Source: Escherichia coli
GTDB lineage: Bacteria > Pseudomonadota > Gammaproteobacteria > Enterobacterales > Enterobacteriaceae
Assembly: GCF_965641715.1 (NCBI RefSeq)
Contig: NZ_OZ282453.1
DNA length: 64,000 nucleotides
Reading direction: 5' to 3' (one strand)
Part shown: positions 1 through 64,000 of the stretch, in pieces
Numbering within the stretch: the first letter of the stretch is position 1
How the letters are laid out: each line of letters begins with the position of its first letter
Program-made: the position numbers and the translations under genes
Notes under the pieces: generated by a model
Seen by the model: the letters and a program-made list of their open reading frames with translations, nothing else
The model's database searches: none
Told to the model about the DNA's origin: nothing

Positions 1-396
1 ACGGAAAATTCCACTGTCAGTCCCTCCATTAGGCATGAACAATGAGTCTACGTTAAAACGTAACCTCAAATTAGTATGTGGATTTTGATATCACTTATGC
101 AAAAATTTCATTAATAATAGGGGACTGTAATTTCTCTATTATGGGAAAAATGAAGCAGACACAATGAGATTAATGACAAGCACAAAATTGCCCGATGCGC
201 TATGATTATCATGCCGACCAGAGAATCGCAATATATTGAATTTTCGCTATTTTTTAGGCGAGATAAGTTCCAGCATGCACAACCAGCGTTTGTCAAAAAT
301 CTGAGATACTGTCAGTCGCCTGGCCTCGGACCTTTCTGTTTTTGATACACTTATAGCCTTTGTCATACGAAAAATGTGCGAAATGGCGAAGGGTAA

Positions 397-1260
397 ATGG
401 AGAATGTTATGATCAGGCAGAAGATTTTGCAGCAACTCCTGGAGTGGATTGAGTGCAATCTCGAGCACCCTATCTCAATCGAAGATATCGCACAGAAATC
501 TGGCTACAGTAGACGCAATATCCAGCTCCTGTTCAGAAACTTCATGCATGTGCCGCTGGGAGAATACATTCGCAAACGAAGACTTTGCCGGGCAGCTATT
601 CTTGTCCGACTGACAGCGAAATCTATGCTTGATATTGCACTATCTTTGCATTTTGATTCACAGCAGTCATTCAGTCGTGAATTTAAAAAATTATTCGGAT
701 GCACTCCCCGAGAATACCGGCTCCGTGATTATTGGGATCTGGAAAATATCTTCCCTCCATTTTTAGCACGCCAACATCAAAAAACTGATTGCACATTAAT
801 CCATTTCCCAGAAACACGTATTTTTGGCAATGCATTTAAATATGATGTTGAAATATCGAATAAATCACCGGATGAAGAAGTTAAACTGCGACGTCATTAT
901 TTAGCCAGATATATGAAGAATTTTAAGACGGATATCTATTTCGTCTCAACGTTTAAACCATCAACAAAGTCGGTCGATTTACTCACAGTTGAAAGCTTTG
1001 CTGGTACGGTATGTGAACATGCTGACATGCCGAAAGAGTGGACAACGACCCGAGGACTTTATGCCTCTTTCCGTTATGAAGGAAACTGGAAACATTACTC
1101 TGACTGGGTGCGGAACATCTATCTAATAGAGTTGCCTGCAAGAGGGTTAGCCAGAGTGAACGGCAGCGATATTGAGCGCTTTTATTACAATGAAGATTTC
1201 GTAGAAAAGGATTGCAATGATGTTGTTTGCGAAATTTTTATCCCCGTTCGTCCTCTTTAG
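397..1260 (+). CDS. ykgA: AraC/XylS-family regulator, Rob-like (N-terminal HTH, C-terminal GyrI-like domain)
   Basis: 287-aa ORF; AraC-type double HTH in residues ~10-110 followed by a GyrI-like C-terminal region; position next to eaeH as I recall for K-12. Confidence 0.7.
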   Translation: MENVMIRQKILQQLLEWIECNLEHPISIEDIAQKSGYSRRNIQLLFRNFMHVPLGEYIRKRRLCRAAILVRLTAKSMLDIALSLHFDSQQSFSREFKKLFGCTPREYRLRDYWDLENIFPPFLARQHQKTDCTLIHFPETRIFGNAFKYDVEISNKSPDEEVKLRRHYLARYMKNFKTDIYFVSTFKPSTKSVDLLTVESFAGTVCEHADMPKEWTTTRGLYASFRYEGNWKHYSDWVRNIYLIELPARGLARVNGSDIERFYYNEDFVEKDCNDVVCEIFIPVRPL

Positions 1261-1287
1261 CCTGTAACTCCATCACATGAGATTTAC

Positions 1288-1323
1288 CCTACCCTGCCAC
1301 CGTCTAATCGGTAGCAGGGTAGG
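1288..1323. terminator. Hairpin between convergent ykgA and eaeH (10-bp stem cctaccctgc/gcagggtagg, 16-nt loop)
   Basis: Perfect inverted repeat read directly; sits between two convergent stop codons; no clear U-run. Confidence 0.35.
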
Positions 1324-1384
1324 TATTCAGTAAATAATGGCGCTGCGCATGTCAACGCCATTATTATTTATTACATCGTCGCTT

Positions 1385-4300
1385 TTATTTCTCCTCCGCG
1401 TCTTCAGTCTCTGCAGCAACGGCGTTAATTGTCACCTTCACAGGCGTCATTTCGTACCCGCCATACGTCAGTGCGTTGAATGTGAACGTATAGACACCTG
1501 GCTTGCTGGTACTAAATGTACGCGTGATTTTCCCACCTGAGAAATGGTCAGCCTTCGACGGCAGGAATTGATAATCCTTCTCCGTCACTCCTTCCGGAGC
1601 CTCAATGTCGACCCACATACTTCCTCCTACGGGATTGACTCCCGCCATCAGGGTAACCGTCATTGTTGCAGTAGTCTTCCCGTCCGCCACCAGAGAATCT
1701 ACACGTTCTGGAGATGCGGCGAGCACCGCGTTTTTATCATCCGCGACGAATTTAGATTCAGCAGTTTTCGTCGATACCTGACCGTTGGCCTGTTCCACTT
1801 TCGCCGTGAGTGTATATGTCGCTGCGATAGTGGTAGAGCCGGTGAAAACAGCCTGTCCTTGCTCATTAGTTTTCGCCGTCCCTTTAGGATCCAGAACTAA
1901 ATTTTCCGAGCTGGCAGTCAGCGTCACGTCGCTATCCTTCAACAGGTTGTTATTGGCATCAGTCACCGTAACTTTATACGTTTGTTTGGTTTTGCCATCC
2001 GCCACTGCACGGTTGCCAATCACCTCAATACTGGAGATGGTCGCCGTAGTCTTATCGGCCACAAACGTTACAGACTGCGCATTTGAAGGCTGGTCATTTC
2101 CTGCCGACGCCGTGATCTCATACGTTCCGGCAGTCACGGAGACCACTTTCAGTTCCGCTTTACCCTCCTTGTCGGCGTTCACCATGATATTACCGTCTGC
2201 AAGCGGTTTGACGCCCCGAGGCAGATTAAAGACGACCACAGCGCCAGGCAGAAGGTTGCCGTATTGATCCTTAACCGTTGCCGTCAGCGTAAAGGCATCA
2301 TTGTCGTTTGCCACTTTTGGCGTGCTGCCATCAACCTCCAGGGTCGCCTGACCGGTACTGAAATCCGCCTTGAATTTCACCGTAACCGTCTTCTGAGCAT
2401 TATTCACTGAGGCCGTGATGCTGTGTTCCCCGGCAACCGTTGACATAAGCTCAATGTCCACTTTCCCTGCCGCATTGGTTGTTACTGTATTCCCCGTCTT
2501 GCTGGTCACACCCTGCGGTAAAGTCAGCGTAACTTCTTGCCCCTGCAACGGGTTACCATAGCTGTCCACGACGGTCAGGGTTATCTGGTTAGCAGACTGT
2601 CCATTAGCCAGTTGGTTATTAACCTTCACTGTCATATCACGAATCTCAGCCTTAGATGCGTCACCTGCAACGTTCAGCACCAGTGGCTGAGCAACGGCAT
2701 TTTGGCCGTTCACTCGCGGCATCACAGACAACTGACCCGCGGCAGATCCCAGCGTTAAGGTCGACACGTAGACCCCATTACCTTTCTCTGTCCAGTTTCC
2801 TGCTGAAGGACGCTCACTCCCCGTGCTGGCGGCACCGCTAAACACTGGTGCATCTGGCTTCAGCCCGGTGACCGGGTTCCCGTACGCATCCTTCACGGTG
2901 AAGGTGAGTTCCGTCGTCGTTTTGACGGTCGGAGCCTTATTGTCCGCAACAAGCGTAGAGTTCGCTGATGACATCTCTCCGGCGATGACCGTCAACTGCG
3001 CGGCTTCGGTGGCTGCTGGCTGGCCGTTGAAGAGAGGCATGACGCGAAGCTCGCCCGTCTTTCCACCTGTAGTCAACGTAGCAACATAGGAACCGTTACC
3101 TTTTTCGGTCCAACTGGAAACGGTCGCCCCTTCAGAGGCGGTCCCCGTCAAACTTGCCGACAACGCAAGACCACTGATAGCGTTGCCATGCGCATCTTTC
3201 GCCACCAGCGTCACGGTTGTGCTTTCGCCGGCTTTTACGTGATCTTCTGCGACAGAGACTTTCGACTGGTTTGAAGATAACGCATCAGCCACCACGGTTA
3301 CTTTTGCCGCATTTGCTGCCGCATTCTGTCCATTTAGCTTCGGCATAACTTCTAATTCACCCGCCGTAGAGCCGAGAGTAATCTGCGCAGTCCACGTCCC
3401 ATCACCATTATTTGTCCAGCCCGATGCCGTAGAACCTTCAGCAGCGGCACCCGCTAATGACGGCGCTTCCGGCGTGAGGCTGGTCACAGGGTTGTCATAG
3501 GCATCTTTTACCGTCCAGATTGCCGTAACTGTACCCCCAACCACCGGTTTATCAGGATTCAGGGTGATGGACGAATGTGCTGCATCAAGCGGCCCGGCAA
3601 CAAACTTCAGCGTTTGTTGTAATGTGCCCAGCTGATACTGCTCGCTGAAAGCACGCACAACAACGTTTCCGGCACGGGTCGAAGAAACCGTGGCGCTGTA
3701 AACGCCTGGTTTTATTTCCGAAATGGCACCAACGGTTACACCATTAGTGTCTTGCGGAACAAATCGCAAGCGGCTGGCTTCTCCCGTCACCGGATTACCC
3801 TCGGAGTCCACCGCAGTCAACGTCAACGTATAGGCTTGCTGACCATCAGCAACCACGTCACCTGACGGCTCGTTAGCGCTCAGGGTGGAGTTTGCCACAT
3901 CCATCATCGTGGCCCGCAGTTCTGCAGTGACGGTTTTGCTCATGCCATCAACGCTAACAGTAATCGTTGCCTCACCTGACTGCGTTCCGGTAGTAAAGAC
4001 AGACTGATACACCCCTGCTTCAGTTTCGGTGAACTCACCCAGTGTTGGCTTTGCCTGTGATTTAGTGGCCTTCAGGGAACGAGTCACAATATTTCCAGCC
4101 GGTTTGAAAGTTAGTTCAGTCTTGATCTGATCTTTCATGCCCGTGACTGGCTGGCCCTCGGCGTCGCGCAGAGACAGCACCAGCGGTTTTTGCTCATTAC
4201 CGTTAGCAAGCATTTGAATACGGCTCTGACCGTCAAGCGTTAACGCCGTGCGATCGGCGCTCATACCTGCTCCGGTAATGACCACCTCTGTCTGCACGCG

Positions 4301-5635
4301 TTTTGAGGCATTGTCTTTGTTATCGTAGGCAACCGCAGAAATCGCATAATAATTGTCTTTGCCTGGACGATAAGCCGGGAGCGTTACTTGCCACTGACTA
4401 CCCTGACCGGTAATTTTGCCACCTTCAGCCAGTAATGACGGCGCTTCCCACTGCACATTTTTCAGTCCGTGAGTTGCTTTGCTGACCACAAGCCCCAGGG
4501 AAAGTGTCTGACCGCCCTTGCCTTCAATACGTTCAGGCAGAGCAATACGGATCACTTCAGATTTGCGGTACTCAAGAACGATGTTGTTATTACGCTCAAC
4601 CAGGTCATAGCGGCTGCCTGCCAGCATTCGACGCTCGCGAATGCTGTCTGTATCGAGTTGTTTCTCCAGAGGTTCGCCAATCCGATAATTAACTTCCAGG
4701 CCAAAGCGAGTGTCATTCTCACCACTCTTGCCCTGCTTATGCCCGGCACTCAGGGTCAGAAGAGGTACTGGCGTGTAATTCACTTCAGCGGTAATCGCAT
4801 GTGGATCTTTCTGGCGTTTATCTTTGCCAAACAGCCCGACTTCATCGCCATAATACTGCTCATACATCAGGCTTGCGCCAAGCTGCGGCCAGGCGGGTAA
4901 ATAGCCCTCAGCACGAATATCCCAGCCATTCGCCGGGCGTTCCTGATAATCCTCAACATCCGGCGATTTTTTCCAGCCAGAAGCCCGAATATAACCATTG
5001 GCGCTCAGTTTCAGATAATCGCGCCAGTATTCCGCACCAACACCAATGCGGGTATGACTACGGGATAAATCATGGTCGATAAAGGTGTTCACCCCCGCCA
5101 TCCAGTCATTTCCTGAAAAATGACGCCAGCCAAAACCAATATTTGACTGAGTACGATCGTCTGTACGATGTATTGCTCCCTGAGTGAACAACATATTTGT
5201 TGGCGTATCATAAATCGGATAAAGCATTTCCAGCGAAGAATCCTTCAGCGAGAAATCTTTATCGACATTCAGTTTGACGCGCGCAGTACCGTATTTCCCG
5301 AGCCACTCCTGTATTTCCTGGTTAGCTTTAGCGGTGGCCATTCCGGTAATAAAATTACGTGTCGCATCGCTATCTGGCTGACTGCTTAAAAATGTCCCGG
5401 CATTTGCGGCAAACGACGCGACATTTTTCTCCACGTTATTATCAGCAGTTACCGTAGTATTTCCCATGCTCAACCGTGGCTGAACAGCATGCTGCGCACG
5501 TGCCGCCATTACTGGGGTAAAAGTGACTGCGAGTGGAAAAAGAACCTGAACAGAGATATTTGCCCACGCCACGCAGCGGGCCAGAACTGAATAACGAAAT
5601 CGTGGTTGTTTATGACCTGTTTTATAACGTGACAT
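1385..5635 (-). CDS. eaeH: Intimin/invasin-family inverse-autotransporter adhesin with tandem Ig-like (Big) repeats, FdeC/EaeH-like
   Basis: 1416-aa ORF; N-terminal signal-like region and beta-barrel segment; more than 8 repeated xT(L/V)TxxDxxGNPVTG motifs and repeated GEL(E/R)VMPxxNGQ motifs. Confidence 0.8.
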   Translation of the reverse strand: MSRYKTGHKQPRFRYSVLARCVAWANISVQVLFPLAVTFTPVMAARAQHAVQPRLSMGNTTVTADNNVEKNVASFAANAGTFLSSQPDSDATRNFITGMATAKANQEIQEWLGKYGTARVKLNVDKDFSLKDSSLEMLYPIYDTPTNMLFTQGAIHRTDDRTQSNIGFGWRHFSGNDWMAGVNTFIDHDLSRSHTRIGVGAEYWRDYLKLSANGYIRASGWKKSPDVEDYQERPANGWDIRAEGYLPAWPQLGASLMYEQYYGDEVGLFGKDKRQKDPHAITAEVNYTPVPLLTLSAGHKQGKSGENDTRFGLEVNYRIGEPLEKQLDTDSIRERRMLAGSRYDLVERNNNIVLEYRKSEVIRIALPERIEGKGGQTLSLGLVVSKATHGLKNVQWEAPSLLAEGGKITGQGSQWQVTLPAYRPGKDNYYAISAVAYDNKDNASKRVQTEVVITGAGMSADRTALTLDGQSRIQMLANGNEQKPLVLSLRDAEGQPVTGMKDQIKTELTFKPAGNIVTRSLKATKSQAKPTLGEFTETEAGVYQSVFTTGTQSGEATITVSVDGMSKTVTAELRATMMDVANSTLSANEPSGDVVADGQQAYTLTLTAVDSEGNPVTGEASRLRFVPQDTNGVTVGAISEIKPGVYSATVSSTRAGNVVVRAFSEQYQLGTLQQTLKFVAGPLDAAHSSITLNPDKPVVGGTVTAIWTVKDAYDNPVTSLTPEAPSLAGAAAEGSTASGWTNNGDGTWTAQITLGSTAGELEVMPKLNGQNAAANAAKVTVVADALSSNQSKVSVAEDHVKAGESTTVTLVAKDAHGNAISGLALSASLTGTASEGATVSSWTEKGNGSYVATLTTGGKTGELRVMPLFNGQPAATEAAQLTVIAGEMSSANSTLVADNKAPTVKTTTELTFTVKDAYGNPVTGLKPDAPVFSGAASTGSERPSAGNWTEKGNGVYVSTLTLGSAAGQLSVMPRVNGQNAVAQPLVLNVAGDASKAEIRDMTVKVNNQLANGQSANQITLTVVDSYGNPLQGQEVTLTLPQGVTSKTGNTVTTNAAGKVDIELMSTVAGEHSITASVNNAQKTVTVKFKADFSTGQATLEVDGSTPKVANDNDAFTLTATVKDQYGNLLPGAVVVFNLPRGVKPLADGNIMVNADKEGKAELKVVSVTAGTYEITASAGNDQPSNAQSVTFVADKTTATISSIEVIGNRAVADGKTKQTYKVTVTDANNNLLKDSDVTLTASSENLVLDPKGTAKTNEQGQAVFTGSTTIAATYTLTAKVEQANGQVSTKTAESKFVADDKNAVLAASPERVDSLVADGKTTATMTVTLMAGVNPVGGSMWVDIEAPEGVTEKDYQFLPSKADHFSGGKITRTFSTSKPGVYTFTFNALTYGGYEMTPVKVTINAVAAETEDAEEK

Positions 5636-6185
5636 TGAGATAATTTCCTGATGAACGAATTAACGAACATAGGCAGACACAAATAATGGCGTCTGCTTGT
5701 CAGAAAAACCGGGGATTTCCCGATTTCCTTTTCCGCAGAAAAGGAAATACCTTTATGTAAGAAAGTGCACCGCCACCTAATATATCCAGTGTCTGTAGCC
5801 ACTCATCAGGTGGTTGGGCGCGGGATTATATTTTTATTTATGGGTGAAAATTTAGCTTTTTGTGCAAGTCATTAAATAGATACCTAAGTTATATTTTTTA
5901 CTCTGCGGACAGTGAATAATTCATTATTCAGAGTGAATAATAATGGCCTGCCTTTAATTAACAACTATTGGAAATACGTCGAAGTAGGTATATACGCCAG
6001 GATAAACCGATATATTTTTTATGGATATTCATTTTCCTTTATCGGACTGTAAATTGCGGGGATATCGAACTTGTACTACTCATCTCAACACTCAAACAGA
6101 TTTATGAATTTCGTTCATAACCCCTGACAAATCCTGCCGTCTAATCGAGCTCTTCTCTTTACGTTATGCTTCTCATGAACGATAA

Positions 6186-9052
<2,867 letters not shown>

Positions 9053-9192
9053 CTATTATTTTAGCCACATTATTAGTAACAATGATAATCTGGCTGTATC
9101 GAAAATAATTCTAAACTTTCAGGAGATTTATTATGAATAAACGTATCCTCACGATTGTGCCATTCTTCTTACCGATATTCTGACACATATCA

Positions 9193-10119
9193 TCAATTTT
9201 CGAGTTTTACTCTTTTCTCCACCATAAAATCAATAAAAGCACGAACTTTAGAGGGCATTCTCACCCGTGATGAAACATAAATATAAAATCCAGGAAATGA
9301 AACAGCCCAATCCTCAAGAATCGGCTGTAACTTGCCCGCATTGATATGTTCAGCGATTGCAAAATCCAGATGTTGAATGATACCCGTTCCATTCAGCGCC
9401 ATTCGTATCATGCTTTCGTCATCATTAGAAATATACTTACCTGAAACCTCTATTTCGAACTCTTCATTACCCCCCACAACATTAGAAAACTCCCATGCAG
9501 AGAGTGCACCGCTACTTTTATGCCGCAACCGAAGGCAATTATGGTTACTCAGTTCCTGAGGCGTTTCAGGAATACCGTGTTCTTTTAAATAATCTGGCGA
9601 TGCCACAGTAACCAGTTTAATAAGCGGAGAAACAGGAACGGCAGTCATATGCTCATCCAGTCCTTGCTCAAGACGTATGCCCACATCACAGCCGTCCGCA
9701 ATAATGTTAGATAAACCGTCATCCATAATGAGTTCTATCTTTGTTTTGGGGTAACGAGTAAGAAACTCGCCAATATGAGGCTCAACAAGCATCCGTGCTG
9801 CAACACGGGAGGAATTTATTCTCAACAGGCCTGTAGGTTCAAGTTGGGTATCACCAACATCTTTCAAAGCATCATCAATTTGCCCCAAAGCCGACACCAG
9901 CACTTCATACAGACGCTGTCCTTCCTCAGTAAGCGACATATTGCGGGTCGTACGGTATATCAGCTTGGTGTTAAGACGTTCCTCAAGAGATTTTAAATTC
10001 TGGGACAATGCGGCCCGCGTAATACCCATTTCAGAAGCGGCTCTGGAAAAACTGCCGGCACGAACAATCAGCGCAAACCAGGCAAGAGAAGGCAAAATTG
10101 AAGGCTCTATTTTCATCAT
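9193..10119 (-). CDS. LysR-family transcriptional regulator
   Basis: HTH FSRAASEMGITRAALSQNLK; divergent from the hydrolase gene at 10276; start chosen at internal Met. Confidence 0.75.
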   Translation of the reverse strand: MMKIEPSILPSLAWFALIVRAGSFSRAASEMGITRAALSQNLKSLEERLNTKLIYRTTRNMSLTEEGQRLYEVLVSALGQIDDALKDVGDTQLEPTGLLRINSSRVAARMLVEPHIGEFLTRYPKTKIELIMDDGLSNIIADGCDVGIRLEQGLDEHMTAVPVSPLIKLVTVASPDYLKEHGIPETPQELSNHNCLRLRHKSSGALSAWEFSNVVGGNEEFEIEVSGKYISNDDESMIRMALNGTGIIQHLDFAIAEHINAGKLQPILEDWAVSFPGFYIYVSSRVRMPSKVRAFIDFMVEKRVKLEN

Positions 10120-10275
10120 TGTAAACCTTAACTTAACACTGTGATAGATATTAGACCATTGATGATAACCAATACAAGTCATACTATTACGCCGTTCTCG
10201 ATATGAACACGAATGCCAGTTGCGGATAATAGAAATGATATTTAAATCTGTTTAGGCAAATCCCCGGAGCTTGAA

Positions 10276-11196
10276 ATGAAAACTGTTTCGATAAAACACA
10301 CTTACTGGGATATAGCTGCTGATATCTATTTCCCTGACGATTTTAATAGTGAAAAAAAGTATCCTGCCATTATCAGCGCCCATCCAATTGGAAGCTGCAA
10401 AGAACAGACATCGGGTAGTGTGTATGGTGCCGCCCTGGCAAAAGCTGGCTTTATCGTCATTGCTTTTGATGCCAGTTTTCAGGGTAGCAGCGGTGGGGAA
10501 CCGCGTTATCAGGAAGATCCAACAATGCGAGTAAAAGACTTCAGCATTGTCGTTGATTACCTTACCAGCTTACCTTACGTTGATGCCGGGCGTATTGGTG
10601 TACTGGGTATTTGTGGTGGAGGTGGATATGCCATTAATGCCGCAATGACAGAACGTCGAATTAAAGCTATTGGTACTGTCACGGGTGCAAACTACGGGCG
10701 TCTTATGCGTGAGGGATTTACAGCGTTTAATCCTATCGGAGCACTCGAAGCAATAGCGCAACAAAGAACAGACGAAGCTAACGGCGCAAAACTTCGCGTA
10801 GATGATTTACTCCCCTCTTCTCCGGATGCAGCTCTTGAAGCGGGATTAACAGAAATAGACCTTTTTGAAGCCACAGAATATTATCGTTCGCCACGAGGCT
10901 GTGCACCTAATGGGGTAAATCGTTCGCTATTCTCACATCAGACTGTTGCCGTGGGTTGGGATGCATTTCATCTTGCAGAAGTGCTGTTAACTCAACCAAT
11001 AATGGTTGTGGTGGGCGATAGAGTGGGCGCATTTGGTGCCTACCGTGACGGCTGCGAAATTATTGGCCGCGCTGCTTCAAAACATAAAGAGCTGGTCGTG
11101 GTTGAAGGTTATTCACATTACGACCTGTATGATAAGCCAGAACCTGTGAAACAGGCACTCGATAAATTAATTCCTTTTTATAAAACACATTTGTAA
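10276..11196 (+). CDS. Alpha/beta-fold hydrolase (dienelactone-hydrolase-like), cytoplasmic paralog
   Basis: 306 aa; nucleophile-elbow-like GICGGGG; C-terminal HYDLYD; paralog of the ORF at 29996-31132. Confidence 0.6.
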   Translation: MKTVSIKHTYWDIAADIYFPDDFNSEKKYPAIISAHPIGSCKEQTSGSVYGAALAKAGFIVIAFDASFQGSSGGEPRYQEDPTMRVKDFSIVVDYLTSLPYVDAGRIGVLGICGGGGYAINAAMTERRIKAIGTVTGANYGRLMREGFTAFNPIGALEAIAQQRTDEANGAKLRVDDLLPSSPDAALEAGLTEIDLFEATEYYRSPRGCAPNGVNRSLFSHQTVAVGWDAFHLAEVLLTQPIMVVVGDRVGAFGAYRDGCEIIGRAASKHKELVVVEGYSHYDLYDKPEPVKQALDKLIPFYKTHL

Positions 11197-11440
11197 TAAT
11201 TTTACAGGGAGATTTCTTATCTCCCTTATATTTATCCTTTACTGACTACACAACAATAATAAAATTACTCAAAAAGAAATTTCATTAAAGAAACAAAAAA
11301 GCAGCAACTCAATTATTAAGATTATTAGAAACCCTTTGAAGGGATTATAAATAAAGCCAGAAATCTTGGTTCCAAAGCTGGCAACAACTAACCAGTTAAA
11401 ACATACGCATCAAAATCAGATAAACATTTGAGGTATTGTT

Positions 11441-12583
11441 ATGACAAATAAACACCCATCATTGTTTTCTCCTTTTATGCTGACAGAAAAAATAAAGCTA
11501 CGTAATCGTATCGTTATGGCTCCTATGACGACCTGGTCAGCGAATCCTGATGGAACCATCTCTGAGCAAGAACTCGAATTTTATAAACGCCGCTCACAAA
11601 ATGTTGGTTTAGTAATAACAGGATGTACCTATGTCACGCCAAGCGGCATTGGGTTTACTCATGAATTTGCCGCGTATGACGACCGTTTCATTAACAGCCT
11701 TGAAAAGTTAGCAGCGGCAGCCAAAAGTGGGGGTGCTCCGGCTATTTTGCAGATTTTCCACGCCGGTAATAAAGCCATCCCGGAGCTTGTACCAAATAAC
11801 GATGTTATTAGTGCCAGCGCATCAAGCGTAAAATCTGGTGACTTTATGAAGAGAGTGGTACAAAGCAGGGAAATGACTGAAAACGAAATTCAGGAAACCA
11901 TTAGAGCATTCGGAGATGTCACAAAAAGGGCGATTAAAGCAGGTTTTGATGGCATTGAACTTCATGGTGCGCACGGATTCCTTCTACAGAATTTCTTCTC
12001 CCCTCTATTTAACCAGCGTAATGACCGATGGGGAGGAGATCTCGAAGGACGTATGCGCTTCCCGCTGGCCGTATTACAGGAAGTAAAAAATGTAGTCTAT
12101 GAATATGCGACAAAGCCCTTTGCCATCGGTTACAGAATATCTCCTGAAGAATCTGCAACAGGGGGGCTGCGGATAGAGGATACTTATAAACTCCTTGATC
12201 GGCTCATTTCATCCGGTATTTCGTATATACATACCTCGCTGGTCAGTATTAACGAAAGCTACCCTGTTGAGTCGCCAAATGGCCCCCGAACTATTGAATT
12301 GATTTTAAATCATATTGCAGGCAGAGTGCCGGTAATCGCTGCAGGTAAAATACGCACACCGTCTCAGGCTCAAGAAGCAATTTCCACTGGCCTGCCACTT
12401 GTTGCGATCGGTAAAGGGCTGGTGATAAATCCAGAATGGGTGACTTTAGCTGAATCAGGTAGAGGCCATGAAATTCAAACAACCCTTAATCCACAACTTG
12501 TTCCTGAATTAACCATTCCGGATAAACTATGGGATCAAATTCAGGCATCGAAAGGAACTGGCTGGTTTCCGTTAATGGATTAA
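11441..12583 (+). CDS. NADH:flavin oxidoreductase, Old Yellow Enzyme family
   Basis: 380 aa; OYE-like motifs (HGAHGFLLQNFFSP, TIM-barrel pattern). Confidence 0.75.
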   Translation: MTNKHPSLFSPFMLTEKIKLRNRIVMAPMTTWSANPDGTISEQELEFYKRRSQNVGLVITGCTYVTPSGIGFTHEFAAYDDRFINSLEKLAAAAKSGGAPAILQIFHAGNKAIPELVPNNDVISASASSVKSGDFMKRVVQSREMTENEIQETIRAFGDVTKRAIKAGFDGIELHGAHGFLLQNFFSPLFNQRNDRWGGDLEGRMRFPLAVLQEVKNVVYEYATKPFAIGYRISPEESATGGLRIEDTYKLLDRLISSGISYIHTSLVSINESYPVESPNGPRTIELILNHIAGRVPVIAAGKIRTPSQAQEAISTGLPLVAIGKGLVINPEWVTLAESGRGHEIQTTLNPQLVPELTIPDKLWDQIQASKGTGWFPLMD

Positions 12584-13056
12584 ATATCTATTACTCTCCC
12601 GAGAGTAAAACTATCAAATCAATGAGTAACTGATACAGCCTCACAAATTCTTTCAGATAATTAACCCGTCACTGCGGCACGTTCTCTCATAAGGCGTGCC
12701 TGCAGTGTAATCCAGTATGTATCCGGCATAGTTGACGGTTTAATAGAGCTCAATTCCTCGCCCAGGTTACCAACAACGATATCTTGTATAACACCCCAGG
12801 AGATACGACATTATGATGAGATGCGATATGCTCCTCAGCGCCAATCAACGCCAGGACTGGGCCAGTCTTGAGATCAGACTCATTCCCGGAACTGACTTCA
12901 GGCGACATATATCAATGACGTTGGTGCAATAAAAGATAGCCGATGTAATACATCTATTCAAATTTGTGATACATATCAAAAAATTGGTTGACCAAACTCG
13001 TTATTTATATAAGGGCACTTACGAAGTGCGCTCTTTTTTAAAGCGAGGAAGTACCA

Positions 13057-13158
13057 ATGAAAGAGAATAAAGTACAACAAATCAGTCATAAACTGATTAA
13101 TATCGTTGTTTTTGTCGCAATTGTAGAATACGCCTATTTATTTCTCCATTTCTATTAA
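13057..13158 (+). CDS. ykgR: Small hydrophobic peptide (33 aa), YkgR-like
   Basis: ATG with GAGGA Shine-Dalgarno 8 nt upstream; 33 codons; hydrophobic C-terminal half; not in the ORF track (below 60 aa). Confidence 0.5.
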   Translation: MKENKVQQISHKLINIVVFVAIVEYAYLFLHFY

Positions 13159-13492
13159 TAACGGCAATAAACTGTTCACTTCAGTGATATTTAAAATATG
13201 CATCCTCTCCCTTTTTGTAAGTAATTATTATATCCGTGGGAGAGGAATACACGCTGTCAGGTAATCAATCATACTGCGATAAATCATCGGCCAGTAAAGT
13301 GGAGATAACCTCCATTCTCGAAAAATCCATACTCTCAGCGAAACTATCATCAATCACTCATCCAGGCGTTTATGGGAGCGTCGCCAATGGCTGTTAACAA
13401 TGCCAGAGTTCCCCGTTGAGGAAATTCCACATACCACTAATGGTCACAGGGATTGGGTGTTGAAATGATCCGGATGAGCATGTATCTTTATG

Positions 13493-13510
13493 GTTATGTT
13501 ATAACATAAC
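13493..13510. promoter_or_regulatory. Perfect 18-bp palindrome gttatgttataacataac, Zur-box-like operator upstream of rpmE2
   Basis: Read directly; matches the Zur (Fur-family) AT-rich palindrome class; ends 9-12 bp before the rpmE2 start. Confidence 0.5.
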
Positions 13511-13521
13511 AGGCAAAAATG

Positions 13522-13785
13522 ATGAAGCCCAATATCCATCCTGAGTATCGTACTGTGGTGTTCCACGACACCAGTGTTGATGAGTACTTTAAAATCGGCT
13601 CGACTATCAAAACAGACCGTGAGATTGAGCTGGATGGCGTAACGTATCCGTACGTAACAATTGATGTCTCTTCGAAATCGCACCCGTTCTATACAAGGAA
13701 GCTGAGAACAGTGGCATCAGAAGGAAATGTTGCACGGTTCACCCAACGTTTTGGTCGTTTTGTTAGCACGAAAAAGGGGGCATGA
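13522..13785 (+). CDS. rpmE2: Ribosomal protein L31 type B (zinc-independent paralog)
   Basis: 87-aa product [16 protein letters not shown], no Cys zinc ribbon; followed by rpmJ2. Confidence 0.85.
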
Positions 13786-13925
13786 TGAAAGTCCTTAACT
13801 CTCTGCGTACCGCAAAAGAACGCCATCCAGACTGTCAGATTGTGAAGCGAAAAGGACGGCTATATGTGATTTGTAAATCTAATCCACGCTTTAAGGCCGT
13901 TCAGGGTCGTAAGAAAAAACGTTGA
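13785..13925 (+). CDS. rpmJ2: Ribosomal protein L36 paralog (zinc-independent)
   Basis: 46-aa [49 protein letters not shown]; start overlaps the rpmE2 stop (tgATG); not in the ORF track. Confidence 0.8.
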
Positions 13926-14940
13926 TTTAAAATTCGACGAATTAACGATATTTGTCTGATTAATAATCAGACCGGATTAATGTTGGTGTATTTATTACAC
14001 CAGCATTAATTTTCCTGGGGATGTATCTTCCTGTTCATTTAAGGTCAACTGCCTGACGTTTCTCTCCGAATATTCCATTATATTAATGTTGACTTGTTGA
14101 CCAGCTTCGCCCCTGTATGCTGGCATCAACCCTCTTTTAGACTGAACACGCCACTCAGTTTCCTCCCTTTGCGACGCAGCCTGCATTTACACTCAAACTG
14201 TTAAGATGATAAATGTGGTAAATCTGTTGGTACTGACATAAAAACGTTTACGCCACAGGAACGGCCTGATCCACCGGTAACCCCGTCGCCGACGTTCGAG
14301 TGCCAGTTAGAGTAACGCGCACAGATGACTGAATGCAGTGCCCTGGCAAAGAGGCCATCGTTCCGGTGACAACTGGCAGTCTTCGTTTAACTTCACTTAA
14401 TCTGGCTCTTAGGGGGCTTACCGGACAGATGACGTACTTACACCTGTTTAATTTTTCATCACTTATTGGGATGAACACCCATAACCATTTTGTGCGGCAT
14501 GTTAACCCATTAAAACACCTTACTGATTGGCAAATCATCTTTAATTATGACTCATGATAGTTTTATATTCTATTTCTTATCATTTAGACTTGTTTTTTTA
14601 CTAGTCCATTACACAACACATTAAGACTATTCCTAACATCTCAGGGCAAAGTTCCTGGCTAATATAAAATGCAAGTAAGAATTGAACGTTATATTGCCAA
14701 TAACCTTATGAAACTGAATGTCTTTTTCTTCTTATCAAAAAAGCAATATTTTCATTTTTTGTAAATATTGACTTAACCATGGAATTCATTTTCTGTTCAC
14801 ATATTGACACTCATCAGGAAAAAAACATAAATTTAAACCTAATCGAAATAATTAAAACTTAATCTCGTTTAACCTATATTGATATGTGCTACGTATCTTA
14901 TTTACTTCCGATTTACTAAAGAAACTGAATGTACCTGTAA

Positions 14941-15552
<612 letters not shown>

Positions 15553-15626
15553 ACTCCAGGCAAGTTAGTTTTAAAAAATGACTCACTGGGACATCACGTC
15601 CTCAATTCAACTCGGGAAGAAATACA

Positions 15627-16214
15627 ATGAAAAAAAAGGTTCTGGCAATAGCTCTGGTAACGGTGTTTACCGGCATGGGTGTGGCGCAGGCTGCTGATGT
15701 AACAGCTCAGGCTGTAGCGACCTGGTCGGCAACAGCCAAAAAAGACACCACCAGTAAGCTGGTTGTGACGCCACTCGGTAGCCTGGCGTTCCAGTATGCC
15801 GAAGGCATTAAAGGTTTTAACTCACAGAAAGGTCTATTTGACGTGGCTATCGAAGGTGACTCAACGGCTACCGCCTTTAAACTGACCTCACGTCTTATCA
15901 CCAACACATTAACCCAGTTGGATACCTCAGGTTCCACACTGAATGTGGGCGTGGATTATAACGGCGCGGCAGTCGAAAAAACTGGCGATACCGTGATGAT
16001 CGATACCGCCAACGGCGTACTGGGCGGCAACCTTAGCCCGCTGGCAAACGGTTACAATGCCAGCAATCGTACCACCGCACAGGATGGTTTCACTTTCTCC
16101 ATCATCAGCGGCACCACCAATGGTACCACCGCAGTAACCGATTACAGCACTCTACCGGAAGGCATCTGGAGCGGCGACGTTAGCGTACAGTTCGACGCGA
16201 CCTGGACCAGTTAA
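15627..16214 (+). CDS. ecpA: E. coli common pilus major subunit
   Basis: 195 aa with signal peptide; operon context. Confidence 0.85.
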
Positions 16215-16271
16215 TCTCTCTGATGTACCAGCAGGGGTAGCCCCCCTGCTTTATTCCTGGACGGAATTGTT

Positions 16272-16940
16272 ATGAAAAAGCACCTTCTGCTTCTCGCTCT
16301 GCTGTTATCCGGAATATCTCCGGCCCAGGCGCTGGATGTCGGCGATATATCATCGTTTATGAACAGTGACAGCAGCACGCTGAGCAAAACGATCAAAAAC
16401 AGTACCGACAGTGGTCGCCTTATCAATATCCGTCTCGAACGGCTCTCTTCACCGCTTGACGACGGGCAGGTTATCTCAATGGACAAGCCGGACGAGTTGC
16501 TACTCACTCCCGCCAGCTTGCTGCTACCCGCCCAAGCCAGCGAAGTGATCCGCTTCTTCTATAAGGGACCAGCAGATGAAAAAGAGCGCTACTACCGCAT
16601 TGTCTGGTTTGATCAGGCCCTCAGTGATGCGCAGCGCGATAATGCCAACCGCAGCGCTGTGGCCACTGCTTCCGCCCGCATCGGCACCATTCTGGTCGTC
16701 GCCCCCCGCCAGGCAAACTACCACTTTCAGTACGCCAACGGCACCCTGACAAATACAGGAAATGCGACGCTGCGGATCCTCGCCTACGGCCCCTGCCTGA
16801 AAGCCGCCAATGGTAAAGAGTGTAAAGAGAATTACTACCTGATGCCGGGCAAGTCGCGTCGTTTTACCCGCGTGGACACTGCGGATAACAAAGGACGGGT
16901 TGCACTTTGGCAGGGTGATAAGTTCATTCCCGTGAAATAG
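16272..16940 (+). CDS. ecpB: Pilus periplasmic chaperone
   Basis: 222 aa with signal peptide; operon position. Confidence 0.85.
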
Positions 16941-16965
16941 ATAGCTGTGCAGATGGATAACGACA

Positions 16966-19491
16966 ATGCCTTTACGACGGTTCTCCCCAGGACTGAAAGC
17001 CCAGTTTGCCTTCGGCATGGTCTTTTTGTTCGTTCAGCCCGATGCCAGCGCTGCTGACATAAGTGCGCAGCAAATAGGTGGGGTGATTATTCCGCAGGCC
17101 TTCAGTCAGGCGCTCCAGGACGGCATGAGCGTCCCGCTTTACATTCATCTCGCCGGTAGCCAGGGTCGCCAGGACGATCAGCGAATCGGCAGCGCTTTTA
17201 TCTGGCTGGATGATGGACAGCTACGCATCCGGAAAATACAGCTGGAAGAGAGTGAAGATAACGCCAGTGTCAGCGAACAAACTCGACAGCAGCTGATGGC
17301 TCTGGCGAACGCCCCGTTCAATGAGGCCCTTACCATCCCCCTGACTGACAACGCGCAGTTGGATCTCAGCTTGCGCCAACTGCTGCTGCAGCTGGTGGTC
17401 AAGCGCGAAGCGCTGGGCACCGTACTACGCTCACGTAGCGAAGACATCGGGCAGTCCAGTGTTAACACCCTCAGCAGCAATCTGAGCTATAACTTGGGCG
17501 TCTATAACAACCAGTTGCGTAACGGCGGGAGCAACACATCCAGCTATCTGTCGCTGAATAACGTTACTGCGCTGCGCGAACATCATGTGGTGCTCGACGG
17601 CTCGCTGTACGGGATCGGTAGCGGTCAACAGGACAGTGAATTATATAAAGCGATGTATGAACGCGATTTTGCCGGTCACCGATTTGCCGGTGGAATGCTC
17701 GACACCTGGAACTTGCAGTCCTTAGGGCCGATGACCGCCATTTCAGCAGGGAAGATTTACGGCCTTTCCTGGGGAAACCAGGCCAGCTCCACCATCTTCG
17801 ACAGCAGCCAGTCAGCCACGCCAGTGATCGCCTTTTTACCGGCGGCGGGCGAAGTACATCTCACCCGTGATGGGCGGTTACTAAGCGTTCAGAACTTCAC
17901 CATGGGCAATCATGAAGTGGATACCCGGGGTCTACCGTACGGTATTTACGATGTGGAAGTTGAGGTGATCGTTAACGGTCGCGTGATCAGCAAACGCACT
18001 CAACGGGTCAATAAGCTGTTTAGCCGGGGGCGCGGCGTCGGTGCACCACTGGCGTGGCAGATATGGGGCGGTAGCTTTCATATGGATCGCTGGTCGGAAA
18101 ACGGGAAAAAGACGCGACCAGCTAAAGAGAGTTGGCTGGCAGGTGCCTCGACCTCCGGCTCACTGAGTACGCTTAGCTGGGCGGCAACGGGATATGGATA
18201 CGATAATCAGGCGGTGGGTGAAACCCGTCTGACGCTGCCGCTTGGGGGAGCGATCAACGTTAACCTGCAAAATATGCTGGCCAGTGACAGCTCATGGAGC
18301 AACATCGCCAGCATCAGCGCCACTCTACCGGGAGGCTTTAGTTCGCTGTGGGTTAACCAGGAAAAAACCCGCATTGGCAATCAATTGCGACGTAGCGATG
18401 CCGACAACCGTGCAATCGGCGGCACACTCAACCTGAACTCACTGTGGTCGAAGCTGGGCACATTCAGCATCAGCTACAATGATGACCGCCGTTACAACAG
18501 CCATTATTACACGGCAGATTACTATCAAAATGTCTACAGCGGTCCCTTTGGTTCGCTTGGCCTGCGGGCCGGTATTCAGCGCTATAACAACGGCGACAGC
18601 AACGCCAATACAGGGAAATATATCGCTCTCGATCTCTCGCTACCACTGGGCAACTGGTTTAGCGCAGGGATGACTCATCAAAACGGCTACACCATGGCAA
18701 ACCTGTCAGCACGCAAGCAGTTTGATGAAGGGACCATTCGCACTGTTGGTGCCAATCTGTCACGAGCCATCTCCGGCGATACCGGTGATGACAAAACTCT
18801 CAGTGGTGGGGCGTATGCACAGTTCGACGCTCGCTACGCCAGCGGAACGCTGAACGTCAATAGCGCGGCGGACGGCTACGTCAATACCAATTTAACCGCC
18901 AATGGCAGCGTCGGCTGGCAGGGTAAAAACATTGCTGCCAGCGGGCGGACTGATGGCAACGCTGGGGTGATATTCAACACCGGGCTGGAGGACGACGGTC
19001 AGATCAGCGCCAAAATCAACGGGCGGATTTTCCCGCTTAACGGCAAGCGTAACTATCTCCCGCTCTCTCCCTATGGAAGATATGAGGTGGAGTTACAGAA
19101 CAGCAAAAACTCACTCGACAGTTACGATATCGTCAGCGGTCGCAAAAGTCATCTGACTCTCTATCCAGGCAATGTCGCTGTCATTGAGCCAGAGGTGAAG
19201 CAGATGGTTACCGTCTCCGGTCGTATCCGTGCGGAAGACGGCACACTGCTGGCTAACGCACGGATTAACAACCATATCGGCCGAACCCGAACCGATGAAA
19301 ACGGCGAGTTTGTCATGGATGTGGACAAGAAATACCCCACTATCGATTTTCGCTACAGTGGCAATAAAACCTGCGAAGTGGCACTGGAACTCAACCAGGC
19401 GCGCGGTGCCGTCTGGGTCGGTGATGTGGTCTGCAGCGGCCTCTCATCGTGGGCGGCGGTGACGCAGACAGGAGAAGAGAATGAGAGTTAA
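16966..19491 (+). CDS. ecpC: Pilus outer-membrane usher
   Basis: 841 aa; signal peptide; beta-rich; operon position. Confidence 0.85.
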
Positions 19492-21124
19492 CCTACTGAT
19501 AGCGATGATAATCTTTGCGCTAATCTGGCCTGCAACCGCGCTCAGAGCTGCAGTGAGCAAAACAACCTGGGCGGATGCACCGGCACGCGAGTTTGTGTTT
19601 GTCGAAAACAACTCAGACGACAACTTTTTCGTCACTCCTGGCGGGGCGCTGGATCCGCGCCTGACCGGTGCCAACCGCTGGACCGGTTTAAAATACAATG
19701 GTTCAGGAACCATCTATCAGCAAAGCCTCGGCTATATTGATAACGGTTACAACACCGGCCTTTATACCAACTGGAAGTTTGATATGTGGCTGGAAAATTC
19801 ACCAGTTTCATCTCCTTTAACTGGCTTGCGCTGCATCAACTGGTACGCTGGGTGTAATATGACCACCAGTCTTATCCTGCCGCAAACCACCGACGCCAGT
19901 GGATTTTATGGCGCGACGGTGACCAGCGGCGGCGCGAAGTGGATGCACGGCATGTTGTCAGACGCGTTTTACCAGTATCTGCAACAAATGCCCGTCGGCA
20001 GCAGCTTTACAATGACCATCAATGCCTGCCAGACCTCTGTGAACTATGACGCCAGCAGCGGCGCACGCTGTAAGGATCAGGCCTCCGGCAACTGGTATGT
20101 TCGCAACGTCACCCATACGAAAGCAGCAAATCTACGGTTGATAAATACCCACTCGCTGGCGGAAGTATTTATCAACAGCGACGGAGTACCGACTCTGGGC
20201 GAAGGGAACGCCGACTGCCGGACGCAAACCATCGGCAGCCGTTCAGGATTAAGTTGTAAGATGGTTAACTATACCCTGCAAACAAACGGACTCAGCAACA
20301 CCTCAATCCATATATTCCCGGCGATCGCCAACTCGTCGTTAGCCTCGGCCGTCGGGGCGTACGATATGCAGTTCAGTCTGAATGGCAGTTCATGGAAACC
20401 GGTGAGCAATACTGCCTATTACTACACCTTCAACGAGATGAAGAGCGCAGACTCGATCTATGTTTTCTTCTCGAGCAACTTCTTTAAGCAGATGGTGAAC
20501 CTCGGGATCAGCGATATCAACACCAAAGATCTATTCAACTTTCGCTTTCAGAACACCACATCACCGGAGTCTGGCTGGTATGAATTTTCTACCTCCAACA
20601 CGCTGATTATCAAACCCCGTGATTTCAGCATCAGTATTATCTCCGATGAATATACTCAGACACCGTCGCGGGAGGGATATGTTGGCAGCGGCGAGTCGGC
20701 ACTCGATTTCGGCTATATCGTAACCACCAGCGGTAAAACAGCTGCCGACGAAGTGCTGATCAAGGTGACCGGACCCGCGCAGGTGATTGGCGGGCGCTCC
20801 TATTGTGTCTTCAGCTCCGATGACGGTAAGGCGAAAGTACCGTTCCCGGCGACGCTTTCCTTTATTACCCGCAACGGAGCTACAAAAACCTACGATGCCG
20901 GGTGCGATGATAGCTGGCGGGATATGACCGATGCGCTGTGGCTGACCACACCGTGGACTGATATCTCTGGCGAAGTGGGGCAGATGGATAAGACCACAGT
21001 CAAATTTTCGATTCCAATGGATAACGCCATTTCGCTGCGTACGGTAGATGATAACGGCTGGTTTGGCGAAGTCAGCGCTTCAGGAGAAATTCATGTTCAG
21101 GCGACGTGGCGTAACATTAACTAA
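19481..21124 (+). CDS. ecpD: Pilus tip adhesin/polymerised subunit
   Basis: 547 aa; start overlaps the ecpC stop; signal peptide. Confidence 0.8.
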
Positions 21125-21803
21125 GGCCCTGCTGACAGCGGTCTGTATGCTGGCGGCACCTTTGACACAGGCGATTTCGGTCGGCAATCTGACATTTTCG
21201 CTGCCGTCCGAGACTGACTTTGTCAGCAAACGTGTAGTGAATAACAACAAAAGCGCACGGATATACCGTATTGCCATCAGTGCTATTGATAGCCCGGGCA
21301 GCAGTGAATTGCGCACCCGACCGGTGGATGGTGAACTGCTTTTCGCCCCCCGCCAGCTGGCGTTGCAGGCTGGTGAGAGCGAGTATTTTAAATTTTACTA
21401 TCATGGTCCACAGGATAACCGCGAGCGCTACTACCGGGTCTCATTTCGCGAGGTCCCCACTCGTAACCAGACAAGACGCAGCCCAACCGGCGGCGAGGTC
21501 AGCACGGAGCCGGTGGTGGTGATGGATACCATTCTGGTAGTACGACCACGTCAGGTTCAGTTTAAATGGTCCTTCGACAAGGTGACAGGAACGGTAAGTA
21601 ACACTGGCAACACATGGTTTAAGCTACTGATTAAGCCAGGATGTGATTCGACCGAAGAGGAAGGCGATGCCTGGTATCTACGTCCGGGAGACGTGGTTCA
21701 TCAGCCTGAGTTACGTCAGCCGGGGAATCATTATCTGGTCTATAACGACAAATTCATTAAGATTAGCGATTCCTGTCCGGCTAAGCCCCCTTCGGTGGAC
21801 TAA
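21093..21803 (+). CDS. ecpE: Pilus chaperone (second)
   Basis: Start placed at the internal Met ([14 protein letters not shown]..., signal peptide), giving 236 aa; the ORF track starts at 21048. Confidence 0.75.
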
Positions 21804-22115
21804 GACTTATCCATCGGTCGAGGGAAGAATTCCACCTCAGAGACTCAAAAATCGTTTAAATGATGTGGAAGCGATCGTCAATATCACCTGTAACGATGGG
21901 CTTTCCCATATGCACACCATAGTGTTCAGGAGACACGGAAAGGTACCAGGCAGCCTGCTAACGAGTGGTTTATTCACGAATTAGTACGTAAAATCGGTAA
22001 CGGCTGGAAATCATTCAATACTCACACTATCGAAAGTACACCAGCCAACCGCGGTACGTTCTTACATACGATGTACCGCTGTTCTCTTTACGATTTATAG
22101 CTGTACTGGTGAATT

Positions 22116-22445
22116 ATGAGCAATCTGAATCCATGCATGACGTGTGGTGCCTGTTGTGCATTTTTCCGCGTCTCTTTTTACTGGGCCGAAGCCGACGATG
22201 CTGGCGGCACTATTCCCGCCAGGCTCACTGAACAAATATCCCCTTTTCACCGATGCATGAGCGGTACCAATCAGAAAAACCCCCGATGTATTGCCCTTGC
22301 AGGAACCCCGGGCAAAAATGCCTGCTGCACGATATATAAAAATCGATCGTCCACATGCAGAGAATTCGCCATGTCTGGTGAGAACGGAGTCGTCAATGAG
22401 GCTTGCAATCGTGCAAGGGCTAAATACGGGCTGACACCGTTATAA
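22116..22445 (+). CDS. ykgJ: Cys-rich putative zinc/iron-binding protein (YkgJ family)
   Basis: 109 aa; CxxCxxCC cluster at the N-terminus and further Cys pairs. Confidence 0.7.
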
Positions 22446-22646
22446 ACATAAATTAATTGCACTGCCCCGCCAGCGATAATAGCGGGGCTTCGTTTTTCAG
22501 GGGTAACAAAACCCGAAACTTCTTCTATTTGCCAGCAACAATGCCTCTCTTCTGTAGCGTTCTTCGGATCTACATCATCCTAAAGTAGCGCGATATACTC
22601 ACTGACTATCTGAATCAGAATATAAAAAGCAATGTTTTTAACCTAT

Positions 22647-22675
22647 AAAAATGGCGCTGTATTTGCGCCATTTTT
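22647..22675. terminator. Bidirectional intrinsic terminator hairpin (aaaaatggcgc / gcgccattttt)
   Basis: Perfect inverted repeat flanked by an A-run and a T-run, between convergent ykgJ and yagU. Confidence 0.45.
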
Positions 22676-22688
22676 ATCATTCAATGCA

Positions 22689-23303
22689 TTATCTGTTTGA
22701 GCCTAAGGGGATCTCAGGGTCTGGCTCATGAGTAATTCTGTTTCGTAAATCTCTGCGAATAATTTCAATGGACCAGAACCAGACTAAATGTCCAAAAATT
22801 TCAGAAACATTCTCATACCACGGGAGATCAAACAGAGGTGGTGTCAGTCCCATGAGAGGGAATGAAATCATATGAACAAAAAGTTGGGCTAAAGCACCTG
22901 CCAGTAAGCCCTGCCAGAGTTTAATTTTTGGAAATACTTCAGCGACCACACAATAACCGACAGCAAACACTATCGAAAAGATAATGTGCGTAACACCAAC
23001 CCAGTTAAAGACATGCCCGGCAAAGGTATAAACAGCCGCATTGGGATCTGTCAGCCCCAGCCAGTCTCGAAGAAAAATATACGGAGGATTGAGAAAATTA
23101 CGCGAGCAATCAATTTGCCCAGCAGCCCTGATTAATGATTCCGGGCCACACGCTGCATTAAACATATCCACCGGGCTACGTGGCGGCAATGGAACTTCAG
23201 CCCCCCACTTCACAAATGCGGAAACAACGCCAGCAATCAGCCCAATGAATGCAGCAAGACCATAACGTCTGCGGTTCGGTGGAGTTTGTTCAAATATATT
23301 CAT
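22689..23303 (-). CDS. yagU: Inner-membrane protein, DUF1440 family
   Basis: 204 aa with several hydrophobic helices; position between ykgJ and paoA. Confidence 0.75.
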
Positions 23304-23742
23304 ATCTACCCTGCTTGTACCATTATGTTATACACCTCTTTAGGAGTATTCATAAAACAAGGTAAATGTAAAGAACTGTATTGTTTTGTATAACAAGATG
23401 GTTGTCTAATCGCCAAAGAATAGTTGTCTAATCGCCAAAGAATATAAGCACCATCATTTCTCCCTATTTTTATATTAGAAGTGACATAGATTTGCAGGGT
23501 GATGCAGAGCTGACAATCACAGGTTTCCTTATCGGTTTTTGCATCGTACAACTAAAGCAATAAACCAGCTCCCATCATCATCAACATCCCGGCGAACATG
23601 AATTTATTAGCCGGGCTCATAGCTGCATTCGCGTTTTAAGAATAATCCTCCTGCTGTCGCCGACTATGCTTAACGTTTAAAAAAGCATCAGCACTCTCGC
23701 AACGCACTCTTATTTTCCCCTTTAGAATACCGGAGGCCTGGT

Positions 23743-24432
23743 ATGAGCAACCAAGGCGAATACCCCGAAGATAATCGGGTTGGGAAGCACGAGCCGCACG
23801 ATTTTAGTTTGACCCGTCGCGATCTGATTAAAGTGAGCGCCGCAACGGCGGCGACCGCCGTGGTTTATCCTCATTCTACGCTTGCGGCAAGCGTTCCGGC
23901 AGCTACACCCGCGCCTGAGATAATGCCCCTGACACTTAAGGTGAACGGCAAAACCGAGCAGCTTGAAGTGGATACCCGAACCACGCTACTGGACGCTTTG
24001 CGTGAAAATCTGCATTTGATCGGTACCAAGAAAGGTTGCGATCACGGACAGTGCGGAGCCTGTACCGTGCTGGTCAATGGTCGCAGGCTTAATGCCTGCC
24101 TGACGCTGGCAGTCATGCATCAGGGGGCCGAGATCACCACCATTGAAGGACTGGGTTCACCAGATAATCTTCACCCCATGCAGGCGGCCTTTATCAAGCA
24201 TGATGGCTTCCAGTGCGGCTACTGCACCTCCGGGCAAATTTGCTCATCAGTAGCGGTGCTAAAAGAGATTCAGGACGGCATTCCCAGTCACGTCACGGTC
24301 GATTTGGTTTCCCCTCCAGAAAGAACTGCCGATGAGATCCGTGAACGTATGAGCGGCAACATCTGTCGCTGTGGTGCATACGCTAACATCCTTGCCGCCA
24401 TTGAAGACGCTGCGGGGGAGATAAAATCATGA
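23743..24432 (+). CDS. paoA: Periplasmic aldehyde oxidoreductase, 2Fe-2S subunit (Tat-exported)
   Basis: Twin-arginine motif ([17 protein letters not shown]); two 2Fe-2S Cys clusters. Confidence 0.85.
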
Positions 24433-25385
24433 AGGCGTTTACCTATGAACGAGTGAACACCCCCGCCGAGGCGGCACTTAGCGCTCAGCGCGTACCCGGC
24501 GCAAAATTTATCGCGGGCGGGACCAATCTGCTGGACCTGATGAAGCTGGAAATTGAAACGCCCACCCACCTTATCGATGTGAACGGCCTCGGGCTCGATA
24601 AGATCGAAGTGACCGACGCGGGTGGGCTGCGCATCGGCGCACTGGTACGGAACACCGACCTGGCGGCTCACGAGCGCGTGCGTCGTGATTACGCGGTACT
24701 CTCCCGCGCCCTGCTCGCTGGCGCGTCTGGTCAGTTACGTAATCAGGCAACCACCGCAGGTAATCTGCTCCAGCGCACGCGCTGCCCCTATTTTTACGAC
24801 ACCAATCAGCCCTGCAATAAGCGCCTGCCCGGGAGCGGCTGCGCGGCGCTTGAAGGCTTTAGCCGTCAGCACGCGGTGGTAGGCGTAAGCGAAGCCTGCA
24901 TTGCCACCCATCCGAGCGATATGGCGGTCGCAATGCGGTTGCTGGATGCGGTGGTGGAAACCATCACGCCGGAGGGAAAGACTCGCAGTATCACACTGGC
25001 TGATTTTTATCACCCACCGGGGAAAACGCCGCACATTGAAACCGCCCTGCTTCCCGGTGAGCTTATCGTTGCGGTGACGTTACCTCCGCCGCTCGGCGGA
25101 AAACATATCTACCGTAAAGTGCGCGATCGCGCCTCCTACGCCTTTGCCCTGGTATCGGTCGCGGCGATTATTCAGCCTGACGGCAGCGGGCGCGTCGCGC
25201 TGGGCGGAGTAGCACATAAGCCCTGGCGCATTGAGGCTGCGGATGCTCAGCTATCCCAGGGGGCGCAGGCCGTATATGACGCGCTGTTCGCCAGCGCCCA
25301 TCCCACCGCTGAAAACACCTTTAAACTCCTGTTGGCGAAGCGAACGCTTGCCTCCGTACTGGCTGAAGCGAGGGCACAAGCATGA
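24429..25385 (+). CDS. paoB: Aldehyde oxidoreductase FAD-binding subunit
   Basis: 318 aa; CO-dehydrogenase flavoprotein-like; translationally coupled to paoA and paoC. Confidence 0.85.
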
Positions 25386-27580
25386 AATTTGATAAACCCG
25401 CAGGGGAAAACCCGATCGATCAGCTGAAGGTTGTCGGTCGTCCCTATGACCGCATCGACGGACCGCTGAAAACTACCGGCACGGCACGCTACGCCTACGA
25501 ATGGTTTGAAGAAGCTCCCAACGCCGCCTATGGCTATATCGTCGGTTCCGCCATTGCCAAAGGACGCCTCACCGCCCTTGATACGGACGCCGCGCAAAAA
25601 GCGCCGGGCGTACTGGCTGTCATTACCGCCAGTAACGCCGGGGCACTCGGCAAAGGCGACAAAAACACCGCCAGGCTGTTAGGCGGTCCCACTATTGAGC
25701 ACTATCATCAGGCCATTGCGCTGGTAGTGGCCGAGACCTTCGAACAGGCGCGAGCGGCGGCCTCGCTGGTGCAGGCGCACTATCGCCGTAATAAAGGAGC
25801 TTACTCCCTGGCGGACGAAAAACAGGCCGTCAGTCAGCCGCCGGAAGACACGCCCGACAAAAACGTCGGTGACTTTGACGGGGCTTTCTCCTCCGCTGCG
25901 GTGAAGATTGATGCTACCTACACGACCCCGGACCAGAGCCATATGGCGATGGAGCCGCATGCCTCGATGGCCGTCTGGGATGGAAATAAGCTTACTCTCT
26001 GGACCTCAAATCAGATGATTGACTGGTGCCGCACCGATCTGGCAAAAACGCTGAAAGTGCCCGTGGAGAATGTGCGTATTATCTCCCCGTATATCGGCGG
26101 AGGGTTTGGCGGCAAGCTGTTCCTGAGAAGCGATGCGCTGCTGGCGGCCCTCGCCGCCCGAGCGGTGAAACGTCCGGTTAAAGTGATGCTCCCCCGCCCC
26201 TCTATTCCCAATAACACCACGCACCGCCCCGCCACCCTTCAGCACTTGCGTATCGGTGCCGACCAGAGCGGGAAAATCACCGCTATCTCACATGAAAGCT
26301 GGTCTGGAAACCTGCCCGGCGGCACGCCGGAAACGGCGGTACAGCAAAGCGAATTACTCTACGCCGGGGCAAACCGTCATACCGGCCTGCGGCTCGCCAC
26401 GCTTGATTTGCCGGAAGGGAACGCCATGCGTGCGCCCGGCGAAGCCCCCGGTCTGATGGCGCTCGAAATCGCGATCGACGAACTGGCGGAAAAAGCGGGC
26501 ATCGATCCCGTCGAGTTTCGCATCCTGAATGACACTCAGGTTGACCCCGCCGACCCGACGCGCCGCTTCTCTCGCCGTCAGCTTATCGAGTGCTTGCGCA
26601 CCGGAGCGGATAAATTTGGTTGGAAGCAGCGCAACGCCACACCCGGACAGGTGCGCGACGGGGAGTGGCTAGTCGGCCACGGCGTCGCGGCGGGCTTTCG
26701 CAATAATCTGCTGGAAAAATCGGGGGCTCGGGTTCACCTCGAACAAAACGGCACCGTTACCGTGGAAACGGACATGACCGACATTGGCACCGGCAGCTAC
26801 ACCATTCTGGCCCAGACGGCAGCGGAAATGCTTGGCGTACCGCTGGAGCAGGTTGCGGTTCACCTCGGCGATTCCAGTTTCCCGGTTTCTGCGGGTTCTG
26901 GTGGACAATGGGGCGCGAATACCTCCACCTCCGGCGTTTACGCCGCCTGTGTGAAGCTTCGCGAAATGATTGCCTCGGCAGTCGGGTTTGATCCTGAGCA
27001 GTCGCAGTTTGCCGACGGCAAGATTACCAACGGTACCCGAAGCGCCACGCTAAATGAGGCCACCGCAGGCGGCAGACTGACAGCGGAAGAGAGTATTGAA
27101 TTCGGAACACTGAGCAAGGAGTACCAGCAGTCGACCTTTGCCGGGCATTTTGTGGAGGTCGGCGTGCATAGCGCGACGGGAGAAGTTCGGGTCCGGCGTA
27201 TGCTCGCTGTGTGTGCTGCAGGACGCATCCTGAATCCGAAAACTGCACGCAGCCAGGTCATTGGCGCAATGACTATGGGCATGGGCGCGGCACTGATGGA
27301 GGAGCTGGCGGTGGATGACCGTTTGGGCTACTTCGTTAATCACGATATGGCGGGGTATGAGGTGCCGGTCCATGCGGATATCCCAAAACAGGAAGTGATT
27401 TTCCTGGATGATACCGACCCCATATCCTCCCCGATGAAGGCCAAAGGTGTCGGTGAGCTGGGCCTGTGCGGCGTGAGCGCGGCTATCGCCAACGCGGTGT
27501 ATAACGCCACCGGTATTCGGGTACGCGATTATCCCATCACTCTGGATAAGCTGCTCGATAAGCTGCCGGATGTGGTTTAA
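25382..27580 (+). CDS. paoC: Aldehyde oxidoreductase molybdopterin-binding subunit
   Basis: 732 aa; xanthine-dehydrogenase-family large subunit. Confidence 0.85.
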
Positions 27581-27589
27581 GGAGGAACA

Positions 27590-28546
27590 ATGTCATACCC
27601 GCTTTTTGATAAAGACGAACACTGGCATAAGCCAGAGCAGGCGTTTCTCACCGATGACCACCGGACCATTCTGCGCTTCGCCGTAGAGGCGCTAATGTCC
27701 GGTAAAGGAGCGGTGCTGGTGACGCTGGTGGAGATACACGGCGGCGCGGCGCGCCCGCTCGGGGCGCAGATGGTGGTGCGCGAAGATGGTCGTTACTGCG
27801 GTTTTGTCTCTGGCGGCTGCGTGGAGGCCGCTGCCGCTTTTGAAGCGCTGGAGATGATGGGCTCAGGCCGCGATCGCGAAATTCGCTATGGTGAAGGTTC
27901 GCCGTGGTTTGACATCGTTCTGCCCTGCGGCGGTGGGATCACGCTGACGCTCCATAAACTACGCACGGCACAGCCTCTGCTCGCCGTGCTGAACCGCCTG
28001 GAACAGAGAAAACCGGCGGGTCTGCGCTACGATCCGCAAGCACAATCGCTGGTGTGCCTGCCCACGCAAACCCGGACGGGCTGGAATCTCAATGGCTTTG
28101 AGGTGGGGTTCAGGCCATGCGTCAGGCTGATGATTTACGGACGTTCTCTTGAGGCGCAGGCGACCGCGAGTCTTGCAGCAGCCACAGGCTATGACAGCCA
28201 TATCTTCGATCTTTTTCCGGCCTCAGCCAGCGCTCAGATCGATACCGATACGGCGGTCATTTTGCTGTGCCATGATCTCAACCGGGAGCTGCCAGTGTTG
28301 CAGGCCGCGCGAGAAGCAAAACCCTTTTATCTCGGCGCATTGGGCAGCTATCGAACCCACACGTTACGTCTGCAAAAGCTCCACGAGCTGGGATGGTCCA
28401 GGGAGGAGACAGCGCAAATCCGGGCGCCCGTCGGGATATTCCCCAAAGCCCGGGATGCGCATACTCTGGCACTCTCCGTGCTGGCAGAAGTCGCCTCTGT
28501 ACGTCTCCATCAGGAGGAGGATTCATGCCTGCCCCCGTCGTCCTGA
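27590..28546 (+). CDS. paoD: Molybdenum cofactor insertion chaperone (XdhC family)
   Basis: 318 aa; operon position after paoC. Confidence 0.8.
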   Translation: MSYPLFDKDEHWHKPEQAFLTDDHRTILRFAVEALMSGKGAVLVTLVEIHGGAARPLGAQMVVREDGRYCGFVSGGCVEAAAAFEALEMMGSGRDREIRYGEGSPWFDIVLPCGGGITLTLHKLRTAQPLLAVLNRLEQRKPAGLRYDPQAQSLVCLPTQTRTGWNLNGFEVGFRPCVRLMIYGRSLEAQATASLAAATGYDSHIFDLFPASASAQIDTDTAVILLCHDLNRELPVLQAAREAKPFYLGALGSYRTHTLRLQKLHELGWSREETAQIRAPVGIFPKARDAHTLALSVLAEVASVRLHQEEDSCLPPSS

Positions 28547-28657
28547 TCCTTGCGGCCGGGCGTGGAGAGCGCTTTCTCGCCTCTGGGGGAAATACCCATA
28601 AATTAAGAGAAAAAATCTGCAGTAGCCGTTTTAGAAAATCACCTAAATCGTTTAAAA

Positions 28658-28683
28658 GAGCGCCCAACCCATAGTGGGCGCTC
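28658..28683. terminator. Hairpin (gagcgccca / tgggcgctc) between convergent paoD and the MFS transporter gene
   Basis: 9-bp inverted repeat with an 8-nt loop, read directly. Confidence 0.35.
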
Positions 28684-28726
28684 ATCGCCTTGGGTAACTT
28701 ATTCAGCAACGCGCGCCCTCGCCGGA

Positions 28727-29920
28727 CTAAAGCGCACCGGCCTTCTGGCGTGCGGTAACAAAGGTCAGTACGCCCGCGCAAAGGAGCAGCACACTACTCA
28801 TGGCAAACGTACTCTGCCAGCCAAGGCGGTCAAACACGATGCCTCCTGCCGTTGATCCAAGGGCGATTGAGAGCTGAATCACCGCGACCATGAGCCCGCC
28901 TCCGGCTTCGGCGTTGTCAGGCAACGTACGCGCAATCCATGTCCACCATCCGGTTGGCGCGGCGGTGGCCAGCATGCCCCAGAGTCCTAACAGCAGCGAG
29001 ACCGTCCAGACGTGATGCCCGGTAAGCATCAGACCGATGGCAATGACGGCCATCAGTCCGGGTATGGCCATCAGCGTGGGGTAGAATTTTCTGTTGAGAA
29101 ATGTCGAAACAACCAGCGTGCCAATAAAACCGGCCACGCCGATAATCAGCAAAATCAACGACAAGCCTAAGGAATTAACCCGTGTCACCGACTCCAGAAA
29201 CGGGCGCACATAGGTGAATAGCGCAAACTGCCCCATGAAAAACAGGCCACAAGCTATCATGCCGACCACAACCATGCGGCGGCTAAATAAGCGGAATACC
29301 GCGCCACATGACGTGTGGCTTTTATTCGCATCCATGCTGGGCAGACTAATGCACTGCCAGATAAAGGCGACAACCGCCATGGGCACCAGGCACAAGAAAG
29401 CGCCTCGCCATCCGACCGTAGCCCCCAGATAGCTTCCCAGCGGCGCGGCCACGACCGTCGCCAGCGCATTACCGGCGTTGAAAATCGCCAGCGCACGCGT
29501 GACCTGATGCTGCGGCACCAGACGAATCGCCGTTGCCGCTGACATCGACCAGAATCCGCCAATGGCCACACCAATCATCGCACGACCGACCATATACATC
29601 AGATAACTGGTAGCCAGCGCAATAATAAGCCCCGATACGGCCATCAGAACCGTCATCCCCAGCAGCAGGAACTTACGATTCATCTTTCCAGCTAGCGTTG
29701 AAAGCGTCAGGCTGGTCAGAACCGCCAGCGCGCCGGAGATAGCAATCCCCTGCCCTGCCAGCCCCTCCGTCACGCCTAAATCGCGGGTAATCGGCGTGAG
29801 CAGGCTGACGGGCATAAATTCAGAAGCAATCAGCACAAACACGCACAGGGTCATGGCAAAAATACCGCCCCAGTATGCGCGCTGATGATGAGGTGATAGT
29901 GTTTGGCTTAGTGTCGACAT
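28727..29920 (-). CDS. MFS-family transporter
   Basis: 397 aa; about 12 predicted hydrophobic helices. Confidence 0.7.
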   Translation of the reverse strand: MSTLSQTLSPHHQRAYWGGIFAMTLCVFVLIASEFMPVSLLTPITRDLGVTEGLAGQGIAISGALAVLTSLTLSTLAGKMNRKFLLLGMTVLMAVSGLIIALATSYLMYMVGRAMIGVAIGGFWSMSAATAIRLVPQHQVTRALAIFNAGNALATVVAAPLGSYLGATVGWRGAFLCLVPMAVVAFIWQCISLPSMDANKSHTSCGAVFRLFSRRMVVVGMIACGLFFMGQFALFTYVRPFLESVTRVNSLGLSLILLIIGVAGFIGTLVVSTFLNRKFYPTLMAIPGLMAVIAIGLMLTGHHVWTVSLLLGLWGMLATAAPTGWWTWIARTLPDNAEAGGGLMVAVIQLSIALGSTAGGIVFDRLGWQSTFAMSSVLLLCAGVLTFVTARQKAGAL

Positions 29921-29995
29921 AGTGAAATTTCACAAAGATCAGGATAAAAGCCACCGGCCATAGACCGGTGGCTTTGCATCAATTCAGGAGAGGTT

Positions 29996-31132
29996 TTATT
30001 TCAGTTTGGCCTGGAAAAATTGTTCGAACTTCGCGAAAGGTATTTTTCCGGCCACGTTATCGTACAGGTCCACGTGATTTGCTCCTGGTACCACCACCAG
30101 CTCTTTGTCGTTACTGCCAACCACCTTGTAAGCATCTTCAGCAAAATAGCGTGAATGCGCTTTCTCACCGGTCACAATCAGCGTCGGGATGGTGATTTCA
30201 CTGGCGTAGCTCAACAGCGGCATATTCATAAATGACAGCGGCATCGTTGCCGTCCACGCCCCGGTAGAGTTAACGGAACGTTCGTGGAAGCCGCGCGGCA
30301 TGCGATAGTAGTCAAAGAACTCTTTCAGTACCGGATGAGGATTTGCCGGCAGCGTTTCTGGCAGAATACGCTCGCCCGCACTGACCTTGCCGTTGCTATC
30401 GACATTAATATCATGACCACCGTGAGCGAACGTTCCGCTCTGCGCATCCTTCCAGCGCTGTTCATTCAGATATTGCAGAACAGCACGACGGTCGGCGGTA
30501 GAATAACGGTCTTCGCCATCCCCCACACCATGGCCCATCGCCCGGCTCATGTCATACATCACGCTGGTAGCAACCGCTTTAACGCGGGTATCCATCGCCA
30601 CGTCGTTCAGCGCCATGCCACCCCAGCCACAAATACCGAGCAGCCCGATACGGTTGCGATCTACCTCTTTTTGCAGCCCTAAGAAATCCACCGCCGCGCT
30701 GAAATCTTCAGTGTTGATATCCGGTGAGGCGACGTTTCGCGGATAGCCGCCGCTTTCCCCGGTGTAAGAAGGATCGAACGCCAGGGTAACAAACCCTCGT
30801 TCCGCCAGCGTCTGCGCATACAAGCCGCTGGATTGCTCTTTCACCGCGCCAAATGGCCCACTGACCGCAATCGCCGCCAGCTTGCGATCGCCACGGTCTT
30901 TAGGCAGGTAAAGATCGCCCACTAAGGTGATGCCATATCGGTTCGGGAACGATACTTTACGGTGATCGACTTTCTGGCTCTCGGCGAACGTTTTATCCCA
31001 TTTATCGGTCATGGACACAGGGGCATTAGGATTGGTTGAATCAGCATAACTCATTGTCGTGACTCCACTTAATGATGCGAAAAGCAGCATGGCCGGCATC
31101 GCGGTTTTTAGCGTTCGGGTGAAGGCTTTCAT
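29996..31132 (-). CDS. Secreted alpha/beta-fold hydrolase, paralog of the 10276-11196 protein
   Basis: Signal peptide (AMPAMLLFASLSGVTTMSYA); GLLGICGWGG nucleophile elbow; C-terminus LVVVPGANHVDLYD parallels the paralog; start ambiguous (ORF reaches 31153). Confidence 0.6.
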   Translation of the reverse strand: MKAFTRTLKTAMPAMLLFASLSGVTTMSYADSTNPNAPVSMTDKWDKTFAESQKVDHRKVSFPNRYGITLVGDLYLPKDRGDRKLAAIAVSGPFGAVKEQSSGLYAQTLAERGFVTLAFDPSYTGESGGYPRNVASPDINTEDFSAAVDFLGLQKEVDRNRIGLLGICGWGGMALNDVAMDTRVKAVATSVMYDMSRAMGHGVGDGEDRYSTADRRAVLQYLNEQRWKDAQSGTFAHGGHDINVDSNGKVSAGERILPETLPANPHPVLKEFFDYYRMPRGFHERSVNSTGAWTATMPLSFMNMPLLSYASEITIPTLIVTGEKAHSRYFAEDAYKVVGSNDKELVVVPGANHVDLYDNVAGKIPFAKFEQFFQAKLK

Positions 31133-31318
31133 AAAAATCCCCATAAAAAACAACAGAGAGATACAGGTTTCCGACGGACAACGCTGCGGTGCTTTACTTT
31201 GATGGGGTCATTATAGTGAGCAGAATTAGTGCTGATTAGGGGGCGATTAATGCTAAGATTAATACCATATTGTTATAAATTAATGCGAAGATTGCCGGCA
31301 TGAAGGGGGGATGTTTCA

Positions 31319-32203
31319 ATGGCGAAAAGGGAGAACTACAACGAGCTGTACCTGTTTATGCAGGTGGTTCGAGAAGGCAGCTTTACCGCAGCGGCTCAGC
31401 GGCTGGGTCTTGCTCAGTCAGGAGTCAGCCGTTCTGTTCGCGAGCTTGAAGAAAGGCTGGGTGTCCAGCTGCTAGTGCGCACCACGCGTAAACTGTCGCT
31501 GACACAAGCAGGCGAGCAGCTCTACCAGAAGACGGCATCTGGATTTGAAATGTTAGATCTTGGGCTTGCCACACTGGCGCACTATCGAGAGACGCCCTCC
31601 GGCACGGTGCGTATCAATGCCAGCCAGCACGCGATTGATAAATGCCTGCTGCCAAAGCTGGCGGTATTTAAACAGCGATATCCTGATATCCGGCTTGAAC
31701 TGATAAATGAGAGCCGGTTCGTCGATATCATCGAGGAAAGATTCGATGCAGGTGTCCGCCTGGGGCCTGAAGTCGGCCAGGGTATGGTCGCGGTACGCAT
31801 CACGCCCGATATGGAGATGGCAATTGTGGGGACTCCGGAACATTTTCGTCGCTATGGTTTTCCGCAAACTCCGGCGGATTTAAAGGCGCATCCCTGTATC
31901 GCCTATCAGTTTGCCGACGGCAGCGTATACCAGTGGGAACTCAATCAGGATGATAAAAAAATCACTCATCGCCCTGAAGGGCAATGGGCCCTATCCGACA
32001 GCTATATGGAAGCAGAAGCCGCCCGGCTGGGCCTCGGATTGGCCTATGTTCCTGTTGAACTGGTCGCGGATGATTTAGAACACGGTAAGCTTATCAGGGT
32101 GTTGCAGCGTTACAGCCTGCGAATGGAGGGATTGTTTCTCTATTACCCTCATCGCAACGTCTCCCCCGCTCTGCGGATGGTCATTGATACATTGAAAATC
32201 TGA
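31319..32203 (+). CDS. LysR-family transcriptional regulator
   Basis: 294 aa; HTH FTAAAQRLGLAQSGVSRSVR; divergent from the hydrolase/MFS genes. Confidence 0.75.
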   Translation: MAKRENYNELYLFMQVVREGSFTAAAQRLGLAQSGVSRSVRELEERLGVQLLVRTTRKLSLTQAGEQLYQKTASGFEMLDLGLATLAHYRETPSGTVRINASQHAIDKCLLPKLAVFKQRYPDIRLELINESRFVDIIEERFDAGVRLGPEVGQGMVAVRITPDMEMAIVGTPEHFRRYGFPQTPADLKAHPCIAYQFADGSVYQWELNQDDKKITHRPEGQWALSDSYMEAEAARLGLGLAYVPVELVADDLEHGKLIRVLQRYSLRMEGLFLYYPHRNVSPALRMVIDTLKI

Positions 32204-32440
32204 ACGTTAACAACGACCGACTCTTCACTGTGCAATATTGTGTCAGGTAGTCACTCTGCGTTCAATTCCAGGGGCCGCTTTGAGCGAGAAAGAGCGGACT
32301 TATCTGTACAAGGGGACTATCCAGCAATGGAGATCACCCAAAAGAAAAAACTACCTGGCTCCCTCAACAACCTTCATCCGGGAATTTAGCCTCAATCAAC
32401 ATTTTTATATCTGTCAGGTTACTTCATTATGAAAACCGAT

Positions 32441-32705
32441 CAATATCGTTGTTTTTGTTGCAATAGTAGAATACGCGTATTTATTCCTCCATTTCTATTA
32501 ATAACGGCCATAAACTGTTCATTTCACTGATATTTAAAATATGCATCCTTTTCAAGCTGTTCAGCGGCGTAAGAAAACGTATTAAATATGAATTCGACGA
32601 TTTAACCATTTCTGTCTGATTGGTAATCATCTGTGATTAATGCTGGTCTATTGATTACGCCAGCATTAACCGCTTAGGGATGTATTCTTCCTGTTGATAT
32701 ACAGC
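32441..32705 (+). repeat. Degenerate second copy of the ykgR-rpmE2-rpmJ2 locus with the central ~680 bp missing
   Basis: 32441-32546 aligns to 13099-13215 (ykgR 3' end plus downstream); 32550-32705 aligns to 13896-14046 (rpmJ2 last codons plus downstream flank); about 80-85 percent identity by eye. Confidence 0.6.
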
Positions 32706-32903
32706 CTCGAAAAAGAGAGAAAATAAAACTGTGTCCAATATTACTTTACTACTCCAGACCGAAGCATCGGTAGAATTAGCAGAACGACTGGTACAGAAGG
32801 TGGGTATAGCGTCATTTGTCAGGTATTCCATTGCCTGACAAATGACAATTTTGAGTCAATAGACGTGCTTCTTGATCATGTCTTAAAAATTATACCATGA
32901 GCC

Positions 32904-33134
32904 TTATGAAGCATTATTTTTACTGACTGGTGTTAACTTTGCTATCATATAAACTCTGTTCTTAAAAAACGCGCCCAGAATTTTATATGATTTCCCTTGT
33001 TTTTCTGCCTGTAAAGAAATTTCTTTTTCAGTGCTGTTAATGGTTGAACCGACGGCAGTAATCGTTTTGGCGACGCTACTGAATGATAATAAAGACAGTG
33101 CAACCACAACAATTAAAGAACAGATAGTATTCAC
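32904..33134 (-). CDS. Small secreted protein, DUF1471 (BhsA/YdgH/McbA-like) family candidate
   Basis: GTG start 7 nt after an AGGAG Shine-Dalgarno; signal peptide; C-terminal AEKQGKSYKILG resembles the DUF1471 signature. Confidence 0.45.
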   Translation of the reverse strand: MNTICSLIVVVALSLLSFSSVAKTITAVGSTINSTEKEISLQAEKQGKSYKILGAFFKNRVYMIAKLTPVSKNNAS

Positions 33135-33347
33135 GCTAATTCTCCTGACAATTGAGAGGATGAGTTTTATATATAAAGGCATTAAACATGAGTCATGTTT
33201 ACTTCCTGTGAAAATAATCTTTCTGTAATTAAACCCTCATCTCCTTCGGGGTGAGCAATACATAATGCATCTTGCTATGAAAAACACAGGGATATATAAA
33301 TCTTCCTTCTGACCTATTTAATAAAACGTGAATGTAAAAATTATTCT

Positions 33348-34070
33348 TCAGTTTGCAGATGCAGTGGGTCTGATGGTAATTTCGGTTGTATCAACGCTTT
33401 CGGGAGATTCAATAATATGCCTTACCGCACGGGCAATATCCGCAGGTTGAAGTGCAACAGAACGGTAGGCGTCCATTGCCTTCATGGTTTCCACATGGGT
33501 AATGGTTGAAGCCAGTTCACTTTCGACAACGCCAGGATTTACGCAGGTCACACGGATTTTCGAGCTTTCCTGCCGTAAGCCATCAGAAATAGCCCGTACT
33601 GCAAATTTGGATGCACAATAGACTGCGCCTGTGGGCACAACAGAAAGGGCACCAATAGAACCAAGATTGATTATCTGACCGGAACCCTGTGCTTCCATCA
33701 CCGGAAGTACAGCGCCAATTCCCCACAGTACACCTTTGATATTCACGTCAATAGTGAGCTCCCATTCATCCTGTTTTCCTGCTGCAAGCGGTGAAAGCGG
33801 CATAACGCCCGCATTATTGATAAGAACATCAACTCGCCCCCAGCTATCCAGCGCTACTTGCACGAAATCTGCCATGGACTGTCGGTCTGTGACATCCAAC
33901 TCCCGAGCTTTAGCAATTCCTCCTGCGCGGCAAATTTCGGTTGCAATGGCTTCGATACGCTCAACTCTGCGTGCTCCCAGTAAAGTCTTTGCACCTGTCG
34001 TTCCCAGCTCTCTGGCAATACCTTCCCCAATACCACTTGATGCGCCGGTGATTAATATGACCTTATCCAT
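33348..34070 (-). CDS. Short-chain dehydrogenase/reductase (SDR)
   Basis: TGASSGIG Rossmann motif and catalytic YxxxK (YCASK). Confidence 0.75.
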   Translation of the reverse strand: MDKVILITGASSGIGEGIARELGTTGAKTLLGARRVERIEAIATEICRAGGIAKARELDVTDRQSMADFVQVALDSWGRVDVLINNAGVMPLSPLAAGKQDEWELTIDVNIKGVLWGIGAVLPVMEAQGSGQIINLGSIGALSVVPTGAVYCASKFAVRAISDGLRQESSKIRVTCVNPGVVESELASTITHVETMKAMDAYRSVALQPADIARAVRHIIESPESVDTTEITIRPTASAN

Positions 34071-34168
34071 TACGTTCTCCTTCAAATGTGTTCGGAGAGA
34101 GAATAGAACTTTATGATTGGTTCCAGTATCCTGCTTTCAATGTACTCAGTGGTTAGCGGCATTAAACA

Positions 34169-35068
34169 ATGAAAATCGATCTTAATCTTTTACCCATTTT
34201 TATCGCGGTAGCAGAAGAAAGTAATTTTAGTAAAGCCGCCGCACGACTGGGCGTTACCCGTTCAGCGGTCAGTCAGGGAATAAGACGCCTTGAAGATGCA
34301 TTCGGGACAATGCTTGTAATGCGGACCACGCGCTCAGTTAATTTGACGGAAGCGGGAGAACGGCTGCATAAATCGTTGTCATTACCTTTATCCGGTATTG
34401 AGACAGCGTTCGAAGAGATGGTTTCTGATCATGTACCACGTGGACTTCTCAGAATCGCAGTGACGTCAATAGCTGAAGAATTTCTTTCAGGTCCGCTAAT
34501 CGCTTCGTTTGCAGCAGCCAATCCAGCCGTTACGCTTGATATTGTTGTCACGGATGAGGAATTCGATATCGTGGCCGCAGGTTACGATGCTGGCGTAAGG
34601 CTCGGAGAGGTCATTGAAAAAGACATGATTGCTGTGCCCCTTACCGGCAGTCAGCGTGAAATGGTCGTTGCCTCTCCCTCCTATCTCGCAGCCAACAGCA
34701 CACCTGTTCATCCGCGTGAACTTGTGAATCATAAGTGTATCGGCTGGCGTCAGTCCCCGGAGGTTGCGCCTTATCGCTGGCCATTTGAAGAAAACGGGAG
34801 AGCTTTCGACCTTGCGATTGAACCGCAGATTACGACTAATGATCTGCGTCTGATGTTGAGGCTGGCTCTTGCCGGCGGAGGAATAACAATTGCCACTCAG
34901 GAAACTTTCAGGCCGTATATTGAAAGCGGTAAGCTTGTATCTCTGCTTGATGACTTTCTTCCACAATTTCCGGGCTTCTATCTGTATTTCCCACAGCGTC
35001 GCAATATTGCACCAAAGCTCCGCGCCCTGATTGACCACGTCAAGGAATGGCGGCAGCAATTGGCTTAA
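34169..35068 (+). CDS. LysR-family transcriptional regulator
   Basis: 299 aa; HTH FSKAAARLGVTRSAVSQGIR; divergent from the SDR gene. Confidence 0.75.
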   Translation: MKIDLNLLPIFIAVAEESNFSKAAARLGVTRSAVSQGIRRLEDAFGTMLVMRTTRSVNLTEAGERLHKSLSLPLSGIETAFEEMVSDHVPRGLLRIAVTSIAEEFLSGPLIASFAAANPAVTLDIVVTDEEFDIVAAGYDAGVRLGEVIEKDMIAVPLTGSQREMVVASPSYLAANSTPVHPRELVNHKCIGWRQSPEVAPYRWPFEENGRAFDLAIEPQITTNDLRLMLRLALAGGGITIATQETFRPYIESGKLVSLLDDFLPQFPGFYLYFPQRRNIAPKLRALIDHVKEWRQQLA

Positions 35069-35193
35069 ATGTCTGCACCTGCATTGCCTGATGTCAGAAC
35101 AGTATTTTGATTAATTGCCAGGGTTACAATGGCATAAATACGGCACAGGAGGAAACGTGGTGTATTTAAATATGGGGTAACTACTTGATTTAA

Positions 35194-35211
35194 ATGGTGC
35201 CGATAATAGGA
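35194..35211. repeat. attL: 18-bp direct repeat (atggtgccgataatagga) identical to the thrW 3' end at 46821-46838
   Basis: Exact match read directly; marks the island boundary distal to the integrase. Confidence 0.7.
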
Positions 35212-35391
35212 ATAAAATAAAACAATAACATACTGAAAAATATACAAAAAAGAAACACACCGTTAAGTAATGCCCCCGAAAATGCCCCCATAATAGATGC
35301 CGCAGTAAGTCGACTTGTCCCAAGGACTGGTAAGTAATGTCAATAGCGGGAACAAAGAGACATTACTTACCGAGAATGGAATCCATTTAGG

Positions 35392-36621
35392 TTATGCTGG
35401 CCAATCCCACTGCTGATAGGCAGAGAATAGGCGCGTGAGCTCAGCAGGCGCAAGAATATCAACAATATTAGCTCTGTAGCTATGCGATTTACCTAATGGA
35501 ACATTTTCGAAATGATTAGCTTGATAAGGATTAAAATCGTGAAGCTCACCTAATGTTGAGATATCGGTATTAATAGTTTTAAGCCAAGAAACAAGAATTA
35601 CTTTTGCCCCTGTTCTCTGTATGTAAGCTCTTGCCGATTCAAAACTATAGCCTCGAGTTGTTATATCATCTATAAGAAGTACTGTTTTACCAGGGCCTAA
35701 AGGTGGTTTTTTATAGGTAGTTCTAGGATTTCTGTGTGGCTGAGAATTAAGACAAATTGTATTAAGTTGATTGCAATGGTCAATTGCAACTCCCTCATTT
35801 CTTGCTTTTTGAGATTTTTTGGAAGTCGTATGCCTTAAAATAAGATCTGGGATATACGTCTTGCGAAAACATTTTCCAAATATTGAAATCGCTTCATCCA
35901 TGATATTATTCCCATATCCTTGCTTATGCCCTGGATAAACACTAACATAATTAATCATCTTATGAATGCCACTAAAATAGAGACTGGATATTAAGGCACT
36001 CGTCCAAAATTCAGGATGGCCTAATCCATGTTTAGCAGCAGCACGAGCATCTTCAGAGTAAAGAGTATACTCTTCCTTCATGGTGCTGAAAGGAGCAAGT
36101 GCATAGAAATTAAAATCACCATCGTGAATTTCATGACACCAAAGATGCTCTCTTAAACAGAAGGTATCTATAAATCTAGCAATATCTTTAGGGGTTGAAA
36201 ACTCGAAACCATAATCTGTTTTGTCTGCCCACCATGTAGCTCTTAAAAAGAGCAACTCACCATTAACTGCTGTTTGCATGTCGTTTATCGAAGCACCAAT
36301 GTACAAAGTTTCTGTACTTTCCCAACCCATCAAATCAAGGACATATTTTGTAGCATCCGCAGTTGGCTTCCCTGGAATGCTCTTATCTTTCGCTCGACAA
36401 AGATATTTAAATTCTCCCCAATGCTTTTGTAACACATCCTCTAAAGGGGTTCTTTCATCTCCGACAACCCAACCCCTGTTAGTGAATACAACAAACTCGA
36501 TCTTTTTAGTTCTGAAATATCTAATTAATTTATCTACCTCTGCAAAGATTTCGCTATCGATCTTTCCCTTAGGCACAAGAATATCTTCAACACTAAGAAT
36601 CACACCCTTAATTTTGCTCAT
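35392..36621 (-). CDS. Protein with C-terminal phosphoribosyltransferase (PRTase) domain; ShosT-like candidate effector
   Basis: 409 aa; PRPP-binding motif VLLIDDITTRGYSF near the C-terminus; N-terminal ~250 aa unassigned; AT-rich; 11 bp downstream of the DprA-like gene. Confidence 0.65.
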   Translation of the reverse strand: MSKIKGVILSVEDILVPKGKIDSEIFAEVDKLIRYFRTKKIEFVVFTNRGWVVGDERTPLEDVLQKHWGEFKYLCRAKDKSIPGKPTADATKYVLDLMGWESTETLYIGASINDMQTAVNGELLFLRATWWADKTDYGFEFSTPKDIARFIDTFCLREHLWCHEIHDGDFNFYALAPFSTMKEEYTLYSEDARAAAKHGLGHPEFWTSALISSLYFSGIHKMINYVSVYPGHKQGYGNNIMDEAISIFGKCFRKTYIPDLILRHTTSKKSQKARNEGVAIDHCNQLNTICLNSQPHRNPRTTYKKPPLGPGKTVLLIDDITTRGYSFESARAYIQRTGAKVILVSWLKTINTDISTLGELHDFNPYQANHFENVPLGKSHSYRANIVDILAPAELTRLFSAYQQWDWPA

Positions 36622-36631
36622 TTCATCTTCC

Positions 36632-37612
36632 TTAGAGATCTAAGCTCTGCTGTATCGGCTGTGCTTTTAAATCATGATTATTATTCAAAATATAATTACT
36701 CATCTCATTCAATTCAAAAGGCATTAAAAAAGATAAAGAATTTCTATTTTCTTCAGCAAACTTCAATTCTGGTCTACTTTCATACGTAGTAGGAAGATAT
36801 GGACTCGCTATCTTTTTTGCATACTTAAAAGCATAATCAACAGTATGTGATGTTCCACTTTTAATATTCCATTCGACTGGTATTAGTGAATCACATAAAG
36901 CAGCCTGGATTCTGTTACGCCTTACAAAATTTTCTGCGCTATATGTTTGTTCAGGTAGATACTCGGTAACGATAGCCCCACCATTAGAAACTATTGCTCG
37001 ATATAACTCTTTAGAACCTTTCGGATACTCGACAAAAATCCCATTACCCAATACCGCAATAGTTGGAATGCCATATCTCAGCGATTCATAATGACAACAT
37101 TGATCTATTCCTGTCGCCAAACCACTGACTGTTGAAACATCTTTAGAATATAGAGAAGAAACAATCAGTTTTACTAGAAAAATACCATCATCCGTTGGCT
37201 TTCGTGTCCCCACAATTGCAACAGATTTCTTATTAAGAAGTTCATAATTACCATGAACAAAAATCCAAAATGGCGGATCGCTTATGTTCTTTAATGATTG
37301 AGGAAATGTAGCCTGATCATAAAAGGTGAGCACAATACCATTTTTATTGAGTTCACGAGCTCTCTCCAGTCCCTTAGACCAAAGGTCTTGTTGAAATGTT
37401 TCCCAAGATATATTTTTAGGCAAGGAAACTCTTAGATATCCTGCCAAGGCATCAGCTGTATTATCTTTTAATATATTCTTAAATCCAATTTTGGATTGAT
37501 AGATTTTGCGAAGCGTCCAGTAACCAACCCCCTTTAGACAAGTTAAGGCAAGAAACGCAATAATTTCATTTTTCCAAAACTCTCTAACTTCAGTGTAATC
37601 TTTATATTCCAT
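36632..37612 (-). CDS. DprA/Smf-like (SLOG-superfamily Rossmann) protein; ShosA-like candidate
   Basis: DprA signature region (VAIVGTRKPT ... SGLATGIDQCCH ... TIAVLGNGIFVEYP ... FVRRNRIQAAL); start set at the internal Met MEYKDY. Confidence 0.65.
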   Translation of the reverse strand: MEYKDYTEVREFWKNEIIAFLALTCLKGVGYWTLRKIYQSKIGFKNILKDNTADALAGYLRVSLPKNISWETFQQDLWSKGLERARELNKNGIVLTFYDQATFPQSLKNISDPPFWIFVHGNYELLNKKSVAIVGTRKPTDDGIFLVKLIVSSLYSKDVSTVSGLATGIDQCCHYESLRYGIPTIAVLGNGIFVEYPKGSKELYRAIVSNGGAIVTEYLPEQTYSAENFVRRNRIQAALCDSLIPVEWNIKSGTSHTVDYAFKYAKKIASPYLPTTYESRPELKFAEENRNSLSFLMPFELNEMSNYILNNNHDLKAQPIQQSLDL

Positions 37613-38027
37613 TTTACGTTTGCCTTTTAGATTACAACCCGTACTCAACACAAAAAATTTAGAAAATTGTTGCCAAAAGCATATTATAAATAGCATCTTA
37701 CCGCAGATTTGTGAAGCAACAACATCCCTAGGAGAAACCTTAACCTAGCGGGACAACTTACTGACCAATCCTCAGCTAGCTCATTGAATTGCCCCCATAT
37801 CGCACAGCCCCGCACGCCTGCCCGCTTCGCTTAACAGACTGGTTTTCATGCACCTCATAAATCGTCTCAGAAGCCACCAAACAAGGGCTTTCTCGTCAAA
37901 AATGGTGCATAAGACTCATGCGTTTTCATGCGCCATAGACATGCACTCATGCGCTCTCAGGCCAGCCAGGGAAAAGGTGTTAAAAATCCCGGTACTCGAC
38001 CGGGATTACGTAGGCGTTTTTTTCTAA

Positions 38028-38300
38028 TCAGACAGGAATCTGCTGACGGCTTGACAGTTTTGACGCGGAGCCATAGCGATTGAGCGTTTGCTGTTGTTTT
38101 ACCGGGGTTTGTGATTTGTCTGGTTCCTGTTCATTGCGCCGGGGTTTCATGATTATCTTATCCACACTCTCCAGTGCCGTAAATGTGCAGGAACATTCCA
38201 GATTCTGGCACTGATACCACGAGCGTTTAACTGACGGAGCTTCATAGGCTGCTGTTCTGGCGTGTGCAACTGTACCGCATTCCGGACATTTAAGTGCCAT
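38028..38300 (-). CDS. Ogr/Delta-family zinc-finger late-gene activator
   Basis: CPECG...(H)...YQCQNLECSCTF zinc-finger spacing as in P2 Ogr / P4 Delta. Confidence 0.75.
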   Translation of the reverse strand: MALKCPECGTVAHARTAAYEAPSVKRSWYQCQNLECSCTFTALESVDKIIMKPRRNEQEPDKSQTPVKQQQTLNRYGSASKLSSRQQIPV

Positions 38301-38305
38301 TAATA

Positions 38306-38857
38306 TCACTCCTGTATATCGTTAATGTCATTCAGGCGTTGCTGAAAACGCAGATGTTGTGCCGGGGTGTAAGAGCCCTGGCAATCACGAATCATACTGG
38401 GGTCAGGCATCAAACCGGATTCATCCAGGATCTCACGATAATCCCCGGCAATTTCAGGCGGTGTTATTGCCAGCTGGCGAACCAGAGCACTGCGTAATAT
38501 ACGGGACGCAACGTCAACCCCTCCGCGCCCCTTCAGGAACGGAGCCAGTGCAGATGTCAGGGCTGCCCCATTCGCCTGCATAAAATTGCTGAGAGCGGCT
38601 TCTGTGCAGGCCTCCATCAGTAAATGCTGCGAGTAAATGCATTCGCGCGCAGCACAGTTAATTTGCCATTTCAGCACATCCAGACGTTCCCGCAGGAATT
38701 CGAGCTGTCGGGCATAATCTGCTGGTTTTTCTGTGGCAGCGAGGAGAGATGTTATCTGTTGTTCAACGGCTTTTCGGCTCTCACTATGTCTGGCCCACAG
38801 AATACGGGCATTCCGAAAACTGGTAAGTACCTGGTCAGGTGTGCCTCGGGCCGTCAT
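38306..38857 (-). CDS. Psu-like (polarity suppression / capsid decoration) protein
   Basis: 183 aa; resembles my recollection of P4 Psu (LKWQINCAAR ... FMQANGAALTSALAPFL); overlaps neighbours by 4 bp. Confidence 0.55.
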   Translation of the reverse strand: MTARGTPDQVLTSFRNARILWARHSESRKAVEQQITSLLAATEKPADYARQLEFLRERLDVLKWQINCAARECIYSQHLLMEACTEAALSNFMQANGAALTSALAPFLKGRGGVDVASRILRSALVRQLAITPPEIAGDYREILDESGLMPDPSMIRDCQGSYTPAQHLRFQQRLNDINDIQE

Positions 38858-39597
38858 ACTGCTTTCTCCTTCTCAGCAAGTTCCTGACGAACCTTTATTT
38901 TATGCATAGCTGCTGGAGAGAGTTGATTACTGAAATCCAGACGCGCCGCATAATCCGGGGCAACTCCCGCCAGTTTAAACACCGGGTCCTGTTCAGGCAT
39001 CGCATCGTTAGCCAGAGCCGGTCTGGTGATATGTTTATGAATAAAGTCTTTCAGCACTGTGTCCGGGTCATTAACTGAATTCACCACACCCACAACGGCA
39101 CTGGCTTCCCGGCCCATTGTGGATTTAAGCAGGCTCAGCGTCTGAATAAGCGCTTTTCCATGCGACTGCATAAAATCCTCCCAGATTTGTTTTGCGCGAA
39201 TATCCACAAGAATGTTATGCGCGTGGATATACTTTCCGGCTAATTCCGCAGCTTTCTGCGGCAAAAGTGCATTTTCGCTTTCCTGAGCCGCCAGCAGCTC
39301 ATCAAAATCCTCAAGCGTTTCTCGTCCCAGCGCAATTTCCGTGCGCAGTTTTTTCATTTCCTTTGAGACCACGCCCTGACTTTCACGAAACAGCGTGCGC
39401 CACTCCTCATTCAGTGTATTCGTCGTGGATTCCATTTCAGCGCGACGCTGGCGGATTGTCGCAATATTATCCGCTGCCGCTTTCTGCTGACGACGTGCTT
39501 CAAGCCATGCGTTTCTGGCTGTGTTCATGGTTTCCAGTGCCCGCTGCGTTACAGCCGGAAAAGTGGAAAGGTTGTTATTCACTGCGGTGTTGTTCAT
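38854..39597 (-). CDS. Sid-like (capsid size determination) protein candidate
   Basis: 247 aa; Psu/Sid-fold-like segment; position upstream of psu-like. Confidence 0.45.
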   Translation of the reverse strand: MNNTAVNNNLSTFPAVTQRALETMNTARNAWLEARRQQKAAADNIATIRQRRAEMESTTNTLNEEWRTLFRESQGVVSKEMKKLRTEIALGRETLEDFDELLAAQESENALLPQKAAELAGKYIHAHNILVDIRAKQIWEDFMQSHGKALIQTLSLLKSTMGREASAVVGVVNSVNDPDTVLKDFIHKHITRPALANDAMPEQDPVFKLAGVAPDYAARLDFSNQLSPAAMHKIKVRQELAEKEKAV

Positions 39598-39776
39598 GAC
39601 TTCTCCTGTCGGGTTGGTTCGTTACGTCAATTGTGTCGTGGCTGACACAAGCACACTATCGGTGCTCAGTGTGTGGTGGCTGGCACAACGGGCGCTTGCG
39701 GTTATTCAGACGTGGCTATGAAAGCCAGCCAGATAAAAATGCCCACTGTTTCAGTCTGCTTTATGTCCCTGATGCG

Positions 39777-39964
39777 GTGGAACAGGTGAAACATGTGTTA
39801 CAGCTTTGTTTTATAAATCATTTATATACACTGCACCGGTGGAACATCGCGGGTAACAAGGTGGAACAGCGGATTGGCTGGCGTTACATCTGTTCCACCT
39901 CACTATTTCAGAAGGTGGAACAGGTTCAGCCCCTGTAAAATACGGTTGTTCCACCTGTTTCACC
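39777..39964. repeat. Iteron cluster: at least 8 copies of GGTGGAACA / TGTTCCACC (and GGTGAAACA variants) in both orientations; candidate replication region
   Basis: Copies at 39777, 39785, 39838, 39860, 39891, 39914, 39947, 39956; similar to the P4 type-I iteron TGTTCACC; immediately 3' of the alpha gene. Confidence 0.55.
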
Positions 39965-39998
39965 TGTTACCCTTAATAAATAAGACTCACGCAAAGCC

Positions 39999-42671
39999 TT
40001 AACCCGGCACCTCGCTGTTGAAGACATAGAGCCTGCGGGGATTCATCTCTGGCGGGCGAATGGTTGTCTGGAGTTTGCCATCAGTGGAGGGCAGCAGGTA
40101 TCCACGATCTGCGCACAGACGCGCCACCTTGCGCGGGTCAAATCCCCTGCAGATTTCTTTCCAGCCGGACGGCATGACATAAAACGTAGTGACAGCTTCC
40201 GTGCCCTGCGCGGTACTGCCTTTCTCCACCCTGCGCCAGCCCACCATATTGGCGGGGCGGTTGCGCTCGTCATACCAGTCTGCAAAGCGGCTGTACTGAT
40301 TCGCGGTAAAGAAACTGCGAACCTGCTCCAGTGCGGCGATATCTTCCTGATTGGCGGTGTGCCCGCGCTCTTTCAGCCATGCGTTCAGGCAGACGCGGGT
40401 TGCCCGCAATGCTTCACCCTCAGGCCAGCCGGTGATACCCTGACGGGTTGCCAGTTCACCTGCCATCGCCACCAGTGCAAAGCGGTTCACAGCCCGGCCC
40501 ACCTGATTGCCTGCATCTTTCGGAGTCAGGGCGGCAGCATATTCCTTCATCAGCGATTTTGCCTGTGCCGTTAGTCCGTTAAGATCAGCGGTCAGTGCTT
40601 TCAGCCACTCCCGGAACGGCGAACCGTAGTAGCAGGACGTGGCCCATTCAAGATGCTCTGCCAGAGCCTTGCCGCTGTCGAAGCCGTGCAGCTCCTCAAA
40701 AACGCCAAACTTCCCGGAATCGCTGGGGATCTGGATCATCCTGACTTCCATCCCGGCAAAAGTACGCTCACCGGCCTTTGCCGCATGTTCGGTCAGAGAT
40801 AACTCGCCAGTTGAAAAGAACAACAGGCGCCACTGCTTACGGGTACGCAGTTCACCGTCCGTACCGGCACGACCCTTGCCCTGACCGTTTGCCAGCATGT
40901 AGGCGATATTGCCTGCCTCGCGTCCGTCAACTTCCCGGATCTCATCAAGCATCATGGCGGCATCGTTGCGGCGGCTGGCACATCCCTCCAGCGCGTTGCC
41001 GGTGGCCCGCCATGTCTGCCAGTAGTCAGGCCCGCCGCAGACGGAGGTTGCCGCTTTCATGGTGGTGGTCTTACCGTCTGTCGATTCCCCTTTGAGGTGG
41101 TAGCCGCCGCCGTCCATACCAACCAGCCGTAACAGTGGTGCAGCAAAGGCCAGGCTGACAGCAAATGCCACGCGGGAGTTGCCGGTACAGTAGCGGGATA
41201 CGTTCTCCCGCCATTCCTCTGTTGTGCCCGACACGCGGAAATCACGCCCCTGCACGGAAGTGGTCTGGAGAATGACACCCTCTGCACCTTCACCGCTGAC
41301 CTCATCCTGCAGGACGTAAACCTGACCATGCCAGCCAGTACGGCTGACGCAGGTCACGCGACGTTCCGGTTTACACAGTGAGATATATTCCATCAGGCGT
41401 GCGCGTGCCTCACCGGTGGTGCTGATATAAGACAGCCCGTTAACAAGCAGTACCCGGCGCAGTTCCTCACCACTGCCGCTCAGCATTTCCATCGGCATCG
41501 CCCAGCGGCGACGCTCACCCCACGTATCTTCCCATTCCAGCAGTCGTCCGAAGTTACCGCCATCGGCATCGCAGGTGATTGCCGTCACGCGCAGCGGGCT
41601 GCATATTTTGACGTTCTGGATCTCCGTCTCACCGTTGCGCTGTACCTGCTTTTCATACCAGAGATATTCCTGGGTAAGACGGAACCCGTGCGGCAGTTGC
41701 GTGCGGCCTTCCCCGCACAGTACCAGACCGTTGCGAAAGGCTTCACGGGCACGGGTAATACCGTGCTCCCGATGAAAGTCATTCCAGTCAGCCTTAATCT
41801 CTCCTGGTGGCAGCGTCATCCAGCCGCCAACAGCTTTTGCCGCCCGTTCAGCAAAGGCTCTGCCGGGATTCTCCCCCCCGTCCTGAAAATCGTTATCACC
41901 GGCGATGATAATTTTTACCTCAGGCCAGCGTGCCCGCAGCGACTGCGCCACATTGGGCAGGTTGCCCGCAGATATGGCAGCCACTACGCATCCGGCAGTG
42001 AGCTGGCTTACCGTCAGCGCCGTAGCGTAACCTTCGGTAATCACCACCTGTACCGGTGGTTCAGACGGTAACGGGCTGAGCGACACAAACGCGCCTTTCA
42101 TCGTGCTGCCGGGCAGTATGCTTTTTTCACCCGTCGGGGCGATAAGCTGTGCACCGGTCACGGCTCCGGTGTTGGTCGTGAGTGGTAACAGCAGGGAACC
42201 AGCAGGAAAATCCTTACCGCTGATATGCTGCACGCTTCCGGTCAGAGAGGCCGGGTATCCGGCGAACCCTTTTCCTGCCAGATAGGCACTTTCTCCCGTG
42301 TGGCTCTCTTTCATCAGCGTCGCCACGGTAAGGCTCATGTCGCGTTTAGGGGCTTTTTGTCTGGCAGGCTTAACAGGCAGTTCCTGCACATCCGGCACAT
42401 TAAGCACCTGCGCCACCTGCTGCGCAGCCTTTCTGACGTTGTAGCCGGTTACGAGCTTAACCAGATCCAGACCGTCACCATTGCCACACTGGCTGCAGAT
42501 CCACGTCCCGCGCCCGTCAAGGTCATCGAGGCGAAAACGATCCTTGCCCCCACATTTCGGGCAGGGACCGTGCCTGCCGTTTTCAGGTACATCAATACGC
42601 AGCATATGCAGAATAACGGGCCATTTCCCCCGCGCGGCGGCTGAAATCTGCGTAACCGTCTGTATTGTCAT
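39999..42671 (-). CDS. P4 alpha-like primase/helicase
   Basis: 890 aa; N-terminal zinc-binding CPKCGG...CSQCG; Walker A GESTDGKTT. Confidence 0.8.
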   Translation of the reverse strand: MTIQTVTQISAAARGKWPVILHMLRIDVPENGRHGPCPKCGGKDRFRLDDLDGRGTWICSQCGNGDGLDLVKLVTGYNVRKAAQQVAQVLNVPDVQELPVKPARQKAPKRDMSLTVATLMKESHTGESAYLAGKGFAGYPASLTGSVQHISGKDFPAGSLLLPLTTNTGAVTGAQLIAPTGEKSILPGSTMKGAFVSLSPLPSEPPVQVVITEGYATALTVSQLTAGCVVAAISAGNLPNVAQSLRARWPEVKIIIAGDNDFQDGGENPGRAFAERAAKAVGGWMTLPPGEIKADWNDFHREHGITRAREAFRNGLVLCGEGRTQLPHGFRLTQEYLWYEKQVQRNGETEIQNVKICSPLRVTAITCDADGGNFGRLLEWEDTWGERRRWAMPMEMLSGSGEELRRVLLVNGLSYISTTGEARARLMEYISLCKPERRVTCVSRTGWHGQVYVLQDEVSGEGAEGVILQTTSVQGRDFRVSGTTEEWRENVSRYCTGNSRVAFAVSLAFAAPLLRLVGMDGGGYHLKGESTDGKTTTMKAATSVCGGPDYWQTWRATGNALEGCASRRNDAAMMLDEIREVDGREAGNIAYMLANGQGKGRAGTDGELRTRKQWRLLFFSTGELSLTEHAAKAGERTFAGMEVRMIQIPSDSGKFGVFEELHGFDSGKALAEHLEWATSCYYGSPFREWLKALTADLNGLTAQAKSLMKEYAAALTPKDAGNQVGRAVNRFALVAMAGELATRQGITGWPEGEALRATRVCLNAWLKERGHTANQEDIAALEQVRSFFTANQYSRFADWYDERNRPANMVGWRRVEKGSTAQGTEAVTTFYVMPSGWKEICRGFDPRKVARLCADRGYLLPSTDGKLQTTIRPPEMNPRRLYVFNSEVPG

Positions 42672-43051
42672 ACTTCCCCCTGATACAACGTCACACCAGT
42701 ACTGCAGAAGTCATCAAAGGTCGCCGGAAGCGTGCGGTACATCTCCGCCATTACTTCACAGCCGCGCGCGGTCAGTACCGGCGGCGCGGTCAGCAGTGAC
42801 GGCTCCAGCATGTCAGTCAGCAGTGCCAGCGCGGCAGCGGCGCCCTGTGCTTCGCCGTACTCGTTAATCAGTGCGCACTCGATATGCAGCGCAATGGCCA
42901 TTTCAATACGCTCCACCGTCAGGCTGTGCGGACCATACTGATCACTGCCAGTTTCGTTCAGCATTTTCTGCCGCCATGCTGAAGCAATAGCCCGCCGGTA
43001 AAGCGCGGTTGTCATTTCTGCCGGGAAAATGGAAACCTGCGGCTGGTTCAT
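42668..43051 (-). CDS. Hypothetical protein, satellite left operon
   Basis: 127-aa ORF; 4-bp overlap with the alpha start and the upstream ORF. Confidence 0.4.
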   Translation of the reverse strand: MNQPQVSIFPAEMTTALYRRAIASAWRQKMLNETGSDQYGPHSLTVERIEMAIALHIECALINEYGEAQGAAAALALLTDMLEPSLLTAPPVLTARGCEVMAEMYRTLPATFDDFCSTGVTLYQGEV

Positions 43052-43332
43052 CTGGCACCTCCTTCAATCAGTGCACAGCTGTGCGCAATATCCGTCAAAT
43101 CTGCCCGCAGGTACTCCATCAGCGCGGCGACACCATGCGCACAGCCAGCGTCCAGTGCTCCGGCCTGAGACGGGTATTCAGAAAAGAGAAGCTGGAGCAT
43201 GTCGCAGGCATTTCTTGCGCGGGTCAGCTTTCCGAAACTGTCCTCTGACAACCCATAGGCAAAAGCACCGGTATTGTGTTTTTCAGGCAAAGTGTGGCCC
43301 TGAGCACCGTTGTGCCCGTTTGAAATATTCAT
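43048..43332 (-). CDS. Hypothetical protein, satellite left operon (epsilon-position)
   Basis: 94-aa ORF in an overlapping gene train. Confidence 0.4.
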   Translation of the reverse strand: MNISNGHNGAQGHTLPEKHNTGAFAYGLSEDSFGKLTRARNACDMLQLLFSEYPSQAGALDAGCAHGVAALMEYLRADLTDIAHSCALIEGGAR

Positions 43333-43363
43333 CGTGGATTACTCCGTTTTCAGCGGTATTTTG

Positions 43364-43723
43364 TCAGAGAAACTTTGAATAGTGACCGTCGTCAGGCTCA
43401 GCAGAACGCCGTATGCTACGCTCCCGCCAGCGGATAAATAGCACAGACGGATGCAGTGTCAGCGGGCCGGAACCACTACCGCCTGCAGGAGCTGGTGCAG
43501 GCTTAAAGAGCGGTACATCAAACAGGCGCGTATACCGCTGTTCAAACCATGCCAGAGGGCAGGAAGAAAGCTGGTTGTCGCTGTCATGACGTATCAGCAC
43601 TTCACAGCTGAATTCAGGATTAACCAGCGCCACAGAGGGCGAGGCTTCAATTAATCGGATAATCGTGACCGTCCAGCCACGTTCATGCTGCCAGCGTTCG
43701 CCGGGGTGCGGATAATTACGCAT
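43364..43723 (-). CDS. Hypothetical protein, satellite left operon
   Basis: 119 aa from the internal Met MRNYPHPGERW; ATG overlaps the stop of the upstream small ORF. Confidence 0.4.
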   Translation of the reverse strand: MRNYPHPGERWQHERGWTVTIIRLIEASPSVALVNPEFSCEVLIRHDSDNQLSSCPLAWFEQRYTRLFDVPLFKPAPAPAGGSGSGPLTLHPSVLFIRWRERSIRRSAEPDDGHYSKFL

Positions 43724-43892
43724 GTTCACCTCCGCAGGGAATGCGCCCGGCAAAGCTCAGTACATAATCCGGGGCAAGTCTTCGCCGCGCTGACCGCTCG
43801 TTATCTGCGGTGATCCTTAACATCACAGGACGGGCATTGCGTTGACTGCGGTTGATCGCCGCAAATAACCAGGTACACTTCTGTTTAGCCAT
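43716..43892 (-). CDS. Small basic protein (58 aa), first gene of the left operon
   Basis: ATG with AAGAGG Shine-Dalgarno 8 nt upstream; MAKQKCTWLFAAINRSQRNARPVMLRI...; not in the ORF track. Confidence 0.3.
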   Translation of the reverse strand: MAKQKCTWLFAAINRSQRNARPVMLRITADNERSARRRLAPDYVLSFAGRIPCGGEHA

Positions 43893-43983
43893 CTTCGTTA
43901 CCTCTTATAACGGTTGGTTAAATGCCCGATTTGTGTTCCCGCACAATCGGGCATTGCTTTTACAAGCGAACTATACTTACAAT

Positions 43984-44023
43984 GGTAATTACCATGTAGT
44001 CATCATATTCCAGGGTAATTACC
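43984..44023. promoter_or_regulatory. Two copies of the perfect 10-bp palindrome GGTAATTACC (43984-43993 and 44014-44023); candidate operators
   Basis: Read directly; between the divergent left operon and the RHH ORF. Confidence 0.4.
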
Positions 44024-44197
44024 ATGTCAACACCACAAGAGAAACGTTCCCCACCATTCCAAATGCGTCTTACCGACGATTTTAGGTTGCAACTCGAAAA
44101 AGAAATGCGCAAAGATGGAGATAGCGCGTTGGCAACTTGGATTAAAAGAATTTTACGTAAAGAACTACAATCACGCGGGATTGACCCTAAAGGTTAA
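44024..44197 (+). CDS. Ribbon-helix-helix (Arc/MetJ-like) candidate repressor, 57 aa
   Basis: MSTPQEKRSPPFQMRLTDDFRLQLEKEMRKDGDSALATWIKRILRKELQSRGIDPKG; beta-strand plus two helices pattern; not in the ORF track. Confidence 0.45.
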   Translation: MSTPQEKRSPPFQMRLTDDFRLQLEKEMRKDGDSALATWIKRILRKELQSRGIDPKG

Positions 44198-44229
44198 TCA
44201 GTTAAATATTACTAACTATCAATTAAGGC

Positions 44230-44520
44230 TTAGGGAGTAGGTGATAATCTATTCCCTTTATTAATTGCTCTTGCCTTATTTCTCATCCCCTCAAACTGTT
44301 GACCTGAGTTTTCTTCAAACCCATCTCGCCACTTATAATAATCAGCAGCGCGCCATCGGGACATCCGACCTATTTTTATAGGTTTTGGAAAGCGATTCAG
44401 AGAAATCAATCGATAAATCCATTTGTCACTTAATAAACAATCGGAAGTAATAAACTTCATATCGATCAGAGAATCCATTGAAGGTCGTTGCAAAGTAGTA
44501 TTATCATGTTTAGATAACAT
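44230..44520 (-). CDS. alpA: AlpA-family prophage regulatory protein
   Basis: Motif IYRLISLNRFPKPIKIGRMSRWRAADYYKW typical of AlpA; true start may be an internal Met. Confidence 0.65.
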   Translation of the reverse strand: MLSKHDNTTLQRPSMDSLIDMKFITSDCLLSDKWIYRLISLNRFPKPIKIGRMSRWRAADYYKWRDGFEENSGQQFEGMRNKARAINKGNRLSPTP

Positions 44521-44645
44521 TCATCATTCTCCGTTTATCTAAGTCTATTGGCTTCAACACGGAAAATTAAAACATAGGTTATAAATGAGAAAAATGTGAC
44601 TAATGAAAAAAATCCAAAATCATTAGTCACAATAATTGTTAACAT

Positions 44646-45470
44646 TTAGTTAAACTTAATGTTTTTCATGCAACTACGTAGCAAGCTAACAACAGTATCA
44701 TAGCTCAAAGGTGGTTCTCCGGTCTTAGGCCAGAACTCACTGGCATGTTGAAAAAGATAATCAGCTATCGCTGCTGGACTCTCTCTTCTTAGCCTCATAT
44801 CACGATGATAGAGCGAAATAATAGCCATGAGTATTTCAGTTCGAGGAACAGCATGTTTTTGTTTTTGCGCCTCAGATTGTGATTTATATTTATTGGCGTT
44901 TTTTATCCGTTTTTGTTCGCATAAGACTATATCAATGAATTTTTGAATCTGTACCTTTGTAATCCACAAAACCTCAAAAAGATAATAATTTTCTTTTTCA
45001 TCATAATTTACATAAAGAATTACCTTACAATTTATATTAGGCGTACCCGCCAGTAGAAAATGAATAGGCCAGGAATCCGGTTGCCCCTCATGCTTAACTA
45101 ACAGATCTTTATATTCATAATCAACAGCCCATAAACCGGATATAAAGCATCGAATAAAACCATTTTTATCAATTAAATTATTTTCATCAGGGATTCTTAT
45201 AGAGCTTAAGTCTGACAACATAATATTGCCATTTCTATCTCGTGGTAAATATTTCAGATTAGATAAGAACTCATCCAGTTGACCATCAATCTTCAAACCA
45301 CATGAAACATCATACTCATCATCATGGAATTCCATGCATAGCTCTACATCTCGTTCTCTGGCAAACCAGAGTATATCCTTTTCACTACAACCAATTTTTT
45401 CTGAAGCTTCATCCAACTGGTAGTAATCTCTGAGCAGAGAATCAGTATTATTAATTTTTAAAATATTCAT
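44646..45470 (-). CDS. Hypothetical protein (274 aa), AT-rich island cargo
   Basis: Long ORF; start overlaps the integrase stop by 4 bp; no motif recognised. Confidence 0.5.
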   Translation of the reverse strand: MNILKINNTDSLLRDYYQLDEASEKIGCSEKDILWFARERDVELCMEFHDDEYDVSCGLKIDGQLDEFLSNLKYLPRDRNGNIMLSDLSSIRIPDENNLIDKNGFIRCFISGLWAVDYEYKDLLVKHEGQPDSWPIHFLLAGTPNINCKVILYVNYDEKENYYLFEVLWITKVQIQKFIDIVLCEQKRIKNANKYKSQSEAQKQKHAVPRTEILMAIISLYHRDMRLRRESPAAIADYLFQHASEFWPKTGEPPLSYDTVVSLLRSCMKNIKFN

Positions 45471-46657
45471 TTATGAGTACCAATTAGCTCAGATAAATAA
45501 TTAGCATACCATTGCATCATTTCTCTTCTCCCTTCGAGATATTGGGCATGGTTATAAATTCCACGAATAGAGTTTTTGTCCGAATGAGCAAGCTGGGTTT
45601 CAATCCAAGCGCTGTTAAATCCTTTCTCATGTAGAATTGTACTCATCGTATGCCTGAAACCATGTCCCGTAACACGCCCTGCATATCCAATACGTTTAAA
45701 CACCTGATTGATGCTTGCTTCACTCATAAATTTGCTAGGATCGTTGCGTCCAGGGAACATCAGCGGGTAGTTCCCAGTTAGTTCTTTCAAACTTTTGAGA
45801 TGGGATAATGCTTGTTTTGGTAACGGGACAATATGGCTCCTACGCATTTTCATACGTTCTTTTGGGATCTCCCACACCGCATTATCAAAATCCACCTCTC
45901 GCCACTCACCTGCTCGTAGTTCTCCAGTTCGTAGACCTGTCAGGATAAGTAAATGCGCCCCCAACAATACAATTGGACTTCCTGAATAAGAATTAAGGGC
46001 ATTAAAGAACTCCGGTAGTTCGTTGGCTTTGAGGAATGGATAGTGGACTGCTTCATGTCCTTGCATCGCACTGGCAAGATCCGGTGCCGGATTGTAGATT
46101 GCCCTACCCGTTACGATGGCATAGCGAAAAACTTCACCGCATCGCTGACGGACTTTCTTCGCTTTCTCCATAGCGCCTCGAGCTTCTATCAACCTCAGAA
46201 CTTCAAGCAGTTCAAGGGGCTGAATATCAGCTATAGGTCTGTGCCCAATATGCGGAAAAATGTCTTTCTCAAATGCCTCAATGATGTCGGAAGCATAGCC
46301 CTCAGACCATTTGGATGATTTCATTTTGTGCCACTCTAACGCCACTTCTCTGAATGGGTTAAGTGTCTCAATCGCTGCGTTTAAAGCCTGCTTTTTGGCT
46401 TTTTTGACTTCGCCGGGATCTTCACCTGCTGCGAGTAGTTTCTTTGCGTCTTCTCGTTTTTGTCTGGCATCAGCAAGTGTGACTGTTGGATAAACACCAA
46501 AGGACAATCGTTTCTCTTTACCAGCAAAACGGTATTTCATACGCCAGTAACGCGAGCCATTAGGTTCGACCTGAAGGTATAGGCCACCTCCATCAAACAG
46601 CTTATAGCTCTTCTCTTTTCCTTTCGCAGCTTCAACCTTGCGGGCATTCAGCATCAT
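45467..46657 (-). CDS. int: Tyrosine integrase (P4-type), tRNA-adjacent
   Basis: N-terminal SYKLFDGGGLYLQVEPNGSRYWRMKYRF; C-terminal catalytic HxxR...Y (HGFRHT ... GIYNHAQYLEGR); ORF extends to 46726. Confidence 0.85.
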   Translation of the reverse strand: MMLNARKVEAAKGKEKSYKLFDGGGLYLQVEPNGSRYWRMKYRFAGKEKRLSFGVYPTVTLADARQKREDAKKLLAAGEDPGEVKKAKKQALNAAIETLNPFREVALEWHKMKSSKWSEGYASDIIEAFEKDIFPHIGHRPIADIQPLELLEVLRLIEARGAMEKAKKVRQRCGEVFRYAIVTGRAIYNPAPDLASAMQGHEAVHYPFLKANELPEFFNALNSYSGSPIVLLGAHLLILTGLRTGELRAGEWREVDFDNAVWEIPKERMKMRRSHIVPLPKQALSHLKSLKELTGNYPLMFPGRNDPSKFMSEASINQVFKRIGYAGRVTGHGFRHTMSTILHEKGFNSAWIETQLAHSDKNSIRGIYNHAQYLEGRREMMQWYANYLSELIGTHK

Positions 46658-46821
46658 TGGGGGCACATTTCCTAGACCGAACAGAACATGCCCCTGATTG
46701 TGCCCCCAACCGCGTGTTGATTTCAAGAGACAAGGGTTGACCTCAAACGTATGAAAACAACGTAATATATATGTTTTTAAATGATTTTGTTGATGTGGGT
46801 TGACTTGGGAAAACTAGGTGA

Positions 46822-46897
46822 TGGTGCCGATAATAGGAGTCGAACCTACGACCTTCGCATTACGAATGCGCTGCTCTACCAACTGAGCTATATCGGC
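46822..46897 (-). tRNA. thrW: tRNA-Thr (anticodon CGU)
   Basis: 76-nt cloverleaf GCCGATATAGCTCAGTTGGTAGAGCAGCGCATTCGTAATGCGAAGGTCGTAGGTTCGACTCCTATTATCGGCACCA on the minus strand; 3' end duplicated at attL. Confidence 0.9.
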
Positions 46898-47011
46898 CCT
46901 GAAAGGACATGTTCACGAACGTGAATCACGGTGGACAAGGGTAAAACTAACCGGGCGATGCGTCAATGGCCTTGTGAATCAAATGGCTACTTTTGCATCA
47001 CCCGGTTTTAT

Positions 47012-48265
47012 TTACGCACGAATGGTGTAATCACCAATGCCGATCCACTTGTAAGTGGTCAGTGCTTCCAGCCCCATTGGGCCACGCGCGTGGAGTTTTT
47101 GTGTGCTTACCGCCACTTCCGCACCCAGTCCAAACTGGCCGCCGTCGGTAAAACGCGTAGAGGCGTTAACGTAAACAGCGGACGAATCCACTTCGTTAAC
47201 AAAACGCTGGGCGTTGCGCATATCGCGGGTCAGGATCGCATCGGAGTGTTGTGTGCCGTGTTCACGAATATGGGCGATGGCATCGTCAAGATCGCTGACG
47301 ATTTTGACGTTCAAATCTAATGACAGAAACTCATCGTCATACTCTTCGGCTTTAACCGCCACCACCTTCGCGGGGCCTGCCTGCAACTGTGTCAGCGCAG
47401 CTGCATCTGCGTGTACTGTCACGCCGCTTTCCGCCATTTGTTTGCTTAATGCGGGCAGGAAGCTATCGGCGATGTTTTTATTCACCAGCAACGTTTCTAC
47501 CGTATTACATGTGCTCGGACGCTGAGTTTTCGCGTTGACGATCACTTTTAATGCTTCAGCGATCTCTGCACTTTCATCAACGTAAATATGGCATACGCCT
47601 ATACCACCTGTGATCACCGGGATCGTCGACTGTTCGCGGCACAGTTTATGCAAACCAGCCCCGCCGCGCGGGATCAGCATGTCGATGTATTTATCCATAC
47701 GCAGCATTTCACTGACCAGCGCACGGTCAGGATTATCAATCGCCTGCACGGCACCCGCCGGTAAGCCACAGGATTTCAGGGCGTCCTGAATCACCGCCAC
47801 CGTTGCAGCGTTAGTGCGACAGGTTTCTTTGCCACCGCGCAGGATCACCGCGTTACCTGTTTTCAGGCACAGCGAAGCGACATCAACCGTCACGTTCGGG
47901 CGCGCTTCATAAATCACGCCAATAACCCCCAGCGGTACGCGACGACGCTCAAGACGCAGGCCGCTGTCCAGTACGCCGCCATCGATTACCTGCCCCACCG
48001 GATCGGCGAGGTTGCACACCTGGCGCACATCATCGGCAATGCCTTTCAGCCGTGCGGGCGTCAGTGCCAGACGGTCAAGCATCGCTTCGCTAAGGCCATT
48101 GGCACGCGCGTCAGCAACATCCTGGGCGTTAGCGTTGAGGATGATTTCGCTTTGTGCTTCCAGTTCATCGGCGATTTTTTCCAGCACGCGATTTTTTTCG
48201 CGGCTGGAGAGTTGCGCTAATTTATACGAGGCTTGCTTCGCGGCAATGCCCATTTGTTCCAGCAT
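47012..48265 (-). CDS. proA: Gamma-glutamyl phosphate reductase
   Basis: 417 aa, full-length match to ProA by recollection. Confidence 0.95.
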
Positions 48266-48276
48266 CGGCCAGCTCC

Positions 48277-49380
48277 TTAACGGGTAATCATGTCATCACG
48301 GTGAACGGCAACCGGGCCGTATTCATATCCCAGTATTGCATCAATTTCTTGCGAGTGGTGTCCGGCAATACGGCGTAATGCATCGCTGTTGTAACGACTG
48401 ACGCCGTGGGCGATATCGCGACCTTCGAGGTTACAAATGCGGATGACTTCACCACGCGAGAAATTGCCAGTCACGCTTTTAATGCCTTTCGGCAACAGGG
48501 AGCTGCCGCGTTCAAGAATGGCGGCAGTTGCCCCTTCATCTACCGTGATTTCACCCGCCGGCGGCGCACCGAAAATCCAGCGTTTACGGTTTTCAAGCGG
48601 AGTCGCCTGGGCATGGAACAGCGTACCGACGGAAATGCCTTCCATCACATCACCAATGACGCCCGGCTTGCTGCCCGCGGCAATAATGGTGTCGATACCC
48701 GCACGGCAAGCCACGTCCGCGGCCTGCAATTTGGTACTCATGCCGCCAGTTCCGAGGCCTGAAACGCTGTCACCGGCAATCGCGCGCAGTGCGTCATCAA
48801 TGCCGTAAACATCTTTAATCAGTTCTGCCTGCGGATTGCTGCGCGGGTCAGCGGTATACAAACCTTTTTGATCGGTCAGCAGCAACAGTTTATCGGCACC
48901 CGCCAGAATCGCCGCCAGCGCAGAAAGGTTGTCGTTATCGCCGACTTTAATCTCTGCCGTAGCGACAGCATCGTTCTCATTGATTACCGGAACGATATTG
49001 TTATCGAGCAACGCACGCAGGGTGTCGCGGGCGTTCAGGAAGCGTTCACGGTCTTCCATATCAGCACGAGTCAGCAGCATTTGCCCGACGTGAATGCCAT
49101 AAATCGAAAACAGCTGTTCCCACAGTTGAATCAGTCGACTCTGCCCTACCGCCGCCAGCAGTTGTTTCGAGGCGATAGTCGCTGGCAGTTCCGGGTAACC
49201 CAGGTGCTCACGTCCGGCGGCGATCGCGCCCGACGTCACAATAACAATCCGATGCCCGGCGGCATGTAACTGCGCGCACTGGCGAACAAGTTCAACGATA
49301 TGGGCACGGTTCAGACGGCGCGATCCGCCTGTTAGCACACTGGTGCCGAGTTTTACCACCAGCGTCTGGCTGTCACTCAT
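48277..49380 (-). CDS. proB: Glutamate 5-kinase
   Basis: Start at [19 protein letters not shown] (367 aa); the ORF track extends 29 codons upstream. Confidence 0.95.
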
Positions 49381-49667
49381 GATTCTCTGCCATTCAATTT
49401 TAGGAAAAATGATATCAAACGAACGTTTTAGCAGGACTGTCGTCGGTTGCCAACCATCTGCGAGCAAAGCATGGTGTTTTGTTGCGCGGGATCAGCAAGC
49501 CTAGCGGCAGTTGTTTACGCTTTTATTACAGATTTAATAAATTACCACATTTTAAGAATATTATTAATCTGTAATATATCTTTAACAATCTCAGGTTAAA
49601 AACTTTCCTGTTTTCAACGGGACTCTCCCGCTGAATATTCGCGCGTTAATTAAAATCAGGAATGAAA

Positions 49668-50723
49668 ATGAAAAAGAGCACTCTGGCATTAGTGGTGATG
49701 GGCATTGTGGCATCTGCATCCGTACAGGCCGCAGAAATATATAACAAAGACGGTAATAAACTGGATGTCTATGGCAAAGTTAAAGCCATGCATTATATGA
49801 GTGATAACGACAGTAAAGATGGCGACCAGAGTTATATCCGTTTTGGTTTTAAAGGCGAAACACAAATTAACGATCAACTGACTGGTTATGGTCGTTGGGA
49901 AGCAGAGTTTGCCGGTAATAAAGCAGAGAGTGATACTGCACAGCAAAAAACGCGTCTCGCTTTTGCCGGGTTGAAATATAAAGATTTGGGTTCTTTCGAC
50001 TATGGCCGTAACCTGGGCGCGTTGTATGACGTGGAAGCCTGGACCGATATGTTCCCGGAATTTGGTGGCGACTCCTCGGCGCAGACCGACAACTTTATGA
50101 CCAAACGCGCCAGCGGTCTGGCGACGTATCGGAACACCGACTTCTTCGGCGTTATCGATGGCCTGAACTTAACCCTGCAATATCAAGGGAAAAACGAAAA
50201 CCGCGACGTTAAAAAGCAAAACGGCGATGGCTTCGGCACGTCATTGACATATGACTTTGGCGGCAGCGATTTCGCCATTAGTGGGGCCTATACCAACTCA
50301 GATCGCACCAACGAGCAGAACCTGCAAAGCCGTGGCACAGGCAAGCGTGCAGAAGCATGGGCTACAGGTCTGAAATACGATGCCAATAATATTTATCTGG
50401 CAACTTTTTATTCTGAAACACGCAAAATGACGCCAATAACTGGCGGCTTTGCCAATAAGACACAGAACTTTGAAGCGGTCGCTCAATACCAGTTTGACTT
50501 TGGTCTGCGTCCATCGCTGGGTTATGTCTTATCGAAAGGGAAAGATATTGAAGGTATCGGTGATGAAGATATGGTCAATTATATCGATGTCGGGGCTACA
50601 TATTATTTCAACAAAAATATGTCAGCGTTTGTTGATTATAAAATCAACCAACTGGATAGCGATAACAAATTGAATATTAATAATGATGATATTGTCGCGG
50701 TTGGCATGACCTATCAGTTTTAA
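49668..50723 (+). CDS. phoE: Outer-membrane phosphoporin
   Basis: 351 aa from [21 protein letters not shown]; porin C-terminus ...GMTYQF. Confidence 0.95.
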
Positions 50724-50761
50724 TGATTATTGCCGGATGTGATGCATCCGGCATATTTCAC

Positions 50762-51220
<459 letters not shown>

Positions 51221-52465
51221 TTAACACAAACGTTTTTCGATCCATTCTGTGATTTCCTGAAGACCTTTGTCAAAATTCCGATACACCGGGTTAAATGGGA
51301 TCTCTAATAATTTACCGTCAGCAGATGATGAGGTGATTAAGCGTGAGTCCTCTTCCGGGCTGAACGGATCGTTCTTCCAGTAGCCTGATAACATTGGCGT
51401 TGGGCAGCGACGTCCCAGCAATCCTTGCACTTTTAATGAATAGCGATTCAGCTCCACGCGCAACGCTTCGTCGGAAGCATCATGCATCCCCAAACGACTG
51501 GCCAGAACGTCAAGATACATTTCCGGCACCTGTTGCTGGCACTTAAAATCACTCAACAGGGTATGAACTACCGGACCAAGACAGGCAACCGCTTTCAGAC
51601 GCGGCGATTCAAGGTATGCCAGACGCACGGCAACGTTAGCGCCGAAACGGAAACCAAAGGCCGCGACGCGAGTGTGATCCACCCACGGTACGTTAGGCAG
51701 TGCCTTTAAGACGTGCTGATGCAACAGGCTGGAGTCCTGGGTGAGCTTCCATTTTGAAGAAAAGCCCACCGACGGCATATCAATAGTCAGCATCGCAATG
51801 CCGCGCGGCGCAAAATAACGTTCATACAGGCTGTAATAGTCCGTCTGCATCGCATCCAGACCACCACACATTAATACCGTCGGGAACGGGCCATCGCCTT
51901 TCGGCATATGCAAAAAGCCGGTGATGGGCGCACCGCCAGGTACGGTAAACTCCATCTGCCGCATCGTGCCCGGTAGACGCTGAGCGGCCTCTTCATAGGC
52001 GCGGTTTGACAAAGCCTGCGCTTGCTCGGCCAGGTCATCTCCTTTCAGATGAGGATAGGCGGCAATGTTGTACAACGTAGCCGCATGCAGCCAGTGACGA
52101 CCACTGAGTTGCGGATCTTCTTCCGCACAGGCTTTTTGTTGCCACACCATCGCCTGGGTGGCCCACTCATAAATCCAGTTGCCGCCACGGTAGCCAATCA
52201 CCGTATCGTATAAATCATCGTCGGTACGTTCGGCATCGCTCATCACAATACGTGCCTGGACGTCGAGGATTTCGCGTGGGTCAATGCCGCGCCAGATCCA
52301 CATCAGACGGTTAATCATGCGATACCAGTGAGGGATGGTTTTACCATCAAGGGCCGACTGCACAGGCGGTTGTGCGCCGTGATTAAAGCGGCGGACTAGC
52401 GTCGAGGTTTCAGGATGTTTAAAGCGGGGTTTGAACAGGGTTTCGCTCAGGTTTGCCTGTGTCAT
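51221..52465 (-). CDS. frsA: Fermentation/respiration switch esterase
   Basis: 414 aa; alpha/beta hydrolase. Confidence 0.9.
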
Positions 52466-52556
52466 GGATGCAGCCTCCAGAATACTTACTGGAAACTATT
52501 GTAACCTGCCTGAAGTTAAAAAGAACAACGCCCGGCAATGCCAGGCGTTGAAAAGA

Positions 52557-53015
52557 TTAGCGACCGGAGATTGGCGGGACGAATACGACGCCCATATCCC
52601 ACGGCTGTTCGATCCAGGTATCTTGCGGGATATCAACAACATAATCATCAACCAGCGGACGACCAGCCGGTTTTGCAAAGATGGTGACAAAGTGCGCTTT
52701 TGGATACATTTCACGAATCGCAACCGCAGTACCACCGGTATCCACCAGGTCATCAATAACGATGAAGCCTTCGCCATCGCCTTCTGCGCGTTTCAGCACT
52801 TTAAGCTCGCGCTGGTTGTCGTGATCGTAGCTGGAAATACAAACGGTATCGACATGACGAATACCCAGTTCACGCGCCAGTAACGCACCCGGTACCAGAC
52901 CGCCACGGCTTACGGCAATAATGCCTTTCCATTGTTCAGAAGGCATCAGTCGGCTTGCGAGTTTACGTGCATGGATCTGCAACATGTCCCAGGTGACGAT
53001 GTATTTTTCGCTCAT
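52557..53015 (-). CDS. gpt: Xanthine-guanine phosphoribosyltransferase
   Basis: 152 aa [20 protein letters not shown]...; PRTase motif [12 protein letters not shown]. Confidence 0.95.
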
Positions 53016-53275
53016 GTGAAGTGTCCCAGCCTGTTTATCTACGGCTTAAAAAGTGTTCGAGGGGAAAATAGGTTGCGCGAGATTATAGAGATCTGGCGCA
53101 CTAAAAACCAGTATTTCACATGAGTCCGCGTCTTTTTACGCACTGCCTCTCCCTGACGCGGGATAAAGTGGTATTCTCAAACATATCTCGCAAGCATGTC
53201 TTGTGTTGACAACATTTTCTGCTAACCCTGTGACCTGCAATACTGTTTTGCGGGTGATCGACAAGGAGACTTAAC

Positions 53276-54733
53276 GTGTCTGAACTGTCTCAATTATCTC
53301 CACAGCCGCTGTGGGATATTTTTGCCAAAATCTGTTCTATTCCTCACCCGTCCTATCATGAAGAGCAACTCGCTGAATACATTGTTGGTTGGGCAAAAGA
53401 GAAAGGTTTCCATGTCGAACGCGATCAGGTAGGTAATATCCTGATTCGTAAACCTGCTACAGCAGGTATGGAAAATCGTAAACCGGTCGTCTTGCAGGCC
53501 CACCTCGATATGGTGCCGCAGAAAAATAACGACACCGTGCATGACTTCACGAAAGATCCTATCCAGCCTTATATTGATGGCGAATGGGTTAAAGCGCGCG
53601 GCACCACGCTGGGTGCGGATAACGGCATTGGTATGGCCTCTGCACTGGCGGTTCTGGCTGACGAAAACGTGGTTCACGGTCCGCTGGAAGTGCTGCTGAC
53701 TATGACCGAAGAAGCCGGTATGGACGGTGCTTTTGGCTTACAGAGCAACTGGTTGCAGGCTGATATTCTGATTAACACCGACTCCGAAGAAGAAGGTGAA
53801 ATCTACATGGGTTGCGCGGGGGGTATCGACTTCACCTCCAACCTGCATTTAGATCGTGAAGCGGTTCCAGCTAGTTTTGAAACCTTCAAGTTAACCTTAA
53901 AAGGTCTGAAAGGCGGTCACTCCGGCGGTGAAATCCACGTTGGCCTCGGTAATGCCAACAAACTGCTGGTGCGCTTCCTGGCGGGTCATGCAGAAGAACT
54001 GGACCTGCGTCTTATCGATTTCAACGGCGGCACACTGCGTAACGCCATCCCGCGTGAAGCCTTTGCGACCATTGCTGTCGCAGCTGATAAAGTCGACGCC
54101 CTGAAATCTCTGGTGAATACCTATCAGGAGATCCTGAAAAACGAGCTGGCAGAGAAAGAGAAAAATCTGGCCTTGTTGCTGGACTCTGTAGCGAACGATA
54201 AAGCTGCCCTGATTGCGAAATCTCGCGATACCTTTATTCGTCTGCTGAACGCCACCCCGAACGGTGTGATCCGCAATTCCGACGTGGCAAAAGGTGTGGT
54301 CGAAACCTCCCTGAACGTCGGTGTGGTGACCATGACTGACAATAACGTAGAAATTCACTGCCTGATCCGTTCTCTGATCGACAGCGGTAAAGACTACGTG
54401 GTGAGCATGCTGGATTCGCTGGGTAAACTGGCTGGCGCGAAAACCGAAGCGAAAGGCGCATATCCTGGCTGGCAGCCGGACGCTAATTCTCCGGTGATGC
54501 ATCTGGTACGTGAAACCTATCAGCGTCTGTTCAACAAAACGCCGAACATCCAGATTATCCACGCGGGCCTGGAATGTGGTCTGTTCAAAAAACCGTATCC
54601 GGAAATGGACATGGTTTCTATCGGGCCAACAATCACCGGTCCACACTCTCCGGATGAGCAAGTTCACATCGAAAGCGTAGGTCATTACTGGACACTGCTG
54701 ACTGAACTGCTGAAAGAAATTCCGGCGAAGTAA
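53276..54733 (+). CDS. pepD: Cytosol nonspecific dipeptidase (aminoacyl-histidine dipeptidase)
   Basis: 485 aa; M20-family metallopeptidase. Confidence 0.95.
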   Translation: MSELSQLSPQPLWDIFAKICSIPHPSYHEEQLAEYIVGWAKEKGFHVERDQVGNILIRKPATAGMENRKPVVLQAHLDMVPQKNNDTVHDFTKDPIQPYIDGEWVKARGTTLGADNGIGMASALAVLADENVVHGPLEVLLTMTEEAGMDGAFGLQSNWLQADILINTDSEEEGEIYMGCAGGIDFTSNLHLDREAVPASFETFKLTLKGLKGGHSGGEIHVGLGNANKLLVRFLAGHAEELDLRLIDFNGGTLRNAIPREAFATIAVAADKVDALKSLVNTYQEILKNELAEKEKNLALLLDSVANDKAALIAKSRDTFIRLLNATPNGVIRNSDVAKGVVETSLNVGVVTMTDNNVEIHCLIRSLIDSGKDYVVSMLDSLGKLAGAKTEAKGAYPGWQPDANSPVMHLVRETYQRLFNKTPNIQIIHAGLECGLFKKPYPEMDMVSIGPTITGPHSPDEQVHIESVGHYWTLLTELLKEIPAK

Positions 54734-54789
54734 TTATTTGATTTGCTGCCGGATGGCGTTTAATCGCCTTCCGGCAGTTTCATCCTTCA

Positions 54790-55336
54790 TTATCCTTCGA
54801 TAAATGCCATCCCTGTAAACGTTCGTCGCGGGTTGCCACGTTCAATCTGGTGATGGAACATTCGCCGCTGCGATTTCAGCGCCGCGCTATTTTCCTGTTG
54901 CTGTTGCTCCAGCTTCCAGGCAATCAGCAATCGCGCCAGCCGTTTGTTAGCATGCTGGCTGCGTTCTGACTGAACCTTCACGCTAATCCCGGTTGCCAGA
55001 TGCGTGGCGCGTACCGCCGAGTCGGTTTTATTGACATGTTGACCGCCCGGCCCCGACGAACGCAGCGTGTCAGGATAACGCCCGGCTTCGGTTTCCAGCA
55101 CCGTTACCGCGACGTCTTGTCGGGTAAAAACGACCAACAGAGAAGAACGCTGCGCCAATCGGGTAGCCGCGTCCGGGGTGTAAATCTGGCATCCCCACTA
55201 CGCGCTGCATGTTGGGTAAATTTGCCGTGGTGTGTAATTGTTGGATCGCTAAACTCTCGATCCACAGGTCATCAGATGCGATGGTAAATACCGCATCGGA
55301 TAAGGGACGAATATATTTGCCCATGTACCATTCCAT
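54790..55336 (-). pseudogene. prfH: Remnant of an rtcB-like / prfH module: RtcB N-terminal fragment fused out of frame to the PrfH C-terminal part
   Basis: 55070-55336 encodes an RtcB-like N-terminus ([18 protein letters not shown]); 54790-55158 encodes the release-factor GGQ region ([10 protein letters not shown]); overlapping, frame-discordant ORFs. Confidence 0.55.
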
Positions 55337-55465
55337 TTATACTCGTCATACTTCAAGTTGCATGTACTGCGACTGCGTTCGTTCACCCCAGTCACTTACT
55401 TATGTAAGCTCCTGGGGATTCACTCGCTTGTCGCCTTCCTGCAACTCGAATTATTTAGAGTATAT
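55337..55465. repeat. ERIC (enterobacterial repetitive intergenic consensus) element
   Basis: Contains atgtaagctcctggggattcac and aagtaagtgactggggtgaacg (reverse strand), matching the ERIC core as I recall it; terminal inverted repeats. Confidence 0.7.
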
Positions 55466-55641
55466 AAATATAAAAATCAGGAAATGGCAGACGAATCCAG
55501 GGCAAGAAAAAAAGAATTAATCCTGGAAAGGTCTGCAAAGAGTCATTGATAAAGGATTTGTCATGATTTACCTCCTTGCAGTTTGTGGAATAAGAAAACG
55601 CGCACATACCAGGCGGGCGTTATTTTCATTGCAAGCTGGAT

Positions 55642-56094
55642 TTAATGTTGCGGTTTATATCGCATATAAAAATTAGTAAACCAAGCTCCACGGCATTCAA
55701 CGCGCTGCTGCTTAACTGTCTGAAAACCATAACGTTCAAAAAAGGGTTTTGCGGTTATGCTGGCGTCCACCGTAAGTTCGGATTCAGACTTAATCAAAGG
55801 TTTTAACAAAGCGCTGGCAACCCCACGGCGGGTGTATTCAGGGTCAACAAATAACATATCGATATAATGTTCAATGCGGGAAATAAAACCAACCGGTTGT
55901 GCATTAATGACTGCAACCCGCACTTGTGATTTCGCGAGTTTCTCCTTCCAGCGAGATTCGTCAATCTGCGCCCAGGCGGCAATTTGTTGTGGTGAATAAT
56001 GCTGACTGGCGGTCATCATAACCGCTCTAATGAAAATAGCGCATAGTTGCTGAAAATCGCCAGGCTGATAGTTTCTTATTTGTATGTTATTCAT
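55642..56094 (-). CDS. yafP: GNAT-family acetyltransferase
   Basis: 150 aa from MNNIQIRNYQPGDFQQL; the ORF track includes a 20-codon upstream extension. Confidence 0.85.
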   Translation of the reverse strand: MNNIQIRNYQPGDFQQLCAIFIRAVMMTASQHYSPQQIAAWAQIDESRWKEKLAKSQVRVAVINAQPVGFISRIEHYIDMLFVDPEYTRRGVASALLKPLIKSESELTVDASITAKPFFERYGFQTVKQQRVECRGAWFTNFYMRYKPQH

Positions 56095-56123
56095 AATGTA
56101 AGTTTTGTTTTGAATACCCGCAT
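56091..56123 (-). pseudogene. yafO: yafO toxin remnant: 10 codons (MRVFKTKLTL, stop) between yafN and yafP
   Basis: ATG 2 bp after the yafN stop encodes MRVFKTKL (as the K-12 YafO N-terminus, by recollection) then terminates; the ~130-codon body is absent. Confidence 0.5.
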
Positions 56124-56125
56124 CC

Positions 56126-56419
56126 TTATTCCTTAAAGTCATTGAAATCATCATCCGTCATATCATTAAGATATTGTTCAGCGCGGCGTGTAATTTCCTC
56201 TAATCTTGCAGCACTTGGACGGAAGCGCGCCTTTATGGGCTTTTTCTCCTCTTGTTCAGCAAGCATGTCCATTAACGCTTCGAATGCGCTGGCACTTAAG
56301 AGATATCCTGCGGGGCGATTATTAGAAAGAACCGCAACCGGTTGATCAATAAAGTATTTAGCTGGGTTTTTACGTAACTCAGTAATATTGACCGATTTTT
56401 CAGCGAGAATTCGATGCAT
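56126..56419 (-). CDS. yafN: Type II antitoxin YafN
   Basis: 97 aa MHRILAEKSVNITELRKNPAKYF... Confidence 0.85.
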   Translation of the reverse strand: MHRILAEKSVNITELRKNPAKYFIDQPVAVLSNNRPAGYLLSASAFEALMDMLAEQEEKKPIKARFRPSAARLEEITRRAEQYLNDMTDDDFNDFKE

Positions 56420-56470
56420 ACAGTGATCCCCTCATAATAATGCACACTAGAATAGACATAATAGTATACA

Positions 56471-57526
56471 TCATAATCCCAGCACCAGTTGTCTTTCCAT
56501 TTGAGGGTCAAGCAACGTCACATGCAGCCCCACCAGTCGCACACCGCGCCCACCGCGGCGTTCATCCCAGGTTTTACGCGCGGTGGCGATTAGATCAGCT
56601 TTATTCAGCCGCGGCCAGACGTGCTCCTGGGTGGTTTGCTGAAAATCGTCGAACTTTAATTTCACCCCCTGGCGAGCAATCAGTAAATCAGGTTTTACCT
56701 TTGCCAGACGGCGTTCAAGTTCCGGATACAGCCGCTCGATAATCGCTTCACATTCAGACCAGTGATGAATATCTTCCGCCATCGTGCGTTCCACGCCGAC
56801 GGATTTTCGTAACCGTTCGCTGTTAACATCGCGCTCGTCAATCCCCTGACTACGCTCCCACAAAATGCGGCCAAATTTGCCAAAGCGTTTAAGCAGAATC
56901 ACCAGATCACACTTTTGTACATCACCGCAGGTCCGCAGCCCCATCGCTTCCAGTTTTGCCGCCGAGACTTTGCCGACGCCGGGGATTTTTGCCAGCGGTA
57001 AGGTTTGCAGAAATGCCGGAACTTCTGCCGGAGTAATCACAAACTGGCCGTTGGGTTTATTCATGTCGGAGGCGATTTTGGCGAGAAACTTTACTGGTGC
57101 CACGCCCGCAGACGCCGTCAGTTGCAGCTCGCTGAAAATCGTCTGGCGGATTTCCTGGGCGATGAGGGTCGCAGAACCGTGGCAATGGACGCTGTCGGTG
57201 ACATCGAGATAAGCCTCATCCAGTGACAACGGCTCAATGCGCGAGGTGTAGCGCGAGAAGATTTCACGGATATGATTTGAGGCTTCTTTGTAGGCGTCAA
57301 AGCGCCCCGGAAGCAAGGTGAGATGTGGGCATAATTTGAGCGCCATCCCTGTCGGCATAGCGCTGCGTACGCCAAATTTACGCGCGGGATAATTGGCGGT
57401 GCTGATCACCCCCCGACGTTCGCGGCTGCCGCCAATAGCAATAGGGATATCGCGCAGGGCGGGATTGTCGCGCATCTCCACTGCGGCGAAAAAGCAGTCC
57501 ATATCCACATGAATGATTTTACGCAT
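56471..57526 (-). CDS. dinB: DNA polymerase IV (Y-family)
   Basis: 351 aa [22 protein letters not shown]... Confidence 0.95.
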
Positions 57527-57596
57527 TACTCACCTCTCAACACTGGTAAAGTATACAGTGATTTCAGGGTTTGAGAAATGCGTAAAGATTCAGCAT

Positions 57597-58340
57597 TTAG
57601 CGCGTTCGCTGCGAAAGCACCTGCTGCTTATCCAGCTTTTGCACCAGCGGCTGCACCACTTTATCCCCATGCTGACCAAAGTATTGATACAGCGTATCGG
57701 ACGCACTTTTGGTCAGCACCATAATCTCAATACGCCGATTGCCCGCGCTTTGCGGATTTTTGGCATCCAGCAGCATCTGGTCAGCCATTGCGCTTACCTG
57801 CATCACTTTATCTTCCGGCATTCCGGCCTCTTCCAGCACCCGACGAGCCGAAAGCGCGCGATCGCCCGAAAGGTTCCAGTTGTTGTAGATATTGTTTTTG
57901 TAGGCCATCGCATCGGTATGCCCGGTAATAATAATTTTGTTATCGAGCGAGTCGAACACTGGCGCGAGCTCCACCAGCAGCGTTTTAAAGAACGGCATAA
58001 TCTGCGCGCTGCCGCGTTCAAACATATTGCGGTTCTGGTCGTCTTTAATCAGCACGCGTAATCCCTGCGGGACAATCTCCATCTCCAGATTCGCTTCCAT
58101 ATGCGCATCACGGGCAATGGTGTTGATACTGGTTGCCAACTCGCCAAGCTCGGTGGCGGATTTCTTCTTCAGCAGCGCCGTTTTCTCATTCACATCACGC
58201 GCTTTTTTCTCCGTCTCTTCCGGCACCGCCACGGTGGCAGGTTTTGGCGGATGAGACGGGCTGATTTTATTTAACGGCGACAGCCCACCACCGTTAAAAA
58301 TCGACTGCCCGTGCAGCGCGGCGATAATGCTTTCACGCTC
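57597..58340 (-). pseudogene. mbhA: MotB-like (LafU/MbhA) fragment lacking N-terminal TM region; Flag-2 remnant
   Basis: C-terminal OmpA-like domain (IIITGHTDAMAY...NRRIEIMV); the N-terminal 50 codons of the ORF are antisense readthrough of the flhA-like sequence. Confidence 0.6.
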
Positions 58341-60066
58341 GGATTTACTGACGCTGTTGACAATCAACTTTATCGTCGTCACCAAAGGGGCCGAGCGTAT
58401 TTCCGAGGTTTCTGCCCGCTTTACCCTGGACGCGATGCCCGGCAAACAGATGGCGATTGACGCTGACCTTAACGCCGGGTTGATCAACCAGGCGCAGGCG
58501 CAAACCCGGCGTAAAGATGTCGCCAGCGAGGCCGATTTCTACGGCGCGATGGACGGGGCGTCGAAGTTTGTGCGCGGGGATGCCATCGCCGGGATGATGA
58601 TTCTGGCGATCAACCTGATCGGTGGTGTCTGTATCGGGATCTTCAAATACAACCTGAGCGCTGACGCTGCCTTCCAGCAATATGTGCTGATGACCATCGG
58701 CGACGGGCTGGTGGCGCAGATCCCTTCCCTGCTGCTCTCCACCGCGGCGGCGATTATCGTCACCCGCGTCAGCGACAACGGCGATATCGCCCATGACGTA
58801 CGCCACCAACTGCTGGCAAGCCCGTCGGTGCTCTACACCGCTACCGGAATTATGTTTGTGCTGGCGGTAGTGCCGGGGATGCCCCACCTGCCGTTTTTGC
58901 TGTTCAGCGCCCTGCTTGGCTTTACCGGCTGGCGGATGAGCAAACGCCCGCAGGCGGCGGAGGCGGAAGAGAAAAGCCTCGAAACGCTGACCCGTACCAT
59001 CACCGAAACCAGCGAGCAACAGGTCAGTTGGGAGACTATTCCGCTGATCGAGCCTATCAGTTTAAGCCTCGGCTACAAGCTGGTGGCGCTGGTGGACAAA
59101 GCCCAGGGCAACCCGCTCACCCAGCGTATTCGCGGCGTGCGACAGGTGATATCCGACGGCAACGGCGTGCTGCTGCCGGAGATCCGCATTCGGGAAAACT
59201 TCCGCCTTAAGCCCAGTCAGTACGCTATTTTCATCAACGGCATTAAGGCCGATGAAGCAGATATTCCGGCGGATAAACTGATGGCCCTGCCCTCCAGCGA
59301 AACCTACGGCGAGATAGACGGCGTGCTGGGGAACGACCCGGCGTACGGGATGCCGGTGACCTGGATCCAGCCCGCGCAGAAGGCGAAGGCACTAAATATG
59401 GGGTATCAGGTGATCGACAGCGCCAGCGTGATTGCCACCCATGTGAATAAGATTGTACGCAGCTATATTCCTGATTTGTTTAACTATGACGACATCACAC
59501 AGTTGCATAACCGTTTGTCGTCGATGGCACCGCGCCTGGCGGAGGATTTAAGCGCGGCGCTGAATTACAGCCAGTTGCTGAAAGTGTACCGCACACTACT
59601 GACCGAAGGCGTTTCCCTGCGCGACATCGTCACCATCGCCACCGTGCTGGTCGCCAGTAGCGCGGTGACCAAAGATCACATTCTGCTGGCGGCCGATGTG
59701 CGCCTGGCGCTGCGGCGCAGCATTACTCATCCGTTCGTTCGCAAACAGGAGCTGACGGTGTATACGCTGAATAATGAGCTGGAAAATCTGCTCACCAACG
59801 TAGTGAATCAGGCGCAACAGGGCGGCAAAGTGATGCTCGACAGCGTGCCGGTCGACCCGAATATGCTCAACCAGTTCCAGAGCACGATGCCGCAGGTGAA
59901 GGAGCAGATGAAAGCGGCGGGGAAAGATCCGGTGCTGCTGGTGCCGCCGCAGTTGCGTCCTTTGCTGGCGCGCTATGCAAGGTTGTTTGCGCCGGGGCTG
60001 CATGTGCTGTCGTATAACGAAGTGCCGGACGAGCTGGAGTTGAAGATTATGGGGGCCTTGAGTTGA
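58327..60066 (+). pseudogene. fhiA: FlhA-like (LfhA/FhiA) export-gate protein lacking ~130 N-terminal residues; Flag-2 remnant
   Basis: Similarity begins at TINFIVVTKGAERISEVSARFTLDAMPGKQM (FlhA ~residue 130); no N-terminal TM1-3; junction with mbhA near 58330-58350. Confidence 0.6.
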
Positions 60067-60096
60067 TTGAGGAGGCTATATAAGGGCCAGGACCGT

Positions 60097-60184
60097 CCCC
60101 TCGCCCCTTTGGGGAGAGGGTTAGGGTGAGGGGAAAGTGCGCGCTGAGCCCCTCACCCCGGCCCTCTCCCCAAAGGGGCGAGGG
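60097..60184. repeat. Imperfect palindromic element (~34-bp arms) between convergent fhiA and yafL
   Basis: cccctcgcccctttggggagagggttagggtgagggg versus cccctcaccccggccctctccccaaaggggcgaggg; read directly. Confidence 0.4.
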
Positions 60185-60227
60185 AGAAAATCGTGTACGA
60201 CTTTAGCTTTTTCGCGGTATTGCCGTC

Positions 60228-60977
60228 CTACAAAATCGTCTCTTCCGTCAAAATCCGCCGCGCGCCTAAAAAATGATCCTGCCAGAAAGGTTCAGCTAAC
60301 CGACTTACCCGAATGGTTTCCCCGGTGCGCGGTGACTCAATAAACTGACCGTCGCCCAGATACACCCCCATATGGTCGGCAATCTCGCGGCTGTGGATAT
60401 GGAAAAACAGCAAATCTCCCCGGCGCAGGTCGTTATTCGCCACAATCGTTGCCCGATGGTAGTGATACATCTCATTAGCCGTACGCGGGAGCTTCGCCTC
60501 GAGGATCTTGTTGTAGGCATAAAAAACCAACCCGCTACAGTCAAAGCCTTTATCAGGCCGCGTGCCGCCCCAGACGTAAGGCTTGCCAAGCTGCTGCTCC
60601 AGGCGGTGAATCGCCACTTCGGTGATGTTATGCAGATGGTCGCTGCTTAAAAAGTGGTTATTTTCCGCCAGCGCCTGCCAGCGTCTGTCACTCGCCTTGA
60701 GCGGCGCAGGAAACCATTCTGGATGCTGTTTTATCTGTTCGCGGTTGTGCTGGCGCAGCGCCCTTCTGCTTTCGGCATTGCCTTCCACAATATAGCTGGC
60801 CTGCTTTTTCAGATGGGTTTGGTACTGTTTTAATAAACGCGCACGGTTTTGCATCCGCTGGCGGGCGGCGTAGCTGAAAGAGATATGTGATGTGGTGGCG
60901 CAGGCAAATGAAGAAAACGGCAAGCAAAGCAACAGTAATCCCGACAACACAAAAGAGGGAATCGACGGCAAAGACAT
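60228..60977 (-). CDS. yafL: NlpC/P60-family lipoprotein peptidase
   Basis: 249 aa from MSLPSIPSF...; catalytic Cys context GFDCSGLVFYAY. Confidence 0.8.
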   Translation of the reverse strand: MSLPSIPSFVLSGLLLLCLPFSSFACATTSHISFSYAARQRMQNRARLLKQYQTHLKKQASYIVEGNAESRRALRQHNREQIKQHPEWFPAPLKASDRRWQALAENNHFLSSDHLHNITEVAIHRLEQQLGKPYVWGGTRPDKGFDCSGLVFYAYNKILEAKLPRTANEMYHYHRATIVANNDLRRGDLLFFHIHSREIADHMGVYLGDGQFIESPRTGETIRVSRLAEPFWQDHFLGARRILTEETIL

Positions 60978-61186
60978 TCTCAATAATGGCTGGTCATGCA
61001 TTGATGTTGCAGTGTATCCTGGCCCGTACCTGAACAAACTTAATAAACCATTATTATAAAATTAATAAATATATTTCAGTTTATTATGTAAAAACATCCG
61101 TTTATTAAATTACTCATGGATTGTCGCTGTTGCTCATTTGAGCTACAATTCAAGCTGAATAAATATACAGCACAGGAGATACCCCA

Positions 61187-61447
61187 ATGGCTGCTAACGC
61201 GTTTGTTCGCGCCCGAATCGATGAAGATCTGAAGAATCAGGCGGCGGACGTACTGGCCGGGATGGGGCTGACCATCTCTGACCTGGTTCGCATAACCCTC
61301 ACAAAGGTCGCGCGTGAAAAGGCATTGCCGTTTGATTTACGCGAGCCTAATCAATTAACCATTCAATCAATCAAAAACAGCGAAGCTGGCGTTGATGTTC
61401 ATAAGGCCAAAGACGCCGATGATTTATTTGATAAATTAGGAATTTAA
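61187..61447 (+). CDS. dinJ: Type II antitoxin DinJ
   Basis: 86 aa MAANAFVRARIDEDLKNQAADVLAGMGLTISD... Confidence 0.9.
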   Translation: MAANAFVRARIDEDLKNQAADVLAGMGLTISDLVRITLTKVAREKALPFDLREPNQLTIQSIKNSEAGVDVHKAKDADDLFDKLGI

Positions 61448-61449
61448 AT

Positions 61450-61727
61450 ATGATTCAAAGGGATATTGAATACTCGGACAATTTTCAAAGGATGTAAAAC
61501 TTGCACAAAAGCGTCATAAGGATATGAATAAATTGAAATATCTTATGACGCTTCTTATCAATAATACTTTACCGCTTCCAGCTGTTTATAAAGACCACCC
61601 GCTGCAAGGTTCATGGAAAGGTTATCGCGATGCTCATGTCGAACCGGACTGGCTCCTGATTTACAAACTTACCGATAAACTTTTACGATTTGAGAGAACT
61701 GGAACTCACGCGGCGCTCTTTGGGTAA
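61450..61727 (+). pseudogene. yafQ: yafQ toxin gene with an apparent -1 frameshift (split into a 15-codon N-terminal ORF and a C-terminal ORF from 61476)
   Basis: ATG at 61450 gives MIQRDIEYSDNFQRM then stop at 61495; the conserved remainder (GQFSKDVKLAQKRHKDMNKLKYL...) is in the +2 frame; consistent with loss of one G in the tcggga run near 61476. Confidence 0.55.
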
Positions 61728-61882
61728 AGCCCGCTTCCGATGAAATTTGTAAACCCTGCGCCGACAGGCTTGCGTAAAACTCTTTTGGTGATAATGTGAG
61801 CCTTCCAAATCCAGACTATTCCGATTTGGGATCCATTTTGCCGTCCTGGCGTGTGTAACCGTTTTATCAAGGAATAAGCAGT

Positions 61883-62623
61883 ATGCGTAAAATCGCATTA
61901 ATTCTTGCGATGTTGTTGATCCCGTGCGTTTCGTTTGCCGGTTTGCTGGGCAGCAGTAGCTCGACCACGCCAGTGAGCAAAGAGTATAAGCAGCAGTTGA
62001 TGGGATCCCCTGTCTACATCCAGATCTTCAAGGAAGAACGTACGCTCGATCTCTACGTCAAAATGGGCGAGCAATATCAACTGCTCGACAGCTATAAAAT
62101 CTGTAAATATTCCGGCGGCTTAGGGCCAAAACAGCGTCAGGGCGATTTCAAAAGCCCGGAAGGGTTTTATAGCGTCCAGCGTAATCAGTTAAAACCAGAC
62201 AGCCGTTACTACAAAGCGATTAATATTGGTTTCCCCAATGCCTATGACCGTGCGCATGGTTATGAAGGGAAATACCTGATGATCCACGGCGATTGTGTTT
62301 CCATCGGCTGCTACGCGATGACCAATCAGGGCATTGACGAGATTTTCCAGTTCGTTACTGGCGCACTGGTATTTGGTCAGCCGAGCGTGCAAGTGAGCAT
62401 TTACCCGTTCCGCATGACCGACGCTAATATGAAGCGCCACAAATATTCCAACTTTAAGGACTTCTGGGAGCAACTGAAGCCGGGTTACGACTACTTTGAG
62501 CAAACCCGTAAGCCACCGACCGTTTCTGTGGTCAATGGTCGTTACGTGGTCAGCAAGCCGTTAAGCCACGAAGTTGTGCAACCACAGCTGGCATCAAACT
62601 ACACGCTCCCCGAGGCAAAATAA
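61883..62623 (+). CDS. yafK: L,D-transpeptidase-like periplasmic protein
   Basis: 246 aa with signal peptide; YkuD-like HGDCVSIGC catalytic region. Confidence 0.85.
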
Positions 62624-63361
62624 GCGCCATTCGCCTGGCATAATTTTTTGCCAGGTTTCATTGCCCGTCAGCGGCTGTGTCGCAATCACCGTGACCACAT
62701 CATTCGGTGTGGTCTGCGAGCTGAAGTCGATTTCCACATCCTGATCCAGCAACGTTGCCACGCCAAACGGCGCGCGGCGGGTGATCCAGTGTAAATTAGT
62801 CGAGCAATACGCCATTACATAGCGCCCGTCCGAAAGCAGCATGTTGAAAACGCCCTTCGCCCGCAGTTCATCCGCCAGTGAGGCGATATATTTAAACACT
62901 GCCGCCATGTTGCCCGGCGTGCGCGGGTAACGCTGCGTTAATTTATGCAGCAGCCAGCAAAAGGCTTTTTCGCTGTCGGTTTCACCGACCGGGCGGAAGT
63001 TGCCGGTTTCCAGTGATTTGTAGCCCGTCAGTTGCCCGTTATGGGCATAAGTCCAGTTACGCCCCCATAACTCGCGGGTAAACGGGTGAGTATTTTCCAG
63101 CGCCACCTCGCCCCGATTAGCCTGGCGAATATGAGCCACCACCGAACAAGATTTTATCGGGTAGTCCTGGACCAGTTTGGCGATAGGTGAGTTAAAGCTG
63201 GGTTGCGGATCTTTAAATGTGCGACAGCCTTTACCTTCGTAAAAGGTAATGCCCCAGCCATCTTTATGTGGCCCGGTTCCACCACCACGCTGCACCAGAC
63301 CGGTGAAACTAAAGCAGATATCGGTAGGGACGTTGGCGCTCATCCCGAGCAATTCGCACAT
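62594..63361 (-). CDS. yafJ: Class II glutamine amidotransferase-like protein
   Basis: Start at [10 protein letters not shown] (N-terminal Cys nucleophile), 255 aa. Confidence 0.85.
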
Positions 63362-63427
63362 GGGTAACCTCCACAACAGCGGGAGCGCATGGCCCCCGGC
63401 GAAGATTGATTTAAGAATTTTCAGGTC

Positions 63428-63556
63428 GGATGCGGCGTGAACGCATTATTCGGCCTACGGTTCGCGTACAGATTTGTAGGCATGATAAGACGCGTCAGCG
63501 TCGCATCAGGCATCAGCGCACAAATGCCGGATGCGGCGTAAACGTCTTATCCGGCC
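63428..63556. repeat. REP/BIME cluster (three REP units in alternating orientation)
   Basis: gccggatgcggcgtaaacgtcttatccggcctacg and related units read directly, between yafJ and gmhA. Confidence 0.6.
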
Positions 63557-63566
63557 TACGCCAGAC

Positions 63567-64000
63567 TTACTTAACCATCTCTTTTTCAATCAACTGGATC
63601 AGGATATGGATCACTTTAATGTGAATCTCCTGAATGCGGTCGGCATAACCAAAGTGCGGTACGCGAATTTCGATATCCGCCGTGCCAGCCATTTTGCCGC
63701 CGTCTTTACCGGTCAGGGTGATCACTTTCATTCCCTTCTCACGCGCCGCTGCGATCGCTTTGATCACGTTTGCAGAGTTACCGGAGGTGGAGATCCCCAG
63801 CAGTACATCGCCTTCGCGACCTACCGCTTCAACGTAACGGGAGAAAATATCATTGAAACCGAAATCGTTACCGACGCATGAAATATGACTAACGTCAGAA
63901 ATAGCAATCGCCGGGTAGCCCGGACGGTTTTCACGGTAGCGACCGGTCAACTCTTCGGCAAAGTGCATAGCGTCGCAATGGGAACCGCCGTTGCCGCAGG
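63567..64000 (-). CDS. gmhA: Phosphoheptose isomerase, partial (5' end beyond the window)
   Basis: C-terminal ~144 aa of GmhA (SIS domain, ...[29 protein letters not shown]...); gene continues past 64000. Confidence 0.85.

Follow-up and report, generated by a model that had tools for sequence, protein, structure and literature searches.

The large imperfect palindrome at 60097-60184 of the window (the whole 64,000-nt stretch of Escherichia coli DNA analysed here, contig NZ_OZ282453.1) is, judged by its sequence, a pair of inverted BoxC units in which a type A and a type B unit stand head-to-head. These units are also known as PIT or TMECO elements, and the palindrome belongs to this known kind of repeat and not to a new one. 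It is the location in the lfhA'-yafL spacer, not the kind of repeat, that sets this copy apart. The conspicuous 88-bp palindrome can now be annotated as a BoxC (PIT/TMECO) doublet instead of being left as an unknown feature. The first-pass annotation had suggested either a repeat family different from REP or a terminator. The first part stands, with the correction that the family was already described, and the second is not supported; no T-run follows the hairpin. We consider it quite likely that the doublet is a structure-forming intergenic repeat that is prone to slippage and deletion and has no gene-specific function, possibly acting as a passive hairpin at RNA 3' ends.

Architecture and family of the palindrome

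The repeat finder places two inverted arms at 60098-60133 and 60149-60184. Each has 36 nt, their complementarity is 92%, and 15 nt lie between them. The palindrome is real, and its earlier description with arms of ~34 bp was essentially right. The predicted RNA hairpin is strong on both strands. For 60085-60200, the predicted RNA energies are -89.6 kcal/mol (+ strand; z = -10.25) and -85.1 kcal/mol (- strand; z = -9.77), and 0 of 200 shuffles fold as well. As DNA, the doublet folds at -45.8 and -44.5 kcal/mol for the two strands (z ~ -9). The 64-kb window contains the core motif GGGAGAGGGNNNGGGTGAGGG twice, once per strand and both times inside the palindrome, against 0.04 matches expected by chance. 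The doublet at 60085-60197 is the only BoxC site in the window.

Each arm follows the architecture of a BoxC unit. A C-rich block is separated by a loop from a complementary G-rich block, and a 3-nt loop then leads to another G-rich block. Arm A (60098-60133, + strand) is a unit of the BoxC/TMECO type 'A mm' and reads CCCTCGCCCC-TTT-GGGGAGAGGG-TTA-GGGTGAGGGG, with its G-rich blocks on the + strand. Arm B (60149-60184, - strand) is of type 'B mm' and reads CCCTCGCCCC-TTT-GGGGAGAGGG-CCG-GGGTGAGGGG on the - strand. Between them lies the spacer or loop AAAGTGCGCGCTGAG (60134-60148), which is 15 nt long and of the short-spacer type. Both arms show the three-block pattern of the family, CCCTC[G/T]CCC-loop-GGGAGAGGG-TTA or CCG-GGGTGAGGG within 34-37 nt. 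They also combine as BoxC doublets do, with a type A (TTA) unit and a type B (CCG) unit on opposite strands, here A on the + strand and B on the - strand. The sole difference between the arms is in loop 2, TTA versus CCG, and the long hairpin is therefore nearer to perfect than in most K-12 doublets.

Holder et al. (2015) list 23 TMECO triplex motifs of K-12 MG1655 in their Table 1 (PMC4666352). Compared with this table, arm A is base-for-base identical to K-12 TMECO nos. 7, 11 and 15, and arm B to no. 3. In arm A, blocks 1 and 2 pair at 9 of 10 positions with the G.A mismatch typical of the family, which recurs in the 'mm' unit types. When the blocks were parsed by script, the stem between blocks 1 and 2 was paired at 9-10 of 10 positions in all 25 units, and one stem pair covaries among them, being C-G in 17 units and T-A in 5. 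The script was used for parsing; a MAFFT alignment of the 18 distinct units misplaced the gaps at the 5' end rather than in loop 1.

The family has been described several times. According to PMC4666352, the TMECO motif is the repeat that was called BoxC in the 1990s and that Maher and colleagues named PIT (potential intrastrand triplex). Its G-rich cores were described by Kaplan et al. (2016) as the G-quadruplex motifs HPG1, with a TTA loop, and HPG2, with a CC loop (PMC5100583). BoxC, PIT, TMECO and HPG1/HPG2 thus all denote a single family. The K-12 GenBank record gives BoxC as a 56-bp repeat (51-59 bp) with 32-33 copies, and RefSeq annotation leaves BoxC repeats unlabelled. Five K-12 sites carry two inverted units, and each of them pairs one type A unit with one type B unit (PMC4666352). 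An Rfam scan at a permissive E-value returned no family at its gathering threshold. The only matches were to hairpin models of miRNA precursors, at no more than 43 bits against thresholds of 58-168. We regard these matches to eukaryotic models as spurious; they reflect a generic long hairpin, and all of them are far below threshold.

The element extends beyond its arms. We aligned the window with four head-to-head K-12 doublets, those at hrpB-mrcB, fepB-entC, ygfF-gcvP and alx-sstT, and similarity spans the spacer and ~12 nt of flank on each side, giving an element of ~60085-60197. The left flank (60085-60097) is GGCCAGGACCGTC and matches G.GCTCGGaC.GTC beside the unrelated K-12 doublets; it forms part of the classical BoxC unit of ~56 bp. 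The right flank (60185-60197) is AGAAAATCGTGTA, with GAGAAAAc.GTGc at the same place in K-12. Conserved sequence outside the triplex core, as expected of BoxC, is therefore found at unrelated K-12 loci. The spacer AAAGTGCGCGCTGAG aligns with the spacer GAACGTGCGCGCTGATG of the hrpB-mrcB doublet, and the other three K-12 doublets have spacers of 26-27 nt. In sum of features, the window's copy and the K-12 elements share their units, the A and B head-to-head form, the flanks, the spacer type, the intergenic position and the multi-copy state. They differ in location, since K-12 has rayT with BIMEs and no BoxC copy at lfhA-yafL.

BoxC is interspersed, multi-copy and intergenic, and the window's copy conforms in lying within the 161-nt lfhA'-yafL spacer. 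A 103-nt query finds matches in 5408 of 5426 complete E. coli genomes, with a median of 22 matching places in each. The places are chromosomal in 99.9% of cases (57 of 110,651 are plasmid-borne). Matches in the plasmid collection are few, and many of these records are megaplasmids or mislabelled chromosomes. The phage collection (50,697 records) gave only 6 weak partial matches.

These data leave practically no weight for the reading of the palindrome as a chance or locus-specific feature, or as a diverged REP/BIME unit. The one link to REP is that the rayT alleles hold REP units in the same spacer. Against this, two motif matches stand where 0.04 are expected, the fold has a z of about -10, homologous copies number in the thousands, and the sequence of the doublet is unrelated to that of REP units, whether those at 63426-63560 or those that K-12 has in the lfhA-yafL spacer. 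The earlier remark that the palindrome is unlike the repeats near 63426-63560 was correct; the latter are canonical REP/BIME and share no sequence similarity with it. The doublet also lacks the REP consensus (GCCGGATGCGGCG... with 5' GTAG), and GTAG occurs only outside the element, at the stop codon of yafL. We rejected a chance palindrome and a REP variant on the motif count, the copy number, the identity to published units and the alignment with K-12 doublets.

Two further observations concern the distribution of the units. BoxC-like matches of 77-90% identity occur on replicons of Sinorhizobium, Rhizobium, Azospirillum and Aeromonas. This suggests, at the level of sequence, that related G/C-rich repeats of the triplex type exist well outside the enterobacteria, and Holder et al. 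report triplex-type repeats in other phyla (PMC4666352). A single type B BoxC unit is present in the yafJ-lpcA spacer of E. coli CFIAFB20140388 (6232-6267 of the extracted stretch), ~2.6 kb from the doublet; the 64-kb window ends short of this spacer.

The lfhA-yafL spacer and its alleles

The doublet lies between convergent genes, as described earlier. On the + strand, lfhA' (also fhiA; 58327-60066) is a truncated remnant of a Flag-2 gene of the FlhA family. Its ORF has 579 aa, and its stop codon lies 18 nt before the element. In E. coli N3, GF43 and K-12 DH1, the homologous stretch bears the annotation of an incomplete FlhA pseudogene. On the - strand, yafL (60228-60977) encodes a peptidase of the C40 / NlpC-P60 family. 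We checked its translation; the stop codon lies 30 nt from the element, and homologues in all E. coli relatives examined carry the yafL annotation. The spacer in the window covers 60067-60227 (161 nt) and contains no rayT.

This spacer differs greatly among strains. In K-12 and O157 it contains rayT (yafM, the REP-associated tyrosine transposase) between BIMEs, and other strains have hicAB or only BIME arrays. Counting alleles by queries each covered at 80% or more, rayT with REP/BIME is found in ~3567 of the 5426 complete E. coli genomes, hicAB in ~1370 and the BoxC doublet in 21. The remaining genomes have BIME arrays or other sequence. The alleles swap the entire spacer between the two stop codons. 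The lfhA stop codon, the left edge, is common to all of them, and at the right edge all alleles reconverge at CCTACAAAATCG, which overlaps the yafL stop codon. The sequence GTAGGACGG (60223-60231, - strand) also overlaps this stop codon. In rayT-bearing strains a REP unit starts at this point, and GTAGGACGG corresponds to its first 9 nt. The lfhA-yafL spacer is therefore a multi-allele hotspot in which the BoxC doublet is a rare third allele, one shared with Pseudocitrobacter. As the spacer of the single E. coli rayT gene, this hotspot may be of interest to those who study bacterial repeats.

The 21 carriers of the doublet are mixed with respect to the Flag-2 cluster, which is intact in some (PCN033, CFIAFB20140388) and deleted in others (N3, GF43). 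Among complete E. coli genomes, none exceeds 97.7% identity to 54800-64000 at full coverage (98.2% at 98% coverage), and none exceeds 95.5% across the whole of 59600-60700. The names yafL, fhiA, lfhA, yafM and rayT are not mentioned in the supplements of Holder et al., whose survey covers 63 TM loci.

We extended the comparison by a YafL protein scan with one genome per species, which yielded 21 loci. In Citrobacter spp., only a small GC hairpin, AAGGCGGT-loop-ACCGCCTT, separates the convergent yafL and lfhA. By outgroup comparison, we infer this state to be the older one, and the hairpin is probably the ancestral shared terminator of the spacer. Pseudocitrobacter vendiensis and a Pseudocitrobacter MAG share the BoxC doublet of the window at this site. 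REP and rayT occupy the spacer in P. faecalis, E. albertii and Escherichia sp. E1V33, and one Escherichia sp. has a BIME array. The hicAB allele was also found beside a YafL that is 99% identical to that of the window, on the 3.4-kb contig SFGJ01000062.1, labelled 'MAG: Clostridiales bacterium'. This contig is almost certainly Escherichia contamination in a Clostridiales MAG.

The doublet of P. vendiensis matches that of the window at 98% identity over 108 nt, compared with 90% for yafL and 94% for the 3' end of lfhA. The doublet is thus better conserved across genera than the genes that flank it, which points to constraint or purifying selection, or to homogenisation with other copies; the sequences themselves are compatible with both. 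A repeat that was solely a destabilising passenger would fit this pattern less well.

Transcripts and structures at the doublet

The position of the doublet raises the possibility that it acts as a bidirectional terminator, as a stabiliser of mRNA 3' ends, or as both, for the convergent yafL and lfhA' transcripts. The doublet sits exactly between the two genes, its stem is extremely stable on both strands, and it occupies the position of the Citrobacter hairpin AAGGCGGT...ACCGCCTT, which resembles a shared terminator. In addition, Kaplan et al. found six HPG1 copies between convergent genes and suggested a terminator role (PMC5100583). Like intrinsic bidirectional terminators, the doublet is a G/C-rich stem-loop in a convergent spacer, with the small Citrobacter hairpin at the homologous position. 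However, it has no U-tract on either strand, and its stem of ~40 bp is far longer than terminator stems. A consensus scan of 59900-60400 found 0 sites on either strand in which a hairpin is followed by a T-run; beyond the stem, the + strand continues with AGAAAATCG and the - strand with ACGGTCCTG. A promoter consensus scan around the doublet likewise found no promoter. The functional study of PIT elements summarised in PMC4666352 is reported there to have found no promoter or terminator activity, but the negative tests described in that summary concerned single PIT units and not a long doublet hairpin. Furthermore, K-12 units lie more often upstream of ORFs than downstream, at no fixed distance (PMC4666352), and just 21 of 5426 E. 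coli genomes have the doublet at lfhA-yafL. Taken as a whole, a role as terminator or stabiliser of these transcripts seems unlikely to us, though it is favoured by position.

Its two parts fare differently. Because the scan found no stem followed by a T-run, the doublet is not a canonical intrinsic terminator, and the earlier suggestion of a terminator is not borne out. The stabiliser part, in which the hairpin is a barrier to 3' exonucleases, is mildly favoured by position because Citrobacter has its small GC hairpin in the same convergent spacer. A literature search on BoxC together with RNA 3' ends, RNases or terminators returned only the unrelated 'boxC' of rrn and nut antitermination and a 2008 survey of repeat families.

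Alternatively, the doublet could be a DNA or RNA switch that moves between duplex, hairpin and G-quadruplex or triplex forms and thereby controls neighbouring genes. Oligonucleotides identical to these units form an intrastrand triplex in vitro, as seen by CD, NMR and gels (PMC4666352), and hairpin and G-quadruplex forms of the units have also been obtained in vitro (PMC5100583). The high conservation of the units would fit such a role. However, the published surveys link the units to no gene function, distance or operon position, and one of the two neighbours here, lfhA', is a pseudogene remnant. The energetics are also unfavourable: the long Watson-Crick hairpin of the doublet is by far the most stable fold, at -45 kcal/mol as DNA against ~ -10 kcal/mol for the folds of a single arm. 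We therefore consider a regulatory switch very improbable.

The reading that we prefer, a structure-forming repeat without a gene-specific role, places its main effect at the DNA level. A single strand would fold either as the long hairpin or, arm by arm, as a hairpin, triplex or G-quadruplex. Such folding would favour replication slippage between the direct repeats inside the element, and slippage would in turn leave the lfhA-yafL locus prone to deletion and rearrangement. On this reading the element would have no gene-specific regulatory role. BoxC units are not associated with any gene class, distance or position in operons (PMC4666352). As summarised in the same paper, PIT elements block DNA polymerase in vitro and had no effect in vivo. 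At the RNA level, transcripts from yafL, or from read-through of lfhA', would form a stem of ~40 bp, which may be a passive obstacle to 3'-to-5' exonucleases or a substrate of RNase III.

Instability and possible mobility

Several alleles look like products of this slippage. In E. coli MB53, the lfhA-yafL spacer has two copies of the element (1471-1791 of the extracted stretch). The first is cut to a single arm, with the break between CCCCTC direct repeats (repeat-finder family D2). It is followed by ~110 nt that include a second fragment resembling the lfhA 3' end, and then by the second copy, a doublet with a 6-nt deletion inside arm A. The tandem, part-deleted duplicate of MB53 is also found in the Pseudocitrobacter MAG, downstream of yafL. 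At hrpB-mrcB, a deletion of the inner 64 nt between GGGAGAGGG repeats in SJ3 leaves CCCTCTCCC-TGT-GGGAGAGGG, a simple hairpin with a 9-bp stem. These derivative alleles of MB53, the Pseudocitrobacter MAG and SJ3 are concrete cases of the slippage deletions that have been proposed for the BoxC family. They agree with the published picture, in which rearrangements among E. coli strains are more frequent at TMECO loci than at control sites and palindromic occurrences tend to lose inner parts while keeping the hairpin (PMC4666352). The association of TMECO with instability is correlative, and the repeat could merely accumulate in spacers that vary for other reasons. The lfhA-yafL spacer, for its part, attracts REP/rayT and hicAB besides BoxC.

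The same spacer invites a comparison with mobile repeats. REP/BIME elements and REPINs are, like BoxC doublets, short G/C-rich intergenic palindromes that form hairpins as inverted doublets, and the resemblance is one of architecture only. BoxC has no sequence similarity to REP/REPIN, no GTAG and no known cognate transposase, and its copy number is ~10-fold lower. The link to RayT/YafM is one of place, since in most E. coli genomes rayT and REPs lie in the exact spacer that the doublet fills here. With the MITEs of enterobacteria (ERIC/IRU, RSA), the doublet has in common that it is small, non-coding and interspersed, has terminal inverted symmetry and could fold as RNA. It differs from them in sequence, and no target-site duplication was seen for BoxC at the one site compared, hrpB-mrcB. 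We know of no IS related to BoxC.

On this basis, the doublet might be a REPIN- or MITE-like non-autonomous element, moved in trans, possibly by a transposase of the Y1/RAYT type, that reached the spacer by transposition. Its architecture is that of a REPIN: inverted units paired across a short spacer form a hairpin and are bordered by conserved terminal flanks. Its copies are interspersed in E. coli genomes, and it is an alternative allele at the very site of rayT. The hrpB-mrcB locus was used for the comparison of filled and empty sites, because at lfhA-yafL the alleles replace the whole spacer. There, 3535 genomes have the full doublet, and it is absent from Nissle 1917 and from the other listed genomes with the same 102-nt-shorter match. 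Between K-12 and Nissle, one filled/empty pair with diverged junctions, no clean target-site duplication is visible. Y1 transposases are not expected to produce target-site duplications.

Other evidence speaks against transposition. The doublet has neither the GTAG tetranucleotide nor a REP consensus, no transposase is linked to the BoxC family, and to our knowledge no cognate enzyme has been described. The family is almost absent from plasmids and phages. The alleles at lfhA-yafL are whole-spacer replacements rather than clean insertions, and at hrpB-mrcB the junctions of empty and filled sites are not clean-cut either. The copy number is low, and most copies are at the same loci across strains (PMC4666352, discussion). 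Arrival of the doublet by transposition in trans therefore appears improbable.

A more elaborate version combines this idea with the history of the spacer. BoxC doublets would be REPIN-like replicators that use, or compete for, a docking site of the REP/RayT type. The spacer would have started with a plain terminator hairpin like that of Citrobacter and would have become a common landing pad, taken over in turn by BoxC, REP with rayT, and hicAB. The alleles would then have been kept or exchanged across Escherichia and Pseudocitrobacter. We regard this scenario as speculative and give it little credence, but if true it would provide the first mobility mechanism for BoxC.

Other features of the window deserve brief mention. 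The canonical BIME at 63426-63560 (GCCGGATGCGGCG...CCTAC) consists of three REP units in alternating orientation, downstream of an ORF that ends at 63376. The toxin gene yafQ (61450-61730) is frameshifted, reading MIQRDIEYS before stop codons, and the antitoxin gene dinJ (61187-61447) is intact. In MB53, the closest complete genome, yafQ is intact. Finally, an island at 40000-46000 encodes a tyrosine integrase, a TOPRIM/DUF927 primase-like protein and a regulator of the AlpA type, and is probably a P4-like integrative element. It is matched in 350 of 5426 complete E. coli genomes, with 99.9% identity among the best matches listed.

Follow-up and report, generated by a model that had tools for sequence, protein, structure and literature searches.

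yafQ is interrupted by a one-nucleotide deletion downstream of dinJ

Does the dinJ–yafQ operon of this Escherichia coli chromosome still encode a toxin, or has it been reduced to its antitoxin? The question arises from a stretch of 64,000 nt (hereafter, the window) in which the operon is otherwise laid out much as in K-12: like its K-12 counterpart, it lies between yafL and dpaA (yafK), operon layout and LexA box are alike, and 701 nt of DNA align at 99.3% identity. The toxin, YafQ, belongs to the RelE/ParE superfamily and is an mRNA endonuclease that depends on the ribosome (PDB 4ML2, 4Q2U; TIGR00053 / PF15738). As set out below, the window very probably holds a chromosomal type II toxin–antitoxin operon whose toxin gene has recently become a pseudogene. 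The toxin gene comprises the following parts.

61450–61727, plus strand: yafQ pseudogene, the whole former CDS, 278 nt rather than 279 (one 1-nt gap and no further indel relative to K-12 and E. coli C)
61450–61497, plus strand: 5′ fragment ORF from the native start, 15 codons (MIQRDIEYSDNFQRM) followed by TAA (translation)
61476–61477, plus strand: site of the 1-bp deletion, GG as opposed to GGG in K-12, E. coli C and all complete genomes among the full-length matches listed (alignments)
61476–61727, plus strand: out-of-frame yafQ remainder, residues 10–92, 83 codons, encoding K14, K17, K21, R22, K24, H50, H63, D67, H87 and F91 (translation; TIGR00053; residue roles from PMC4652777)

The yafQ start codon, ATG at 61450, is located 3 nt past the dinJ stop codon. 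Translation from this ATG is terminated by the TAA at 61495–61497, and only 9 of the 15 encoded residues are native to YafQ. The toxin frame can be read from 61476 onwards, as GQFSKDVKLAQKRHKDMNKLKYL...THAALFG, up to a stop codon at 61725–61727. Next to the antitoxin stop, where an intact toxin gene would present an uninterrupted ORF of ~92 codons, yafQ thus offers 15 codons and a 1-nt deletion. In a 561-nt alignment against K-12 MG1655 and E. coli C, the sole indel was found at yafQ codons 9/10, where the window reads TCGGA and both references read TCGGGA; a few substitutions were present as well, including those underlying Y12F and I69L relative to K-12 YafQ. K-12 yafQ, in other words, keeps the G at which the window frame is broken after nine native residues.

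What lies behind the break is still recognizable as YafQ. In a profile search, the remainder (61476–61724) matched the family model TIGR00053 with 110.4 bits against a cutoff of 87.25. Restoring the G yields a protein that aligns to PDB 4ML2 with E = 3.7e-60 and is identical to the K-12 YafQ of the crystal structure at 90 of 92 positions, the exceptions being the two substitutions named above. In YafQ, H50, H63, D67 and H87 are catalytic and F91 positions the mRNA (PMC4652777); all five are encoded in the remainder (numbered as in the restored protein), unlinked to the native start codon.

These results bear out the initial annotation of this DNA, which had proposed that the ATG after dinJ ends within 15 codons at a stop at 61495, that a RelE-like remainder continues in another frame from about 61476, and that one G had been lost from a tcggga run. 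The alignment with K-12 yafQ confirms the last point and places the G run inside 61474–61478. With one G lost from the GGG run at codons 9/10, ribosomes starting at ATG 61450 would meet TAA after 15 codons, and the resulting 15-residue peptide would presumably be devoid of toxin activity. Judged by its sequence, yafQ is here filed as a pseudogene of the YafQ family and not as a functional member.

The antitoxin gene and its promoter are retained

The upstream half of the operon shows no such damage.

61187–61447, plus strand: dinJ, intact, 86 codons (complete ORF; TIGR02384 RelB_DinJ, 83.7 bits against a cutoff of 45.65)
61155–61170, plus strand: LexA-type box CTG-N10-CAG, CTGAATAAATATACAG, in the dinJ promoter (pattern match)

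Along the gene, the alignment revealed zero nucleotide differences between dinJ and its counterpart in E. coli C, in agreement with the initial call of an intact dinJ, and a by-eye comparison found the promoter-proximal sequence to equal that of K-12. The intact ORF, the model match and the LexA-type box together place the gene in the DinJ family. LexA binds the dinJ promoter (PMC4996492, PMC8138530), and DinJ represses its own operon alone, unaffected by YafQ (PMC8138530); it has also been reported to repress cspE and thereby lower RpoS (PMC4996492). Because the published repression by DinJ needs no YafQ, the protein probably continues to be produced and to repress its own promoter in the lineage of the window, where it may also keep the reported effect on cspE and RpoS. 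The operon should therefore still yield a working regulator, DinJ.

The frameshift allele is rare and appears to be recent

To gauge the spread of the allele, we turned to complete genomes. A 67-nt query centred on the deletion had no exact full-length match in any of 5,426 complete RefSeq E. coli genomes; among the full-length matches listed, all span 68 nt, that is, they contain the extra G. The dinJ–yafQ locus itself is held by 3,325 of the 5,426. In the other ~2,100 (~39%), dinJ–yafQ is absent and the match is confined to the 58 nt that follow the locus. An exact-pattern scan of GTDB species-representative genomes for the 41-nt frameshift junction returned 0 matches; the lineage carrying it is no species representative. 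Identity between the window and the best complete E. coli genome among the 5,426 is ~98.2–98.6% over stretches of 24–25 kb, implying that this lineage is without a complete RefSeq representative. The DinB protein allele of the window is very common (30,609 blocks of the collection), and the ten places listed for it are not close relatives of the window.

Two comparisons bear on the age of the lesion. Once the G is restored, YafQ has exactly the sequence of an intact allele for which 4,537 blocks of the collection are listed, and the G-restored dinJ–yafQ DNA is 1 nt away from two intact loci. Such identity or near-identity to intact alleles marks the lesion as recent and free of secondary decay, and the absence of the deletion from 5,426 complete genomes makes it a private lesion of one clone. 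A literature search turned up no specific description of a yafQ frameshift or pseudogene in nature.

A second toxin gene, yafO, is missing next to dinB

The initial annotation had further claimed that yafO is deleted, so that both toxin genes around dinB have been hit while the antitoxin genes are retained. The yafNO module in the window reads as follows.

56471–57526, minus strand: dinB
56126–56419, minus strand: yafN, intact, 97 codons, downstream of dinB (NF007300 equivalog, 196.7 bits against a cutoff of 99, full length)
56091–56123, minus strand: yafO remnant ATGCGGGTATTCAAAACAAAACTTACATTATGA (MRVFKTKLTL, then a stop), 10 codons (373-bp deletion)

The claim holds for both modules: yafN and dinJ are intact, and 373 bp comprising most of yafO are missing relative to a K-12-like genome. 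The remnant is fused to the start of yafP, its stop codon overlapping the yafP start at 56094. A YafN–YafO module would have both genes downstream of dinB; here, the second is reduced to 10 codons. The gene order dinB–yafN–(yafO)–yafP is common to the window and to K-12, but K-12 has both genes of the module. E. coli C shows a further natural arrangement, in which dinB is followed by yafP without yafN and yafO, whereas the window lacks yafO only and carries yafN as an orphan. Natural variation at the yafNO site is large.

Apart from the yafQ lesion, yafO was lost through this separate 373-bp deletion. The same yafO junction was found in 1 of 5,426 complete genomes, that of strain GF43 (NZ_CP172127.1), whose flanking sequence shares 96–98% identity with that of the window and which lacks dinJ–yafQ. 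A junction shared only with GF43, at this level of identity, suggests that the yafO deletion is old and was moved by recombination, or that it is recurrent. GF43 was also considered as an informant on the yafQ frameshift and rejected, being only 96–98% identical and having no dinJ–yafQ.

Toxin loss fits ordinary decay of toxin–antitoxin modules

Degenerate toxin–antitoxin loci with orphan antitoxins follow a general pattern in which the toxin decays first: loss of the toxin is harmless, whereas loss of the antitoxin ahead of its toxin is harmful. Under neutrality, one would consequently expect the toxin to decay first, since selection acts against losing the antitoxin before it. A role of chromosomal antitoxins in ‘anti-addiction’ has also been put forward as an idea. 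As in other degenerate loci, two modules that are neighbours in the window each have a disabled toxin gene beside an intact cognate antitoxin gene and promoter. The losses of yafQ and yafO fit the usual asymmetry, and the case is one of ordinary toxin–antitoxin decay.

The yafQ allele of the window has been broken elsewhere, too. Two other E. coli assemblies (L003 and L010) carry the same F12/L69 allele with a nonsense mutation, Q20* (CAA to TAA; e.g. GCA_012415905.1), and a third (L005; GCA_020421745.1) carries it with an IS1 insertion after ...GGATG. Both disruptions share with the window a residual ORF of 67 aa but lack the G deletion, and are hence independent lesions; where visible in these three contigs, the end of dinJ is still found upstream. 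Several shortened YafQ entries also fall within the 90% protein cluster. Differing lesions across assemblies imply that yafQ has been lost repeatedly. Among contigs with the 67-aa ORF, some are interrupted within or close to yafQ, one of them with an IS1 end, which raised the suspicion of Shigella. This was rejected: in the window no IS1 end was found, fdeC and the ecp operon are intact there, and the GenBank source of the 85-aa product that can be read from the frameshifted gene is given as E. coli. As a separate observation, contigs L006–L009 and L011 begin inside yafQ at varying positions, and L008, L009 and L011 start 1 nt before ATG 61524.

The alternative that fares best is that toxin loss with DinJ and YafN kept has been selected, either for their service as regulators (DinJ acting on cspE and RpoS) or for anti-addiction against YafQ- and YafO-like toxins of mobile elements. 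Two neighbouring modules that each lost the toxin and retained the antitoxin, the independent breakage of one yafQ allele (by the nonsense mutation in L003 and L010 and by IS1 in L005), and the toxin-independent DinJ regulation in the literature (PMC4996492, PMC8138530) would all accord with it. Yet toxin-first loss is already predicted under neutrality, and the lesion is too recent to reveal purifying selection on dinJ. Moreover, DinJ is dispensable, given that ~39% of the complete genomes are without dinJ–yafQ and that dinJ is missing from GF43, which carries the yafO deletion. We therefore regard selection as unlikely; nothing observed requires it to explain the orphan antitoxins. An extended version, in which the module has been rewired such that DinJ and YafN are retained under selection as regulators or as immunity against plasmid and phage toxins, possibly along with traces of YafQ(G10D,Q11N) produced by a −1 slip, strikes us as quite improbable.

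Little or no toxin is predicted to be made from the remainder

Decay of the toxin gene, the reading we prefer, would be incomplete if the ribosome could still reach the toxin frame. Three features of the remainder are relevant here.

61470–61727, plus strand: 85-codon reading from an ATA, the ‘YafQ toxin’ of GenBank drafts (e.g. EEW8735170.1)
61509–61556, plus strand: RNA hairpin inside the yafQ CDS, a 16-bp stem with one bulge that buries ATG 61524 (MFE −18.7 kcal/mol, z = −4.06)
61524–61727, plus strand: first canonical start in the toxin frame, 67 codons, residues 26–92 (ORF list)

On this alternative, toxin would still be made at a low level by one of three routes, leaving the module attenuated rather than dead. 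All told, we consider it very doubtful, even though every catalytic residue is still encoded.

The first route is a −1 slip of tRNA-Phe on T-TTT-C (61482–61486), which would give full-length YafQ with the changes G10D and Q11N. The run of four T does lie within the overlap window (61470–61494) in which a −1 shift restores the frame. However, the zero frame contains no X-XXY-YYZ heptamer, merely T-TTT-C, and the only strong hairpin begins 22 nt past the T run, outside the usual 5–9 nt, and is the same in intact K-12 yafQ. Nor is the arrangement conserved, as none of the 3,325 complete genomes with dinJ–yafQ has the deletion. Of the hallmarks of a programmed −1 frameshift site (heptamer, structure 5–9 nt downstream, conservation), none was found at yafQ.

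The second route is initiation at ATA 61470, ~8 nt downstream of an AAGGGA motif, which would yield the 85-aa product annotated in GenBank; a short YafQ lacking only residues 1–8 may be made in this way. In E. coli, however, translation starts very poorly from ATA. The 85-aa reading is an annotation choice and not evidence of expression.

The third route is re-initiation at ATG 61524, which is the first ATG, GTG or TTG in the toxin frame past the upstream TGA and would produce 67 aa. The YafQ N-terminus assumed in the initial annotation is correct: K-12 YafQ has 92 aa and begins MIQRDIEYSGQYSKDVK, and ATG 61524 yields residues 26–92 rather than a full-length protein. The short ORF ends only 27 nt before this codon, a distance that would favour re-initiation. 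ATG 61524 is, however, base-paired in the hairpin, and the nearest AAGGA motif ends 1 nt before it, a bad spacing for a Shine–Dalgarno-like element. None of 200 shuffled sequences (0/200) folds as well as the hairpin at 61509–61556. The hairpin sequence is identical in K-12 and therefore belongs to normal yafQ; in its own right, it is a strong structure within the coding sequence of this gene. With a badly spaced motif and a start codon held in a stable hairpin, little or nothing is likely to be made from the remainder by this route.

Any such product would in addition be compromised. The protein from ATG 61524 would lack both the N-terminal segment (residues 1–8) and the entire helix alpha1; the basic patches of this helix, K14/K17 and K21/R22/K24, are encoded upstream of this start codon. 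Alanine substitutions in these patches (K14A/K17A and K21A/R22A/K24A) raise the Kd for the 70S ribosome to >15 µM, and the alpha1 patch mutants are relieved of toxicity, with growth regained only partly (PMC4652777). A 67-aa product that misses alpha1, which is required for 70S binding, would thus be expected to bind ribosomes poorly. From the sequence together with this published mutagenesis, we infer that yafQ is inactivated.

The deletion recurs in independent assemblies

Decay presupposes that the missing G is missing from the chromosome, and the initial annotation had allowed that resequencing might restore it. Independent assemblies instead carry the deletion. An exact look-up of the YafL protein led to GCA_013072045.1, which matches the window at 100% identity across 8,531 nt, missing G included. 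GCA_018013555.1 has the same yafQ deletion and 1 SNP relative to the window in 8,531 nt, a difference that marks it as a separate isolate, and GCA_017782005.1 has the same deletion and is identical to the window over 2,901 nt. The 41-nt frameshift junction was present in all three of these GenBank drafts when read base by base. The 85-aa frameshifted product, looked up as a protein, was found on 13 contigs. When ~49 kb were set against two complete genomes, annotated CDSs showed no 1-nt indel other than that in yafQ; the remaining indels fall between genes, except for a 3-nt change in fdeC that keeps the frame and a 22-nt insertion within a small hypothetical gene.

A sequencing or assembly error, by which the true genome would read GGG and yafQ would be intact, is accordingly an extremely remote prospect: length changes in short homopolymers are a common type of error and the deletion is seen in no complete RefSeq genome, but it recurs in at least three separately deposited assemblies, one of them from another isolate by its SNP, and in a product found on 13 contigs, zero other 1-nt indels occur in annotated CDSs over ~49 kb, and GGG is too short for a typical error hotspot. 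The independent assemblies, the clean assembly of the window and the short GGG run are what make such an error so unlikely, and the yafQ deletion is thus real and inherited, fixed in one clonal lineage.

Consequences for annotation

GenBank drafts call the frameshifted gene an 85-aa ‘mRNA interferase toxin YafQ’ from the ATA (EEW8735170.1, EFO3605840.1, EFT2867955.1, EFT3133279.1) and not a pseudogene. As a result of this intact-toxin annotation, annotation-based toxin–antitoxin surveys will score the locus as intact. The lineage represents a clonal E. coli group without both toxins beside dinB, YafQ and YafO, in which the antitoxins are kept, and its isolates can serve as natural controls in studies of what DinJ and YafN do independently of their toxins. 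The value of the finding lies mainly in annotation correction and strain biology, and little beyond.

Other features of the window

Several further differences from reference strains were noticed along the window. Between the lfhA remnant and yafL (60067–60227), rayT (yafM) is absent and ~160 bp of REP-like sequence are found instead; the corresponding position is taken by rayT in K-12 and by a hicB gene in E. coli C. At ~23401, in a small hypothetical CDS between yagU and paoA, the window has a 22-bp insertion relative to strain NCTC10444 that looks like a local duplication (GTTGTCTA...GTTGTCTA). Remnants of prfH and rtcB resembling those of K-12 occupy 54790–55336, a region that is ~170 bp shorter than in the K-12-like strain LR-64-2; the two alignments to either side share the 19 nt at 55054–55072. 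Finally, an integrated island lies beside tRNA-Thr, upstream of proA (39999–46726). It resembles a P4-like satellite, with genes for a tyrosine integrase, AlpA, an Icd-like protein and a TOPRIM/DUF927 primase, and is shared by a few commensal strains, for example LR-64-2.
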